A stretch of DNA of 64,000 nt from IMG/VR virus record IMGVR_UViG_3300032038_000033, positions 40,461-104,460 of that record; one strand, 5' to 3'. Below the pieces are notes generated by a model. That model did not search any database. It was given only the letters and a program-made list of their open reading frames with translations, and was not told the origin of the DNA. This stretch comes from a virus. Lineage: Duplodnaviria; Caudoviricetes. Positions within the stretch are counted from its first letter, which is position 1. Each line of letters starts with the position of its first letter. This document shows positions 1-64,000 of this stretch, piece after piece. A program made the translations under genes and the position numbers.

Positions 1-1
1 T

Positions 2-223
2 ATAGAACAGAGAGTTACAAGTTATACCATTTATGTTGCTGGTAGTAATAGAGCATTGGTAAATCAAGTTTATTCTACAAATGGTGTGGCTTTAAGTGTT
101 GCATTTAAAGCTGCCTACGGTGAACTGAGTGGTATATATGACGCTGCTGTAAGTAAATTACAAGCAAGTATAAGTGAATTTGATACAGTAATTTGGCGTT
201 GTGATAATACAACAAAAGCATAA
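2..223 (+). CDS. 3' end of a hypothetical gene running in from the window edge
   Basis: Open frame 2 from base 2 to TAA at 221-223, followed by the RBS (GAGGG) of the next gene. Confidence 0.6.
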   Translation: MEQRVTSYTIYVAGSNRALVNQVYSTNGVALSVAFKAAYGELSGIYDAAVSKLQASISEFDTVIWRCDNTTKA

Positions 224-240
224 CATATAGAAGAGGGTGA

Positions 241-828
241 ATGATTTTGATTTCAGAAAAATTGAACAAAACAAAATATATTATAACAGAATGGGAACAA
301 ATAAGATATATACCTAATATAAAGGTTAATGGCATAACATATAGTTTGGTTCTTAATTGTATTCGAGATGAAGAATATATTTGTAAGACATTATCAATAA
401 TTAAGTCACCTGAAAAAATATATTCAGATACGCTATACACATTTATAGTTGAAACTACAAAATATGATGAAAATATTATATTGCTTAGTAAACAAGAAAT
501 AATTAATATAATAAACTCATTTGGTTTTAAAATAGAGTGGGCTAATCAAATTAAACTTAGTAGCAAAGAATATGATATACTTTGTAGCTTATTTAGACTT
601 GGATATAATTATGTACAAAGATTAAGATATTCAGAACCTGTAGATGAAACTTATTTGGCTTGTACTGAAAACGTATTAAGCACTTATGCGTCTACTTTTA
701 AACCTAAGAAAATGCAGGATATATGTAATATAGAAATATCCAAGAATGATTTTAAATGGATTGAAACTGAACAATATATTTCTATACCTACTATTATAGG
801 AATAAATATAAGAGGTGCTAAATGTTAA
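241..828 (+). CDS. hypothetical protein
   Basis: 195-aa ORF with RBS, overlaps next gene. Confidence 0.6.
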   Translation: MILISEKLNKTKYIITEWEQIRYIPNIKVNGITYSLVLNCIRDEEYICKTLSIIKSPEKIYSDTLYTFIVETTKYDENIILLSKQEIINIINSFGFKIEWANQIKLSSKEYDILCSLFRLGYNYVQRLRYSEPVDETYLACTENVLSTYASTFKPKKMQDICNIEISKNDFKWIETEQYISIPTIIGINIRGAKC

Positions 829-1118
829 AATTATTTAGAATTGAGTTAAAACAATCTCCAAATTCTGAAACTTTATTACCTAAGAATTGCTCTCCTATGG
901 TGACATATGTAGTAGCGCCTACAATGGATAGCGCACATATAGCTTTATTAAATGCTTATAAAGATGATATTGCAAATGGTGATATTTCTGAATCAGATAT
1001 AAATATTGATACATTAACAGTTATAGCTTCCGAGGATAATCAAATATTCCAATCTAATTTTTATAGATTAGTTGATTATAGGAATATTAGTGATAAGGAG
1101 AATGATAACAATGAGTAA
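822..1118 (+). CDS. hypothetical protein
   Basis: 98-aa ORF with GAGGTG RBS. Confidence 0.6.
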   Translation: MLKLFRIELKQSPNSETLLPKNCSPMVTYVVAPTMDSAHIALLNAYKDDIANGDISESDINIDTLTVIASEDNQIFQSNFYRLVDYRNISDKENDNNE

Positions 1119-2115
1119 TTATTATATTTATCATCATACTGATGATGACGGTTGGAGTTCAGCAGCAATTACTATATTACATTTACTTGAAACTGGAAAG
1201 ATAACCTCATGGGAAGATGATAGATTAAATTTGATTTCATACAGTTACGAACCGATTAATTTCTTTTTACCTATGAGAAATTATGTAGAAGGTGATGAAG
1301 TATTTATTGTTGATTTATCTGTATCATTAGCTACTTCAACTAAATTTAATAATTTCTTAGTTTTACTTAACACTGTTGGCTCTAAGTTAACTTGGATAGA
1401 CCACCATTTATCTTCTGAAAATGTGTTGAATGATAACATAGATGACATTAAAACATTATTTATAAAATATAATTTTAATTATTATGTTAATAAAGATAAT
1501 TGTGCTTCTTTTAATTGTTGGAATTATTTCTTTAAGGATAGGCCGATACCTGAAATAATTAGAATTATTGATGATTGGGATTGTTTCAAGCATAAACTGT
1601 CAATAACAAAGCCGTTTCACTATGGTTTTGTGTCAAGTAAAAAGAATTTACCCTTTATTACAGATTGGCAAGATATTTTACTTGACAGAGGTAAATGTTT
1701 ATCTTTTGTAAATCAATGTGTTGAAAATGGTAAAGCTGTAATAAATTTCTTAGAAGAAGAAAATATGGTGAATTATAGCAATTATCATTTTGAATGTAAG
1801 TTATATGGTTTTAATTGTTGTTGTTTAAATGCTCGTAGAAATAGTGATATATTTATAGATTATGATAAATATGATTTAGTATTATCATTTATATATGATG
1901 GTAAATATTATAAATATTCTTTATATAGTGCAGGAAAACAAAAAGAAGTATTTTGTAATATAATTTCTTCAATTTATGGTGGTGGCGGTCATAAAGGTGC
2001 TGCCGGATTTACAAGTCCAAAACTTATTGTAGATAAGTATTATACTAAATTATATAAAATAAAAGATTTCATTCGTTCTTTTAAATATAAAAAGTTGCTT
2101 AGGAAAGGAAAATGA
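1111..2115 (+). CDS. DHH/DHHA1 family phosphoesterase
   Basis: Motifs YHHTDDDG, IVDLS, WIDHH and GGGGHKGAAGF; start moved to ATG 1111 after AAGGAG. Confidence 0.9.
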   Translation: MSNYYIYHHTDDDGWSSAAITILHLLETGKITSWEDDRLNLISYSYEPINFFLPMRNYVEGDEVFIVDLSVSLATSTKFNNFLVLLNTVGSKLTWIDHHLSSENVLNDNIDDIKTLFIKYNFNYYVNKDNCASFNCWNYFFKDRPIPEIIRIIDDWDCFKHKLSITKPFHYGFVSSKKNLPFITDWQDILLDRGKCLSFVNQCVENGKAVINFLEEENMVNYSNYHFECKLYGFNCCCLNARRNSDIFIDYDKYDLVLSFIYDGKYYKYSLYSAGKQKEVFCNIISSIYGGGGHKGAAGFTSPKLIVDKYYTKLYKIKDFIRSFKYKKLLRKGK

Positions 2116-2118
2116 CCT

Positions 2119-3123
2119 ATGCTTATAAGAGGTAAAGGTAATATTGCTTCATATACATTAGACGGAAAAACAAGAAGTTATAGTGACGGAGATTTACGTC
2201 TGGTTAATATGGAAACAGTTCAAATGATTGAGGGTATTAAAGCTTCACAAGGTATATATTATTTAGTAGCTTATGTTAGTACAGGTAGAACGAATTATGG
2301 TCCTATAAGTTTTAATGCAGTACACCCAGCTTCTTATTCATTGCAACCGATTGACCTTAAAAACATTACTGATATTGATAAAAATAATAACTTTGTTAAT
2401 GAATCTAATGGTTATAGAGTTGTTTTGGCGAATAAAGATGATAAATTTTATCGTGCGAGAGATACTAATAATATTTATATTATTAGAAAATATATGAGAC
2501 AGTTATCTCGTAACATGACATATTTTATTTTATCATTTGGTAATAACTTTAAAAATGCATTAACTAAATTATTTTCTTGGAATTGGCTTACAACAGAAAG
2601 TAGTGGCGGTGGTAAATATTCTTATACAGCAAGAACATTAATGCTTCATAAATTAACCAATGAGGAAGATAGTAGATATGATGACTGTTTGGGTGTTAAC
2701 GGTATAGAAATAGTTAAACTCGGTAGATACACTACTAAAGAAAATATAGCAGTAGAAATAAATAAAATACAAAGAGAATATTCTAAGTTTATAAGAGGTA
2801 CTTTATCTTGTTTTGAACCCCCAAAAGTATATCAGTTAGGTGCAGATAGGCTCAAAGCAAGTAACATACAAGCTGGTAATCCGTATCAAGGTGGAGGTGC
2901 ATCTTATAGATATACTACTTCTCCTTATATATCAAATAATAAGGTAATTGCTGACGCTGGCTTATATATAGATAAAAATACTTGGTTAAGGTCAGGTATT
3001 GATTATGATATAAGTTTTCCCACATATAGTTCAAGTAAGAAAACATATAAACTTACTTATAAATTCAAAGGTCAGTATATAGGACTTGGAACCAAAGAAG
3101 TTTATTTTAATTTTACTAAATAA
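2119..3123 (+). CDS. hypothetical protein with C-terminal Ig-like (MBG-type) repeat
   Basis: C-terminal LRSGIDYDISF...FKGQYIG resembles the LxxGxDYxVSY...GKGNYxG repeats of Firmicute surface proteins. Confidence 0.45.
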   Translation: MLIRGKGNIASYTLDGKTRSYSDGDLRLVNMETVQMIEGIKASQGIYYLVAYVSTGRTNYGPISFNAVHPASYSLQPIDLKNITDIDKNNNFVNESNGYRVVLANKDDKFYRARDTNNIYIIRKYMRQLSRNMTYFILSFGNNFKNALTKLFSWNWLTTESSGGGKYSYTARTLMLHKLTNEEDSRYDDCLGVNGIEIVKLGRYTTKENIAVEINKIQREYSKFIRGTLSCFEPPKVYQLGADRLKASNIQAGNPYQGGGASYRYTTSPYISNNKVIADAGLYIDKNTWLRSGIDYDISFPTYSSSKKTYKLTYKFKGQYIGLGTKEVYFNFTK

Positions 3124-3125
3124 CT

Positions 3126-3179
3126 TTAATAGTTTATTTAGATTTTTATTAAACCTTTTTAATATTTATGTGTTATACT
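3126..3179 (+). promoter_or_regulatory. direct-repeat/N31 class promoter
   Basis: TTAATA-N5-TTTAGA, 31 bp, TATACT preceded by TGT. Confidence 0.7.
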
Positions 3180-3252
3180 AATTATATAAAAAGAGGAACA
3201 CATAAATGTTGAAAAGGTTTTTAAATTTTTGTATTATAAGGAGGCTTTATTT

Positions 3253-3477
3253 ATGAATAATAAGAATAATTTCACATTAGGTGGTAGGGATTTAACTAAA
3301 GGTAGATTATCTACAATGGAAACCACCTTTCTCGCTGCTAATCTAAATAGTATCGAAAAAGAAAGAAATGAACAAAAGTATTTTTCTGAAACTACACCGT
3401 CAAGTATTAAAACTATTGCTACTATAATTGTAATTGCAATTATTATTTTACAGTGCTTGCCAATATTTTTCAAATGA
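3253..3477 (+). CDS. small membrane protein
   Basis: AAGGAGG RBS; C-terminal hydrophobic helix. Confidence 0.6.
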   Translation: MNNKNNFTLGGRDLTKGRLSTMETTFLAANLNSIEKERNEQKYFSETTPSSIKTIATIIVIAIIILQCLPIFFK

Positions 3478-3618
3478 CTTAATTTAATATTTATAAAAAC
3501 TTGTTTATTTGTTAATTTTTATGTGTTAAAATAAATTTGTAAAGAAAGAAAATTAGAGAAAAAAAATGTAGAAAGTGAGGTTGTTTGCAAGATATTAAAT
3601 ATCTTGGAGGTAGAAATT

Positions 3619-4188
3619 ATGAGAAGGAGTACACTATTAAATAAATCTAAATCAATTATACTTAATAATCATATTGTTGATAATATACTAAATAATACAT
3701 TAACAACAATTATCATGCCAGTTACTAATAAAAATTTATACAGTGCTAATGATATACTTTATTGTAAGGAAAGCGTTTATGTAGTTCCGCTTAGTATTGC
3801 AGTAGAATTTGAGAAGAAGAACAATATAGAACGAACTTCATTTGATGAAACATATAGTTATTATTATACGGAAAAAATCTTAGATTTGAATGATTTTTCA
3901 GGTGTGGTTAAATCTAATACGAAAAATAATTGTAGATGTTTTATAAAGGTAACTAAATCAGTTCTTTGTAATACAGATTATATTACTGATGATATTGCTA
4001 AGTCTTTAGGTTTTGAAAATAAGAAGGAACTTGCCAAAAGTTATAATTCATATATAAAGTATTATTTAGACATGACGTGTAAGAATGAATGTCAGAAAGT
4101 AAATCTATTTAAAAATATTTATCAGTTTAATAAAAATCCTGATATTCAGTTAGTTTCATTTGAGCGATTAGAAAGCTCTGATGAATAA
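3619..4188 (+). CDS. ASCH/PUA-like phage protein (divergent)
   Basis: DILYCKE, ITDDIAKSLGF and NPDIQLVSFERL match the pattern of phage ASCH-like proteins. Confidence 0.5.
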   Translation: MRRSTLLNKSKSIILNNHIVDNILNNTLTTIIMPVTNKNLYSANDILYCKESVYVVPLSIAVEFEKKNNIERTSFDETYSYYYTEKILDLNDFSGVVKSNTKNNCRCFIKVTKSVLCNTDYITDDIAKSLGFENKKELAKSYNSYIKYYLDMTCKNECQKVNLFKNIYQFNKNPDIQLVSFERLESSDE

Positions 4189-4293
4189 CATATAAGAATA
4201 TTTACTAATTATTTATTTATATTCAATTAATAATGACACTACTAATATAAAATAGTAGTGTCATTATTATTTTTTGCAAAGGAGATAATTAAA

Positions 4294-4767
4294 ATGGTAA
4301 TAGATACAAGTACAATAGTTGTGATTTGTAGTGTTATCACATCTGTTGCCGGCGCAGGTGCCGTTATAAATAAAAGTATTAAGAAATGGTCCGATAAAGT
4401 CACCGATAAACTTAAAGCTGATATTATGAAGGAAGTAGGTGTTGATATGGACGCTATGAAAAAGGAATTTGCTGAAAAGTATAGTTCAGCGGTCGCAGAT
4501 TTTAACGCTAAGTTAGATATTGTTGTAAGTGCTATGACTGAAACTAAACAATATCGAAGTAAGAGAGAAAATGATGAAAAGAAATTTAGATTAGCAACAT
4601 TAAAAGGTCTTATTGTATCTGCGCACGGTACTTATGTGCCTATAGGTAAAATAGACACTCACGTTCTAAGTACACTTGAAGATGTTTATGATGAGTATAA
4701 AGAACTGGGTGGCAATCATTTTGTTGATAATCTAATGGAAGATTTAAGAAAATTACAAAAAATATAA
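4294..4767 (+). CDS. holin-like membrane protein
   Basis: N-terminal TM helix, coiled coil and YxxLGGN C-terminal motif typical of Firmicute phage lysis-module proteins; ACTAATA at 4241. Confidence 0.55.
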   Translation: MVIDTSTIVVICSVITSVAGAGAVINKSIKKWSDKVTDKLKADIMKEVGVDMDAMKKEFAEKYSSAVADFNAKLDIVVSAMTETKQYRSKRENDEKKFRLATLKGLIVSAHGTYVPIGKIDTHVLSTLEDVYDEYKELGGNHFVDNLMEDLRKLQKI

Positions 4768-4782
4768 GGAGGTTGATTTAAA

Positions 4783-6165
4783 ATGTCAACTGAAATAGCA
4801 ACAAACGGTATTCAATATACAGATAGATATAATAGCTCAGTTGGATATAAATGCTGTACAACCGTAGAACATAATATTATATTAACTCATAATAGTTCTA
4901 TACAACCCACAACAGTTGATATTCCGCAAACTGATGCTAATTGTCATGTTCTTATGATGCATTTATATAATAATGATACATTAGTTAACTTGTGTAATGT
5001 ATCAAATATTGAAATTAAATTTATATGTGGAGATAAAACAGTTATTGGTGATTATCGGAGATTAGCTATTGTTAATGCTTGCAAAGGCATAGTGTCCTAT
5101 TTATTAGACAAAGATGCTACAAGTCATTTAGGTACTAATTCTATAAAATTAACATTAACTATCGGTACAGGTACAGTTACATTTGACGGCACATATAACG
5201 TAGTTCCAAATGTTCAAACTGATACTACTACTATTGTATTACCTGATACTTGTAGAGATACAGAATATGTTTATGGTCCGTATTGTAGGCATACATTATC
5301 CTATAAAAATTCTTCTACAACTGATTCCGCAGATAGTGATGATGATTGTAATTGTGATTGCAATTGTCCTTCTTGTCCTGTATATCCTGACGGAGCTGAT
5401 GAAATAACACTTAGAGAATTATATTTTATTACAATGGGTCATATCAATAATAAATCTTTACACCTTAATAATAAGAGAATTGAAACTCTTAGTAGCTGTT
5501 TTAAAACTGTAGAAAATTATGCCGATTTACTTAATGAAATTAGTTGTTCTTGTAGTGGAGATAAAATAGCTAATGGTAGATTATATCGAGTTAATAATGT
5601 TAATGGTGAAGTGAAATATTATTATTGGGATGCTCCTTCTATTTCATTTAAAGAAACTACTTTTGGTAGTCAAGGTGAGCCTGGTAGAGACGCTGATGAC
5701 ATTACTTGGAATGAAACAGGCTATAGCGGAATAGTGAATTATAATGTAGGTAATTTAACTGCTGGTACTGACATATCTAATATGACTATTACTCAAATAT
5801 TAGCTAAGATGTTTGGTATGGGTAAAGTTGTGCCTACACCTATTATAATGGGCGAAAATGCAGAATATGATTATATTCAAACAATAGCTTTATCATTCCC
5901 GATTACAAATCTTGTAAATGAATTGGTTGCTAATATAGATTTAGAGAAAATAACTGTAACTGGCAATAAAGAATTTACAAGCAACATATTATTTGATGAT
6001 GTTAGCAATATGATAGTAATAACATTAAGTAGTTTACTTGAAGATACTACTATAACTATTAACTTTGCAGAAGGAACTGTTTCACAAACTGGCAATATAG
6101 AATATGGCTATGAGCTAACAACAGTAAATTCTGAGCAGAAAGAAATTACAATAAAAGTGAACTAA
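4783..6165 (+). CDS. virion structural protein with BppU-like N-terminal domain
   Basis: QTDANCHVLMMHLYNN...IVSYLL pattern of BppU N-terminal domain; short GSQGEPGRD collagen-like stretch; beta-rich C-terminus. Confidence 0.5.
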   Translation: MSTEIATNGIQYTDRYNSSVGYKCCTTVEHNIILTHNSSIQPTTVDIPQTDANCHVLMMHLYNNDTLVNLCNVSNIEIKFICGDKTVIGDYRRLAIVNACKGIVSYLLDKDATSHLGTNSIKLTLTIGTGTVTFDGTYNVVPNVQTDTTTIVLPDTCRDTEYVYGPYCRHTLSYKNSSTTDSADSDDDCNCDCNCPSCPVYPDGADEITLRELYFITMGHINNKSLHLNNKRIETLSSCFKTVENYADLLNEISCSCSGDKIANGRLYRVNNVNGEVKYYYWDAPSISFKETTFGSQGEPGRDADDITWNETGYSGIVNYNVGNLTAGTDISNMTITQILAKMFGMGKVVPTPIIMGENAEYDYIQTIALSFPITNLVNELVANIDLEKITVTGNKEFTSNILFDDVSNMIVITLSSLLEDTTITINFAEGTVSQTGNIEYGYELTTVNSEQKEITIKVN

Positions 6166-6192
6166 ATGAATCTTTTAAACTAATTTATAAAT

Positions 6193-6236
6193 ATAAAGGG
6201 TATCGTTTTATTTGAGATGCCCTTTATAATTTTTTA
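6193..6236 (+). terminator. intrinsic terminator
   Basis: ATAAAGGGTATC/GATGCCCTTTAT hairpin followed by T-run. Confidence 0.7.
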
Positions 6237-6317
6237 TGTTTTATTTACATTAATTTAATTTTATATTAATACATACACGTCTTAAATGTGTTATAATTAG
6301 TGTAGAAAGAAAGGTGA

Positions 6318-6803
6318 ATGTATGTGAAACTTACAATAAGAGAAAACTATTTCGGTAATGCCTATCTGCTTACAAGAAATGGAGATGAAATAGATGTTTT
6401 AAATCACCCTACTGAAAATTTTGAATTTGAAAGCATATTGTATTTACTTGAAAACTTTGGCACAGAAGAAGATAAGCGATTAGCTTTAGAATATGAACAA
6501 AATCAATTTGACTATTTAAAAGACCAAATTTTACAGAATTACAATGAAAATTATTGTAAAGTAAGAGTGTGGGGAATATTTGCTGATGAAGTGACTTTTA
6601 GAATTACTTCAACAGATAAATTTAATTGGTACAATATTATTGTTGAATTTCTTTTAAAACATAGATATACAAATTCTTTAATTACAGTTGAATCTAACAA
6701 AAATGAAAATTATAGAATTTATTGGAACAAAGTAACTTATGATTGTGCCGTTAATCCGATAAATAAAATGATTTTGGAAAAGAAACTAAAAAGAACAAAG
6801 TAA
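6318..6803 (+). CDS. hypothetical protein, N-terminal LTIRE motif
   Basis: ORF with RBS; member of the [I/L]-x-E N-terminal family. Confidence 0.65.
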   Translation: MYVKLTIRENYFGNAYLLTRNGDEIDVLNHPTENFEFESILYLLENFGTEEDKRLALEYEQNQFDYLKDQILQNYNENYCKVRVWGIFADEVTFRITSTDKFNWYNIIVEFLLKHRYTNSLITVESNKNENYRIYWNKVTYDCAVNPINKMILEKKLKRTK

Positions 6804-6806
6804 AAG

Positions 6807-6860
6807 TTAACATTTATTTAACATTATTATAACACGTTTTACATAAATATATGTTATACT
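6807..6860 (+). promoter_or_regulatory. direct-repeat/N31 promoter of the first tRNA operon
   Basis: TTAACA-N5-TTAACA (6807-6823), 31 bp, TATACT 6855-6860. Confidence 0.8.
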
Positions 6861-6874
6861 AATAAATGTAGAAA

Positions 6875-6994
6875 AGAGTAAATAACCACTTAAACTATTG
6901 TAAGGGTAATTCATAGTTACACTTACGAATAAGGTACTAATTCAACTCGTACTGATTAAAGTTTGTGTGCTTTTATGATAGGGTTATTTACTCT
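6875..6994 (+). ncRNA. structured RNA, closing stem plus pseudoknot (copy 1)
   Basis: AGAGTAAATAACC/GGTTATTTACTCT closing stem; crossing helices 6888-6896/6960-6968 and 6897-6908/6968-6979. Confidence 0.55.
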
Positions 6995-7000
6995 ATATAA

Positions 7001-7075
7001 GGTCGGTTGGTCAAGTGGTTAAGACATTGACCTTTCACGGCAAAGTCACGGGTTCAATTCCTGTACCGACTACCA
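7001..7075 (+). tRNA. tRNA-Glu(TTC)
   Basis: Cloverleaf, loop CTTTCAC, GGTTCAATTCC T-arm, encoded CCA; one anticodon-stem mismatch. Confidence 0.9.
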
Positions 7076-7084
7076 AATCCGAAA

Positions 7085-7214
7085 TTATAAAATGATAGCT
7101 GATTTTATTTGAGTAGGCGTTGCTCACGTTACGAGAAGTCAGTTTTACGTTTCTGGCGCATAGGAAATTTAGATTAACGTGACCAATGGTTGTGAGGTAA
7201 ATCAACCTCCTATG
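7085..7214 (+). ncRNA. two-hairpin RNA with possible kissing loops
   Basis: AGCTGATTT/GAAGTCAGTT and CATAGGA/TCCTATG stems; loop segments TCACGTTA and TAACGTGA are complementary. Confidence 0.4.
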
Positions 7215-7215
7215 T

Positions 7216-7291
7216 TGGGTATTAGCCAAGTGGTAAGGCAGAGGACTTTGACTCCTTCATTTCGCTGGTTCAAATCCAGCATACCCAGCCA
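7216..7291 (+). tRNA. tRNA-Gln(TTG)
   Basis: TGGGTAT/ATACCCA acceptor, loop CTTTGAC, CCA. Confidence 0.93.
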
Positions 7292-7378
7292 TAGCCTATA
7301 AAGGCTTATTCATTTTTAATTTCTCGTTTCTGACAAATCGGAATAGACGGTTGACAGCTTGGACAGACAAGTATTTAT

Positions 7379-7449
7379 GTACCTGTAGTAGGTAGAGCAC
7401 CGTCCTTTTAAGGGGGTTGTCGTGAGTTCAAGTCTCACCAGGTACACCA
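7379..7449 (+). tRNA. degenerate tRNA-Lys(TTT) with truncated D-arm
   Basis: GTACCTG/CAGGTAC acceptor, CTTTTAA loop, normal T-arm and CCA, but the 5' D-stem (GCTCAG) is missing. Confidence 0.6.
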
Positions 7450-7451
7450 TT

Positions 7452-7556
7452 AAGAGTAAAGCGTTTATTCTGCTTAAAAAATTAGTTAACTTCCTTTTAT
7501 TTATTTGATGGATTGTGATTAGCAGAATGAGTTGGTTAACGAATAGCTTTACTCTT
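7452..7556 (+). ncRNA. structured RNA, closing stem plus pseudoknot (copy 2)
   Basis: AAGAGTAAAGC/GCTTTACTCTT; crossing helices ATTCTGCT/AGCAGAAT and TTAGTTAAC/GTTGGTTAA. Confidence 0.55.
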
Positions 7557-7560
7557 GTGC

Positions 7561-7637
7561 CGAGGTGTAACTCAGCTTGGTAGAGTGCTTGGTTTGGGAC
7601 CAAGATGCCATAGGTTCAAATCCTGTCACCTCGACCA
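7561..7637 (+). tRNA. tRNA-Pro(TGG)
   Basis: CGAGGTG/CACCTCG acceptor, loop TTTGGGA, CCA. Confidence 0.93.
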
Positions 7638-7662
7638 TAAAATAAGAAAGGAGTTAAGCAAA

Positions 7663-8085
7663 ATGATTACTTTATTAGAAAGTAAAGATAATGCCTTAAT
7701 AGGTATTTGGTGGTGGACTGGTAATGAAATCATTGGTAAATCTTGTTTAGTTGACAATGGATTTACAGATAATCGTTACATTCAATATTCTGATAAAGAA
7801 AATCATTTAACTCTTTGGAGAAAAATATGCGAAGAAAACAATATACCTAAAGAAATCATAAATAAAGGATATAAGTATTATGAGAGGGGAAGAGTAATCT
7901 ATAATCTTATGTCACAAAGTTTTGAAGTTATTCTTAGTCAAGATTTATATGGTAATAAAGATTTTAAACGTGAGTGTAAAGATTATTTCAATTTATATAA
8001 TTGTCGAGTAGAATTTATTCCATTAAATCATTATTACCGAGTTGATACAGATAATCCAGCTATATTAGATTTTGAATACGATTAA
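7663..8085 (+). CDS. hypothetical protein, N-terminal MITLLE motif
   Basis: AAGGAG RBS before ATG 7663; the longer 7555 start overlaps tRNA-Pro. Confidence 0.7.
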   Translation: MITLLESKDNALIGIWWWTGNEIIGKSCLVDNGFTDNRYIQYSDKENHLTLWRKICEENNIPKEIINKGYKYYERGRVIYNLMSQSFEVILSQDLYGNKDFKRECKDYFNLYNCRVEFIPLNHYYRVDTDNPAILDFEYD

Positions 8086-8133
8086 AGATAGGAAAGAATT
8101 TATTTACGATTATCTTAAAAGAATTACTAAAGT

Positions 8134-8187
8134 TTAACAATTACTTAACATTTATATAACATATTTTTAAATAATATGTGTTATACT
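8134..8187 (+). promoter_or_regulatory. direct-repeat/N31 promoter of the second tRNA operon
   Basis: TTAACA-N5-TTAACA (8134-8150), 31 bp, TATACT 8182-8187. Confidence 0.8.
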
Positions 8188-8366
8188 ATAATAGTAATAC
8201 AAATAAATAAGATTGGTGCTACGGGCTATGACTATGTTTACAACGTTTATGATATAGAGGCATCCGTTCGGGATATCCTCTTAGAGGAGTTGAACTTAAT
8301 AATAGGCTTTGAGTATTACACCAGCAGTAGTTAAATGGAGTTTGATGAACAGCCAATTTTATATAG

Positions 8367-8443
8367 GTGCCTTTAGCTCAGTTGGAAAGAGTAACTGCCT
8401 TCTAAGCAGTAGGTTATTGGTTCAAATCCAATAAGGCATACCA
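8367..8443 (+). tRNA. tRNA-Arg(TCT)
   Basis: GTGCCTT/AAGGCAT acceptor, ACTGC-CTTCTAA-GCAGT anticodon arm, CCA. Confidence 0.92.
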
Positions 8444-8779
8444 TATAAAGATTGTAGTGAGTATAAAGCCATAAGAAATTAAGATTTCAATGTACAAACT
8501 TATACTTTATAACTTCCGTACAAGGTTTAGTGTAAGAGAAATCAGAGATTAGATAAATGGTGTAGCGGTAGCACGTTTCCACTATAAGGAAAAGGGTAGC
8601 AGTTCAAGCCTGCATTTATCGACCAAAAAGAAAATCTCTTAAAATTAGTATCTTATGAAAAACAATGGTAAAATGAGAAGTTACAACTTAGTCGGTTTGG
8701 AGAAAGACTGTAGGTAAGTGATGTGTACACAAATCCTACCCATTGTCCTATAGGTGAAAATCCTATAGCAATCTTTATA
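8444..8779 (+). ncRNA. large structured RNA containing a nested tRNA-like element
   Basis: TATAAAGATTG/CAATCTTTATA closing stem, T-arm-like hairpin CTATAGG-TGAAAAT-CCTATAG at the 3' end, AGAGATT/AATCTCT stem enclosing 8551-8625. Confidence 0.5.
8551..8625 (+). tRNA. tRNA-like element, anticodon loop ACTATAA (nominal TAT, no U33)
   Basis: D-arm GGTGTAGCGGTAGCAC, TTTCC/GGAAA stem, GCAG-TTCAAGC-CTGC T-arm, ACCA end. Confidence 0.55.
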
Positions 8780-8785
8780 ATATAT

Positions 8786-8875
8786 CTATGTGTAGTATTT
8801 ATATCATGATACGCTCTGGCCAGAATATAAATATGATATTGGAAAATGTTAGTTCGATTCTAACCACATAGGCCA
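8786..8875 (+). ncRNA. tRNA-like RNA (acceptor and T-arm, aberrant middle)
   Basis: CTATGTG/CACATAG-G-CCA acceptor; GTTAG-TTCGATT-CTAAC T-arm; no canonical D or anticodon arm. Confidence 0.55.
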
Positions 8876-9108
8876 GCTGACTTGTCAATGTCGTTAAACT
8901 TGATAAGTGACAACAGCTTGAAAGCAATTTGGAAGTTGACGGTTCGTTTCCGTTTTAATGCAGAGTTTGGCTGCGCAATGACCTCTTTGTAAATGTGATT
9001 CCTCCTACTTGTTGCCGCTGTAAGGTGATTTATGAGTAAAAATACCGAAAGATATTTACAGCTATTGATTAGGTAAAGCTATCGTAGAGGATTGCCGATA
9101 GCAGATAT

Positions 9109-9184
9109 GCTGAATAATCCAAAGAAACGAGGTAATTTCCAAAGTGAAATTAATTAATTGGTGTAAGTCCAATATTCAGCACCA
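9109..9184 (+). ncRNA. tRNA-like RNA
   Basis: GCTGAAT/ATTCAGC-A-CCA acceptor, ATTGG-TGTAAGT-CCAAT T-arm-like hairpin, TAATTTC/GAAATTA stem with 6-nt loop. Confidence 0.5.
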
Positions 9185-9331
9185 GAGTTCCAGATAGCTT
9201 TAGAGGAAATACACATAAAATTTAGCTATCATAATTGTGTGTGGCGAGTGATACGTTGCATAAGGCTATTAAGTTAGGTCTGTTTATATCACAATAACTT
9301 ATGACAGTCTGGAAAGACAGACATTCATAAT

Positions 9332-9418
9332 GCTGCTGTGGTGGAATAGGCAGACACCTCGGACTTAAAATCCGATGATAGAAATATCGTACCAGTTCAA
9401 GTCTGGTCAGCAGCACCA
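9332..9418 (+). tRNA. tRNA-Leu(TAA)
   Basis: Leu-type D-arm GGTGGAATAGGCAGACAC, loop CTTAAAA, long variable arm, CCA. Confidence 0.93.
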
Positions 9419-9423
9419 TTTAT

Positions 9424-9499
9424 TCCTCCTTAACTCAGTCGGTAGAGTGACGCTCTGTTAAAGCGTAGGTCGTTGGTTCAAGTCCAACAGGGGGAGCCA
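9424..9499 (+). tRNA. tRNA-Asn(GTT)
   Basis: ACGCT-CTGTTAA-AGCGT anticodon arm, GCCA end. Confidence 0.93.
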
Positions 9500-9511
9500 T
9501 TTTAGGTATAA

Positions 9512-9602
9512 GGGCGTTAAATAAGCTACCAATGTATTAAATTCTAAACGGTGAAACGTTGAACGTTGGGTAGAGCGAGAATTTAATCCTTATTTAGCGC
9601 CC
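9512..9602 (+). ncRNA. structured RNA, closing stem plus pseudoknot (copy 3)
   Basis: GGGCGTTAAATAAG/CTTATTTAGCGCCC; crossing helices CTACCAATGT/ACGTTGGGTAG and ATTAAATTCT/AGAATTTAAT. Confidence 0.6.
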
Positions 9603-9610
9603 GTCTATAA

Positions 9611-9685
9611 GGCCCTTTGGTCAAGTGGTTAAGACGAGAGCTTTTCACGCTCTAATCGTGGGTTCGATTCCCGCAAGGGTCACCA
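9611..9685 (+). tRNA. tRNA-Glu(TTC), second copy
   Basis: AGAGC-TTTTCAC-GCTCT arm, GGTTCGATTCC, CCA. Confidence 0.93.
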
Positions 9686-9686
9686 T

Positions 9687-9828
9687 ATAGCCTATATAAG
9701 TTTAGTTTTTATCTTAGTTGTGGTTGTTGCGAATGAAACCGTCCTTTCATTAGTAAGTCTAATATTAAAAAATTAACACCCTCACAGTTAATTATTTATG
9801 TTTATTGACTAAATACTATATAGGCTAT
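9687..9828 (+). ncRNA. long irregular hairpin RNA
   Basis: ATAGCCTATATA/TATATAGGCTAT ends; nested TTTAGTT/GACTAAA and TTAGTTGTGG/TCACAGTTAA stems. Confidence 0.4.
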
Positions 9829-9833
9829 TATCT

Positions 9834-9909
9834 GTGTCTGTAGCTCAGTTGGTAGAGCAGAGCACTTTTAATGCTAAGGTCAAGGGTTCAAATCCCTTCA
9901 GGCACACCA
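9834..9909 (+). tRNA. tRNA-Lys(TTT)
   Basis: GTGTCTG/CAGGCAC acceptor, loop CTTTTAA, CCA. Confidence 0.93.
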
Positions 9910-9996
9910 GGGTTGATATATTTTAACCTCATCTCATTCATTTTTAATTCATCCTTTGTTTTTAAGTTCGAGTTGTTTGGACGACTATTATGTTTT

Positions 9997-10031
9997 TAGC
10001 ACCTAAAGTAATTTTTAGGTGCTACTTTTTT
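9997..10031 (+). terminator. terminator of tRNA operon
   Basis: TAGCACCTAAA/TTTAGGTGCTA followed by T-run. Confidence 0.75.
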
Positions 10032-10046
10032 ACTTTTATCTAAAAG

Positions 10047-10100
10047 TTAATAATTAGTTTACATTATTATAAAGACAACTTAATAAATATCTGTTATACT
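10047..10100 (+). promoter_or_regulatory. direct-repeat/N31 promoter
   Basis: TTAATA-N5-TTTACA, 31 bp, TATACT. Confidence 0.8.
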
Positions 10101-10134
10101 ATAAGTACAGTAAAAAATACAAAACAAAACAATA

Positions 10135-10524
10135 ATGAAAAAAATGGAGGAATTAAAAATGACAAACACAACAACAAACATTCAGACATTCAACCCTTAT
10201 GCAATCTATGAGGAAATTTATGGCTATGATAGCCTTGATGTAATGACAAGAGAAGAAATAGGCTCAGATTATTATTATCACACTCTTGTTAAGAATGTAA
10301 GAGAAGCAGAGAAGTTCAACTATCATACCGATTACTGGGGTTTTGATGAAGATTATCAGGAAAATGCAGTTGAATTTGTAAGAGAAGTTAAGCCTTATAT
10401 CGGCAAACGAGTTGGCATTGAATGTGATGACGGCAATACTCTTATCTGTAAGATAGTGGGTGTTTTTATAGATAGACAGTATAATAGTCACCTTAAAATT
10501 CTTATTGAAGATGTTGAAGAATAA
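10135..10524 (+). CDS. hypothetical early-type protein
   Basis: ORF after promoter; true start may be ATG 10159 (GGAGG RBS). Confidence 0.65.
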   Translation: MKKMEELKMTNTTTNIQTFNPYAIYEEIYGYDSLDVMTREEIGSDYYYHTLVKNVREAEKFNYHTDYWGFDEDYQENAVEFVREVKPYIGKRVGIECDDGNTLICKIVGVFIDRQYNSHLKILIEDVEE

Positions 10525-10688
10525 AAAAGTTATTTAGTTAATGCAAAAAAAAACAACAATTTTGTAAGGGGTTAAACTACTAATAATGTAAGTATTTAAC
10601 CCCTTATACAAATAAAAATAAATTAATAATAGAGAATAAGGCGTTATAAGTTTACTAAATTGATTAGTTAGAAAGGATTTTGATTTAT

Positions 10689-11096
10689 ATGGTTAAAAGA
10701 TTAAGATTAAATGAAAGTGCTAATGATGATATGGAAATCATAGAAGTAATGAATAAAATTAAACAAAGTAATGTGTTCAATCGCAATTTTGATATATATT
10801 ATTTTGTATGGAATGATAAGCATTTAGAATTAAAAGCAGGAATTATGTTAGATAGATATTTTCATTACGATAAACTATTTCTTTTTTATAATTCCGCTGA
10901 ATCTAAAATTCTTAAAATGTCTTTTGAATTGTCTGAGCCATGTGATGTGATTAATGAATCTATGAGGAGATTAGCCAATGTGTTTGACAAAGTAGATTAT
11001 GATAGTGTAAATAGTTATTTAGATACTTTAAAGAATTTATGCATAAGTAAGAGTATAGATTATATAGATTTTTATAAAGAATTTATTAGATACTAA
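10689..11096 (+). CDS. putative internal head protein (MVKRLRLNE|S)
   Basis: [I/L]-x-E motif, A-tract plus ACTAATA at 10579; C-terminus similar to 45937..46299. Confidence 0.55.
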   Translation: MVKRLRLNESANDDMEIIEVMNKIKQSNVFNRNFDIYYFVWNDKHLELKAGIMLDRYFHYDKLFLFYNSAESKILKMSFELSEPCDVINESMRRLANVFDKVDYDSVNSYLDTLKNLCISKSIDYIDFYKEFIRY

Positions 11097-11207
11097 CTTA
11101 TAAAATTTATAACGCAAAAAAAAAACAAACAAATTCCTTTCATAACTAACTAATATTATAAAGTAAAATAACTTTATTATATTATAATAATGAAAGGAAT
11201 TTTTATT

Positions 11208-11834
11208 ATGGTTAGAAAATTAATGATAAAAGAGAACATTAAAGTAAAGTCAAAATTAGCTAACATTATATTTAATGATGTTAAAAATAGTATTAGTAAA
11301 AAAATTAAATCATTAGGATATGATTTATTGGATGTCATTGAACTTGATAAAGATGTTACACGAAATACATCTAATTCATCAGATTGTTACATTAAATTTG
11401 ATTTTAAAAGTACAGCAACTTCTGAGAGTTTTGAAACTACTTATGATGTTCTTACTGATATAGTAGATAGATTGGATTTAAAATATAGTAAATATTGGTA
11501 TAATGATTATGAATCCAGATTATATATAACTTGGGAATTTGAAACTTATGAAAATAATAATATGAAACCAGTTTATGGTTCATCACAACAGTGGTATGAT
11601 AGTGACTGTTATTCATTATTAATTTGGATTTATGGTTTATATGATGTAGATGAGGAATTTGAGTCTGATACTGATGATGAACCTATTAGAGATATTTCAA
11701 ACAAACACGAAGCCTATAGATGGTTACAAGATAAAATAGATGAATATGGTGATGTATCATATTTTCCTTATAATGATAGATTGAAATTAAATAAATTGAT
11801 TGATAGATTTGGTAATACTTATTTTTGGAGATAA
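11208..11834 (+). CDS. putative internal head protein (MVRKLMIKE|N)
   Basis: [I/L]-x-E motif, A-tract plus ACTAATA at 11149. Confidence 0.55.
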   Translation: MVRKLMIKENIKVKSKLANIIFNDVKNSISKKIKSLGYDLLDVIELDKDVTRNTSNSSDCYIKFDFKSTATSESFETTYDVLTDIVDRLDLKYSKYWYNDYESRLYITWEFETYENNNMKPVYGSSQQWYDSDCYSLLIWIYGLYDVDEEFESDTDDEPIRDISNKHEAYRWLQDKIDEYGDVSYFPYNDRLKLNKLIDRFGNTYFWR

Positions 11835-11889
11835 TAAATAATATAAAAAATACAAGTGTTTCACTTGTATTTTTTTTTACTTTGTAAAT

Positions 11890-11943
11890 TTAATAATTTC
11901 TTTACAAATAAAATAAGTATTAGTAATAAATATATGTTATACT
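11890..11943 (+). promoter_or_regulatory. direct-repeat/N31 promoter
   Basis: TTAATA-N5-TTTACA, 31 bp, TATACT. Confidence 0.8.
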
Positions 11944-12378
11944 ATAAGTGTACTAAGAAAGTAATTAAGTTATTTAAGGAGGAATTATATATGATGAGAA
12001 GATATTATAATACAGATTATATTGCTACATTAAATTTATATTCTTCAATAGAAGAAGCTGAAAAAGAATTAGAGACAAAAGGTGAATTTTATTACTTAGT
12101 TCGAGTGTATGATAGCAAAACAAAATTGTTTTGTGGTTATGGAGTTGAATATTAATAAGGAGGAATTAATTATGAAAGATTTAGCAATTAATAGGTATCT
12201 TAATGAAGATACAAGAAAACAGGGAATTGTTATTAATGGAGAAGTTTATTCACTTCATATTACACATAATAATGAAGTAATTATTACTGATAATCATGAT
12301 TATACAATCATATATCAGATTACATCATTAGATTTTTGGAGAAATTGTTGCGAATAATGATTAGAGGAGGTTATTGGT

Positions 12379-12582
12379 ATGAAAGCATTTGTTTGTATTG
12401 TCGAAGATTATGAAGGTAATAAGACACCAAATCGTGTTTTTGCAGAAAATGAAATCGAAGCTCGTAATAAGTTGATAAAAATATTTCCTAAATGTTATGT
12501 AAGTAAGGCTGTTCGTTTTAAAGATTATGTATTAAATAAGGAAAATAAAAATAAGATTGTAAATATGTTTACAGAAGATTAA
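12379..12582 (+). CDS. small hypothetical protein
   Basis: GAGGAGG RBS; third of three small ORFs after promoter 11890. Confidence 0.6.
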   Translation: MKAFVCIVEDYEGNKTPNRVFAENEIEARNKLIKIFPKCYVSKAVRFKDYVLNKENKNKIVNMFTED

Positions 12583-12586
12583 AAGT

Positions 12587-12730
12587 TATGCAGTGGCGGA
12601 ATAGGTAGACGCTGATGAGGATGGGAAGATATACAATTGCCTGTGGCGACAGTGAGTTACAATATATAGTATGTAGCAAATAGCTGAAGTGAAAGTATAT
12701 TATATGTGGTGCAAATCCACATCTGCATAA
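12587..12730 (+). ncRNA. tRNA-like RNA with expanded anticodon region
   Basis: TATGCAG/CTGCATA acceptor, Leu-type D-arm GGCGGAATAGGTAGACGC, ATGTG-GTGCAAATC-CACAT T-arm, about 90 nt in place of the anticodon arm. Confidence 0.6.
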
Positions 12731-12770
12731 TATTTATAAAAAAGAAAATTACAGAAAGGATTTAAAAATT

Positions 12771-12974
12771 ATGAAAGAACAATGGCAGATAGAATTTGCA
12801 AGAAAAATTTGCAGGGAGCGTAAACTCAATTATAAAATAAAAGATGAGGCATTGTATCTGTTTGTGCCTCAGGCAGGTCATTATACGAGGTCGTGTTTTA
12901 GTTTACTTGATTATGATTCTAAAGAAGACATATTGGATATGATAGTAAGAGAAATTTATACTTGGCAGATTTGA
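12771..12974 (+). CDS. 67-aa hypothetical protein, identical copy at 32353
   Basis: Nucleotide-identical to 32353..32556. Confidence 0.75.
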   Translation: MKEQWQIEFARKICRERKLNYKIKDEALYLFVPQAGHYTRSCFSLLDYDSKEDILDMIVREIYTWQI

Positions 12975-12995
12975 AGTGTAAGAAAGGATAAACTT

Positions 12996-13280
12996 ATGAC
13001 TATAAAGAAATTTGTAAAATTATTTGATAAGAAATCTATTGAAAAAGGTTTAGAATTTTATGTTGTTGCCAATAATTCACTACAGAACATATATCTAAAA
13101 CTTACACCAGAAGTTATTAAATCATTCATTGGCAAAATAGAAATTGACAACAATTCTATTTTTCTCCTTGATGAAGTTGTAACTGGTATTGTGATTCCTA
13201 TTGATATGCACGCAGCAACATTAGTTTCTTTAAAGCAGTTTGATAAAGATGATTGGATTGAATGTACTTTGAAAGGATGA
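12996..13280 (+). CDS. hypothetical protein
   Basis: AGAAAGGA RBS. Confidence 0.6.
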   Translation: MTIKKFVKLFDKKSIEKGLEFYVVANNSLQNIYLKLTPEVIKSFIGKIEIDNNSIFLLDEVVTGIVIPIDMHAATLVSLKQFDKDDWIECTLKG

Positions 13281-13876
13281 TTTTAGTTTTGAATAATAAA
13301 AAAGAATATATAATAGTTTTAATAGTATTTATACTTATGGTATTTGTCATATCAATAATAGCTATTAAAAATAGTGGTACTAATATTACTGATAATAAAG
13401 TAGATAGTAATACCACTACTACCATCACTACCACAGATACTAAAGAAACTACTACGACAACTACCCCTAAAGTTACTACAACTACTACTAAAGCTACTAC
13501 CAAGAAAAAGAAGAAAACTACTACAACTACAACTACAACCACGACAACTCCTATAGAAGCTACTACAACTACTGAATATATTGAAACATATTATGCAGAA
13601 TATTCTCCTTATGATTTACAAACTATGGGTGTTATTTATTGGGGCAATTATAGATATACTTATTATAGTGAACTTGTATTGCCTGGATATGGACTTGACA
13701 TTGACGGTAGACACATTGATGAAAATGGATTTGTATGTGATGGTAATGGCTATATATGTGTAGCTTCAAGTGCTTTGGAGTGGGGAACTATTGTAGATAC
13801 TCCATTCGGAAAGCAAGGTAAAGTGTATGATAGTGGTTGTGCTTATGATACGATAGATATTTATGTACATTGGTAA
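13262..13876 (+). CDS. membrane-anchored protein with Thr-rich stalk and 3D/double-psi-barrel-like domain
   Basis: N-terminal TM, long Thr/Lys linker, C-terminal TYYS...CVAS...GTIVDTPFG...VYDSGC...IDIY; start may be ATG 13277. Confidence 0.65.
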   Translation: MYFERMILVLNNKKEYIIVLIVFILMVFVISIIAIKNSGTNITDNKVDSNTTTTITTTDTKETTTTTTPKVTTTTTKATTKKKKKTTTTTTTTTTTPIEATTTTEYIETYYAEYSPYDLQTMGVIYWGNYRYTYYSELVLPGYGLDIDGRHIDENGFVCDGNGYICVASSALEWGTIVDTPFGKQGKVYDSGCAYDTIDIYVHW

Positions 13877-14022
13877 CTAAAAATTTAATAGTTTTAACAA
13901 TATAAGTTCTACAATTTATATGTAGAACTTATATTTATTTATACTTAATTTACAAAATTACATATATTTATTAATACGATATGTGTTATAATGTAATTAT
14001 ACAATTAAAAGGGGTATATTTT

Positions 14023-14670
14023 ATGAAGATAGGATTAAATGATATAAATAAAACATATTATGCCGTTAGAAAAGGTTATAATCCTGGCATATATGATAAT
14101 TGGGAAGATTGTAAAAAGCAAATACATAAATATAGTGGAGCAGAGTATAAGAAATTTAAAAATAAAGTTGATGCTGAAAATTTTATTAAGGGTATTGAAT
14201 TTAATAATGATATTAGTGATATAGATACTACTAATTATTATAAAGCATATACTGACGGTAGTTGTGATAGAGATAATGGTATATTTTCTTATGGCTTTGT
14301 TATACTTGATAATAATGATTTTGTTATTACAAGATGCTATCAAGGATATGAAAATAGCGAGTTTAAAGAACACGCTAATATTTCTGGTGAGTGTTTTGGT
14401 GTTCTTAAAGCATTGAAATATTGTGTTAAAAACAATATTAGCAATATTATTATATATCATGATTATTTAGGTGTATCTCAGTGGGCTAATGATTTGTGGC
14501 AAACTAATACACCTATATCTAAGTATTATAAAGCAGAAATAGATAAATTTCGTGATAAACTTAATTTTAAATTTGTGTGGGTAAGAGGACATCAAGGTAA
14601 TAGGTACAATGAGCAGGCTGACCAATTAGCTAAGTTAGGACTTAAAAATTTTACTCAATCTTTCCTTTAA
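14023..14670 (+). CDS. rnhA: ribonuclease H1 with caulimovirus viroplasmin-type N-terminal domain
   Basis: YYAVRKGYNPGIYDNWEDC domain; YTDGS, GE, HDY, WVRGH and NEQADQLAK RNase H motifs. Confidence 0.92.
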   Translation: MKIGLNDINKTYYAVRKGYNPGIYDNWEDCKKQIHKYSGAEYKKFKNKVDAENFIKGIEFNNDISDIDTTNYYKAYTDGSCDRDNGIFSYGFVILDNNDFVITRCYQGYENSEFKEHANISGECFGVLKALKYCVKNNISNIIIYHDYLGVSQWANDLWQTNTPISKYYKAEIDKFRDKLNFKFVWVRGHQGNRYNEQADQLAKLGLKNFTQSFL

Positions 14671-14686
14671 AGGAGATTAATAGAAA

Positions 14687-15265
14687 ATGTATGTAATACA
14701 ATATACAGACGGCAAATATGTCAAGAAAACAGCTACTAAAGTAACAATGACTTTCAATGAACATATTGCCGATAGATTTAGGACTGTTGAAGAAGCAAAT
14801 AAGTTTATAGACAATTATATTTCCAAGAAACGGCGTAGAAGTTTTGTAATTCAAGAATCCACAATTAAAGATGAACAAATTATTTTGAAGCCTACTAAAA
14901 ATATTCGTAATTCTACAATCTATGAGAAATTAGAGGATATGATTAATAATTGTATAGAGAATGAACTTGTAAAACTTGAAAATAAGATTGCAAGATATGA
15001 TGATATGATACTTGACATTAGACATTATATTCGGGATAAAAATACAAAATTAAATACAGTTTACGGCTATAAAATCATTAAACTTATGCAGGATATAGAA
15101 AGAAAGAGATTAGATTGCAAATATGAAATTGCCCGAATAGAGCAATTAAAATCCAGACTTGTAACAGATTTAAATAAATTTGATAAGTTTGAGTTTGAAG
15201 AATACAAGCCGAGAGTAATAACCAATATTGATGATTATATTAACGGTAATAAAGAAATTGAATAA
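14687..15265 (+). CDS. hypothetical coiled-coil protein
   Basis: 192-aa ORF with RBS. Confidence 0.6.
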   Translation: MYVIQYTDGKYVKKTATKVTMTFNEHIADRFRTVEEANKFIDNYISKKRRRSFVIQESTIKDEQIILKPTKNIRNSTIYEKLEDMINNCIENELVKLENKIARYDDMILDIRHYIRDKNTKLNTVYGYKIIKLMQDIERKRLDCKYEIARIEQLKSRLVTDLNKFDKFEFEEYKPRVITNIDDYINGNKEIE

Positions 15266-15284
15266 GAAAGGATTGAATTATTTT

Positions 15285-15626
15285 ATGAAAACTTTATTGT
15301 TAGATACATCAACAAAAATTGCTTATGGAAGTTGTAACTGTGATTATTGTGGAGAAACAATAATTCCCGGTATGTATTTTGTAAGTGATATTGTGGAAAG
15401 GCATAATGATGACGGTAGTGTGGATTGTTATGATTTTAATTCCCATATTTCTTGTAATGGAATAGCTCAAACTTATTGGGATGAAATTACTAAAAATGAT
15501 ACTAAAGAAATGAATATTACTACATTTATTCAAGGTATAAACAGAATTTGTAGAGAAAGAAAACTTTGTGGACATTCCATACCTTTTGACTTAAAACTTG
15601 CAAGAGTTTATGAAACAATTTATTGA
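15285..15626 (+). CDS. hypothetical Zn-binding protein
   Basis: CDYCG...HISC motif; AGAAAGGA RBS. Confidence 0.55.
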   Translation: MKTLLLDTSTKIAYGSCNCDYCGETIIPGMYFVSDIVERHNDDGSVDCYDFNSHISCNGIAQTYWDEITKNDTKEMNITTFIQGINRICRERKLCGHSIPFDLKLARVYETIY

Positions 15627-15792
15627 GGAATATTTTTATGATTGTGTTAGTTGTAATTGTTGCTATTTTAGTTTTTATAGCATTTTCTTTTATGATACAT
15701 TTACTGGTTGTTGCCAATAAAAGAACAGAGGGAGCTATACAAAGAGCTAAAGAAACAAAAATAGATTATGAAGAATTAGATAAATTTTTTTA

Positions 15793-16365
15793 ATGAGGAA
15801 AGGAAAGATGATACTAATGTATAAGAAATTAAGAGAATGGATAAAGTATAATTCAGATAAGGCAGTTGATATAAAATTATCTAACATAGATATAGTATAC
15901 GATATACACCAAACAGGTAAGTTTAAGCCTTCTGAATCTATGTATACTAAAGTATTACCTTGTGTTGTTAAGCAAAATGGTGATAGATATATTCTTATTG
16001 CTAACTGGTATGCTTATACATATTTCCGCTATCTTAATTTACTTAACACTAAGATAAAGTGTATTATTGTAAATCGAGATAGAGATGATTTCTTTAATTA
16101 TATAGAAAATCTTTCTTATTATCAAACTTCTGTTAAGATGAATATAAATGATATTATAATCCCGAAAGATTTTATTACTCATAAGCCGAAAGATAGTAAA
16201 ATAAATAGTGTTATTAATTATTATAATAAATATAAGATAATGGATAAGAGCTTGTGTGTAAATCCTGATAATGTTCTTATGAACGGTTATATAAGATATT
16301 TAGCTTTTGTTAAGTTAGGAGTTAAAGAAGTTACAGTAGAAAAAACTTTTGTAGAGGAGAAGTAA
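15793..16365 (+). CDS. ParB/Srx-like domain protein
   Basis: Two ParB-N-like repeats, e.g. INDIIIP...KINSVINYY...VLMNGYIRYLA. Confidence 0.55.
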   Translation: MRKGKMILMYKKLREWIKYNSDKAVDIKLSNIDIVYDIHQTGKFKPSESMYTKVLPCVVKQNGDRYILIANWYAYTYFRYLNLLNTKIKCIIVNRDRDDFFNYIENLSYYQTSVKMNINDIIIPKDFITHKPKDSKINSVINYYNKYKIMDKSLCVNPDNVLMNGYIRYLAFVKLGVKEVTVEKTFVEEK

Positions 16366-16667
16366 AGCGGTTAGATGAATACAGCTATGATGGTTTTAAT
16401 TGCAGTTATTTTAGTTCCAGCGTTTATATCTTTTTCTATTATCTTAGCATTAGTATTATTATCTTTAAAGAAGTTACCTTCAATGTATAAGTTTTCTTTT
16501 AAGTTGCTGAATGATTGTGCTAAAAACATTCTTCTTGATATTTTTGGATGTCGGCAGAACTTCATAATTATTCTAAGTCCAATCGTAAATATTTTGGTTT
16601 TAATTCTACTTATATTCGACATAACTTATTTTTATAAACTTACAAAAAGGTACATTATCAATAAGGG

Positions 16668-16979
16668 GTGATTGCTATGAAAGATGAAATTGTCGAATTT
16701 ATTAATAAAAGATTTAAAGACAAAGATTGTGATTGGATGAATGGTAATTGTTATTATTTTGCTTTAATTCTGCACGATAGATTTCCTGAAACTAAAATAG
16801 TTTATGATACATTGGAAGGTCATTTTCTTATTTTAGATAGTGATACTTCTAATCTTTTCCCTCTCTACGATTATAAGGGTAAGCATATGATAAATGGTCG
16901 TCATTTAATTGTCTGGGATAGATTTGACGAATATGACCCACTACTAAAGAAAAGAATTGAAAGGGATTGTTTACTATGA
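16668..16979 (+). CDS. hypothetical protein (GNCYYFA motif)
   Basis: GNCYYFA...GHF...YDYKG, a possible Cys-His-Asp triad. Confidence 0.55.
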   Translation: MIAMKDEIVEFINKRFKDKDCDWMNGNCYYFALILHDRFPETKIVYDTLEGHFLILDSDTSNLFPLYDYKGKHMINGRHLIVWDRFDEYDPLLKKRIERDCLL

Positions 16980-17218
16980 ATGTGTTTAAAAGATTATTTT
17001 GTAAACACCAGAACAAAATCTGCATAACTAATTTTCACGGAGATGTGATACATTGGGTTAGTTATGGAAATAAAATTATAAGAAGTGCTTGGACTTGTAA
17101 AGATTGTGGCAAGATTATTTATAGCGAATACTTAGAGCCAAGCTGTAATGTTATTAACTGGAATTTAACTTGGAATGAAGAAGGACATTTGGTCGATATG
17201 AGAAAGGAAAACAAATGA
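16967..17218 (+). CDS. small Zn-ribbon phage protein
   Basis: RLFCKH...CKDCGK pattern. Confidence 0.55.
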   Translation: MFTMNVFKRLFCKHQNKICITNFHGDVIHWVSYGNKIIRSAWTCKDCGKIIYSEYLEPSCNVINWNLTWNEEGHLVDMRKENK

Positions 17219-17664
17219 TAAAGCCTGCTGTATTGTATGAAGAAGAATTAACTAAAAAATTAAGAGAAACGTGGTATGATGAAAAATATAAATACTATCA
17301 TTTCGGTAATTTCTTTACAGATTTTGATATTGTAAAAGATACATTCAATAATCATCAATTTGTTTCTGTAGATAAGAATGATAATATTTTAGGTTATTTT
17401 AGCTACGGCGTTGATAGAGTAGCTTACAATGCAAATGAATTTGGTATTATAGCATTTGAAAATTATTCTTTGACTTTCGGTAAAGACTTACATCAAGTGT
17501 TTGATGATATTTTTATAAAATATAATCTTAATAAAGTTACTTTTTTCTGTGTTGTTGGAAATCCTATTATGCCCTATTATATAAAGATGATAAATAAGTT
17601 AGGTGGCAGATACATAGGAGAATACAAAAATCACGTTAAATTGATGGACGGCAAAATTTATGAT

Positions 17665-17900
17665 ACCCTCAATAACACATAAAATGTGTTAGTATTATTA
17701 ATATTTTTAATAATACTTAGGGTATTAGCCTAAGTCTTGAAATAAAGACTACGTTATTTAAGAATGATATAGTTACCTTGGAATGTTTAGCCAAGTTCCA
17801 AGCTCTAAGGCTATTGTTTAAACAATCTTATAATTGTAGAGATAGTGATGATAGTAAAAACCTTAAATAACATTGGCGATGGCTACATTACAGTATTTTT
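17665..17900 (+). ncRNA. IscB omegaRNA (HEARO-like) scaffold
   Basis: TAGCCTAAGT...ACTACGTT...GCTCT...AAACA...AACATTGGCGATGG signature directly upstream of iscB. Confidence 0.85.
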
Positions 17901-17938
17901 AGATACTGAATTACTTAATTATAAGTTAGGAAGATTTT

Positions 17939-19186
17939 ATGGTGGTTTATGTTTTAGATATTGAGGGTAAACCTTTAATGCCTACTACAAGATTTGGCAA
18001 AGTAAGAAGAATGTTGAAAAATAAAGAAGCTAAGGTAGTTAAAAGAGAACCTTTTACTATTCAACTTCTTTATAAATCAACTATTTATACACAGCCTATA
18101 AATCTTGGTGTTGATGCTGGTAGTAAGACTATTGGTATTTCTGCTACTACTTCTGATAAAGAATTATTTTGTGCAGAAGTAAAATTAAGAAATGATATAG
18201 TTAATTTAATTGTTACAAAAAGAGAAGCAAGAAGAAATAGACGTAATAGAAAAACAAGATATCGTAAGGCAAGATTTAATAATAGAATTAGTACGAAGAA
18301 AGAAGGTTGGTTAGCTCCTTCTATTCAAAATAAGATTAATTCACATCTTACGATAATTGACAAAATAACAAAAATATTGCCGATTACAAATATTATAGTT
18401 GAAGTAGCTTCATTTGATATTCAGAAAATTAAAAATTCTAACATTCAAAGTAAAGAATATCAAGAAGGTGAACAACTTAGTTTTTGGAATGTTCGGGAAT
18501 ATGTTTTGTTTCGTGATAAGCATATCTGTCAATGTTGTAAAGGTAAATCAAAAGATAAGATACTTAATGTTCATCATATTGAAAGTAGAAAAACTGGTGG
18601 AAATGCCCCAAACAATTTAATTACTTTATGCGAAACTTGTCATACTAATTATCATAAAGGAAAAATTAATTTACCTAAGAATATAAAGCGTGGTATAAGT
18701 TTTAAAGACGCTACTTTTATGGGAATTATGCGTTGGGCTTTCTATAATAAATTAAAAGAAATTTATACAAATATAAAAATGACTTTTGGCTATATTACTA
18801 AAAATATAAGAATTAATAATAATTTGCCAAAAGAACATTATATTGATGCAAGATGTATAAGCGGAAATCCATTAGCTAAATCATTAGGAATTTGTTATAA
18901 ATATAAAAAAGTTAGATGTCATAATAGACAAATACATAAATTTGTTCCTAACAAGAAAGGTATAAGACAAGCTAATCAAGCATCTTATAAAGTATTTGGT
19001 TTTAGACTTAATGATAAAGTTTTATATAAAGGTCAAGTTTGTTTTATTAATGGTAGAAGACAAAGTGGTTATTTTAGTTTAAGAGATATTGATAACAATA
19101 AGATTGGAAATGATAATGTTTCTCATAAAAAGTTAAAATTTTTAGAACACAAAAAATCTTTACTTTGTCAATCTATTGTAATTTAA
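17939..19186 (+). CDS. iscB: RNA-guided endonuclease IscB
   Basis: PLMP, RuvC-I GVDAG, Arg-rich bridge helix, RuvC-II VEVASFD, HNH (CQCC..VHHI..NLITLCETCH), RuvC-III HYIDA. Confidence 0.95.
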   Translation: MVVYVLDIEGKPLMPTTRFGKVRRMLKNKEAKVVKREPFTIQLLYKSTIYTQPINLGVDAGSKTIGISATTSDKELFCAEVKLRNDIVNLIVTKREARRNRRNRKTRYRKARFNNRISTKKEGWLAPSIQNKINSHLTIIDKITKILPITNIIVEVASFDIQKIKNSNIQSKEYQEGEQLSFWNVREYVLFRDKHICQCCKGKSKDKILNVHHIESRKTGGNAPNNLITLCETCHTNYHKGKINLPKNIKRGISFKDATFMGIMRWAFYNKLKEIYTNIKMTFGYITKNIRINNNLPKEHYIDARCISGNPLAKSLGICYKYKKVRCHNRQIHKFVPNKKGIRQANQASYKVFGFRLNDKVLYKGQVCFINGRRQSGYFSLRDIDNNKIGNDNVSHKKLKFLEHKKSLLCQSIVI

Positions 19187-19429
19187 TATTTGTTAAAATT
19201 TATATTAATTATATTAGAAGGTGAATAAAAATGTGTACAATGTAGCTTTATTTGAATTGCTTAAAGAAGATTATCTTAAAAATAAGAAGATTATCGTAAA
19301 AATCCCCGTTTGTAAATAAATTAGCATTTTTAAAATATTACTATAAAAATAATAGTTTAAAACCTATTGTACATAGATTATAAAATAGTAGTTGTGATAA
19401 CTACTAATATTACATTTAAAGATTTCAAT

Positions 19430-19476
19430 ATACAATATGTTGTGTGTTGAAATCTTAAAATTACTACATATATAGA
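19430..19476 (+). promoter_or_regulatory. tandem NrdR-box-like sites
   Basis: ATACAATATGTTGTGT (19430) and TTACTACATATATAGA (19461), 31 bp apart, just before the nrdD RBS. Confidence 0.65.
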
Positions 19477-19493
19477 AAGGTTGGTAATTTGTT

Positions 19494-21719
19494 ATGCCAC
19501 AAAATGTAATAAAAAGAGATAAAAGCATAGTTGAATTTGACAGAGGAAAGATAGAAAGTGCTATTTCAAAAGCATATAAAGAAGTTTATCCTCAAATCAA
19601 TATTAGCAACTATGCTGTTATTATTAGTAATGCTACAGATAAGATATATAAGGAAATTTTATGGATAGCAGGTAATAATGAAAATATAGATATAGAAATT
19701 ATACAGGATATAGTAGAAAGAGAATTAATGGAATTAGATAAGAGTGTCGCTAAGGAGTACATTACTTATCGTTACAAGCGTCAGATAATGAGAGATAGTA
19801 ATACCACTGATGAAGTAATTAAAGAATTGATGTGTGGAGAAAGTGATTATTGGAACCATGAAAATTCTAATAAAAATCCTATAAGAGCTACTGTGCAAAG
19901 AGATTATTTAGCCGGTATTACAAGTACAGATATGACAAAAAGATTCTTATTACCTAAAGATATTAAAGATGCTGATGAAGCTGGTATATTACATTTTCAC
20001 GACCAAGATTATTTTATTCAACATATAACAAATTGTTGCTTAATTAATCTTGACGATATGTTGCAGAACGGTACTGTTATTAACGGAGTTCTCATTGAAA
20101 AACCCCATAGCTTTATAGTTGCTGCCACAGTAGCTACTCAAATTATTACTGCTGTTACAAGTAGTCAATATGGTGGTACTACTATAACATTAACAGATTT
20201 AGCACCATTTGTAAGAATTAGTTATAATAAACATTATGAAAAGTTTAAGTCTTGGGGTCTTAGTGAAGAGGATTGTGTTAAGTTTGCTAAGAAAGACTTA
20301 AAGAAAGAAATTGCTGACGGCGTACAAACATTTAATTATCAAGTTAATTCAATGTCAACTACTAATGGTCAATCACCTTTCCTTAGTGTGTTTATGTATC
20401 TCAATGAAACTGACGAATATAAAGAAGAACTTGCTATGTTAATAGAGGAATTTTTAAGACAAAGAATAGTAGGTTTAAAGAATGAAGTCGGAGTTTATAT
20501 TACACAAGCATTTCCTAAATTATTATATGTTCTTGAAGAAGATAATATGTATGAAGGAAGTAAATATTATTATTTAACAAAACTTGCAGCTGAGTGTACT
20601 GCAAAAAGAATGGTTCCAGACTACATTTCTGAAAAGGTAATGTTAAGAGATAAAGGAGATGTTTACCCCTGTATGGGCTGTCGAAGTTTTGCTACACCCG
20701 ATAGATTTACTGATAATGGTATCGGTAATATAGCAAATGCTAAAAATTATGTAGAGGGTAAGCATAGATATTACGGTAGATTTAATCAAGGTGTTGTTAC
20801 TTTAAATCTTGTAGATTTAGCATTATCTTCTAATAGAAATATGGAATTGTTTTGGAATTTATTTAATGAAAGAATGGATTTATGTCATAAGGCATTAAGA
20901 ATTAGACACGAAAGATTAAAAGGTACTTTATCAGATGTAGCACCTATTATGTGGCAACACGGAGCTTTAGCACGATTAGCTAAAGGTGAAACCATAGATA
21001 AATTATTATATAATGGATATTCTACCATCTCATTAGGTTATGCTGGATTGTATGAATGTGTTAAGTTTATGACTGGAGAAAGTCATTCTGAGCCAAATGG
21101 TATGAAATTTGGTCTTGAACTTATGGAAGCATTAAATAATAAGTGTAAGAAATGGAAAGAAGAAGAAAATATAGATTATTCTATCTACGGTACACCTATA
21201 GAATCAGCAACATATAAATTTGCTCAAAAACTTCAAAAGAGATTTGGCAGGGTAGAAGGTATTACTGATAGAAATTATATTACAAATAGTTATCATATTC
21301 CTGTGTTTGAAGAAATAAATCCTTACGAAAAACTTGCTATCGAAAGTAAATTCCAAAAGTTAAGTCCTGGTGGCGCTATATCATATATTGAATGTTGTGA
21401 TATGACACATAATATAGAAGGTGTTATAGATGTACTTAAATTTATTTATGATAATATAATGTATGCAGAACTTAACACAAAGAGCGATTATTGTCAAGTA
21501 TGTGGTTATGACGGTGAAATTAAGATTATTGATGAAGATAATCATTTAGATTGGGAATGTCCTAATTGTGGTAATAGGGACCATAGTAAAATGAATGTAA
21601 GTAGAAGAACGTGTGGATATATAGGAACTAATTTTTGGAATCAAGGTAGAACAGAAGAAATAGCAAATAGATATGTTCACTTAGATAATCATAAATACCA
21701 AGAAAAAGAGGTATGTTAA
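19494..21719 (+). CDS. nrdD: anaerobic (class III) ribonucleoside-triphosphate reductase
   Basis: ATP cone (VIKRD), TNCCL, MGCRS, CxxC..CxxC Zn site, RTCGYIG glycyl-radical loop. Confidence 0.97.
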   Translation: MPQNVIKRDKSIVEFDRGKIESAISKAYKEVYPQINISNYAVIISNATDKIYKEILWIAGNNENIDIEIIQDIVERELMELDKSVAKEYITYRYKRQIMRDSNTTDEVIKELMCGESDYWNHENSNKNPIRATVQRDYLAGITSTDMTKRFLLPKDIKDADEAGILHFHDQDYFIQHITNCCLINLDDMLQNGTVINGVLIEKPHSFIVAATVATQIITAVTSSQYGGTTITLTDLAPFVRISYNKHYEKFKSWGLSEEDCVKFAKKDLKKEIADGVQTFNYQVNSMSTTNGQSPFLSVFMYLNETDEYKEELAMLIEEFLRQRIVGLKNEVGVYITQAFPKLLYVLEEDNMYEGSKYYYLTKLAAECTAKRMVPDYISEKVMLRDKGDVYPCMGCRSFATPDRFTDNGIGNIANAKNYVEGKHRYYGRFNQGVVTLNLVDLALSSNRNMELFWNLFNERMDLCHKALRIRHERLKGTLSDVAPIMWQHGALARLAKGETIDKLLYNGYSTISLGYAGLYECVKFMTGESHSEPNGMKFGLELMEALNNKCKKWKEEENIDYSIYGTPIESATYKFAQKLQKRFGRVEGITDRNYITNSYHIPVFEEINPYEKLAIESKFQKLSPGGAISYIECCDMTHNIEGVIDVLKFIYDNIMYAELNTKSDYCQVCGYDGEIKIIDEDNHLDWECPNCGNRDHSKMNVSRRTCGYIGTNFWNQGRTEEIANRYVHLDNHKYQEKEVC

Positions 21720-22231
21720 TTATGAGATATGCTTCCATTAATAGTTTAGATATATCGAACGGTGAAGGTACTGGTGTAGCCCTGTTTACTCAGGGCTGCC
21801 TTAAGCATTGTAAAAATTGTTTTAATCCTGATACTTGGGATATAAATGGAGGTAAGGAATTTACGTCCGAAATACAAAAACAATTTTTAGAGTTAGTTGA
21901 TAAGTCCTATATATCAAGAGTAACATTTTTAGGTGGAGAACCCCTACTTGGAGAAAGTGCTTTTGGAGTTTCTAATTTAAGTGAGATTATTCATAATAAA
22001 TATCCTAATAAAAAACAATGGCTATATACAGGTTATACTTGGGAAGAATTACAAGAATTGAATTTATTGTCTTATATAAAATATATTGATATTGTAGTCG
22101 AAGGACCTTATATGGATGACCTTAAAGACTATGCTCTTAAATTTAGGGGTAGTAAAAATCAAAGAATTGTAGATGTTCAAAAATCTCTAACTACAAATTC
22201 CCTTGTCTTGTGGAAAGAAGGTAACTACTAA
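21713..22231 (+). CDS. nrdG: NrdD activating radical SAM enzyme
   Basis: GCLKHCKNCFN, LGGEP, FRGSKNQR. Confidence 0.96.
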   Translation: MLIMRYASINSLDISNGEGTGVALFTQGCLKHCKNCFNPDTWDINGGKEFTSEIQKQFLELVDKSYISRVTFLGGEPLLGESAFGVSNLSEIIHNKYPNKKQWLYTGYTWEELQELNLLSYIKYIDIVVEGPYMDDLKDYALKFRGSKNQRIVDVQKSLTTNSLVLWKEGNY

Positions 22232-23409
22232 TGAATAATAAATGGATAAGAGGTGCGTTACCTGCCGTACTAATTCATATAAGTATAGGCTCAGTTTATG
22301 CCTGGTCTTTATTTGTAAAACCTATATCAGATTATATAGGTCAAAGTCAAGCTAAAGTGCAGTTTGCATTTTCTTTGGCGATATTCTTTTTAGGTATGTC
22401 AGCAGCGTTTGGTGGCAAAATAGTTGAAAAGAATATACATAAATCATCTTTAATAAGTTGTTTATGTTTTTGTAGTGGACTTATATTAACATCATTTGCA
22501 ATAAGATATAAACAATTACCACTAATATATTTAGGTTATGGTTGTTTAATGGGTGTTGGACTGGGTACAGGATATATAACACCAGTTAAAACACTTATGT
22601 TATGGTTTAAGGAAAATAAAGGTTTAGCTACTGGTATTTCTGTATGTGCTTTCGGTTTTGCGAGTAGTGTAGCAAGCCCAATAATTACTTATCTAACTAA
22701 TAAAACGACTTTACCTAATACTTTTATTGTGTTAAGTTGTATTTATTTTGTACCTATGATGATAGCACATTTTATAATTAAGAAGCCTGATGGCTGGGTA
22801 GAAGTTGCTAATAAAGATGACACATTTAAAGTATCTTCAATGTGGAAACAAAAAGAATTTGTATTTATATGGATAATAATATTTATTAATATTACTTGCG
22901 GATTAGCATTAATATCAACAGCAAGTCCTATAATGGTAGAGCATAACATAAACACTAAAACAATAGCTATTATAGTTAGTATTATGGGTATATTTAATGG
23001 GTGTGGTAGATTAGTATTTTCCGCATTTTCCGATAAGCTAAAACAGAGAATAACAATATATAAAATAATCTTAATGTTATCTATTAGTACATCTATAATA
23101 ACAAGATTATATACTAATACAATTACGATAGCTATTTCATTGGCTGTTATTTCTGCTTGCTATGGTGCTGGATTTAGTTGTTTGCCGACATTATTATCCG
23201 ATATATATGATATGAAACATATATCTCAAATACACGGATTGTCTTTAACAGCTTGGGCGATAGCCGGCTTAGTAGGAAATCAAATAAGTAGTATAACAAA
23301 AAGTGTTACAGGCTCTTATAATAATGTTTATTTTATTATATGTGGAATGTATAGTTTTGCTTTAATCTTTACATTCTTGATTAAAACTAATGAATTGAAA
23401 AAAGTTTGA
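22231..23409 (+). CDS. OFA (oxalate/formate antiporter-type) family MFS transporter
   Basis: About 12 TM helices; IGSVYAWS, GYITPVKTLMLWF..KGLATG, FNGCGRL, CYGAGFS and HGLSLTAWAIAG motifs. Confidence 0.88.
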   Translation: MNNKWIRGALPAVLIHISIGSVYAWSLFVKPISDYIGQSQAKVQFAFSLAIFFLGMSAAFGGKIVEKNIHKSSLISCLCFCSGLILTSFAIRYKQLPLIYLGYGCLMGVGLGTGYITPVKTLMLWFKENKGLATGISVCAFGFASSVASPIITYLTNKTTLPNTFIVLSCIYFVPMMIAHFIIKKPDGWVEVANKDDTFKVSSMWKQKEFVFIWIIIFINITCGLALISTASPIMVEHNINTKTIAIIVSIMGIFNGCGRLVFSAFSDKLKQRITIYKIILMLSISTSIITRLYTNTITIAISLAVISACYGAGFSCLPTLLSDIYDMKHISQIHGLSLTAWAIAGLVGNQISSITKSVTGSYNNVYFIICGMYSFALIFTFLIKTNELKKV

Positions 23410-23777
23410 TATAAATAAAACATAAACATTGTGGCATAAAAATACTACAATGTTTATGTTTTATTAACATTTAATTTATTTTAAAAACATAATTATGTGT
23501 TATAATTTTAGTACAGTTAAGTGGAGGTTTAAAAAACATTGGATAATTATTTCATCACATACACTAATAAAGACGAGTTTAATAAAATTATGAACTATGC
23601 TTCTTCCATAAGTGCTAAACTACCTAATGGACATTATATATCTAAATATGGTAAGAAAGCATTATTTATAGAAGGAACTGCCTATATTATATTCGAGAAA
23701 AAGAAAGATACATACTACATAAATAATGTCATAGAAGTTGATAAGAATACATTTACAGAAAAGAGTTTAGATGAACT

Positions 23778-24401
23778 ATGAAGAAAAAGATATTGATTGT
23801 TGGACGCACAGGCTCAGGTAAAGACTATTTAGCTAATAGACTTTGTGATAGAGGTTTTACACAGGTAAAATCCTATACAACCAGACCTAAAAGAACTGAA
23901 AATGAAGATACACATATATTTATCACAAAAGATGATGCTAAAAAATATAAAGATAGAGTTGCCGAAACAGTTATTGATGATGTAGAATATTTTGCTACAA
24001 GAGAACAATTAAAAAATAATGATATTTATGTAATTGACCCTAATGGTTTATATACATTATTAAATAAGGTAACTAAAGAAAAGTTTGTAATTATATATGT
24101 TTCAGCTCTTACTCAATTAAGAATAGATAAAGCTATTGAACGTGTTAAAAAGGTTTTAACTTATGATGAGGCCATATATAAAATAACATTAAGAGATAAA
24201 GCAGAGAATGCACAATTTAAACAATTTGAATATTATATGTCTAAGCACACATTCATAAAAGACAATGGTTTATTGACTGGATATCTTGATTTAACTAAAT
24301 TTAAAGATTATAAATTCTATATTTATCCTAATAACTATCATAAAGATTACTGTGAACATTGGATAGATTCTTTTCTTATTGATTTAGGTTTATCTGAATA
24401 A
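23778..24401 (+). CDS. guanylate kinase-like P-loop protein
   Basis: GRTGSGKD, SYTTRPKR, HIFI, VIDPNG. Confidence 0.85.
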   Translation: MKKKILIVGRTGSGKDYLANRLCDRGFTQVKSYTTRPKRTENEDTHIFITKDDAKKYKDRVAETVIDDVEYFATREQLKNNDIYVIDPNGLYTLLNKVTKEKFVIIYVSALTQLRIDKAIERVKKVLTYDEAIYKITLRDKAENAQFKQFEYYMSKHTFIKDNGLLTGYLDLTKFKDYKFYIYPNNYHKDYCEHWIDSFLIDLGLSE

Positions 24402-24455
24402 TAAAGAACAAAGAATAAAGTTCACATCTTATATAAATGGAGGTGTAAAATTTAT

Positions 24456-24788
24456 ATGTTATGTTATGATTCATTAAAAAATGAATTTTTTAATACGGAT
24501 AATATTAATTATATTAATGATATACATATATGTGAAGTCACAAAAGGTGTAGATGTTAATACTGTTATAGAGAAATGGTATTTCCCCTCATTATTAGATA
24601 ATAATGAAGTAATATATAAAAGAGATATAGCTACCTTATTTGAAAGCAATGATAGAATAACTAAACTTAGAGAATTTTATTTTGATGTTAATTTTAAGAA
24701 AATAGATTTACCTAAAACTATAAGAGGTATTATACTTCCGCCGAAACAATTTATAATGTTCCAAAGCTCATCTAAGTTCATCAAATAA
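24456..24788 (+). CDS. hypothetical protein
   Basis: GGAGGTG RBS. Confidence 0.55.
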   Translation: MLCYDSLKNEFFNTDNINYINDIHICEVTKGVDVNTVIEKWYFPSLLDNNEVIYKRDIATLFESNDRITKLREFYFDVNFKKIDLPKTIRGIILPPKQFIMFQSSSKFIK

Positions 24789-24894
24789 AAATTAACAATT
24801 GTTTTACTAAAATATAATATTATTTTAAAACTTCTTTGTTATAATTATAGTGATAAGGAAGTTTTATTTTTTTTTAATAAGGAGTTGAATAATT

Positions 24895-25317
24895 ATGGCA
24901 AAAGCTAAGATTAGAAAAGTAGTTACTGATGAAAAAGTTTCAGTTTCTAAAGAAACTTTATTTAAAGTAATTGATGATAAGGCAGATTTAATAGCCTGTT
25001 TTACAATATTTGTTACTTTACACAATATAATAAAGGAAAGTAAATCCGATTATCCTTATGGAGTTAAGTTCTGTGTAGATGAGGGCATAAATTTAGTTAG
25101 AAAACATTATCCCGATAGTTGTTGGAAAGACGAGAAAAATTTGGTAACAGACGAAGTAACTAAAATTCAGTCGGATGTTACTAAAATTAATAGTTCACAA
25201 TTAAATTGCCCTTGTTATAGTTGCTCTGATTGGAACGAGACTTATCAAAGATGTAAAAATATACAAAAAGATTGCATTACTTATTGTAATTGGTACTCAA
25301 ATACATTTAAGAATTGA
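24895..25317 (+). CDS. hypothetical protein with Cys-rich C-terminus
   Basis: Behind N31-class promoter 24792-24845. Confidence 0.6.
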   Translation: MAKAKIRKVVTDEKVSVSKETLFKVIDDKADLIACFTIFVTLHNIIKESKSDYPYGVKFCVDEGINLVRKHYPDSCWKDEKNLVTDEVTKIQSDVTKINSSQLNCPCYSCSDWNETYQRCKNIQKDCITYCNWYSNTFKN

Positions 25318-25330
25318 AAGGAATACGAAT

Positions 25331-26107
25331 ATGAAAGTAGAATTAATATCATATACACCTAACCCTGAAAAAGTAGTAGCGACTGCTGCCAAATTATGTT
25401 ATTCCAGTAGTAATATAGAAAATCTACAAGAAAATTTAACTGATGATATTATTAGTAATTTTGTAGAAAAGTTAGCTTCTATACATCACGAAAGTCCATT
25501 TGAACATATTAGTTTTACATTTGGCATTGAAGGTGTTAGTCGTAGTTTAACACATCAGTTAGTTCGACATAGGATTGCAAGTTATTCTCAGAAGTCGCAG
25601 AGATATGTGAGTGAAGATAATTTTGAATATATAGTACCAAAGGCAATTCAAAATAGTAGTTTTTGTACTGATATATTTAATGATACTATGAAATGTATTA
25701 ATAGTGCTTATAAAGATATAAAGGATTGTTTAGAAAAGAAATTTATTGAACAACTTATAAAAGAAGGCTTAAATGAAAAGACTGCCAAACAGAAAGCAAG
25801 TAAATTGGCAGCCGAAAATGCAAGAGCTGTACTCCCCAATGCTTGTGAGACTAAAATAATAGTAACTATGAACGCTCGTTCCTTGTTTAATTTCTTTGCT
25901 CATAGATGTTGTAATCGAGCACAAGATGAAATAAGAGAACTTGCTACTGAAATGTATAAACTTGTATATGCTATTGCACCTAATATATTTAAACATAGTG
26001 GACCTAATTGTGTTGCGACTGGTAAATGTCCAGAGGGTAATATGTGTTGTGGCAAAATGATACAAATGAAAGAAAAGTTTAATGAAATAAAGGCAGATAA
26101 GATATGA
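25331..26107 (+). CDS. thyX: flavin-dependent thymidylate synthase
   Basis: HESPFEH, RSLTHQLVRHRIASYSQKSQRY, ARAVLP, AQDEIR. Confidence 0.97.
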   Translation: MKVELISYTPNPEKVVATAAKLCYSSSNIENLQENLTDDIISNFVEKLASIHHESPFEHISFTFGIEGVSRSLTHQLVRHRIASYSQKSQRYVSEDNFEYIVPKAIQNSSFCTDIFNDTMKCINSAYKDIKDCLEKKFIEQLIKEGLNEKTAKQKASKLAAENARAVLPNACETKIIVTMNARSLFNFFAHRCCNRAQDEIRELATEMYKLVYAIAPNIFKHSGPNCVATGKCPEGNMCCGKMIQMKEKFNEIKADKI

Positions 26108-26461
26108 ACAGACAACTATGTACTGAGTTTCTAAGTAAACTTTTAGTAAAAGAAAAACTTAGTGGAATGGGTAATTATTATGCAAAAGAAGTGACTTTTG
26201 ATTACGGTACAGACCATTCTATCAGAGTTGATTATATACAGTTTAAACCCTTGAATCAACTATGTATTGACGGTATAGAAAAAGGTGAATTTATCTGCTA
26301 TGAAATCAAGTCTTGTATAGAAGATTTTAATAAACTAAATCTGTAATATACTAATATAAAACATTAAATATTTCTTACTAAATATAACTAATTATTAATA
26401 TTATTATACTTATTAAAAATTTAATATTTACAGATTACAGTAAATATGTTATAATGTAGTC

Positions 26462-26578
26462 AACAAAGGGTAGCAGCTTTGAAAATGAATAAGTTATTAA
26501 ATAATACTTAGGTATTGTTTATATATAAAAACTACTTGTAATTGACTGCTACCTTTTACAAGTAGTTTTTTTTTTTAT
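26462..26578 (+). ncRNA. leader RNA / attenuator-like structure upstream of tnpB
   Basis: 15-bp terminator stem whose loop (CTGCTACC) is complementary to the 5' GGTAGCAG. Confidence 0.5.
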
Positions 26579-26607
26579 TTTAGTTAATTTAGTAAGGAGT
26601 TATCAGT

Positions 26608-28014
26608 ATGAAACATAAGAATACTAATGAAATTACATTAAAAATAAAATATCATACTGATAATTCTGATAGAATTTGTGACTATATAAAGAATTATAAT
26701 AATGTTCTTAGATTTGTTTATAATAGGCTTTATGATAATATTAATCACGAATTATCTACTAAAGATTTATTGTCTGATATTAGAACAATAAATAATATTT
26801 TTGTAGATACTTATTTTAAAAATGGAGCTATCTATGAAGCTCGTTCTATGTTTTCTGATAGTAAAGAACAAGAACATAAAGTTATTTTTGGTGGTAAGAA
26901 ATTGTTTATACAGAGGTGTCAAAATAAAATAAGTAAAGAAGAATTTAATATAAAAAGACTTCACCCTTTACAAATTGTCGGAGCATCATATAATAATGGG
27001 AATTGTAAATTTCAGATTATAAATGAAAATACTATATTATTTAAACCTTGTAGAAATGAACATTTTATATTACATCTTAGTAGTGTAGGCAAAAATTATA
27101 CTAAATATTTAACCAAATTAATTCAAGCTCAGAATAATTGTGATATTGCAATTACATATAAACTTGGCTTAGAATATGTTTATATATCGTTTGATTTAAA
27201 TAAACTAAATAAACCTAAAGAAACAAACTGTATTGATAATCGTATATTTGCTATTGACCTTAATCCTAATTATATAGGTTATAGTGTTATAGATTGGAAA
27301 AATTCTGATAATTTTAATATAGTTAATTCTGGTGTAATATCAAATAAGCCGCTTACAGATTATGATAAATCGGTTATAAGAAGTAGTGATAGTCCAGAAC
27401 ATCATTATATTACTAATAAAAGAAATTATGAAGTTACTAAAATAGCTCACGATTTAGTAAAGTTAGCTAAACATTATCAATGTCAAATTTTTGCCATTGA
27501 AGATTTAAAAATAGAATCTAAAGATAACAAGAAAGGCAATAGATATAATCGGTTAGTAAATAATCAATGGAATAGAAATTTATTAATAAATATTATTACT
27601 AAAGATTGTTTACAAAATTCAATAAGATTACAAAAAGTGGTTGCAAATTTTACTTCTTTTGTCGGCAATTTAGTTTATAGAAGTTTACAATTACCTGATA
27701 TGATTTTAGCTTCTATTGAAATTTCCAGAAGAGCCTATGAATTTTATCATCAATATATTATTAAAGATAAACCTATAACAAAGAATATAGTTTTTAATAG
27801 TTCTGAGTTAGCTAAAATTAGTATTGAAAAGTCATTGGAAGAATTTGGATATACTAAGACTTGTGATTCTATTAAAGATTTATATAATAAATTAAAGAAA
27901 ACGAGATGTAATTATCGTTTTCCTTTGGAACAGTCTTTATTATTAAGACCTAAACAAAGTCTTTTTAGCAAAAACTATATAAAACGAATGATAATTTATT
28001 ATGAATTTAAATAG
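26608..28014 (+). CDS. tnpB: TnpB/Cas12f-related RuvC protein
   Basis: RuvC-I AIDLNP, RuvC-II AIEDL, TSFVG, RuvC-III LPDMILASIEISRRA; no C4 Zn finger. Confidence 0.8.
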   Translation: MKHKNTNEITLKIKYHTDNSDRICDYIKNYNNVLRFVYNRLYDNINHELSTKDLLSDIRTINNIFVDTYFKNGAIYEARSMFSDSKEQEHKVIFGGKKLFIQRCQNKISKEEFNIKRLHPLQIVGASYNNGNCKFQIINENTILFKPCRNEHFILHLSSVGKNYTKYLTKLIQAQNNCDIAITYKLGLEYVYISFDLNKLNKPKETNCIDNRIFAIDLNPNYIGYSVIDWKNSDNFNIVNSGVISNKPLTDYDKSVIRSSDSPEHHYITNKRNYEVTKIAHDLVKLAKHYQCQIFAIEDLKIESKDNKKGNRYNRLVNNQWNRNLLINIITKDCLQNSIRLQKVVANFTSFVGNLVYRSLQLPDMILASIEISRRAYEFYHQYIIKDKPITKNIVFNSSELAKISIEKSLEEFGYTKTCDSIKDLYNKLKKTRCNYRFPLEQSLLLRPKQSLFSKNYIKRMIIYYEFK

Positions 28015-28370
28015 TTTTATATAATTTTTGTATTATAGTGGTAATGGCTTGAATTTTATCGGAGAAAAGAATTATTTAGTTACGGACATAACTACTTACA
28101 TCAATCTTGTAAATAAAGGTCAATTAAATAAACTTCCTTTATATGTAGGCGTTTTAGTTGCTGTTCCTAAAGGTAGTAATGCGAAAGATGAATTAGAAAC
28201 ACCTACACAAATAACTGAAAATTGTGATGTAAGTGATTGGACTTTAATTTATATGAAAACAGTCAAGAAAACATACCGCCGAAAGTCAATGATAGAAATG
28301 CTTTTTTGTATGCTAAGGTCACATTGTAATGGTTTAGCATTTAGTTTACATTTAAAAGGAGAGTAAAAAA

Positions 28371-28649
28371 ATGATTAATATAGATGAAGAATTTTTTGGA
28401 ACATTAGCTATATGTGCTGTAAGATATAGTCAAGGTAGAAGAAGTTATATGCCCGATTTAGTAAGGGGGATTGTAAGACCCCATTTAAGAGAATTAAGTG
28501 ATAAAGACATTGGCGTTCTAATTAATGATTGTAATTATCAAAGAGAGTATGATATTTACGGAGATACAATTATTGATAAGCCTGGTTGGTTAGAATGGGA
28601 AAAAGAACTTTTAGCGGAAAGAGATAGAAGAAATAAAGAGAAGGAGTAA
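28371..28649 (+). CDS. hypothetical phage protein, paralog of 60621
   Basis: CAVRYSQGRRSYM versus CAIRYSLGRETYM; both with YG...IDKP.W. Confidence 0.7.
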   Translation: MINIDEEFFGTLAICAVRYSQGRRSYMPDLVRGIVRPHLRELSDKDIGVLINDCNYQREYDIYGDTIIDKPGWLEWEKELLAERDRRNKEKE

Positions 28650-28651
28650 TT

Positions 28652-29170
28652 ATGGAAACTATAACACAGTATAAAGCAGAAGACGGTAAATTATTTACAT
28701 CTAAACCAGATTGTATGATTTATAATCTTAGTCTTATAGATTGGAATTTGTTTAAAGAAGTTTATTGGGTTCATTGTGTTTATGATAAAGAAAGTCATAA
28801 ATATGTTTCTCACCTAATTAATTTCAATAAGCCCGAATACTACAAAAAGAATACAATGTTTTCTCAACTTTCAAAATCCAATTACTATTTATTTATACCC
28901 AATGAAACTGTTTTAAAAAATTTTTATGATTATAAAGATTATTTTTATCCAGTAGATAATTTTATCATAAGAAATCTAAAAGCAGGACTTAACTATTTAT
29001 GTGATGACAGTGATTATAAATCTGTTTGTAATACTGAGAGTAGAATGAAAGAATATAGGGAAGAATTAAGGGAGATTTCATTGGCGTTAGAAGACTTAGA
29101 AGAATTTAATGATTCAATAATGGCTCATATACTTTCCGAAAAACTTAAAGTAATGAATGATAGGGAGTAG
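28652..29170 (+). CDS. hypothetical protein
   Basis: YKAEDGKLF..C N-terminal motif common in phage ORFs. Confidence 0.6.
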   Translation: METITQYKAEDGKLFTSKPDCMIYNLSLIDWNLFKEVYWVHCVYDKESHKYVSHLINFNKPEYYKKNTMFSQLSKSNYYLFIPNETVLKNFYDYKDYFYPVDNFIIRNLKAGLNYLCDDSDYKSVCNTESRMKEYREELREISLALEDLEEFNDSIMAHILSEKLKVMNDRE

Positions 29171-29247
29171 AGATATATGAAATTATTAGCATTGGCTTAT
29201 AGATGATTTTGTAAAGAATTACTCTTAAATAGAAAGGACATACAAAG

Positions 29248-31326
29248 ATGAACAAAGATATAACAATAAAAAGAATGAAAGAACTTGTAGATGAACTCAA
29301 TGAATATAGAAATGAATATTATAACAATAATACCTCTATTGTAAGTGACTTAGAATATGATAGATTATTTGATGAACTGGTAGAAATGGAGAAGATATTA
29401 GATATTGCTTATCCCAATAGTCCTACACAGCAAGTAGGTTATACTGTTGTTAGTAATCTTGAAAAAGTTAAGCATGAATATTCTTTGTTAAGTCTTGATA
29501 AAACAAAATCAATTACTGACCTTGTTAATTTTGTAAATATTCACCCATTTGTTATATCTGCTAAAATGGACGGCTTAACTATTTGTCTTACTTATGAGAA
29601 TGGAAATCTTATTAAAGCTGAAACTCGTGGTGACGGAGTTGAGGGTGAACTTGTAACTCATAATATAAATACATTTAAAAATGTTCCCAAAACAATTCCT
29701 TATAAGAATCATTTAGTAGTTGTTGGTGAAGCCATTCTAACTAAAGATAAATTAGATATAGTCAATAAAGATTTACCTGATGATAAGAAATATAAACACG
29801 TTAGAAATCTTGTTAGTGGAACTGTAAGACAACTTGATAGTTCTGTTTGTGCTAATAGAGAGCCTATGTTTATTGCTTGGGATTGTAGAACTAATATTGC
29901 TAAAACTTTGGGTGAGAAGTTTGAACAACTTAATAGGTGGGGATTTACAATAGTTCCTTATATTATTACATATAGTGGTCATAGAAATAATGTTAATAGT
30001 CTTAAAGAGCAAATAGAAATTAACATAGAAGATATAAAAACTATATGTAAAGAATTTAATTATCCTATTGATGGTATGGTAATTACTTATGATAATATTG
30101 AATATGGAAATTCTTTAGGACAAACTTCACATCATTTTAAAAATGCAATAGCGTATAAATTCTATGATGAAGAAATAATTACACATATAAGAGATATTGA
30201 ATGGTCAATGGGTAGGACAGGTGTTTTAACTCCCGTAGCTATATTTGATACTGTAGATATTGATGGTACTGATGTAAGTAGAGCAAGTTTACATAATATT
30301 AGTATTCTTAGAAATCTTAAACTTGGTATTAATGATGAAATAACTGTATATAAGGCTAATCAGATAATTCCTCAGATAGGTGAGAATTTAACTAAGTCAA
30401 ATAATTATAAGATACCTAATATCTGCCCTTATTGTGGAGCAAAGACAGAACCAATAATGGATAATGATACTGTTATTCTTAAATGTACTAATGATAATTG
30501 TTTTGAAAGAAAACTTGAACAGATAGCGTATTTTGTATCTAAGCCCTGTATGAATATAACGGGTCTTTCTAAAGAAACTATAAGATTATTCTTATATAGA
30601 AAGTGGATAGAAAGTCCTATTGATATTTATAATGGCAAAATAATTACCCACTATCAGGATATCATTAAAGAAGATGGTTGGGCGGTGAAATCACTTGATA
30701 AACTATTATCTTCTATTGAAAAGAGTAAAAATGTAAAACTTGAAAATGCTATTAATGCTTTAGGTATTGATACAATAGGTATTAGTGCAAGTAAAGATAT
30801 TGCTAAGTTCTGTAATTATGATTGGCATAACCTTATAAATCCCGAGTATTATAGAAATTTTAATAGTATTAATGGTTTCGGAGAAGTTATGATGCAAAAT
30901 GTTATTCTATATATTAACGATAATTTAGATTATATTAATGAGTTGTTTAGCAAGTTTACTTTTACTGATAGTAATAGAGCTAATGAAACAAATAAGAATA
31001 GTCTTATTAGTGGTAAAACATTTGTAATTACTGGCTCACTAACTCATTTTAAAAACAGAAATGAACTTGTAACTGATATAGAGAATAACGGAGGTAAAGT
31101 GGCAAGTTCTGTATCAGCGAAAACAGACTATCTTATAAACAATGATGTAAATAGTAATTCAAGTAAGAATAAGAAAGCTAAAGAACTTGATATACCGATT
31201 ATTACAGAAGAAGATTTTATGAAAATGATAACTAAAGTTGGTGTTGATTTAGTACAGAATAGCGATTTTACTTCTGAAACTTATGTACCTCTTCATAAAG
31301 CCAAAAGAGGTAGACAATTATTTTAG
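29248..31326 (+). CDS. ligA: NAD-dependent DNA ligase
   Basis: SDLEYD, KMDG, RGDG, Zn finger CPYC, HhH, BRCT (GKTFVITG...VSAKTDYL). Confidence 0.97.
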   Translation: MNKDITIKRMKELVDELNEYRNEYYNNNTSIVSDLEYDRLFDELVEMEKILDIAYPNSPTQQVGYTVVSNLEKVKHEYSLLSLDKTKSITDLVNFVNIHPFVISAKMDGLTICLTYENGNLIKAETRGDGVEGELVTHNINTFKNVPKTIPYKNHLVVVGEAILTKDKLDIVNKDLPDDKKYKHVRNLVSGTVRQLDSSVCANREPMFIAWDCRTNIAKTLGEKFEQLNRWGFTIVPYIITYSGHRNNVNSLKEQIEINIEDIKTICKEFNYPIDGMVITYDNIEYGNSLGQTSHHFKNAIAYKFYDEEIITHIRDIEWSMGRTGVLTPVAIFDTVDIDGTDVSRASLHNISILRNLKLGINDEITVYKANQIIPQIGENLTKSNNYKIPNICPYCGAKTEPIMDNDTVILKCTNDNCFERKLEQIAYFVSKPCMNITGLSKETIRLFLYRKWIESPIDIYNGKIITHYQDIIKEDGWAVKSLDKLLSSIEKSKNVKLENAINALGIDTIGISASKDIAKFCNYDWHNLINPEYYRNFNSINGFGEVMMQNVILYINDNLDYINELFSKFTFTDSNRANETNKNSLISGKTFVITGSLTHFKNRNELVTDIENNGGKVASSVSAKTDYLINNDVNSNSSKNKKAKELDIPIITEEDFMKMITKVGVDLVQNSDFTSETYVPLHKAKRGRQLF

Positions 31327-31433
31327 TAACTTTAAATTTTAATGACTAATTATGACAAACAAAAAAAACCAGATAAACTACTAATATTGTAATTAACAAT
31401 TACAATATATAATAAGAAAGGATTTGTTTATTT

Positions 31434-31706
31434 ATGGAAGATTTTACATTATATGATTTTGTTGATTGTTTCATAGCAGATAGCACAAAATTTAAAGTTA
31501 CTTTCGACAATGACGGAGTTAATACTTTTAGAGGTACACCTAAAGATTTTTACAATAAACGCAATAAGATGAAAGACGATTATTTAGGTGATGAAGATGT
31601 AGACTGGCAGGATTTTTATGAAAGTTATGTTTATGATGTTCGTTGTGATAATGGTTGGTTATCAATTTATGTGACATATGAGCCATATAGATATAATGGA
31701 TATTAA
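31434..31706 (+). CDS. small acidic protein behind ACTAATA promoter
   Basis: A-tract plus ACTAATA at 31380; similar to the frameshifted gene at 43770. Confidence 0.6.
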   Translation: MEDFTLYDFVDCFIADSTKFKVTFDNDGVNTFRGTPKDFYNKRNKMKDDYLGDEDVDWQDFYESYVYDVRCDNGWLSIYVTYEPYRYNGY

Positions 31707-31717
31707 TAACTAATTAT

Positions 31718-31762
31718 AAAATAACTGATTTACATACATATGTAAGTCAGTTATTTTTTTTT
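31718..31762 (+). terminator. intrinsic terminator
   Basis: AAATAACTGATTTACATA/TATGTAAGTCAGTTATTT plus T-run. Confidence 0.75.
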
Positions 31763-31773
31763 ATTTTCTAAAG

Positions 31774-31827
31774 TTAATAATATGTTTACATTATTTATAA
31801 TTAATTGTAATAATTATCTGTTATACT
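31774..31827 (+). promoter_or_regulatory. direct-repeat/N31 promoter
   Basis: TTAATA-N5-TTTACA, 31 bp, TATACT. Confidence 0.8.
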
Positions 31828-32352
31828 ATATATAGTAAAACAAACAAATTAGGTGAGTAAAATTATAAAGGAGTAATGAAAAATGAACTATAATGAACTT
31901 AGAAAACTTGTAGGTGGTAGAAAGTTGCCAGTATCAGCAACCAATGAAAATGGTGAAAATGTTATTATAGAGGAAGGTTCAGATAGTGAACTTGGACATT
32001 TTTATCTTACTGAAACTGCACAGCACAATAATTGGTGCAGAATAAACTATTATTACGAAAATGGAGATACAGAAGAACTTTACGAACATTGATACATTAA
32101 TATGAAAGAATTATATAGAGGAGTGAGTAATTATGAAAAATATAAAATCACCTTGTAATGAGCTTAATATGAGAACAAAAGTTTTTGATAATCAACATTT
32201 ATCCTATGAAGAAAATTGGGAAGATAGATATGATACCGATATGGATTATGAAACAGAAGATTATGATTATGAAGGTCCGATGGGCAAAGATTAAATAACC
32301 GTAAGATATTGATTTGAAGTTTTAAATAAATATGTTGAAAGGACTTAAAGAT

Positions 32353-32556
32353 ATGAAAGAACAATGGCAGATAGAATTTGCAAGAAAAATTTGCAGGGAG
32401 CGTAAACTCAATTATAAAATAAAAGATGAGGCATTGTATCTGTTTGTGCCTCAGGCAGGTCATTATACGAGGTCGTGTTTTAGTTTACTTGATTATGATT
32501 CTAAAGAAGACATATTGGATATGATAGTAAGAGAAATTTATACTTGGCAGATTTGA
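32353..32556 (+). CDS. 67-aa hypothetical protein, identical copy of 12771
   Basis: Nucleotide-identical to 12771..12974. Confidence 0.75.
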   Translation: MKEQWQIEFARKICRERKLNYKIKDEALYLFVPQAGHYTRSCFSLLDYDSKEDILDMIVREIYTWQI

Positions 32557-32879
32557 AGAGGAGTTTTATACTATGAATAGGAGAATTAAAAAGAAGAACA
32601 ATATTGAAAGAATAAATATAATGCTTATCAAGGCTATGGACCTTATAGATGAATATATGTTAGTTTATGCCCGTCTTGTAGGTCGTAAAAATCATCATAA
32701 TGCTAACGATGATTTTTGGAATGGATATGATAAATGGAATAAATCTATTTCTGCTCGTAGAACTTGGAGATATATAATTAAAAAGGACAATCTTCCTAAA
32801 TATATAGGTTTTAAGAATAAGACAATTAAGACATAGAAAGAATTGAAGAATTAAATTAAAATTTATATAACTTGTAAAG

Positions 32880-32933
32880 TTAATAATTTATTTACACATA
32901 ACACATACTAAGTTAATTAGTATGTGTTATACT
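32880..32933 (+). promoter_or_regulatory. direct-repeat/N31 promoter
   Basis: TTAATA-N5-TTTACA, 31 bp, TATACT. Confidence 0.8.
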
Positions 32934-33712
32934 ATTATATAGTAAGATATACATATGTAAAGGAGAGTGTGTAAAGATGATAAAAAGATATTCACTTGAA
33001 TTTGATATAAAATATCCTGATTATACAATAGGTGGTTACTATAATCATTTAACTGGAGATTATGACAGATATCATTGTAGTGGTAATTGGTATGGTAATA
33101 GTCTTAAAACTATGAAAACCTATATTTATAAAATTCGTAAACAATATGCTGAATTAGAACCTTATAATTTTAGAATATATGATATAGAAGCTCCAGAAGA
33201 ACCTGATGGGCATATTGGACAAGTTTATTTTGAATCTTAAAATATAAAATATATATAGTAAAAGAAAAACCGTTAACTAATTAAAAGTCTAAAAGGAGTT
33301 GTTATTAATGAATAAAGAATATACAATAGACCTAATAAAAAATATAGTCAAGGCTTATGGAGCATTAGAAGAAGATATATTAGAATATGTTAAAGAAACA
33401 TTTTTTAAAGATACTAAAGATAGATTTTATGTTGATTCTACTTACTTTAACACTACAAATAATAAGGTAGAATTAAATTTAGTTAGTTTTAATAGTGTTG
33501 GCTACGAAACTCCTTTTACAATGTATATAAATATATCAGATTTTATTGAATATGTATCTAATAATAAAATAATAAAAGAAATTACTAAGTAAATAAAGTA
33601 AATGTGATACTACTAATAATATATTACAATATTACTTAATCTTAGATGAATTTAATGAAGATATTAGTAATTCATATTTTTAAAATATTAAAAAGAAAGG
33701 AAAATAATTATT

Positions 33713-34108
33713 ATGATTATTAGAGAAGAAAATAACATTTTAAATACAGATGAAAGACGTTTATATGAAAGACAGCTTAAATTTGGAGTTAAAAGTGTTT
33801 TAGATTATTTAAAAATAGGTTGGAAAGAATATGACCCTTACAATTTAGTTTTTAGAATTGATAACAATGGTGAACTTGTATTTTATGCTGAATATAAAAA
33901 TGGTTTTGATTTAGAGTATGTTACAGGTGACCTTTATTTAAAAAATAAGGTAACAAGTATTAATAAACGAGGTAAACAAATTACAAATTTAGGTACTTGG
34001 CTATTTAATCTTAATATAGATGGAGCTAATACATTTTTAAATAGTATTGAAGATGCTGTTGAAAAGTTAGAATTAAGAGATGTTGATTTATTAGATTATG
34101 TTAAATGA
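33713..34108 (+). CDS. putative internal head protein (MIIRE|E)
   Basis: First gene of operon behind ACTAATA at 33612. Confidence 0.55.
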   Translation: MIIREENNILNTDERRLYERQLKFGVKSVLDYLKIGWKEYDPYNLVFRIDNNGELVFYAEYKNGFDLEYVTGDLYLKNKVTSINKRGKQITNLGTWLFNLNIDGANTFLNSIEDAVEKLELRDVDLLDYVK

Positions 34109-34147
34109 TAAAAATTTAAAATAAATAAGAAAGGTGTTATAGTAACA

Positions 34148-34519
34148 ATGGATAGAACACAATTAATTGACTATATTGATTCGTATTATGACCAAGATTA
34201 TGAGGTAGTTGAAAGAATACTGGAAAATGTATATGGTTACAATATGAATACAATTGAACAAGATGCATCACATGATTATGATTATGATACAGAAGGATTT
34301 TACGCTGTGTTCAGTGACACTCAATTAAAAGAAATTGCAGAAGAACTTGACTCCTATTTTATGAACGATAACAAATTGAATATTGAGTTAAAAATAAGTG
34401 AAAGTGAGCTTAGAGTTTTAATTGATGCTATGGAAAATTATTCGGAACCTTCATTCACTAAGGACCGTATGATGTCCAAAGTTGCACAAAGATTGCTTAC
34501 AAGATTATACAAAATTTAA
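34148..34519 (+). CDS. acidic hypothetical protein
   Basis: In the ACTAATA operon; no N-terminal I-x-E motif. Confidence 0.6.
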   Translation: MDRTQLIDYIDSYYDQDYEVVERILENVYGYNMNTIEQDASHDYDYDTEGFYAVFSDTQLKEIAEELDSYFMNDNKLNIELKISESELRVLIDAMENYSEPSFTKDRMMSKVAQRLLTRLYKI

Positions 34520-34550
34520 AAAAAATAAATAAGAAAGGATTTTATGAACT

Positions 34551-35360
34551 ATGGTAACAATAAAAGAAACAAGAGTTGATGATATTAGAGCTGCAAAGCA
34601 AAAATGGGATAGTGATTTTGAACAATCAGTTGATGCTTATAATAAAATGGAATATGATTATGATATGGCCATTGAAACTGTTATGGAACAAATTGAAATG
34701 AAAATAAGAGCTGAATTAGGTGTTACTAATGACGAACTACTTGAAATTACAGCAGATGCCTATGGTGGTAAGTTTGGGGGTAAATATAGAACTGGCATTA
34801 AATATAAATATGGTGCTCCTTTTGATAAGAAAAGTGCTTTAAATTGGCATATTGATATTTATCTTAATGATGATGGTGAAGTTCAGAAAGAAACTGGTAG
34901 CTGGTCTGGACTTGAAGTTCAAACACCTGAATTACTTGCAGACCTTAAATATTCTGTAAATCTTATTGAAAAGATTATGAATCTTGATTATCAAAAAATT
35001 ATAATAGATGCTGAAAATGCCCGTCCTAATAGAGATGATTATATAACAAGTAAACGTCCTAATAGAAGTGATAGACCTGATTTTGATAAACAGATTAAAG
35101 AAGCTACTATTGAAGACATTATAGGTACTAATACAATTATTAAAGGTGAACCTGTGCCAGCTTCAGGCTATAGAAAAGGTTCTATTGGTTGGTATAAAAT
35201 TGTAAGTCAAACTCCTAAACGTTATACAGTAGCTTATGCCCCTAATTATTTAATAAATGATAAAGATGGACTTGAACGTGCTTTAAATTATACTTTTACA
35301 GTAAATAAAGATAAATTGTATGATGCTATTAATGATAATCTAGAAACTATGGAAATTTAA
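34551..35360 (+). CDS. putative internal head protein (MVTIKE|T)
   Basis: N-terminal I-x-E motif. Confidence 0.55.
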   Translation: MVTIKETRVDDIRAAKQKWDSDFEQSVDAYNKMEYDYDMAIETVMEQIEMKIRAELGVTNDELLEITADAYGGKFGGKYRTGIKYKYGAPFDKKSALNWHIDIYLNDDGEVQKETGSWSGLEVQTPELLADLKYSVNLIEKIMNLDYQKIIIDAENARPNRDDYITSKRPNRSDRPDFDKQIKEATIEDIIGTNTIIKGEPVPASGYRKGSIGWYKIVSQTPKRYTVAYAPNYLINDKDGLERALNYTFTVNKDKLYDAINDNLETMEI

Positions 35361-35380
35361 TTGGAATGTGGTAACATACT

Positions 35381-35887
35381 ATGAAATTAAGAATAAATGA
35401 AAACGAAGTAACTAACACTTATTATGGTGTATTTGAAACTGGTGGTTCTATTGGTAGTCATAAAGAAGATGATTTTTATGGAAGAACTGGTAGTAAAACT
35501 GGTAAGTTAGTGAAAGTATTTAATAATGATACAGATGCTAAAGAATATGCCAAACGTATGAGAAAAAGTTTAAGTCCTGGAGAAAGAAAATATTATGGTT
35601 ATGGGTATTTTACCAAACCTTTAACTCCTCAGGATATACAGAATAGTACAGTACAGACAATGATTAATAATATAAATGAATCTTTGAACAAAGATAATAG
35701 CTGGTCAGCTATGGATACCGCTCGGTATTATTTAGATAGAAATTATTCGGATGAAGAAGTTTTTAAAGAATTAGATGAAGAAGGTTATGATGACAAATAT
35801 ATTCAAAATGTAATTGATTGGATGAATGAATTATTCGAAGAACAACCGGAAGAAGAATTTGGTAGTCCTTATGGACACATTTGGTAA
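35381..35887 (+). CDS. putative internal head protein (MKLRINE|N, internal INE|S)
   Basis: N-terminal and internal I-x-E motifs. Confidence 0.55.
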   Translation: MKLRINENEVTNTYYGVFETGGSIGSHKEDDFYGRTGSKTGKLVKVFNNDTDAKEYAKRMRKSLSPGERKYYGYGYFTKPLTPQDIQNSTVQTMINNINESLNKDNSWSAMDTARYYLDRNYSDEEVFKELDEEGYDDKYIQNVIDWMNELFEEQPEEEFGSPYGHIW

Positions 35888-35904
35888 TAAGGAGATGAGA
35901 TTTG

Positions 35905-36267
35905 ATGGTTAGACTTATTAAAGAAGACTCTTTTAATAGTAAACTTACTGATAGTTTTGTAGTTGAACACGGTCCAAGAATTAGATATATGTGTCATATA
36001 GGTAATGAAAATAGTCCTAATTTTGTTGCTTCACTATCAAAAATATCTCCTTATGACGATGCTGATTATGTTTGGGCAAGAATCTATGAAAACAAAAAAG
36101 TTGATTTTATTAAAAATGGAAAAGTCATAGACAAAATGCAATTATCTTATTATGACGAAGAAGACTATGAGTCTTTAGATTCCTATATAGATGATTGTTT
36201 AGATATTGTTGTTCTTGAACTGGCTGATTTAAATAAGAAAATTAAACCTGTTATGGTTTATAATTAG
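35905..36267 (+). CDS. putative internal head protein (MVRLIKE|D)
   Basis: N-terminal I-x-E motif. Confidence 0.55.
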   Translation: MVRLIKEDSFNSKLTDSFVVEHGPRIRYMCHIGNENSPNFVASLSKISPYDDADYVWARIYENKKVDFIKNGKVIDKMQLSYYDEEDYESLDSYIDDCLDIVVLELADLNKKIKPVMVYN

Positions 36268-36309
36268 TATGCTGTATTATGAAATTAAAAAGAAAGGAAT
36301 TGATTTATT

Positions 36310-36885
36310 ATGGCAATTAACCAATATAAAAATAATAAAAGAAAAATAATTAGAGAAAGAACTGAAAAAGGTTCTGTTAATAAAATGTTAAATACATTTA
36401 ATAATAAAATAGATGATTTAGAATTTGAAGATTTTGATGAATCTTTTGATATTAATGAAGCTCGTGATGCTCATACTTGGGGTATAACTTATAGAGATAA
36501 GTCTAATAGAACTAAACAGCATATGGTAGGTGCCTCTGATGCTTATGATGCTAAAATGAAAGCAAGAAGAGAACTTGGCATTAATTTCTCAGATATAGAT
36601 GATATTAAATTAATTGAAAATGATGAAATAAATGAAAATTTAATTATTGAAGATATCACAAGTTCACAAGCCAGTAAAGTGTATTCCGAATTAAAACGTA
36701 TTTTTGATGACTTTTCTGACAATATGATTGAAACTGTAGAAGCCGACTATGACAGTTATAAAGAAATGAGTGACGAAGACATATCTTTTGAAGAATGGTT
36801 CAGAGAAACTAAAATAAATTATCCTGATTATTTTAAGTATATTTTTGCTATTATGTTTGAAGACTATTTAGACGCGGGCTATTAA
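36310..36885 (+). CDS. putative internal head polyprotein (IIRE, DINE, LIE, INE, IIE sites)
   Basis: Multiple I/L-x-E sites separating short domains; frame stays open 35 codons past the TAA. Confidence 0.55.
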   Translation: MAINQYKNNKRKIIRERTEKGSVNKMLNTFNNKIDDLEFEDFDESFDINEARDAHTWGITYRDKSNRTKQHMVGASDAYDAKMKARRELGINFSDIDDIKLIENDEINENLIIEDITSSQASKVYSELKRIFDDFSDNMIETVEADYDSYKEMSDEDISFEEWFRETKINYPDYFKYIFAIMFEDYLDAGY

Positions 36886-37091
36886 TATAAAGATGAAGCT
36901 GACCTTGCTAAAGTTATGGACAGATATGTTTTAAATATACCTATATATTACTTTGGTATAGCTGATTATTATGTAGATGAACATAATGTTTAGTTGTTTA
37001 TTGTTTAATTGATTGACTTATAAAAAAAACAAATAAATATATATATAAGAGTAGATAATATCTACTCTTTATTTTTTTATTTCCTGTAAAG

Positions 37092-37145
37092 TTAATAATT
37101 TATTTACATATTTATAACGACAGTGTAACAAATATCTGTTATACT
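37092..37145 (+). promoter_or_regulatory. direct-repeat/N31 promoter
   Basis: TTAATA-N5-TTTACA, 31 bp, TATACT. Confidence 0.8.
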
Positions 37146-37208
37146 ATATTATAGTAAAACAAAGTAAAGAATAAATGCAACATTGTTAAATTGTAGGAGG
37201 TACAAATT

Positions 37209-38359
37209 ATGAATAATAAAAGATATATCACTAAGGAAGAAATCAAGAAAATCAATGACCTTAACAATAGTGTTAGAGGAACTTCTGAATACACTAAATA
37301 TCATATGATGCAGGAATTTAAGTATAAAAAAGATGGTAAATGGACTCACTGGATTTATGCAGGTTATATAGACCGTATCTATAGAAAAAATCTTTTTGTT
37401 AAGACTGTAAAGAATAAGGTTTATCTTGTTACTGAAACCTTTACTGAGCTCGGTGGTGATACAGTAGATAGATATGAAGTTACAGATACTATTAAGGAAG
37501 TTCTTGGACTTTAAAAAAGGAGTAATTGAAAATGAGTACATACTATGAAAGAAAAACCACTACTGAATATCAAGTAGGTGATATTGCTTATGCAGATTTG
37601 TATGACACAGTAACTCTTATGGATAAGATAGTAGGTGAAACTGGCACAATTTATTGGATAGTTAAGAGTGACCTTACAAGTGAATTACATCTTATAGAAG
37701 AAACTAATTTACTTGAAGTAGGTTATTACGGTGATTAAGGGAGGGGTTAAATATATGTTAGAGTATAAAGGTGAATTCATTGAAAGTTTAAGTGACGAAG
37801 AACTTGATAAAGGGTTAGTAAAAGTATTTATTCCTGACCCTGATGGCGTTGTATCAGGTGAAAGTATTTGGGGATATTTAGATAGAACTAAATATACAGA
37901 TAAAGATAAATCTGTAAGAGTTATTCTTCTAAACAATTCATTTTGTTACATACGTCTATTGAATTGGGGAACTGAAATTGTTTGTAAAAACAATGATGAA
38001 AGATTTAAGTTAGATGTTGATTGGCTTAATGAGGAGAGAAAGAAATGGTAGAAACAAGTAAAACGTCAATAGAATTTCCTACAGATGAAGAAGCAATAGA
38101 ATATTGTAAAGAAAATGGAATACCTTACAGTAATATTCATTACATTGTAGATAGGGTATTTGTAGAAACGGAAGAAACTAATGTAACTGAAAAATGTAAA
38201 AATAAGAAATTTGAAGTACAATTTTTAACCTCGATAAATACAGTCGGAGTTATTTATATTTTCGCCGAAAATGAAGATAAAGCTATTCAAATAGCAAAAG
38301 ACAAATGGCAAGGAGAAATTAAAGTAATTTTAGCAATTATGGAGTGTGAAAAAGATTAA
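37209..38359 (+). other. operon of four small hypothetical ORFs (37209, 37526, 37731, 38045)
   Basis: Abutting ORFs, each with an RBS. Confidence 0.6.
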
Positions 38360-38409
38360 TAATTTATTTACATTATTATAAAACGGAGTTAATATTTATA
38401 GTTTATACT
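38356..38409 (+). promoter_or_regulatory. direct-repeat/N31 promoter
   Basis: TTAATA-N5-TTTACA, 31 bp, TATACT. Confidence 0.75.
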
Positions 38410-38462
38410 ATAAGTATAGTAAGAAAACAACTTAGAACAATAACTAAGGAGGAAATTAAAAA

Positions 38463-38936
38463 ATGAGTGGAGTAAATTGGAGCTATTTTAATAAGTTTAA
38501 TGAAATTGATGAAATGTATTTGCCTGTTAAAGGTGAAGGTGAGAATATGGCTACACAGATTGTAACTGCTGTATCTAAATTAGTTTATAAGTGGTATAAT
38601 GATGGAGATACACCTGATAATACACACTATCTTAGTGGTTGGTGGAACGACCTGTCAAGTTATGCGAACTGGCTTTATGAATATGTTCCTGAAACAAGAG
38701 AAATACTTGATAATTTCTTTAATTGCACCACTAAGGATAGCTATGAAGAAAATGTTTTAAAGCCTTTGTGTGATTTGACTCAGACATTTGAGTTTCTTGC
38801 AAATTATGAAAATAGAAATCTTGCAGGCTCTATCTATGAAGATTGTGATGGACCTTTTATATGGGAAGAAGAAACAGAAGAAGATGAAGATGAATGGTAC
38901 GATGAATATGAAAATGATGATTATGAAGATGATTAG
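38463..38936 (+). CDS. acidic hypothetical protein
   Basis: AAGGAGG RBS; YLPVKGEGE..YKWYNDGD; very acidic tail. Confidence 0.65.
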   Translation: MSGVNWSYFNKFNEIDEMYLPVKGEGENMATQIVTAVSKLVYKWYNDGDTPDNTHYLSGWWNDLSSYANWLYEYVPETREILDNFFNCTTKDSYEENVLKPLCDLTQTFEFLANYENRNLAGSIYEDCDGPFIWEEETEEDEDEWYDEYENDDYEDD

Positions 38937-39005
38937 GAGTATGTGAGAACATTATAATAAAGGGCAGATAATATCCGCCCTTTATTTTTTTTATTCTCTA
39001 TAAAG

Positions 39006-39059
39006 TTAATTTTTAATTTACATTAGTATAAAACTTTTGTAATAAATATTTGTTATACT
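39006..39059 (+). promoter_or_regulatory. direct-repeat/N31 promoter
   Basis: TTAATT-N5-TTTACA, 31 bp, TATACT, after terminator 38955-38992. Confidence 0.75.
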
Positions 39060-40512
39060 TATTATAGTAAAAATAATAAAGGAGAATTAAGAATTATGAA
39101 AACTTATATACTTAAAGATAAAAAACAGCAACCTACATTTAAATATTTTGTACAGAAGGAAGGAAGTAATAATTATTATCTATTTAATGAGTTTGATAAG
39201 GCTTTTGATAAGATGAGAGAATTATATAATTCTTATCTTCTTGAACCTATATTTGTACCAATGAACAGAGAATGGAAAATGAGAAGAACTTTTATATGTA
39301 GAGAGTTTAAAACTGATTATTTAGGTGATAGTGGTGATATACTGTTACATACAAAATTTTATTGTGACGCTGGTGAATGTATAAATTATGTGTTATTTGA
39401 GAAAGGACTGAATTGATATGAGCGAATTTCAAAAAGAATATCAAAGACTATGCGAAATAGATAGAAAAATAACTGAAGAAATGGTCAGAGATGGTGAATT
39501 AACGGAAGAGGAAGGTTATATGCGAAATGATTTTCGTAGATTAGAAATTTTAATGGAGATGGATGACGATTATGAATAATATAAAACTGAGATTTGAAGA
39601 ATTAAGAAATGAAATAAAAGATTATTATGATGATTTATATGATATATACCATATGAGCATTATGCCAAATTCTAATTTGTTTAAAATTTATCATGAACAT
39701 TACGTTTTCGATGAAGATAAGTCTGTAAAGTGGAATAAGGAACAGGTAGAACTTAAAAATGAAGAATATAAGCAGGAAAAAGAACGTTTAATTAAACTTA
39801 GAGATAAAGAATGGAAAGAATTGAGTAGTAAGATAGCAAGAAGGTTATTAGAAGCTTCGCAGAATTGGTATCGTGATGAAATTAAGTTATCACTTAAACA
39901 GTTAAATTTAATTGTACTTTATGCTATGGAATATGCACCAAAAAATTATGAACCCACTAACATTATTGATTCAATTATGCTTAATTTGAATCTTGCTGTA
40001 GATTTAAATATTTAATTAATGAGTAGATAGGAGATAGATGATTTATGAGCTTTAAAGGGTATCTTGATTATACAAAATACTATAAGTCAAATACTAAACT
40101 AATTAAATTTAAAGTTGTAAATATTGGAGATGTTTTACAAAGAGAACTTACAACAGTCATTAAGTTATCTGATAATTATAATTACAATAAAAGAATGAGT
40201 GAACAACAAAGTAATGCTTTTTGTTTAAATTCCAGACATTATATCGTAGTACACCTAGAAAGTAATTGGGTCTTAGTTAAATCACTAAAAGATTTTTAAA
40301 TAAGATATGTAAAGGGTGTGATAAATAATGATAGAACTAATTCCAATTAAAGATAGAAAAGGTAAATGTTGTCTTTGTGGCTCTGAGTTTATAAAATATA
40401 GAATTATATATAGAACAACTACAAGAGATGTGTGTAATGTTTGTGCTTTGGTCCATTTATATATAAGTGAAGACATAAAAACTGTAAGTGAATTGAATGA
40501 AAAACATCAAAG

Positions 40513-40566
40513 TTAATATTAAGTTTACAAATTTAATAAGATTTTGCAACATTTATTTGTTATAAT
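40513..40566 (+). promoter_or_regulatory. direct-repeat/N31 promoter
   Basis: TTAATA-N5-TTTACA, 31 bp, TATAAT. Confidence 0.75.
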
Positions 40567-40921
40567 AATATACTAATATAAAACATTTTGTAATTATGTA
40601 GAAATAGATTGCTAAGAGGTGTAAAATTTATGGATGTAAGATGTTTCAAAGACTTTAAAAATGTAATCTTATCAAATATTCCAGAAGGAAAGAAAGATAA
40701 AATATATTTTTCATCTTCTAAATCTTTATGGATATGTTCTTATCAACCCAATTATCCTAATTATTGTAAGAAAGATTGGGTAGCATTTTGTAATTTTATT
40801 AAGGATAAATTTTATGTAAATTATGTTATTTCCGGTAAGGCAAAAACTAAGCATTATAAAAATATAAATGAGTTTATTACAGACATTAAGAATTGGACAG
40901 TTATTGAATAAGGAGAAAAAT

Positions 40922-41371
40922 ATGATAATTATAAATGATACTGATTATATTTATGAAGAAGCTAATCGAATTAAAGACGGTAAAGAACCTTTAGATAGAA
41001 ATAGACTTCATCAATATTTACTTGATGAAAGTAAGTCAGATAAGAGAGCTGCTAAGAGTTATCTAAAAGTTCTTATGTTACATTTACTTAAATGTATTTA
41101 TCAGTCTGAGAAAACTTCAAGAAGTTGGCATCAATCTATTGTAAATTCTTATAATGATTTTTATGATTGTGCGGAAGATAGTGAGTTAGTTTTGTCTTAT
41201 ATTAAAGATAATTTTAATGTAATTTATAATCAGGCAAGAACTAATGCTTATTATGAAACTGGCTTACCCTTAAATACTTTTCCTAAAGACAATATATTTA
41301 ATTTAACTGATTTGTTAAATGAAGATTGGATTTTGGAATTTCTTGAAGAACACCCAGTAGCTAAATGGTAA
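40922..41371 (+). CDS. DUF29 family protein
   Basis: LD..RL...SKSDKRA..YLKVLMLHLLKCIYQ..SRSW..SI...ETGLP..FP pattern. Confidence 0.8.
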   Translation: MIIINDTDYIYEEANRIKDGKEPLDRNRLHQYLLDESKSDKRAAKSYLKVLMLHLLKCIYQSEKTSRSWHQSIVNSYNDFYDCAEDSELVLSYIKDNFNVIYNQARTNAYYETGLPLNTFPKDNIFNLTDLLNEDWILEFLEEHPVAKW

Positions 41372-41421
41372 TGTTAATTTGTTTTTATGAATCAGCTTAG
41401 AGAATATTAAGGAGAATAATT

Positions 41422-42015
41422 ATGATAAGGAATCATATAAAAGAGTGGGTGGGCGACTTAGGTAAGATAGAATTAACAGAAGAAAGAATAGAAAAGATTA
41501 AGTCAGCTTGTCATTTAAACGAAGTTGACCTTAATCTTATTTACATATTTCCGATTATGCTTTGCCATAATGATATTGATGTGGATTATGAAGCCTTTAC
41601 AGATAATGCTCTGGAACAGCTTAGTGACTTATATGTAGGCAGACATGGATTTGTTGATAATTTTAATTTCGATAATGCAAGAATTTTTGATACTAAGATT
41701 GTACAGCCTAATAAAAATCATTTCTTTAAGTATGTTCTTGCAGAAGTTGTTTTGTTTAAAAATGAACATACAGAGAAAGTTATTAACTACATAGAAAATA
41801 CTCCACTTATTGAAATCTCTATTGCTTGTTCTGTAAAAGATAGAAGATGTAGCATTTGTGGAAAACAAATCTACGAGTGCAAACATTTAAAAGGTAGTTA
41901 CTATGATACAAAGTTAGGTGATGATGAATTATGTTTCGCAGAACTGGATAATGTTACAGATGTTTACGAATGGGCATTTGTAGAGCCTTGTGATAATGAT
42001 ACAGAAGAGAGTTGA
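41422..42015 (+). CDS. prohead-protease-like protein with catalytic His/Ser substituted
   Basis: LCHNDIDVD..AFT..AL, ARIFDT, EISIAC, CSICG, CKHLKG, DVYEWAFV; the family normally has DH and EWSFV. Confidence 0.65.
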   Translation: MIRNHIKEWVGDLGKIELTEERIEKIKSACHLNEVDLNLIYIFPIMLCHNDIDVDYEAFTDNALEQLSDLYVGRHGFVDNFNFDNARIFDTKIVQPNKNHFFKYVLAEVVLFKNEHTEKVINYIENTPLIEISIACSVKDRRCSICGKQIYECKHLKGSYYDTKLGDDELCFAELDNVTDVYEWAFVEPCDNDTEES

Positions 42016-42022
42016 TACATAA

Positions 42023-43093
42023 ATGAGTTTTAATTTAGACGGGGATAATAAATTTTCTATTGTTGGTACAATGCTTCATAATAATGGTAATAGATTATCC
42101 AGTTGTGAAATTCAAAAAAGAAAGTTTTTGTATCTTGAAGGTCTGATTAGATTTCTTGAACTTTATGCTAATAATGAAATTAGTAGTGAAATAGAAGTTG
42201 ATATTGAAAAAGTTGCTTTATGGATAAACAGTCCGTTCTTTGAGAATGTCGATATTTATAAGATAAAAAGTATAAGTTCTGTTTACAAAATGATTTCTAA
42301 TGACCTCATTAAAAACAATATTCCGCTATATAGATTTTTAAGGCTTGACTTATACAAACTTAGAATATTTGAGCAGGAGCATTATGAAAGTCTTGTAAAA
42401 GATTTTAAGGCTCATTGTGAGAAATATCCTTGTTTAAAATGTGTTTGGTACGAGGTAGCTGAAACTGATTTTGGAAGACTTAGTAATTGTAAATGTCCTA
42501 AAGATGATTTAAGTGGGAAAATATCTTGGCATAGACAAGGTTATCACGATATAACACTTAAAAAGAATCGAACCTGTAAATACATTACTACAATAGATAA
42601 TATGGATGAGTTTATATATAAATATGTAGTAAATAATGATAAAATTTTAAATTGTGGTTCTCACGGCAAGAAAGAGATTTCTAAAAATGCTGAAAAGTTG
42701 GCAAAAATATGGAAAGAGAACTTAGATAATCTTGATAATTCTTATATTCCAGTAACAATTCCAGATTCTTTAAAAGTAGATTTAACTTCAAAACCCGATG
42801 CCTTTGAAGAATTAGGTAGAGCCTTCCGTAACAAACGAAGCATAAAAGAAATGCAGAATAATTTAAGATTTGCTATGTTCTTAGAAGCTATGATTAAGTT
42901 TGTAGAGGTTTATGCACAAATAGAAATTGGTAATGATTATTATGCTGACATATCAAAAATCGCCAAATATGTAAATGATAATTCTTTTGAGTTTGAGTTT
43001 ACTAATAGGGAACAAGTTTATAAAAATCTCGAAGAACTTGCTATAAATTATCCTAATAAGATAAGAACATTTATAAAGAGAAAACCGAATTAG
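42023..43093 (+). CDS. hypothetical Cys-containing protein with internal repeat
   Basis: YLEGLIRFLELYA and FLEAMIKFVEVYA repeated helices; CLKC. Confidence 0.6.
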   Translation: MSFNLDGDNKFSIVGTMLHNNGNRLSSCEIQKRKFLYLEGLIRFLELYANNEISSEIEVDIEKVALWINSPFFENVDIYKIKSISSVYKMISNDLIKNNIPLYRFLRLDLYKLRIFEQEHYESLVKDFKAHCEKYPCLKCVWYEVAETDFGRLSNCKCPKDDLSGKISWHRQGYHDITLKKNRTCKYITTIDNMDEFIYKYVVNNDKILNCGSHGKKEISKNAEKLAKIWKENLDNLDNSYIPVTIPDSLKVDLTSKPDAFEELGRAFRNKRSIKEMQNNLRFAMFLEAMIKFVEVYAQIEIGNDYYADISKIAKYVNDNSFEFEFTNREQVYKNLEELAINYPNKIRTFIKRKPN

Positions 43094-43220
43094 ATTTAGA
43101 CAAAAAAGTTATTGAATTTATAATACAAAAAAAAACAACCACTTTCCGCCACACACAAACTAATATTGTAGATAATTATTCTATGTTATTAGTTTATGAT
43201 AAAGAAAGGATTTTAATATT

Positions 43221-43640
43221 ATGGTAAAGAAACTTAAATTAAGAGAAAGTGTTGGTTATATTGAAAGTAGAGATGACTTACTTAAAATTGAAGTAACGCC
43301 TAAATTAAGTGCGTTAAAAATGTTTGTTGAAACTTTATTTGAATATGTGATAGATAGTTATGATGATTTCAGAAATCTGCAAGTTACAAGAGTTTTAACA
43401 AACAATCAGTATTCACCTACCGTATATGTGTATTTAAATTGTAAAACTGTATATACTAATAAAACTAAAAATGTAAAATTGTTCTGTAATTTAATTATAG
43501 GTGATGAATTAATGTTACGCATAGCAAGCTATGATGACGATATTGATATAACGATAACTATTGAATATGATGGCGATATTATTTATCCAGATAAACCAGT
43601 TTATGAATTACTAAAAACAATATTTAAGTCTTATATATAA
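43221..43640 (+). CDS. putative internal head protein (MVKKLKLRE|S)
   Basis: L-x-E motif; A-tract plus ACTAATA at 43159. Confidence 0.55.
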   Translation: MVKKLKLRESVGYIESRDDLLKIEVTPKLSALKMFVETLFEYVIDSYDDFRNLQVTRVLTNNQYSPTVYVYLNCKTVYTNKTKNVKLFCNLIIGDELMLRIASYDDDIDITITIEYDGDIIYPDKPVYELLKTIFKSYI

Positions 43641-43769
43641 ACTTATAAAATTTATAACACAAAAAAAAACAAACAATATTGAAATAAAACAACTAATATT
43701 AAAGAACACATATCGTTCTTGATTATTAGTTGTTTTTATTTTTTTTATTAGAAAGGATTTGTTTTTATT

Positions 43770-44023
43770 ATGGTTAGAAAGTATAACAAAAATAGGAATT
43801 TAAGAGAGTCATATTATGGTAAAAGTATAACTATCGGTGATGTATTAGATTGTTTAATTGATATTTAATTGATAGTTGTGTTATTGCAATTTATGATTCT
43901 ATGGGAGAAAGAGAAATATTTAGAGGTTGGTCTGATGACGTTGATGACGATTTGGCAAACACTGAAATAGATACTATTAACGTTGTTGATAAACGTTCTC
44001 CTATACTCACTTTTAATATTTAA
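43770..44023 (+). pseudogene. frameshifted putative internal head protein (NLRE|S)
   Basis: Tandem 11-bp duplication TTTAATTGATA (43853-43874); removing one copy restores an 80-aa ORF similar to 31434. Confidence 0.7.
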
Positions 44024-44095
44024 TTTTTTAATTACTTGATTTAAAAAAAATTACAGACTACTAAATGGTCTGTAATTTTTTTTTTGCCTATAACA

Positions 44096-44149
44096 TTTAT
44101 ACTTTGTTTACAAATAAAATAAGTAGTATTAATATTTATATGTTATACT
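44096..44149 (+). promoter_or_regulatory. direct-repeat/N31 promoter
   Basis: TTTATA-N5-TTTACA, 31 bp, TATACT. Confidence 0.75.
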
Positions 44150-44191
44150 ATAAGTACAGTAAAAAAACCAAGTGTAACGGAGGTAAGAATT

Positions 44192-45624
44192 ATGGCAAAG
44201 AATTATGATGCATTTTATGGTATTGCAAATCTTGTTCAGGCAGTTAATGAATTAAATAGACTAAAGAAAAGAGTGAAAAAACTTGAAGAAGAGAATAAAA
44301 AATTAAGAAAACATATTAAAGAGACTAAGATATATATTGTTACTGGTGGTTGTGTTACAGATTATCATAATGTTGCCGCATTTACTAATAAGAAATTAGC
44401 AGAAACTTTTGCCATAGACTATAAGAAGAAAAATCCTTGTGAAGATGTTGATGTGGAAGAATATGTTTGGAAAGAAAATGCCTATAAAAAAGAAATTGAT
44501 ACAGGAGTGATTTAAAATGACAAAGATTACAAAAGAAATGGTAAATAAACTTAATGACGAACTTAATAATTTAGGTGTAGGCTTTATATATGAGTTGTAT
44601 GATGAAGATACGATATTTCCGTATATAAAAATTACAGTTAAAGATAAACCAAAGTGGATAAATGTTTGTGATGTTTATTGTACTGATGAATACTTTAAAT
44701 GGCTTGAAAATTGGTTCACTACTAATTATAATATTACTCTTGTGTATAATAATACTGGAATGATAATATGGTCTAACAATTATGTTTGATAATAAAGTTG
44801 CGTATATGTTGGTCTGTAAGTGACTAAGGGGAGTTGATAGAAAATGAATAAAAGCAGATTTGATGATTGTGTCTTTTGTGCTTACAATCATAAATGTGGA
44901 ATTTTAGAGAAAACAACTTGTACTGAAAATAAGAAATCTGAATGTACTTTTTATAAAACAGAAGTAGAATTTATTGAAGGTAGAAATAAAGCCAACAGAC
45001 TTTTAACTGCTAAAGGAAAGAAAGTTGCAATAATAGATAACGTAGTAACTACTGTTCCACTTGATGAATTTTAAAGGTAAGGAGTAATTTTTATGAGTAT
45101 AGAACTTTGCCCCATATGTGGTTATAGTATCACATCTAACGAAAATGCTTTAGGATGTCAGTGTATGTTTGAGGGTTCTTGTCACTCACATAGGGATAAA
45201 ATGCAAGAAGTAGTGTTTAGTCATTTGTATCTTCTTTCTCCAAAACAACTTGAACATATTGTAAAGTTACAGGAAAAACAGCAGATAAGTTATACGGATA
45301 AGGAAAGGCAAAGTTGTTTAAATATCTTAATAAAGAACGGAGAAATTAAAAATGTCTAATAAAAAATTGTACATAACAACAGCACGAATATTAAATGGTG
45401 GTTATGATAATATGCTTGAATATAATACTATCATAAGAAATTCCTCTATGAGAAATATGATATTAAATAAGGATGAAAATGGAAACTGGTTTATATGTTT
45501 GGCTTCAATTGAGAACCTATTTAAATTTTCTGAGATTATAGGTATGTCTTTAGTTATTTGTCCTAAATTCAAGAACGATAAAGATTATGTAATTGTAAAA
45601 GACGATTTTGCTGATTATATTTAA
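44192..45624 (+). other. operon of small hypothetical ORFs (44192, 44517, 44844, 45093, 45352)
   Basis: Abutting ORFs with RBS; two are Cys-rich. Confidence 0.6.
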
Positions 45625-45936
45625 AATTAAATTTAAAGTAAAGATAATTATGGCACAACCAATGTCTGATTGATATAAAGAAAAAGGTATATGGAGATAT
45701 GTGATGTTAGTACAAATAAAGTAAAGGAGATGGCATTATGAAAAAGATGAATAAGAAAGAAAAACAGGATAGAAAACCTTTAATGCCTTCTCCGAAAGTT
45801 TATAGAAACAAAAAGAAATTTAGTAAGAAATTTGCTTGTAGAAAGAAAGGAGAAAAATTGTAATTTTATTGTTACAATCAATCATATCATCACACTACTA
45901 ATAATAAATAAAAAAAATAGAAAGGATTTGATTATA

Positions 45937-46299
45937 ATGATAATCATTAAAGAAGCCGTTGAAAATGATATTAATTATTATATAAAAGAACTTGAAAATA
46001 TATTTTATACTTGGGAGATAAATAATTTCTATTATAAAACTCCGGGTAATTTATATTTTGAAGCTGGTTATTATGTAGGTGATGATATTGGTTCTATAAC
46101 GATTAGATACAGTAATAAAATCATTACTTGTGAATTTAGTGATAAGACATTTGATATAAATGAAAATAGTTATAATAAAATGCTTACTGCTCTTAACAAT
46201 ATACATAAGTATTCTATTGACTATATAAAAGAATGTTTAGACACTGTTCTTGATATATGTAGAAATATGGGTGAAGCTGAAATTAATTTCTTAGCCTAA
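45937..46299 (+). CDS. putative internal head protein (MIIIKE|A)
   Basis: ACTAATA at 45897, AGAAAGGA RBS; paralog of 10689. Confidence 0.55.
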   Translation: MIIIKEAVENDINYYIKELENIFYTWEINNFYYKTPGNLYFEAGYYVGDDIGSITIRYSNKIITCEFSDKTFDINENSYNKMLTALNNIHKYSIDYIKECLDTVLDICRNMGEAEINFLA

Positions 46300-46463
46300 T
46301 ATTCTATGATATGTAAATATTTTTTAAAAAAGTGGCTCTATTGATTAGGGCTACTTTTTATGTTTATCTTTAAATTTAACAATTTGTTTATATAAAAACA
46401 ATACTTTTTTAACTTATTTAGTATATAATTACTATATAATAATTTATAGGAGTTGATACTTTT

Positions 46464-46904
46464 ATGATAGCTAAAATTAAGAAACTTAAACCTAATGCTA
46501 TAATACCTACTAAGGGTTCTAAGTATGCTGCTGGATATGATTTATATGCTTGTCTTGATGAAGATTCCATAGCAATCAATACTCACGAAACTAAAATGAT
46601 AGGTACTGGTATAGCAATAACTCCACCTAAAGGATATTTTGGTGCTATATTTGCTCGAAGTGGCTTATCAATTAAGCAAGGACTTAGACCCCAGAACTGT
46701 GTAGGAGTTTGTGATGAGGACTATACGGGTGAATATATTGTAGCATTACACAATGACTATGATAATAAAAGAGCTATTATACATAATGGGGATAGAATAG
46801 CTCAATTAGTATTTTTACCTTATGTCGATATTACCTTTAATGAAGTTAATGAATTAGAAGAAACGGAAAGAGCTGACGGTGGTTTTGGTTCAACTGGTAA
46901 ATAA
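46464..46904 (+). CDS. dut: trimeric dUTPase
   Basis: AGYDL, RSGL, GVCDEDYTGE, RIAQL, RADGGFGSTG. Confidence 0.97.
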   Translation: MIAKIKKLKPNAIIPTKGSKYAAGYDLYACLDEDSIAINTHETKMIGTGIAITPPKGYFGAIFARSGLSIKQGLRPQNCVGVCDEDYTGEYIVALHNDYDNKRAIIHNGDRIAQLVFLPYVDITFNEVNELEETERADGGFGSTGK

Positions 46905-47016
46905 ATCTAATTTATTTTATGTTTGTGTTCTAAGTAAAGAAAAGCACTGATTTCTTTACTTAGAATTTATAAACTTACTATAAGTAAAGTAAACTTTAAT
47001 TAGAAGGTGAGTAAGA

Positions 47017-47406
47017 TTGAGTTTAGATGATAAGCCTGAGCGTATTATGATTTCTGTATATCCTGAATATGCTGACAAACTTATAAAGGGTACTAAAATA
47101 TACGAGTTTAGAAAAACTGCACCTAAAAGAATTGTTCATAAGATTGTTCTTTATGAAACAAAACCTATAGGACTTGTAACTGCGGAAGCAGAAGTAACTG
47201 GACTTTGTGTAGGAACACCTGAAATGATTTGGGAACATTGTAAAAACGGTGCAGGAATGACTAAAGATGAATTTTTTGAATACTATGGAGATGCTAAAGA
47301 AGCCGTAGCTTATAGAATTGGTAGATTAGAACTATTCAATGAACCCTTAACTTTACAAGATTATAATTTAAAATGTCCACCACAAAATTTTGTTTATTTG
47401 GACTGA
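47017..47406 (+). CDS. ASCH domain protein
   Basis: ISVYPEYADKLIKGTKIYEFRK...YETKP...PPQNFVY. Confidence 0.85.
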   Translation: MSLDDKPERIMISVYPEYADKLIKGTKIYEFRKTAPKRIVHKIVLYETKPIGLVTAEAEVTGLCVGTPEMIWEHCKNGAGMTKDEFFEYYGDAKEAVAYRIGRLELFNEPLTLQDYNLKCPPQNFVYLD

Positions 47407-48148
47407 TGACTATGAAAGTGTATAAAATTTCAAATAGAATAAGTTACAATAAAACTAATTATAACAAAAACAGAAATAAAAAAGAAAATAGTTTTGATAA
47501 CGATTTTGAAATTATGTTAGACCAAGAGTATGAAAAATTAGGTGAAAATGATGACAGTATTAGACGAAGCAATAGACCGACTTACAAATGTACTACAAAA
47601 CAAACATCTAAGTGAAAAAACAAGACAGGATATTGTTGAAACTATAAAATGGCTTATAGAATTTAAAGAAAAATGTGAAAGGAAGTAGTGTTTATGTATT
47701 TTAAATGTTCAAAAACTTTTATTATCCCTATGATTGATAATAATGGTAATAGGTATGGTAAGGATATTAAAGTTAAAAGAGGTAGTATATTTAAAAGTGA
47801 AACTCCTATAAGTGAAATTAGAGATACCGATAAATCTGTTAGACTTAGAGGTGTGAATAGTTTACTTACATTTGATATTGTTAAGAAAGATTTTGTAAGT
47901 GTATTTAAGCCTTATTGTCCATCTGAAATTGCCGATAAAATTGTAGAGATACTTAATACACAGGAAGGATTTATTAATCTCACTCGTAAAGAAGAAAATG
48001 GTGAGGTAGTTTATTATAGAGATAATGGCAGAAAATTTAATCTTTGTAATATTCCCGAAAAATATAAGAAGTTAGTTGAAAAATATGATTTCAATAATTA
48101 TGAATATCCAGATGTAGCTGATTATCTTATTTAAAAGAAGGAATATAA

Positions 48149-48487
48149 ATGATACGAAGAAAGACCTCAGAGAAACCTTTAAAAGAAGAAAGAGAATTGC
48201 ACATTAACATTTATATGGACGATAATGATGTTTGGATAGCCGAACTCTATACTAACATTCACAAATATCATACTCGTTGTATAAAACAAGGTTGGGAACA
48301 GATTAGTGAAACAACTCATGTAGACGGTAGTTGGGTAGACGGTACTTATCGTGCGCCTGCAAAAGCTATTAGTATAGGCAAAGCAGTTAAGCCTAAGAGA
48401 ATTATGAGTGAAGAACAAAAGAAAGCTGCTGCTGAACGTATGCAAAAGTGGCGTGAAGCTAAGAGTAAGGAGATTAATAATGAGTAG
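48149..48487 (+). CDS. hypothetical protein
   Basis: ERELHIN...KPKRIMSEEQKKAAAERM pattern. Confidence 0.6.
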   Translation: MIRRKTSEKPLKEERELHINIYMDDNDVWIAELYTNIHKYHTRCIKQGWEQISETTHVDGSWVDGTYRAPAKAISIGKAVKPKRIMSEEQKKAAAERMQKWREAKSKEINNE

Positions 48488-48690
48488 GTTATTTAATGAA
48501 GATGAACACATTTCTGATGTAGTTGAAGAAGATAATATTCTTAATCCTATTGTTTATGATTTATTTAAACTTATACTAAAAGAAAAGTGTAATCATATTA
48601 ATTTTAGTCAAAGTTCTATTGATGAAATTATTAGGGATGCTATTCATTGTGAAGAACTTTTAGCGAAATACAATATTGTGAAAGGAAATA

Positions 48691-49152
48691 ATGAAAATGA
48701 TAGCTGATACTATTTTGGGTAGAATAACTGTAATTATGAATGTAGAAGATTTTTCTGATTCTGACAAAATTGCTCGTATAAAAGAAGAACTGAATTATTT
48801 AAAAGAAGTTATGGACGAAAACTATGAAAAGGATTGGTCTAAGTTTACTAAAGAAGATGTTGATGATTTAGGTTTTATGCTTTGGACAGACGACCAGTCT
48901 ATTACAGAAGAAATTGAAAGAATTAATAATGATAAAGATTATAGTGCAGAAGAAAAAGAAGAATTAATAGCGAAAACAAATAACACTAAAGGTCTTTATC
49001 TTATTCCACAGTATCTTATTAACTGTATTCCAACTGGTACTAAATTATACACTATTTTCGGTAATGAAGTCATTTATGACGGCAATAATATTGATGATGA
49101 TGCTCGATTTGGAGCATTAGCTTATGGCATACATATAAAGGAGGATAATTAA
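48691..49152 (+). CDS. hypothetical protein
   Basis: LGF..W..LYLIP...IDDDARFGALAYG. Confidence 0.6.
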   Translation: MKMIADTILGRITVIMNVEDFSDSDKIARIKEELNYLKEVMDENYEKDWSKFTKEDVDDLGFMLWTDDQSITEEIERINNDKDYSAEEKEELIAKTNNTKGLYLIPQYLINCIPTGTKLYTIFGNEVIYDGNNIDDDARFGALAYGIHIKEDN

Positions 49153-49154
49153 TT

Positions 49155-49535
49155 ATGAAAGTATTTATTTCACAGCCTATGAAGGACAAGACAGATGAAC
49201 AGATTAAAGCAGAGAGAACAAGAGCTATTGAAAAGATTAAAGAATTTCTTAAAGATGAGGAAGATAAGAATATAGAAATTCTTGATAGCTTTTTTGAAGG
49301 TGCTCCACACGATGCCAAGCCTTTGTGGTTTTTAGGTAAGTCTTTTGAAATTCTTTCACAGGCCGATGTAGCCTATTTTGTTTCAGGTTGGGATAATTAC
49401 AGAGGTTGTAAACTTGAATATGAAGCAGCTTCTGAATACGGTATTACTACTATCATAGAAACTTATTCCAATAACGATATTATTTATACTAAGGAAAGAA
49501 CCATTACTGATTACAATGATTTAACTAAAGGATAA
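49155..49535 (+). CDS. DUF4406 / nucleoside deoxyribosyltransferase-like protein
   Basis: VFISQPM, ADVAYF.GW...RGCKLE. Confidence 0.75.
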   Translation: MKVFISQPMKDKTDEQIKAERTRAIEKIKEFLKDEEDKNIEILDSFFEGAPHDAKPLWFLGKSFEILSQADVAYFVSGWDNYRGCKLEYEAASEYGITTIIETYSNNDIIYTKERTITDYNDLTKG

Positions 49536-49541
49536 GTTAAA

Positions 49542-50429
49542 ATGAAAGAAGTAGTTGATTTTAAAGGAATTAAGTACAATAGTATAAATCAAATGTGTAA
49601 GGCATATAATATTGACCCTTGTACTTTTAATGAAAGACTTAGAAGAGGTTATAATTTAGAAAAAGCTTTAACTTTTCCTATCACATCACCTTCAAAATCT
49701 ATTGTAGACTTTGAAGGTAATAGGTTTGATAGCATTACTAATATGTGTAAGTATTACAATATAAGTGTAGTTACTTATAGAGCGAGATTACGCAGTGGTT
49801 GGGATTTAAAGAAAATTTTAACCACTCCTATTGGATATAATTATATTACTGCTACAGATTTTAATGGTAATAAGTATAGGAGCGTTGCTTATATGTGTAG
49901 TCATTTTGGTATTCCAAGAAAGAGTTATATTTATAGAATTAATAATGGTTGGTCACAAAAAGAAGCTTTAACTATTCCAGTTGGATGTAAGCCACCTATA
50001 AATGAAAGACTAAGTAATGTAGTCAAGCAAACATATAATGTTAATTCTGAAGAATTTCAAGAACGTAAGTATTTATCAGTTGTTATATTAAATCCACAAA
50101 CACAGGAAAAGATACAGGTTATTACCGACTATAAAGGGAATGTATTTTCTTCTAAATCTAAATTACTTAAACATTATGATGTTTATGATAAATGGTTTGA
50201 TAATAAATTAGTCAAGGAAGGTCTTAAAGCTGCCTTAACAAGAAAACAAATTAAAGACCATTTAGGTAATGTTTATAGTTCTAAGACAGCTATGTATAAA
50301 GCATATGGACTTAAAAAGCAAACTGCTGAATTTCGTTTAGAAAGAGGTTGGACTTTAGAACAAACTCTAACAACACCAGTAAATCAAAAACCTAAAAGAG
50401 TACCTAATTATGTGACAATAGTTAAGTAA
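49542..50429 (+). CDS. tandem-repeat putative DNA-binding protein
   Basis: About 5 repeats D(F/H/Y)xGxxYxSxxxMCxxYxI...RL..GW.L..ALT.P; no nuclease motif seen. Confidence 0.65.
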   Translation: MKEVVDFKGIKYNSINQMCKAYNIDPCTFNERLRRGYNLEKALTFPITSPSKSIVDFEGNRFDSITNMCKYYNISVVTYRARLRSGWDLKKILTTPIGYNYITATDFNGNKYRSVAYMCSHFGIPRKSYIYRINNGWSQKEALTIPVGCKPPINERLSNVVKQTYNVNSEEFQERKYLSVVILNPQTQEKIQVITDYKGNVFSSKSKLLKHYDVYDKWFDNKLVKEGLKAALTRKQIKDHLGNVYSSKTAMYKAYGLKKQTAEFRLERGWTLEQTLTTPVNQKPKRVPNYVTIVK

Positions 50430-50472
50430 GAAAAAAGGAGATTAGTTTTATTTTAACTAATCTCCTCTATTA

Positions 50473-50526
50473 TTTATACTAAGTTTACATTTTTGTAAAA
50501 TGTATTTTACATTTATATGTTATACT
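50473..50526 (+). promoter_or_regulatory. direct-repeat/N31 promoter
   Basis: TTTATA-N5-TTTACA, 31 bp, TATACT. Confidence 0.75.
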
Positions 50527-50872
50527 ATATTTAGTGTAAAAAGTTATTTGGAGGTTGAATAATGTGGGTAGAACATTTTTACTTAGATTATTGTCAAGTG
50601 GTAAAGTAGACGGTTATATTTCTACTGAATTTGATGTAGAGAAAACTATTTTTAGTTGTAAAGAGAATGGCATTATAAACGAAGAAAAACTTGAAAAATA
50701 TATAAAGGATAATGCAACACTCACTTCCGATAATATAAAAAAGTTAATGCTTATTATAGATGCTACATATGATAGTTTTAAAGTGTACTTATATAACTAT
50801 GATAAGAAACAATGGTACACAAGAACGAATATTAAGGATGAATGGAAAATATATAAAGGTGGAATATAAAAT

Positions 50873-51208
50873 ATGAGACACATTGAAGGAATTAAATATG
50901 AGTATTTTATTGTTTGTAGAATAAATTGTAAATATAAGTTTTTGTCCATAGCAAATAAAGACAATACAACATATACTCCAGGTCAATATTTCTTTGGAAA
51001 TAATTATAATGAAGTTTTGGTTTTTAATACATCTGAAGAAGCAAATAATTTTAAAATAACAAATGATGGAGTTTTACAGTACACTCGAATTATTCTTGAA
51101 AAAGAAGGTTTTGGTGTAGGTGCATTTGAAATTGTTTCAGTTCCTCGTAAGGAATTGTTTGAATTGGAAAACTATATGTCAACTACTCACGAGGCTAAAG
51201 CCTTGTAG
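50873..51208 (+). CDS. hypothetical protein whose last codons derive from the IscB element
   Basis: Native end ENY-ILKEIGKND* reconstructed from 52791-52818. Confidence 0.6.
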   Translation: MRHIEGIKYEYFIVCRINCKYKFLSIANKDNTTYTPGQYFFGNNYNEVLVFNTSEEANNFKITNDGVLQYTRIILEKEGFGVGAFEIVSVPRKELFELENYMSTTHEAKAL

Positions 51209-51440
51209 CTTGTAATAGGCTCAAATTGACTACCTTTAGTTCTATTTAGAACTACATTACTTTCGTTATTACACCTACAAATGATTCCCAAGTTTGTAGC
51301 AACTGTGAAGGCTCTGTAAACAGTTCTGTGGAGTAGGAACAGTCAACCTTATGTGTTCGATTACGACAAGCGATTGTAATATTAGGGAAGGGAAACAAAC
51401 TTTCATTTAGAAAGGGGTGCTACTTGCGAGTTGGCACTAA
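51178..51440 (+). ncRNA. IscB omegaRNA scaffold
   Basis: GTCAA..TTGAC, ACTAC, CACC..TG..CCCAAGT, AAACAG..CAGTC, ATTAGGGAAGGG signature. Confidence 0.85.
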
Positions 51441-51452
51441 AAGGTATTACTT

Positions 51453-52733
51453 ATGAACAAAGGAAATAGAGTTTTTGTACTCAATATGAGAGGTAAATCT
51501 CTTATGCCTTGCACTCAAAGAAAAGCCAGAATACTTCTAAAAAAAGGAAAGGCAATTATCAAAAAGTATAATCCATTTACAATTCAGTTGACTTATGTAA
51601 CTGGTGAAGCAAAACAAGATTGTAATATTGGCGTAGATACTGGTGCAAAGCATATAGGTATTGCTATTACTTCTGGAGATAAAGTGCTTTATAAAGCAGA
51701 AATAGAATTAAGACAAGATATTAAGTCAAATCTTGACACAAAACGAATTTACCGTAGAAGTAGAAGAAATCGTAAAACAAGATACCGTAAACCACGTTTT
51801 CTTAATCGTAAAAGAACAGATAAATGGTTGCCTCCAAGTCTACAAACAAGAATTAACCATACATTCCGTTGGATAGATATATTTAATACTCTCTTACCTA
51901 ATGCTATTTTACATATAGAAGTGGGTAAATTTGACACAGCAAAGATGATAAATCCTGAGATAAATGGTGTAGACTATCAACAGGGGCAAACATATGGTTT
52001 CTTTGATGAAAGATATTATGTATTTGCAAGAGATAATTATACTTGTCAAGTATGCAAGTGTAAAAATAAAATACTACGAACACATCATATAATTTATCGT
52101 AGTAATGGTGGTACTAATAGAGTAAATAATTTAATTACAGTTTGTACAGATTGTCATACATCGGAGAATCATAAAAAAGGTGGTATTTTATATAAATGGC
52201 AAAAAGAACATAAAAAAGTAAAACAATACAAAGAACCACCATTTATGAATATACTTCGTAAAAGAATATTTACTCAATATCCGTCAGCAGTTATAACTTA
52301 TGGTTCAGAAACAACGCCAAAACGAAAGCAAATGCAATTAGATAAGACACATTATAATGACGCTATTGTTATAAGTGGGATAAACACTATAAAAGAATGT
52401 CCTAATGAGTGGTTACTTATAAAGCAATTTCGTAAAAAGAAGCGTTCATTACACGAAGCAACTGCTCGTAAAGGTAGAAAAGAACCAAATAGAACACAGA
52501 AACGAAATAGTAAAAATACACCTTATTATAAAGGCTTCTATTTGAATGATAGAGTGTTTACATTAGGAAAAGTAGGATATATAACAGGATTTACAAGTGG
52601 TGGTGTATATATAAAAAATCAAAAAGACGAATACATAACATTACCTAACAAAACATATAAACAAGTAGGAATTGCTAATATAAGATTGATAAATCATAAC
52701 AATAATTGGCAATATTTTAGTCAAGTTGGGTAA
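51453..52733 (+). CDS. iscB: RNA-guided endonuclease IscB
   Basis: SLMPC, GVDTG, bridge helix, IEVGKFD, HNH (CQVC..THHI..NLITVCTDCH), HYNDA. Confidence 0.95.
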   Translation: MNKGNRVFVLNMRGKSLMPCTQRKARILLKKGKAIIKKYNPFTIQLTYVTGEAKQDCNIGVDTGAKHIGIAITSGDKVLYKAEIELRQDIKSNLDTKRIYRRSRRNRKTRYRKPRFLNRKRTDKWLPPSLQTRINHTFRWIDIFNTLLPNAILHIEVGKFDTAKMINPEINGVDYQQGQTYGFFDERYYVFARDNYTCQVCKCKNKILRTHHIIYRSNGGTNRVNNLITVCTDCHTSENHKKGGILYKWQKEHKKVKQYKEPPFMNILRKRIFTQYPSAVITYGSETTPKRKQMQLDKTHYNDAIVISGINTIKECPNEWLLIKQFRKKKRSLHEATARKGRKEPNRTQKRNSKNTPYYKGFYLNDRVFTLGKVGYITGFTSGGVYIKNQKDEYITLPNKTYKQVGIANIRLINHNNNWQYFSQVG

Positions 52734-53163
52734 AATCATTGGCAATTCATCCCACGAACCTAAAGGTTTGGAGATTTCTTGCCAGAACATTTTAAAGGAG
52801 ATTGGGAAAAATGATTGAAAACAAGGTAGAATTTGTAAAGAAGTTTGAGGCACTTTTAAAGGAAACAACATCTTTTGAAGATTTACACAGGCTCGATTAT
52901 ATAAAGGAAGATATAGAAATTCTTGTTATTACTTATAAGGATGGTAGTCAGAAGAAACTTAATATTAACAATGATACTTGTTTTGGTATTATTGCAGACT
53001 TTTCTAATAAGGTTGATAGATGTAAATATATAGCTCTTGAAGATAGAATTACTGAATTTTTACCGAAAAGAAATACTCCAACATTTGACAAATTAATTAC
53101 AAATGGTTTAGGTGCAGTCGCTTCTACAATAGCTAACTATAATATATAAAGGAAGAATTAGCT

Positions 53164-53613
53164 ATGATATTATACATTAGAGAATTTGCAGAAAGTAAGA
53201 AGGAAATAGAAAGAGAATTAAGTGCTGTTACAACTCCTATTATTAGACATTTATTTAAACTTTATTGTTTACCTAATCATAGAAGTAGAAATCATTGGAT
53301 AGCAGAAATTGCTAATTTTCTAAGTTCTGTTAAAAGACTTTCAGGTAAGAATAAATTTCCTAATAGGAATCAAATTATGGATTGGACTTACTATAAATGG
53401 GAAGACCTCTTAACCGATACTGAATTTATGAAGAGAGAAATAGATACAATAGAGTTTAAGTATGGTGTAATTATAGATAAGTCTATTGATGATGTTTGTG
53501 AAACATTTAATGCTTTATGTTATGATTATTTTCTTTGGGTAGCCAATGAATTAAGTCAATACGGAAATATTGGTCACGGTTCCATATACAATAAATTAAA
53601 TGAATTATTTTAA
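53164..53613 (+). CDS. DUF29-like protein with YIRE propeptide-like motif
   Basis: IIRHLFKL..NHW..EI helix pattern; N-terminal MILYIRE|F. Confidence 0.5.
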   Translation: MILYIREFAESKKEIERELSAVTTPIIRHLFKLYCLPNHRSRNHWIAEIANFLSSVKRLSGKNKFPNRNQIMDWTYYKWEDLLTDTEFMKREIDTIEFKYGVIIDKSIDDVCETFNALCYDYFLWVANELSQYGNIGHGSIYNKLNELF

Positions 53614-53634
53614 ATATAAAGGAGTTGTATTTGT

Positions 53635-54216
53635 ATGAGACAAGTAAGGCAAGGTTGTTTTGAAACTAACAGTTCTTCCGCACATTGTTTAATTATTAAA
53701 AAAGATAATGATTATGAAACTGTAGAAGAACTTGAAGAAGATATGTTTATACATAGAATAGGTAGAGATGAGTGGACTACAGAAAAAAATGCAAATAGAA
53801 TAAATTTATGTATTTGGGATAAGGACGAAGATTTACGTTTTGAGAGATTTCCATTTCAAGTATTGACTTCTTCTCGTGATAAATTAAGATATTACATAGC
53901 GTCTGAATGTAAAACGGAAGAAGATATTAGAAAGGTAGAAGATACTCTTAGAAATATGTTTGATGATATTCAAGAAATTAAGTTTTGTGATGATGAGAAC
54001 TGGGGTGATGGAGATTATGACCAGTACGGTTATGCTCAAAATTATGGTAGTTTTAAAACAGCTTTAAAACAATACAATATTGATTTAAAAGAATTTCTTA
54101 CTAATAGAAAGTATGTTGTTATTGTTGATGGTGATGAGTATAACGAGTTTTATAAAATGCAGAAAAGTGGACTTATAAATTCCGATAACATAGAGGAGAT
54201 ATTTAACTTGTATTAA
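53635..54216 (+). CDS. FETNSSS-motif protein A
   Basis: MRQVRQGCFETNSSSAHC. Confidence 0.75.
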   Translation: MRQVRQGCFETNSSSAHCLIIKKDNDYETVEELEEDMFIHRIGRDEWTTEKNANRINLCIWDKDEDLRFERFPFQVLTSSRDKLRYYIASECKTEEDIRKVEDTLRNMFDDIQEIKFCDDENWGDGDYDQYGYAQNYGSFKTALKQYNIDLKEFLTNRKYVVIVDGDEYNEFYKMQKSGLINSDNIEEIFNLY

Positions 54217-54247
54217 GATTGGAGATATTTTAAAGGAGTGACTTGTT

Positions 54248-54745
54248 ATGAAACAAATAAGAAAAGGTGTTTTTGAAACGAATAGCAGTTCTGTACACGC
54301 CATTTGTATAAATAATCACTATGACATACATAATGTTGACGGTATTTGTTTTGGATTTGGTGAATTTGGTTGGCAATGTGATACATTAGATTATTTAGAT
54401 GGTAAGGCTGATTATCTTTGGACCGCCATTAATGAATTTTATGAAGATGAACCTGATAAAATTGAGGAAATTTGCAATAAAATAAAAGAATGGTTTAGAG
54501 ATGATTGTATTATTGCTTTATTTAAGGAGAAAAATGAAGATGATATTTGGAAGAATGGCTATGTTGACCATTGTAGTGAACTTATAGATTTCTTAGAATG
54601 GGTGTTAGAATGTAAGGATAATTTATATTCTTATTTGTTCGGAGACAGTCTTGTTGAACTTGGCAATGATAATGATGAAGACGCTATACCTTCCATTGGT
54701 AACTACAATGAAAAGTACGATAGAGTATTTGTGAAAGGGAATTAA
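54248..54745 (+). CDS. FETNSSS-motif protein B
   Basis: MKQIRKGVFETNSSSVHAI, GYVDH. Confidence 0.75.
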   Translation: MKQIRKGVFETNSSSVHAICINNHYDIHNVDGICFGFGEFGWQCDTLDYLDGKADYLWTAINEFYEDEPDKIEEICNKIKEWFRDDCIIALFKEKNEDDIWKNGYVDHCSELIDFLEWVLECKDNLYSYLFGDSLVELGNDNDEDAIPSIGNYNEKYDRVFVKGN

Positions 54746-54746
54746 G

Positions 54747-55649
54747 ATGAACAATGTATTAGGTAGATATGTAAATGGTAATTATACAGTTACTATATAT
54801 AATGACGGTACAAAGATTAGAGAAAACGATTTAGATAATTTAACACCTACCTTTGCTGAAAACTGTGATGTTAAAATTACAGATAAGTGTGACGGCGGTT
54901 GTGATTTTTGTTATGAAAATTGTACGCCATACGGAGAACACGCTAATTTATCTAAATATAATTTCTTATATAATCTTCATCCATTTACTGAATTAGCTCT
55001 TAATGGTAATGATTTAAGTCATCCACAACTTTTATATTTCTTAAAAATGCTAAAAGAACAAGATGTTATAGCTAATATGACAGTTAATCAGAAACATTTT
55101 ATGTACTATTATAATTATATTAAATCTCTAATCGACAATAATCTTATAAAAGGTCTTGGTATATCATTAAGAAATATAAAAGAAGAAAACTTTATCGAAA
55201 GAGTTAAAACAATACCTAATGCTGTTATACATACTATTGCAGGTATTACTACCTTAGAAGAATATGATTTCCTCGCTCAAAACAAGTGTAAAATACTTAT
55301 TCTTGGATATAAAACAAGAGGCCGAGGTATAGAGTTTAAACAGAAATATGATAAAGAAATAATTGAAAATATATATGGTTTGCATAAGCATTTACCAGCT
55401 TTACTTGGTTTAGCTAATCTTGTAAGTTTTGATAATCTTGCTATAGAACAGTTAAATATAAAGTCTATGCTTACAGAAGAACAATGGCAAAATTTTTATA
55501 TGGGTGATGACGGACAATATACATTCTATATTGATTTAGTTAAAGGTACTTTTAGTCGTAATTCTGTAAGTGATATAAGACATGAAATAGGGAGTAAAAC
55601 TATTGATGAAATGTTTAAGATTATTCAGACAGAAGCGAAGGGTGAATAA
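54747..55649 (+). CDS. radical SAM protein
   Basis: CDGGCDFC (CxxxCxxC); no C-terminal SPASM cysteines. Confidence 0.88.
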   Translation: MNNVLGRYVNGNYTVTIYNDGTKIRENDLDNLTPTFAENCDVKITDKCDGGCDFCYENCTPYGEHANLSKYNFLYNLHPFTELALNGNDLSHPQLLYFLKMLKEQDVIANMTVNQKHFMYYYNYIKSLIDNNLIKGLGISLRNIKEENFIERVKTIPNAVIHTIAGITTLEEYDFLAQNKCKILILGYKTRGRGIEFKQKYDKEIIENIYGLHKHLPALLGLANLVSFDNLAIEQLNIKSMLTEEQWQNFYMGDDGQYTFYIDLVKGTFSRNSVSDIRHEIGSKTIDEMFKIIQTEAKGE

Positions 55650-55819
55650 CAATAGAGCTATTATACACCCAGATGTGTAAACATTAATAAATAAATATTA
55701 AAAATTTTGTTAAAAATTACTATTTACAAATTAAAATTTTTGTGTTATACTTATGTTAATATAATAATTATTAAAAATTTAGTTATTATAAGTATAATTT
55801 TATAAAAGGATTGATTTGT

Positions 55820-56431
55820 ATGAAAACTAAAGATGTATTAAGAGTTTTAGGTATTACCCGTCCTACATTAACTAAATATGTTAAAAATGGAACTATAGGT
55901 ATTACTGAATTAGCTAATGGTAGATATGATTATAACGAAGATGATGTTTATAAATTTTTAAATAAAGATTGTAAACGTAAAACAGTTATATATGCCAGAG
56001 TTTCTACTAAAAAACAAAAGAAAGACCTTGAAAATCAAATAGAAATGTTAAAGCAATTTTGTTTTATGAATGGATATACATTAAGCGGTATCTATTCTGA
56101 TATTGCAAGTGGTATTTCTTTTGAAAATAGAAAAGAATTTTTTACTTTACTTGATGAAGTTATTGCAGGTAAAGTCGATAAAGTTATCATTACTTACAAA
56201 GATAGACTTTCTCGTGTTGGATTTGAATTATTTAAACATTTATTTTTAAGATTTAATACTCAAATTATTGTACTTTCTGAAATCGGCAATACTAAATTAG
56301 ATTCAGAAGAAATATTTGAAGAGATTATAAGTCTTTTACATTGTTATTCAATGAAGTTATATTCAAAGCGAAATAGAGCTAAGATACAAGAGATTATAAC
56401 TAATTCAGAAGAAAGTGATACAAATGAGTAA
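55820..56431 (+). CDS. tnpA: IS607 serine recombinase TnpA
   Basis: N-terminal MerR-like HTH, YARVST, SDIASG, DRLSRVG. Confidence 0.93.
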   Translation: MKTKDVLRVLGITRPTLTKYVKNGTIGITELANGRYDYNEDDVYKFLNKDCKRKTVIYARVSTKKQKKDLENQIEMLKQFCFMNGYTLSGIYSDIASGISFENRKEFFTLLDEVIAGKVDKVIITYKDRLSRVGFELFKHLFLRFNTQIIVLSEIGNTKLDSEEIFEEIISLLHCYSMKLYSKRNRAKIQEIITNSEESDTNE

Positions 56432-57917
56432 TACTGAAAATAATTATATTGTGGAATTACCTTTATTTGTAGAATCCTGGCAAGCAGATATAATTGATAC
56501 ACGATTAGAGATTGGCAGAAAAATTTATAATGCTTTATTAAACATAGTAGTAAAGCGTTACAATGAACTTACTAAAACTAAGTTATATAGAAATCTTAAA
56601 GAACAGTTAGTTTCAGCTCTTAAAATAAAGAATAAAGAAGTTAGTAAAGATATAGGCAAACAATTAAGTGATTTAGAAAAACAATATAAACTCACTAAAT
56701 TTGATATAATAAATGATGTTAAAGAAATGCAACATCATTTTAAATGTCATATACATTCAAGAGTAGCACAAGAAATAGCTAAAAATGTTTATACTGCTTT
56801 GTATTCTGTACTTTATAAAAATGGTAAAGAATTTCATTTTAAGAAGTTTGGAACATTTAATAGTTTGCAAAGTAATGAAATTAATCAGGCTATTATTTTT
56901 AATACAGATTATGTTAGTTGGACAGGATTACAATTAGCTGTAAAATATCCTAATAACATTAAATTTCAACAATATCTTCAATATAATTTATTTGATAATA
57001 TAGATAAATTACGTTATTGTGCTATTATACGGAAATATATAAGAGGTAAACGAAGATACTATGTACAACTTACATTTAGAGGTAATATAAAGCATACAAA
57101 ACGTAAATTAGGTTTTGGTAGAGTAGGTTTGGATATAGGTACATCTACATTAGCAATTTCGTCTAATAATGCTGTTGATTTAATTGAATTAGCAGACAAA
57201 GTTCAGAATGTTGAAAAAGATATTAAAAGACTTCAACGTAAGATGGATAGAAGTAGAAGAGCTAATAATCCTAATAAATACAATGCTGATGGAACATATA
57301 AAAAGAATAATAAAGATAAGTGGAAAAATTCAAACCGTTATATTAAATATAGAAATGAACTTAGAGAATTATTCAGAAAACAGTCTGTTATCCGTAAATT
57401 ACAACATAATCAATTAAGTAATTATATTATATCATTAGGAAATGAATTTTTTGTAGAGACTATGAATTTCAAAGGATTACAAAAAAGAAGTAAGAAAACT
57501 GAAAAGAAAGCTAATGGTAGATATAAATGTAAAAAACGTTATGGTAAATCTTTAGGTAATCGTGCTCCGTCTATGTTGCTTACATTACTTAGTAATAAAT
57601 TAAAACATCTAAATAAAGAACTTGTAAAAATTAATACTCAACAATGTAAAGCAAGTCAATTTAATCATATTACAGGTGAATATAAAAAGAAATCTTTAGG
57701 TCAACGCTGGAATATGATTAATGATAGATTAGTTCAGAGAGACTTGTATTCAGCATTTCTAATATCTAATGTAAATAATACTTTAGATTCATTTAATATT
57801 TCATTATGTAATGAAAAATTTGATAATTTCTTATTATTACACGATAATAAAATAAATGAATTAAAAGTACAAAAGAATTTAACCAATAAATCATTTCTAT
57901 CTTGTATGGGAATATAA
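56424..57917 (+). CDS. tnpB: IS607-associated TnpB
   Basis: RuvC GLDIG, FVETMNF, QRDLYSA; RLQRKMDRSRR helix. Confidence 0.92.
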   Translation: MSNTENNYIVELPLFVESWQADIIDTRLEIGRKIYNALLNIVVKRYNELTKTKLYRNLKEQLVSALKIKNKEVSKDIGKQLSDLEKQYKLTKFDIINDVKEMQHHFKCHIHSRVAQEIAKNVYTALYSVLYKNGKEFHFKKFGTFNSLQSNEINQAIIFNTDYVSWTGLQLAVKYPNNIKFQQYLQYNLFDNIDKLRYCAIIRKYIRGKRRYYVQLTFRGNIKHTKRKLGFGRVGLDIGTSTLAISSNNAVDLIELADKVQNVEKDIKRLQRKMDRSRRANNPNKYNADGTYKKNNKDKWKNSNRYIKYRNELRELFRKQSVIRKLQHNQLSNYIISLGNEFFVETMNFKGLQKRSKKTEKKANGRYKCKKRYGKSLGNRAPSMLLTLLSNKLKHLNKELVKINTQQCKASQFNHITGEYKKKSLGQRWNMINDRLVQRDLYSAFLISNVNNTLDSFNISLCNEKFDNFLLLHDNKINELKVQKNLTNKSFLSCMGI

Positions 57918-58371
57918 TTAATTTTAATCTGTTTTGTACGAACAGTAAACACTTAATAATTTATGAGATTATTAACATTTTGTAAATAAAGTGTAGAAGA
58001 TTTACAGAATTTAACTCAGCCTTTAAATCTTTCGAGGTTTATTGAAAAGTTATTAGTATGTAAATATGATTTTTGTTAAAGATTTTAATACTTATTTTAA
58101 ATTTTTAATAGAAATTAGTACAATGATATGGTTTGAATGAGGTGTTTTATTTGGAAGACTATACTAATATGATGTCCAAAATTACTTCTGAAATCTCACT
58201 CGAAGTAACAGAAGAAATAGATAAATTTATTTTTAAAACAATACAAGATTGGATATATAGAGAACAAACAATACTCATACCTAAACAACTTATAATCACA
58301 GCCTTGCAAACATTTAAAGCTGAACATCCAGAGCAATATAAGTTATTATTAAATTTAAAGGAGAATTAATT

Positions 58372-59289
58372 ATGTTTGGTAAAAAGAAAAATAAAATGGA
58401 ATATGAGATAGAGTTATCTCCTGAAATTTATGATGATAATGCTATTTTACACACAGAGACAGGCCATACATTAATGGATAAATTAAATGAATGTGAAACT
58501 ATACTTGATGTGTTAGAACTGCTTGGATTGATTTATATGGGTCCTAATTGTAATACAGTTGGTGAACTCATGGAGCGTGATAAGGATAATGTTTTATATG
58601 AAGCATTTATAGAAACATTTATAAATATAGGTGCTAATAAACATTTAAAGAAATCCCCTCTAATGTCTATAAAAGATAGAATATTTAAGAAAAGTGTAGA
58701 TTATATAAGGGAAAAGAAAGATTATGTAGCAGGTTATGTTCTTATTGATAAAAATGACTTTTCAGCAGGTTACAATGAAAATCGTTTAAATGTAATTACA
58801 TATAGATTTATGATAAATGATAGTATAAAAAATCTTAGGCTCGATATGTTTATAGAATATCTTATAAGTATTGGAGAAAATTTTGCTGAAAAATTTGTAA
58901 GATATTTTGTAGATAGTATTGAAGATTATTCTAAGTTTAGATGTGTCGGTAAGACAGTTAAAGAATGTATTAATGCAGTTATAAACTATAATATAAATAC
59001 CATTATATTATCTAAGTCTATGTTTAATGAATTAATAACTGATACAACTATAAGCTATAATACTAAGAAAAACCGTGTTATACTGCCAAACGGAGTTAAC
59101 ATATATTCGTCTAATAAGAAAGAAAGTGTAAAGGCTTATGCTTTTAATTCTAATAATGTTTCTATTATGACAGGTGATTATATAGTCATACAGCCGACTA
59201 AGAATAAATATGAAAAGTTAAAGGAGTATGAAATTATAGGATATATTTCAAAACCATTTATAGACGGAGATGTATGTATTGTAATGTAA
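58372..59289 (+). CDS. hypothetical protein
   Basis: 305-aa ORF with AAGGAG RBS. Confidence 0.6.
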   Translation: MFGKKKNKMEYEIELSPEIYDDNAILHTETGHTLMDKLNECETILDVLELLGLIYMGPNCNTVGELMERDKDNVLYEAFIETFINIGANKHLKKSPLMSIKDRIFKKSVDYIREKKDYVAGYVLIDKNDFSAGYNENRLNVITYRFMINDSIKNLRLDMFIEYLISIGENFAEKFVRYFVDSIEDYSKFRCVGKTVKECINAVINYNINTIILSKSMFNELITDTTISYNTKKNRVILPNGVNIYSSNKKESVKAYAFNSNNVSIMTGDYIVIQPTKNKYEKLKEYEIIGYISKPFIDGDVCIVM

Positions 59290-59332
59290 AGAAACTGTTT
59301 TTTAAATATTAGAGTGATAAAGGAGAATTATT

Positions 59333-59803
59333 ATGCTTGTTCCAGCAATTGCTAAAAAAGAAGAATTGGAAAAACTATTTGCCCTACATATTTATGATGA
59401 CGATATGTTTCTGTATAATGGCTATCCTTATTGTAATAAGATACCTGATTTAACTCCACAAGAGGAAATATATAAATGGGCTATTGTAAACATTGAAGAT
59501 GAAGTAGTCGGTTATTTTACATATCATATTGATATTCAGTCTGATAATGTCAATTGGTTTGGACTTTATTCATTTAAAAATGATATTACAATCGGCATTG
59601 ATGTGTATAGAAAAATGAAGGAACTTATTAAACATCATAGAAGGATTGAATGGAGAATGATTGGTAATAATCCCGTACAGAAACATTATGATAAGTTCAT
59701 TGAACATTTTAATGGACGTAAAGTTGTTTTAAAGAAAGCTGTCAAAGACCAAAATGGTGTTTATCAAGATGATTGCATATATGAAATATTAAATAGTAAA
59801 TGA
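59333..59803 (+). CDS. GNAT-like acetyltransferase (intact paralog of 17215)
   Basis: PA...EEL..GYFTY...NP....YDK....GR...D..G...D..YEIL. Confidence 0.7.
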   Translation: MLVPAIAKKEELEKLFALHIYDDDMFLYNGYPYCNKIPDLTPQEEIYKWAIVNIEDEVVGYFTYHIDIQSDNVNWFGLYSFKNDITIGIDVYRKMKELIKHHRRIEWRMIGNNPVQKHYDKFIEHFNGRKVVLKKAVKDQNGVYQDDCIYEILNSK

Positions 59804-60116
59804 GTAGGGTGTGTAAAGATGACAGTTAGAGATTTATATGAGGTTTTAACATTAAGTCCAAAATCAATAGAAGTTCAAATTTATGATGAAGATTGTAATG
59901 AATATGATTCTTTATATGGTATAGAAGAATATGAAGTTTTGTACATTAAAGATTGGCAAGTAGGAACCCATGAACCAAATGCTTTAGAACAATATAATCC
60001 TTTTAATAGCTATTTACGTTTATCTGTTGTAATAGCATCACCAAAATCTATGATTACGAACACCATTAAAGAAATCTACAATTTAATAAAAGATGAATAA
60101 AAAGGAGTTGTTATAA

Positions 60117-60362
60117 ATGAAAGTGAAGATTCATAGGGTTAAACCCGTCAATACAAATGAAACTATAATTGAGAATAAGGTTAAAAATCTAAGTGAAGTG
60201 GCTTCTTGTGATAGATTTATTTGTAGCAATTGTAAAATAGAGCTTAAAGATTGGGCTAAAGTAGAATATTATACTTATGAAGATGGGTATAAAGAAGAGT
60301 GTTATGTTCAATATGCTTTTAGATATTGTCCTAACTGTGGTAAAGAGGTAGAGGAGGATTAA
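60117..60362 (+). CDS. Zn-ribbon protein
   Basis: CSNC...YCPNCG. Confidence 0.65.
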   Translation: MKVKIHRVKPVNTNETIIENKVKNLSEVASCDRFICSNCKIELKDWAKVEYYTYEDGYKEECYVQYAFRYCPNCGKEVEED

Positions 60363-60367
60363 AAAAA

Positions 60368-60628
60368 ATGAATGATACTTTAGAAAACTGTCCATTCTGT
60401 GGTCATAGAGTTTTACTTGAAATGGACGAATTTGAAGTAAGACGTGAGATTGGAGTTGTATATATTCATTGGCTTATTGAATGTTGTAAATGTCACTGTA
60501 GCAAAAGTCGGGGTGGTGAATATATCATAAGAAACGATTTAACCATTGAAACTTTAGAAAATACTGACCCAAGACAGAAACTTATTCAAGAATGGAATAC
60601 AAGAGGAGGTAAAATGAAAAATGGCTAA
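60368..60628 (+). CDS. Lar-family (restriction alleviation-like) Zn protein
   Basis: LENCPFCG...CCKC...WNTR. Confidence 0.7.
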   Translation: MNDTLENCPFCGHRVLLEMDEFEVRREIGVVYIHWLIECCKCHCSKSRGGEYIIRNDLTIETLENTDPRQKLIQEWNTRGGKMKNG

Positions 60629-60911
60629 ATCAATTAAACTAAATTTAGATAATGACTTCTTACAAACAATATTTGTATGTGCGATAAGATATTCATTGGG
60701 TAGAGAAACATATATGTCGACACTTGTAACAGACTATATAACTCCGTATATTCCTGCACTAACTGATAAAACTCTTGGCGTTATTGAAAGTGATATAAGT
60801 AAAGCAGATTATTATGGACACCCAGACATAGATAAACCTGTATGGATGAAATTTTTAGCAAATATAAGAAAGGAACAGGAGAATAGAAGATGCGGAAACG
60901 CAAAACAATAA
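60621..60911 (+). CDS. hypothetical phage protein, paralog of 28371
   Basis: CAIRYSLGRETYM. Confidence 0.7.
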   Translation: MAKSIKLNLDNDFLQTIFVCAIRYSLGRETYMSTLVTDYITPYIPALTDKTLGVIESDISKADYYGHPDIDKPVWMKFLANIRKEQENRRCGNAKQ

Positions 60912-61233
60912 TTCTAATTACATTTAATATGTACTAATGACGGGAAAAGTAAGGTGTTTGATTGATGAATGATAGAGAGTTACTAAAAGATAATATAGAT
61001 GAAATCTTTGAATATTATAAGAACTTAGAAAAAACTATACATAGATTCAATAATTATTTATCGAAGGTAAACATTAATGAAGTAATTGTTGACAAACATA
61101 GTTTTAAAGATTTTGACAAAAGTATCAATATCAACACATCTAAAATTAATGATAAATTAATTTATATTAACTATAATACTGAACATATTCGCCAAACATT
61201 AGAAATACTTGATAGAGAAAGTGAAGATAATTT

Positions 61234-61584
61234 ATGATTTTTCATATAATGGAATATAAAATTATTAACCAAGATATAAAAGAAAAAGAAGTAATTGACT
61301 GGAAATGTAAAGGTAATCTTATAAAATTATACTTAGGCAAAAACGGCGAACAACGTGGAGATGGTTGGTACATAAATAATTATGTGTTAAATGCTGATAA
61401 AGTATATAAAGAATTTATAAGTGCAGAAGCAGTTATTTATATCCCGTGGGATTGTACTATTTTAGAGCCAAACCGAATGTTAGTATCTAAAAATGATATA
61501 AGAGATAGAGTGCTTCCTTGTTTAACTATAGTACAATCAAATGATGATACAGCGGAAATCTACTTTGGAGATAAGATTTTTTAG
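61234..61584 (+). CDS. hypothetical protein
   Basis: IDWKCKGNLIKLYLG..GDGW motif. Confidence 0.6.
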   Translation: MIFHIMEYKIINQDIKEKEVIDWKCKGNLIKLYLGKNGEQRGDGWYINNYVLNADKVYKEFISAEAVIYIPWDCTILEPNRMLVSKNDIRDRVLPCLTIVQSNDDTAEIYFGDKIF

Positions 61585-61674
61585 CTTAAAATCATTTTGT
61601 TATGTGTAATTATAAGCTATTAATCTATATTTATTTGTAAATCTTTTGTTAATACTAAGTAAAGGAAGTATAAA

Positions 61675-62055
61675 ATGAGCAATTTTAACGGCATTTCCAA
61701 GAGTGAAATAATATGGGTAAAATACTTAATAGATGATGAATTTAAGTATATAATAACCAGTGATAAAAGTAGAAATATATACTATTTATATAAATATAAT
61801 ACTAAAGAAAATAAATATGAAAAAACATCTCACCAGTCCAATGACCCTACAAAATTAGAAGCTAAGTATATTAAGTTTAATTCAAATAATACAATAAAAA
61901 CTATTACTCCCAACACTGATACAGCCTCAAAAAAGCGAGGCCGACCCAAGAAAGATAATACAACAATAATAAACCAAACATTAGAAACTCCAAAACTTTC
62001 AACTACTACAAAAACCCTTGTAAATAAAGGGAATAAGAAAGGAAAGTTATTCTAA
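61675..62055 (+). CDS. hypothetical protein with AT-hook-like KKRGRPKK and C-terminal KGKLF
   Basis: Motifs read from the translation. Confidence 0.6.
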   Translation: MSNFNGISKSEIIWVKYLIDDEFKYIITSDKSRNIYYLYKYNTKENKYEKTSHQSNDPTKLEAKYIKFNSNNTIKTITPNTDTASKKRGRPKKDNTTIINQTLETPKLSTTTKTLVNKGNKKGKLF

Positions 62056-62493
62056 AATGAAACTTGACTATATAAGTAAATTAATAAGTACAAAATATAA
62101 AGTTCCGACATACAAACATAAAGAAATGAAAGAACAAACAATAGAAGAATTATATAATATATACGCTAACTCAGTAAAAATACCTGATAAGTATATAGAA
62201 AAACAATTAAAAATAAAACATCATAATCATAATAATATGTGTAATAGAAATCCTATGTCTAAAGTAGTAACAAAGAATAAGAATAAGAAGATAACCTAAT
62301 AATATAAAGTAAGAATTTTTATCCCCCCCGAAGGCTCGGCGTAAAATGTAGATACAAAATACAAAATATAGATATTTAAAATAAAAATAACTATAATATA
62401 ATAATAAATAAATAATATAATAAAACAAACTAATAATAATTATAATGTAATAATTAACAATACAATTACAAACAACACGATTATTGATTATTA

Positions 62494-62678
62494 TGTACAT
62501 ATTATCTGCATATTGTATACTGTATAGAGTATAGAGTGTATATTGAATTTATTGAATCCTCATTTCTTATTGATTATTGATTATTGATTATTGATTATTC
62601 ATTTATTATGCCACTTGAATAATGAATATACTACTTATTTATTTATATACAGTATACAATATGTGGATAATGTGTATA
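62494..62678. repeat. 33-bp inverted repeat enclosing four TTATTGA tandem repeats; DnaA-box match
   Basis: Arms 62494-62526 and 62646-62678; heptamers 62567-62594; TGTGGATAA at 62662. Confidence 0.8.
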
Positions 62679-62789
62679 TAGTACATAGTATGTTAGATGT
62701 TTACATATTGTTGTAAATATGTAGTTTGTAACTAAATTATTAATACGATTTGTTTATAACAATACATTTTGTTTTACAAATATTTACAT

Positions 62790-63045
62790 TAGTTTTGTAT
62801 AATATATACAAGTAACCCCCATAAGGAAAACACAATGTTGTTTGTGTATATTATACAAAAACTGATATAATTCTACTAAATTTTAACAGTTGAACATTGA
62901 TTTAATTGTTAACAACATTAATTAAATATGATTTACACTTGATTTCAGTCTTAAATGTCTGAAATTAGCTCTATTTTTGTATAATATATACAAACGACCT
63001 ACATAGTAAAAATACAAGACCATTTGTATATATTGTACAAAATAC
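62790..63045. repeat. two copies of an about 70-bp hairpin unit
   Basis: TTTTGTATAATATATACAA-N30-TTGTRTATATTRTACAAAA at about 62793-62860 and 62975-63041. Confidence 0.75.
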
Positions 63046-63095
63046 AAAGTACAAAATACAAAAACAATATGTTTTGATATTGGAGATGAATTTTT

Positions 63096-63998
63096 ATGTT
63101 GACTATTAATGAGTACGATTATGGTGGTGCTTATAATATTGACGCTGAGGACTTTTTTAGTAAAGAAGATTTAATAGAATATGGTAATGATATTGCAGAA
63201 AGAATGGGAGATAGATATGATTTCACATTCGAGCTTGCCGAAACTTATATAGAAGACGGAGAATTATATATTAAGTTAAATATAGTAGATGAAGATTATT
63301 TTGTGAGAGCTACTTGTTATCTTGATATGCGTAGAATTAATTTGCCGAAAGACTTATATAAATATGCAGATAATATTATTGAGCAGTTATGTGACGAAAC
63401 TGACGAATTTATAGAATTATATAAAGAAGACTATGATGATAGTCTTAATGAAACATATGCTAACGGTAGTTATCACCCTTGTATAGAAGGTTCGTATTAT
63501 GATGATGAATTAGATAACTTTACTACAAAATTAAATAGATTATATACTAAAGTAAATGATAATAATGATTATACTATATTATATAATTATAATGAAGCTG
63601 ATAATGTAATAGAGTTTATAGCCTTTACTGATATTTACAGTGGCGTTGAAAGAGAAAGAGCTATTATAGATATAGATAAATTTGAAGCTGGCATTACTCC
63701 TGATGAAGTGATAAAGTTATTTAAGATTGTTAAAGAAAGTGATAATCTCACTATTAGAGAAAGTGATGATGAGGATAGTGAGGATAGTGAAGATGAAGAT
63801 AAATTATTAGATGAAGCTCTTAAACTCGGCGACCCTTGGCCTCATTGGACAGACGCTTACAAAGTATTTGGTCTTATACAAAATATGTATAAAGGTAAAT
63901 TAGATGTTATTAATCAGAAAGTAAAAGAATTTTATGATATGTTTAAAGGCATTAAGAGTGTAGATATAGCATATCAAAGATGGCAAAATCAAGAATAA
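63096..63998 (+). CDS. very acidic putative internal head polyprotein (MLTINE|Y; internal SLNE, IVKE, LTIRE)
   Basis: Repeated I/L/V-x-E motifs separating acidic domains. Confidence 0.55.
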   Translation: MLTINEYDYGGAYNIDAEDFFSKEDLIEYGNDIAERMGDRYDFTFELAETYIEDGELYIKLNIVDEDYFVRATCYLDMRRINLPKDLYKYADNIIEQLCDETDEFIELYKEDYDDSLNETYANGSYHPCIEGSYYDDELDNFTTKLNRLYTKVNDNNDYTILYNYNEADNVIEFIAFTDIYSGVERERAIIDIDKFEAGITPDEVIKLFKIVKESDNLTIRESDDEDSEDSEDEDKLLDEALKLGDPWPHWTDAYKVFGLIQNMYKGKLDVINQKVKEFYDMFKGIKSVDIAYQRWQNQE

Positions 63999-64000
63999 TA

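Follow-up and report, generated by a model that had tools for sequence, protein, structure and literature searches.

A compact radical SAM enzyme encoded beside acidic phage proteins that share a conserved N-terminal tag

Background

Several radical SAM enzymes that act on peptides or proteins have been solved structurally. SkfB (PDB 6EFN) and SuiB (PDB 5V1Q/5V1T) are RiPP maturases with an N-terminal peptide-recognition domain, and their ribosomal substrates share a conserved N-terminal recognition sequence; these substrates are short peptides in which the core lies C-terminal of the leader. The enzyme anSME/AtsB (PDB 4K36-4K39) carries two auxiliary [4Fe-4S] clusters in a SPASM domain and matures many proteins sharing a short Ser/Cys motif near the N-terminus, the sulfatase motif C/S-x-P/A-x-R within one conserved fold. 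EpeE/YydG (PDB 8AI1) is a radical SAM peptide epimerase in which a Cys serves as hydrogen-atom donor, and its solved entries are described with plural [4Fe-4S] clusters. Viperin (PDB 5VSL) and BlsE (PDB 7VOB) are compact radical SAM enzymes acting on free nucleotides or nucleosides.

The window analysed here is a stretch of 64,000 nucleotides from a virus of the Caudoviricetes (IMG/VR record IMGVR_UViG_3300032038_000033). It contains a compact radical SAM enzyme gene next to genes for proteins that share an N-terminal tag. As with SkfB and SuiB, the enzyme stands beside ribosomal products with a conserved N-terminal sequence, here its putative substrates. In contrast to these maturases, the phage enzyme has no SPASM/twitch domain or auxiliary cluster, has no sequence similarity to them (PDB profile search E > 0.1) and carries a beta-meander of about 35 residues instead of a complete winged-helix recognition element, while its partners are folded proteins of 92-280 aa rather than short peptides. 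In RiPPs the core follows a leader, but here the candidate site is the conserved segment. The arrangement also resembles that of anSME, in which one enzyme serves many proteins, but the phage enzyme lacks the two auxiliary clusters and the shared motif, aromatic-E-T-N-S-S, lies at the extreme N-terminus of unrelated bodies. Compared with EpeE, the phage enzyme has two conserved extra Cys (C40 and C59) but no Cys for a second cluster, and epimerisation is a candidate only. Viperin and BlsE are of similar size but have no dedicated protein partner family. In the literature searched (the motif, phage radical SAM counter-defence and Ma-LMM01), no description of the enzyme-tag pairing was found; PMC7159879 deals with different radical SAM peptide systems.

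Organization of the locus

Three co-directional genes, F1, F2 and the enzyme gene, were read as ORFs on the plus strand between positions 53635 and 55649 (Table 1). An AAGGAG ribosome-binding site precedes both F1 (53619-53624) and F2 (54233-54238). The TAA of F2 ends at 54745 and the ATG of the enzyme gene is at 54747, which leaves the one-base spacer already reported in the preliminary description. The two genes upstream of F1 (52802-53149 and 53164-53613) had no homologues in 80 related loci and were ruled out as members of the module.

Table 1. Coordinates of the module features within the window
Feature	Position	Strand	Basis
F1, acidic tagged protein, 'DGDE' subtype, 193 aa, pI 4.6	53635..54216	+	ORF
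F1 N-terminal tag, residues 1-22, MRQVRQGCFETNSSSAHCLIIK	53635..53700	+	tag alignment
F2, acidic tagged protein, 'DH / GNDN / KGN-end' subtype (phrog_28997), 165 aa, pI 4.3	54248..54745	+	ORF
F2 N-terminal tag, residues 1-22, MKQIRKGVFETNSSSVHAICIN	54248..54313	+	tag alignment
Compact radical SAM enzyme, 300 aa (phrog_16999 'Fe-S oxidoreductase')	54747..55649	+	ORF, motif, fold model
Enzyme N-terminal three-strand beta-meander, residues 1-35, candidate tag docking site	54747..54851	+	model; docking putative
Cluster-binding motif C48-x3-C52-x2-C55, then invariant C59	54888..54923	+	sequence, 24 homologues

The shared N-terminal tag

F1 and F2 both start with M(R/K)Q(V/I)R(Q/K)G(C/V)FETNSSS(A/V)H. 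BLASTP aligned their N-termini with 15 of 33 residues identical (E 9e-8), in agreement with the near-invariant N-terminus first proposed for the two proteins. A 33-position profile of the tag was searched against 1.84 billion proteins, and 7,394 cluster representatives (clusters at 50% identity) carried it; among the best 150 of these, the tag was found at residue 1 in almost all. The 20-residue consensus across partners is M-K-x-Q-I-R-x-G-V-[F/W/Y]-E-[T/S]-N-S-S-S-x-H-S-[I/L].

Among 361 unique tags, little or no variation is seen at R(-4), the aromatic residue at position 0, E, T/S, N, S, S and H(+8), and none at all at E, N and the first two Ser. Position 0, which had been left unconstrained, was F in 344 tags, W in 14 and Y in 3, and was never aliphatic. 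The glycyl-radical client motif RVxG(Y/F), with its invariant Gly, is not present: the one Gly that is frequent in the tag, located two residues ahead of the aromatic position, occurs in 58% of 260 unique tags and is otherwise mostly N (21%) or S (14%). All six Ser codons and all six Arg codons are in use across 398 DNA versions of the tag. Selection therefore acts on the tag at the protein level, and a DNA- or RNA-level element was ruled out as the cause of its conservation.

In the AlphaFold2 model of F2, residues 1-11 are of low confidence (pLDDT below 50) and the body's first strand comprises residues 15-21. As modelled, the second half of the tag is thus the first strand of the F2 core, indicating that the tag is probably not a free leader.

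Linkage and distribution

The enzyme was present in 78 of 80 viral loci seeded with the tag, and one to six tagged ORFs on the same strand were present in 79 of 80 loci seeded with the enzyme, so that tag and enzyme are adjacent in about 98% of the sampled viral loci. On genome contigs both families were found in 63 of 75 loci, with up to nine tagged ORFs; several of these loci had long flanks and tagged ORFs but no enzyme within 6 kb. The genome-context comparison that had been suggested for this locus (78/80, 79/80 and 63/75) thus decisively contradicts an absence of linkage. The module is conserved as proposed, but three genes are not its fixed size: the core consists of a single enzyme and any number of tagged proteins. 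The pattern is far beyond chance, because the tag occurs in 7,394 cluster representatives and is adjacent to the enzyme at such a frequency.

The enzyme family comprises at least 7,533 clusters at 90% identity, and the pairing recurs in thousands of phages. Both families are represented in phages of Bacteroidota, Clostridia, candidate-phyla bacteria and cyanobacteria. Lak megaphages are among them, and Lak-A1 (locus L160) has the module. In one lineage the enzyme and a tagged protein are fused in frame, with the enzyme N-terminal and the tagged protein C-terminal, on two contigs from different samples.

Beyond the two families the neighbours are not conserved, no single gene being shared by more than 31 of 161 loci. 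In 31 loci a cysteine desulfurase is encoded near the module, and genes for an RNA ligase, Thg1, a polynucleotide-kinase-like ATPase and a nucleoside deoxyribosyltransferase occur in some loci. Comparison of tag variants with enzyme residues gave no convincing covariation. Enzyme positions 108 and 233 tracked the W tags, but both are clade features also seen in loci with F tags, and mixed loci exist, so these positions provide no evidence. In two loci (L113 and L129) every paralogue has W in place of F, encoded amid different synonymous codons.

The radical SAM enzyme

C48, C52 and C55 of the CxxxCxxC motif, together with C59, show no variation across 24 homologues, and C40 is kept in at least 90%. 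C40 and C59 are the only other conserved Cys and none is found after residue 181; the enzyme therefore has no SPASM or twitch cysteine cluster, just as the initial reading of its sequence had it. The motif comes after strand 39-43 of the model (pLDDT 87.7).

The enzyme matched phrog_16999 (E 2.6e-39). Nothing significant was obtained against Pfam, NCBIfam and PADLOC, nor with the enzyme and a 24-sequence profile against PDB sequences (E > 0.1), and the prokaryotic viperin (pVip) profile gave a faint match that was not significant (E 0.012). The window's enzyme did not match PF04055 (Radical_SAM), while 12 of the 24 homologues gave sub-threshold matches (best E 0.019). The family is very divergent, and its membership of the radical SAM superfamily is decided by fold and motif. 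The top 27 VIA-align matches of the model, and 27 of the 30 best, are radical SAM enzymes, as are 13 of the 14 Foldseek matches at E <= 0.001.

SkfB (Z 17.6 over 270 residues) and SuiB (Z 16.5 over 280 aligned residues) were the best matches, with Foldseek E values of 4e-6 to 2e-5. They were followed by EpeE (third, Z 15.1), BlsE (Z 14.8), viperin (Z 14.6, rmsd 3.2 A over 217 residues) and anSME (Z 13.8). The nearest solved relatives (SkfB, SuiB, EpeE, ChlB, CteB and anSME) modify peptides or proteins; PFL activase (Z 10.2) ranks well below them. At most the phage enzyme works like the SPASM/twitch maturases, and it is not a member of that class.

The three meander strands before the barrel were modelled at residues 4-10, 13-18 and 23-26, and Y8, N10, G11, G21, T22, K23, R25 and P34 are invariant in the 24 homologues. 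The meander has no winged-helix helices, compared with an RRE of about 80-100 residues, to which the leader binds as an additional strand. Only the SkfB and SuiB alignments reach this N-terminal beta part.

The tagged proteins

With the tag removed, F1 and F2 were still recognized as distant relatives (hhalign probability 78%, E 1.8e-5), consistent with the weaker later motifs noted at the outset. The alignment pairs FERFPFQ..DKLRYYIAS of F1 with FGEFGWQ..GKADYLWTA of F2, and YVVIVDGDE of F1 occupies the position of the F2-family TGNDN motif (LGNDN in the window's F2). The F1 subfamily, with 18 members in related loci, conserves F..F, KL.Y..A, GY and Y.(I/V)..DGDE. Beyond the tag, the F2 family has W42, Y56, D107, H108, G139-N140-D141-N142, K163 and N165 as invariants. 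F2 matched phrog_28997 over residues 3-164 (E 1.6e-17), whereas the match of F1 to it was restricted to the tag (E 0.005).

Scans of F1 and F2 with Pfam, NCBIfam and PADLOC, and a PDB sequence search with F2, returned nothing significant, and ten further tagged subtypes had no significant match in Pfam. The F2 model (pLDDT 88, pTM 0.85) matched no solved fold in the PDB (best Foldseek E 1.0) and no known fold among 48,161 chains (best VIA-align Z 2.9). In BFVD an uncharacterised family member was the sole return. No longer or fused form of F2 was found, which is weak evidence. The ESM Atlas pointed to a possible structural resemblance (TM 0.62) between F2 and a viral cluster containing a Tad2-like domain, a lead to which the PDB searches lend no support.

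The partner bodies split into 22 BLAST components. Profile comparison distinguished at least two unrelated body types, a short type having no detectable relation to F1 or F2; a 98-aa protein of this short type is the sole partner in some loci. A pI below 5.5 was found for 96% of the tagged partners versus 47% of neighbouring ORFs. Only the tag is common to all partners.

Discussion

The enzyme-plus-tag pairing is probably a protein-modification system. We give a probability of roughly one half to the reading that the tag, borne by phage proteins that diversify and whose bodies would be effectors, is recognised and probably also modified by one radical SAM enzyme. Action of the enzyme on the tag is the best-supported reading because the tag alone is universal, one enzyme serves one to nine partners, a fusion occurs and the relatives of the enzyme are peptide modifiers. 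A more specific proposal, which we hold tentatively, is that an enzyme with no auxiliary cluster installs a new modification on a portable tag of folded proteins and so arms acidic effectors, as a protein-scale RiPP-like system; the modification could be an aromatic-to-alkyl crosslink or a Ser/Thr-derived group.

We infer the binding, the covalent change, its chemistry and the biological role along the following lines. The flexible first half of the tag would bind the enzyme, possibly as an extra strand on the conserved N-terminal beta-meander. Docking would put the aromatic-E-T-N-S-S segment inside the barrel over the [4Fe-4S]/SAM site, where the 5'-deoxyadenosyl radical would take a hydrogen from the tag, leading to a covalent change needed by all partners. 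An aryl-alkyl or ether crosslink at the obligatory aromatic residue would be the preferred chemistry, followed by Cys-assisted epimerisation with C59 or C40 as the hydrogen donor, and then by a viperin-like dehydration or Ser oxidation. Conversion of Ser to formylglycine, suggested in the preliminary description, is one option among several and is disfavoured, the enzyme lacking auxiliary clusters of the anSME type. The same description had the enzyme mature another enzyme, for which we find no support: the bodies are of at least two unrelated types, small, acidic and of no known catalytic fold. If the tag is modified, the diversifying acidic bodies would be phage effectors in host takeover or counter-defence.

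The low predicted confidence of tag residues 1-11 beside a confident F2 body is consistent with modification of the tag, and so is the cysteine desulfurase gene near the module. Several observations point the other way. The closest structural relatives by model comparison all carry SPASM or twitch clusters, which the enzyme lacks, and viperin and BlsE, enzymes of nucleotides and nucleosides, come close behind (Z 14.6-14.8). In the F2 model the tag's second half is built into the core, and the tag could combine with the F2 invariants DH, GNDN and terminal KGN in a catalytic or ligand-binding site. Fusion is commoner among subunits than among enzyme-substrate pairs. The tag and the enzyme show no convincing covariation, and several genome-contig loci have no enzyme within 6 kb.

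Some of this evidence would suit a tag that plugs each partner onto the enzyme as an adaptor or subunit, perhaps completing the active site, with the variable bodies bringing in targets (host proteins, nucleic acids or small molecules) that are modified in place of the tag. We consider this explanation unlikely, although the most probable of the rivals. It would accommodate the natural fusion, the presence of one to nine different bodies per enzyme, the polar nature of the invariant tag residues (E, T, N, S, S, H), which would suit contacts with a metal or ligand, the modelled inclusion of the second tag half in the folded body, and a conserved polar and aromatic constellation in the F2 subtype that could be a binding pocket. 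However, no target is evident, the bodies are strongly acidic and very small, the shortest having 92 aa, and the nearest relatives of the enzyme use the peptide itself as substrate. The strict aromatic residue at position 0 fits chemistry and recognition equally.

Rather improbable, in our estimate, is that the tagged proteins are themselves enzymes or ligand binders, the tag being their own catalytic or phosphate-binding loop, and that they work with the radical SAM enzyme on a nucleotide, tRNA or small molecule. Viperin carries no auxiliary cluster, as is the case for the phage enzyme, and gave the lowest rmsd of the structural matches; the pVip profile match, although faint, points the same way. 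The F2-type invariants DH, GNDN and KGN, the nucleic acid and nucleoside enzymes encoded in some loci and the position of the Ma-LMM01 module among replication genes would also be consistent with such a pathway. Yet DH, GNDN and KGN are absent from F1 and from the short type, only the tag being universal; one to nine paralogues are unlike a fixed pathway; no neighbour beyond the two families is conserved; and the F2 model matched no known nucleotide-binding fold. Joint action of the three proteins on a nucleotide, offered earlier as an alternative, is less likely, given the free variation in body type and in copy number (1-9).

It is highly improbable that the enzyme is an activase that gives the tag a stable protein radical, in the way that PflA or NrdG act on glycyl radical enzymes and on GrcA, a small spare-part protein. 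A lone activase-like enzyme with no auxiliary clusters beside protein clients, the structural match to PFL activase and the Gly common two residues before the aromatic recall such systems, but this Gly is not conserved, no RVxG-type motif occurs, the partners are far too small and varied for glycyl radical enzymes, and PFL activase ranks low. A sorting or processing role, with the tag as for example a capsid-targeting and protease-cleavage signal and the radical SAM linkage incidental, is the least credible: a conserved N-terminus on diversifying tandem small phage proteins is reminiscent of T4 internal proteins, and V-F-E of the tag resembles a hydrophobic-x-Glu cleavage motif, but the linkage to a single enzyme family, which holds in both directions at about 98%, the fusion that places the tag inside a protein and invariant residues running well beyond any such cleavage site argue against it.

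Both families are very large (about 7,400 tag clusters at 50% identity beside those of the enzyme), and both lack a named function and a model in Pfam or NCBIfam. Should the tag prove to be modified by the enzyme, the reaction would be a new kind of protein modification by a radical SAM enzyme, one that needs no auxiliary clusters, and the short, portable tag might be useful to protein engineers. For phage biology, the module would mark out an extensive and unexplored set of acidic proteins that are early and diversifying; these tagged proteins are plausible host-takeover or counter-defence factors relying on a common maturation step. The module is also present in a cultured phage suited to testing it, the Microcystis phage Ma-LMM01, as gp130-gp128.

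Organization of the module

The source contig is a single sequence of 104,460 bp with 27% G+C, and the window is its right-hand 64 kb. Since the + strand carries 114 of the 119 window ORFs of at least 100 aa, the sequence was taken to be a phage genome. Two acidic proteins, F1 and F2, and a compact radical SAM protein (hereafter the enzyme) are encoded by adjoining genes. F1 and F2 share an N-terminal tag, M-K-x-Q-I-R-x-G-V-(F/W/Y)-E-(T/S)-N-S-S-S-x-H-S-(I/L), whose aromatic residue is numbered position 0; within this phage genome the tag is restricted to these two proteins. We use module for one enzyme gene with its variable number of tagged ORFs, and the copy in the window is an ordinary, intact, two-partner example.

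Features of the module and its surroundings in the window
Feature	Position	Strand	Description
Repeat protein gene	49542-50429		295 aa; about five repeats of ~55 aa
RRXRR/HNH protein gene	51453-52733		426 aa
Terminator-like hairpin	52755-52770		Upstream of the two small genes that come before F1
Small gene 1	52802-53149		Ahead of F1
Small gene 2	53164-53613		Ahead of F1
Module	53635-55649	+	Three tightly packed genes
F1	53635-54216	+	193 aa; AAGGAG ribosome-binding site
F2	54248-54745	+	165 aa; AAGGAG ribosome-binding site
Enzyme	54747-55649	+	300 aa
IS607-type pair	55811-57917		Directly after the module

The preliminary description had noted a CxxxCxxC enzyme lacking SPASM cysteines, with its ATG one base after the F2 stop codon, and this was confirmed from the ORFs and 24 enzyme homologues. 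The N-terminus it described as common to F1 and F2 was also borne out, with 45% identity over the first 33 residues (BLASTP E 9e-8), FETNSSS-x-H included. The weaker later motifs proved real but faint: when the tag was removed, hhalign of 18 F1-type against 86 F2-type bodies gave a probability of 78% (E 1.8e-5) over 53 columns. In that alignment Y-V-V-I-V-D-G-D-E of F1 falls at the position of the TGNDN motif of the F2 family (LGNDN in the window F2), and with the profile match this indicates that F1 and F2 are distant paralogues.

The two small genes ahead of F1 had no homologues in 80 related loci and were therefore placed outside the module. The enzyme gene is followed by ~160 bp that are non-coding and contain promoter-like sites, and the IS607-type pair means that a mobile element bounds the module on this side. 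In this pair a MerR-HTH serine recombinase (PF00239, E 1.8e-21; phrog_6620 'transposase') is accompanied by a TnpB-like gene of 500 aa (phrog_506, E 5.9e-43) that overlaps it. Further upstream, the protein preceding the hairpin has an RRXRR domain (E 1.6e-61) and an HNH domain and looks IscB-like. The repeat protein (pattern DF.G..Y.S...MC..Y.I......RL..GW.LE.AL..P) had no Pfam match above threshold.

Linkage of the enzyme and tagged proteins

It had been predicted that the enzyme family and the tagged proteins would be linked across genomes, and the linkage held from either side. The enzyme was present in 78/80 tag-seeded viral loci, mostly less than 1 kb downstream. In the enzyme-seeded search, which was blind to the tag, 79/80 loci contained one to six same-strand tagged ORFs directly upstream or downstream. 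Among bacteria and archaea (one genome per species), the enzyme was found in 63 of 75 tag loci, for the most part on contigs assembled from metagenomes (gut Clostridia, Bacteroidota, candidate-phyla bacteria and others); several of the loci without the enzyme were short contigs. The largest expansion seen was nine tagged ORFs in 12 kb, on rumen Fibrobacter and Prevotella MAG contigs (L211 and L213) where the stretch examined includes no more of the enzyme gene than its edge.

All 15 Lak megaphage records carry the module; in Lak-A1 the enzyme gene is followed by five tagged ORFs. It is also present in the cultured Microcystis phages Ma-LMM01 and MaMV-DC and their relatives. In Ma-LMM01 the tagged protein, clearly of F2 type, is gp130, and the enzyme is gp128, annotated 'Fe-S oxidoreductase'. 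Between them lies gp129 (L161:4631-4969), an untagged protein of 112 aa that matches the phage ProQ C-terminal-like domain (PF24203, E 6.7e-15). The adjoining gp131 is annotated 'histidyl tRNA synthetase' and had no Pfam match.

On contigs from two different metagenomes (L107:5995-7356, and L108 at the same coordinates) the enzyme, a linker of ~10 residues and a tagged protein are joined in frame into one protein of 453 aa (P0237), in which the tagged part lacks a separate start codon. A 461-aa radical SAM protein in BFVD with weak resemblance to F2 is probably another such fusion.

The tag and its partners

The feature common to all partners is the tag. It starts 8 or 9 residues ahead of the aromatic position and has sharp limits, the information falling from >4 bits to <1 bit within ~13 residues past the motif. 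When position 0 was left unconstrained and one mismatch was allowed, 361 unique tags were obtained, with F in 344, W in 14, Y in 3 and no aliphatic residue at this position. E, N and the first two serines were invariant, T was replaced by S only, and the third serine tolerated T, A, L, M or H. All six Ser and all six Arg codons were in use among 398 DNA versions, indicating that the constraint acts at the level of the protein rather than of DNA or RNA. A 33-column tag profile matched 7,394 cluster representatives (50% identity) in 1.84 billion proteins, and all but seven of the best 150 matches started at residue 1-3. Five loci (L113, L118, L119, L125 and L129) have W for F at the aromatic position in every paralogue, with differing Ser codons, and L131 and L142 are mixed; no convincing matching change was found in the enzymes of W-tag loci.

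The window and 160 related viral loci together yielded 353 tagged ORFs (260 unique) of 92-280 aa. Their bodies, the proteins minus the tag, formed 22 BLAST components, of which two were large: an F1/F2-like group of 126 members and, with 92 members and a median length of 123 aa, a short type that ends in G-Y-G-Y-D. BLAST components and profile comparison detected no kinship of the short-type body to F1 or F2. The unit is one enzyme and any number of proteins sharing the tag alone. The partners have a median pI of 4.56, and 96% of them are below 5.5, compared with 47% of similar-sized other ORFs in the same loci.

F2 belongs to phrog_28997, and a near-length search returned 113 metagenomic relatives, none of them named. 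Outside the tag this family conserves W42, Y56, D107-H108, G139-N140-D141-N142 and the extreme C-terminus K163-G-N165. The F2 model (pLDDT 88, pTM 0.85) is confident apart from residues 1-11, and its first strand comprises residues 15-21. Against solved structures it gave no match, with a best E of 1.0 in Foldseek and a best Z of 2.9 in VIA-align, and its sole match in BFVD was an uncharacterised relative.

Sequence and predicted fold of the enzyme

The cluster-binding motif of the enzyme is C48-x3-C52-x2-C55. Across the 24 homologues only C40 and C59 were conserved in addition, which leaves no cysteine set of the SPASM or twitch type. No Pfam model above threshold, NCBIfam model or PDB sequence matched the enzyme; sub-threshold PF04055 matches occurred in 12/24 homologues, and phrog_16999 'Fe-S oxidoreductase' matched with E 2.6e-39. 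The family is very large, with at least 7,533 clusters at E <= 0.001, and very conserved. The best 120 matches were 53-64% identical, except for one near-identical neighbour at 89%; none was named by function, and where a source name existed, in a few cases, it was 'hypothetical protein'. One homologue, P0209, is extended at its C-terminus by ~85 aa that show a CxxC...CxxC pattern.

The AlphaFold2 model is a radical SAM barrel (pLDDT 87.7, pTM 0.84). Radical SAM enzymes made up 27 of its 30 best VIA-align matches, including all of the top 27, and the leading ones were SkfB (Z 17.6, 270 residues), SuiB (16.5, 280 residues), EpeE (15.1), BlsE (14.8), viperin (14.6, rmsd 3.2 A), ChlB (14.4), and anSME and PqqE (both 13.8). 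Foldseek agreed with this. Ahead of the barrel the model has a three-strand meander (residues 4-26) with invariant Y8, N10, G11, G21, T22, K23 and R25, which only the SkfB and SuiB alignments reached.

Proposed relationship between enzyme and tag

We consider it very likely (probability about 0.75) that the enzyme engages the tag directly, because one enzyme accompanies many partners that share only the tag, the two occur fused, tag and meander are strictly conserved, and the enzyme resembles peptide modifiers. Chemistry on the tag is a proposal, the sequence being compatible with a covalent change or a plug. We give a covalent change by the enzyme roughly even odds. For a chemical role we counted the polar nature of the invariant tag residues and the strictly aromatic position 0, reminiscent of the aromatic crosslinks that SuiB-type enzymes form. 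C40 and C59 were also counted, as by analogy they could be hydrogen donors, possible counterparts of the donor Cys in the peptide epimerase EpeE. However, a simple leader-peptide picture is opposed by the second half of the tag, which is a core strand in the F2 model, by the F2 subtype having its own conserved polar site, and by the enzyme lacking auxiliary clusters, an absence that complicates two-electron oxidations such as Ser to formylglycine. That the tag merely plugs partners into the enzyme appears unlikely to us. A glycyl radical activase system was rejected, since the tag has no invariant Gly.

In its way of working the module would most resemble the RiPP maturases of the SkfB/SuiB type, and anSME acting on its sulfatase clients. 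However, SPASM/twitch is the defining feature of those families, and the enzyme, having no such feature and apparently no full recognition domain, falls outside them. The module is genuine and widespread, and the searched literature contained no description of it, PMC7159879 dealing with other radical SAM peptide systems.

Neighbouring genes

No third gene was conserved with the enzyme-tag pair in 161 loci. The commonest neighbour was a class-V aminotransferase/cysteine desulfurase (31/161 loci), and others were RNA ligase, Thg1, a kinase-like ATPase, nucleoside deoxyribosyltransferase and a second small radical SAM protein. That the partners are small, acidic, diversifying and variable in copy number, and lie among replication and nucleic-acid-metabolism genes, suggests a possible role in host takeover or counter-defence. 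The cysteine desulfurase neighbour (PF00266, E 3.7e-61) lies upstream. The second radical SAM-like protein (243 aa, GCDCHCKYC, weak PF04055 match) was found at L154:11123-11854 and in 18 further viral loci, ~5 kb downstream of the module in these 19 loci.
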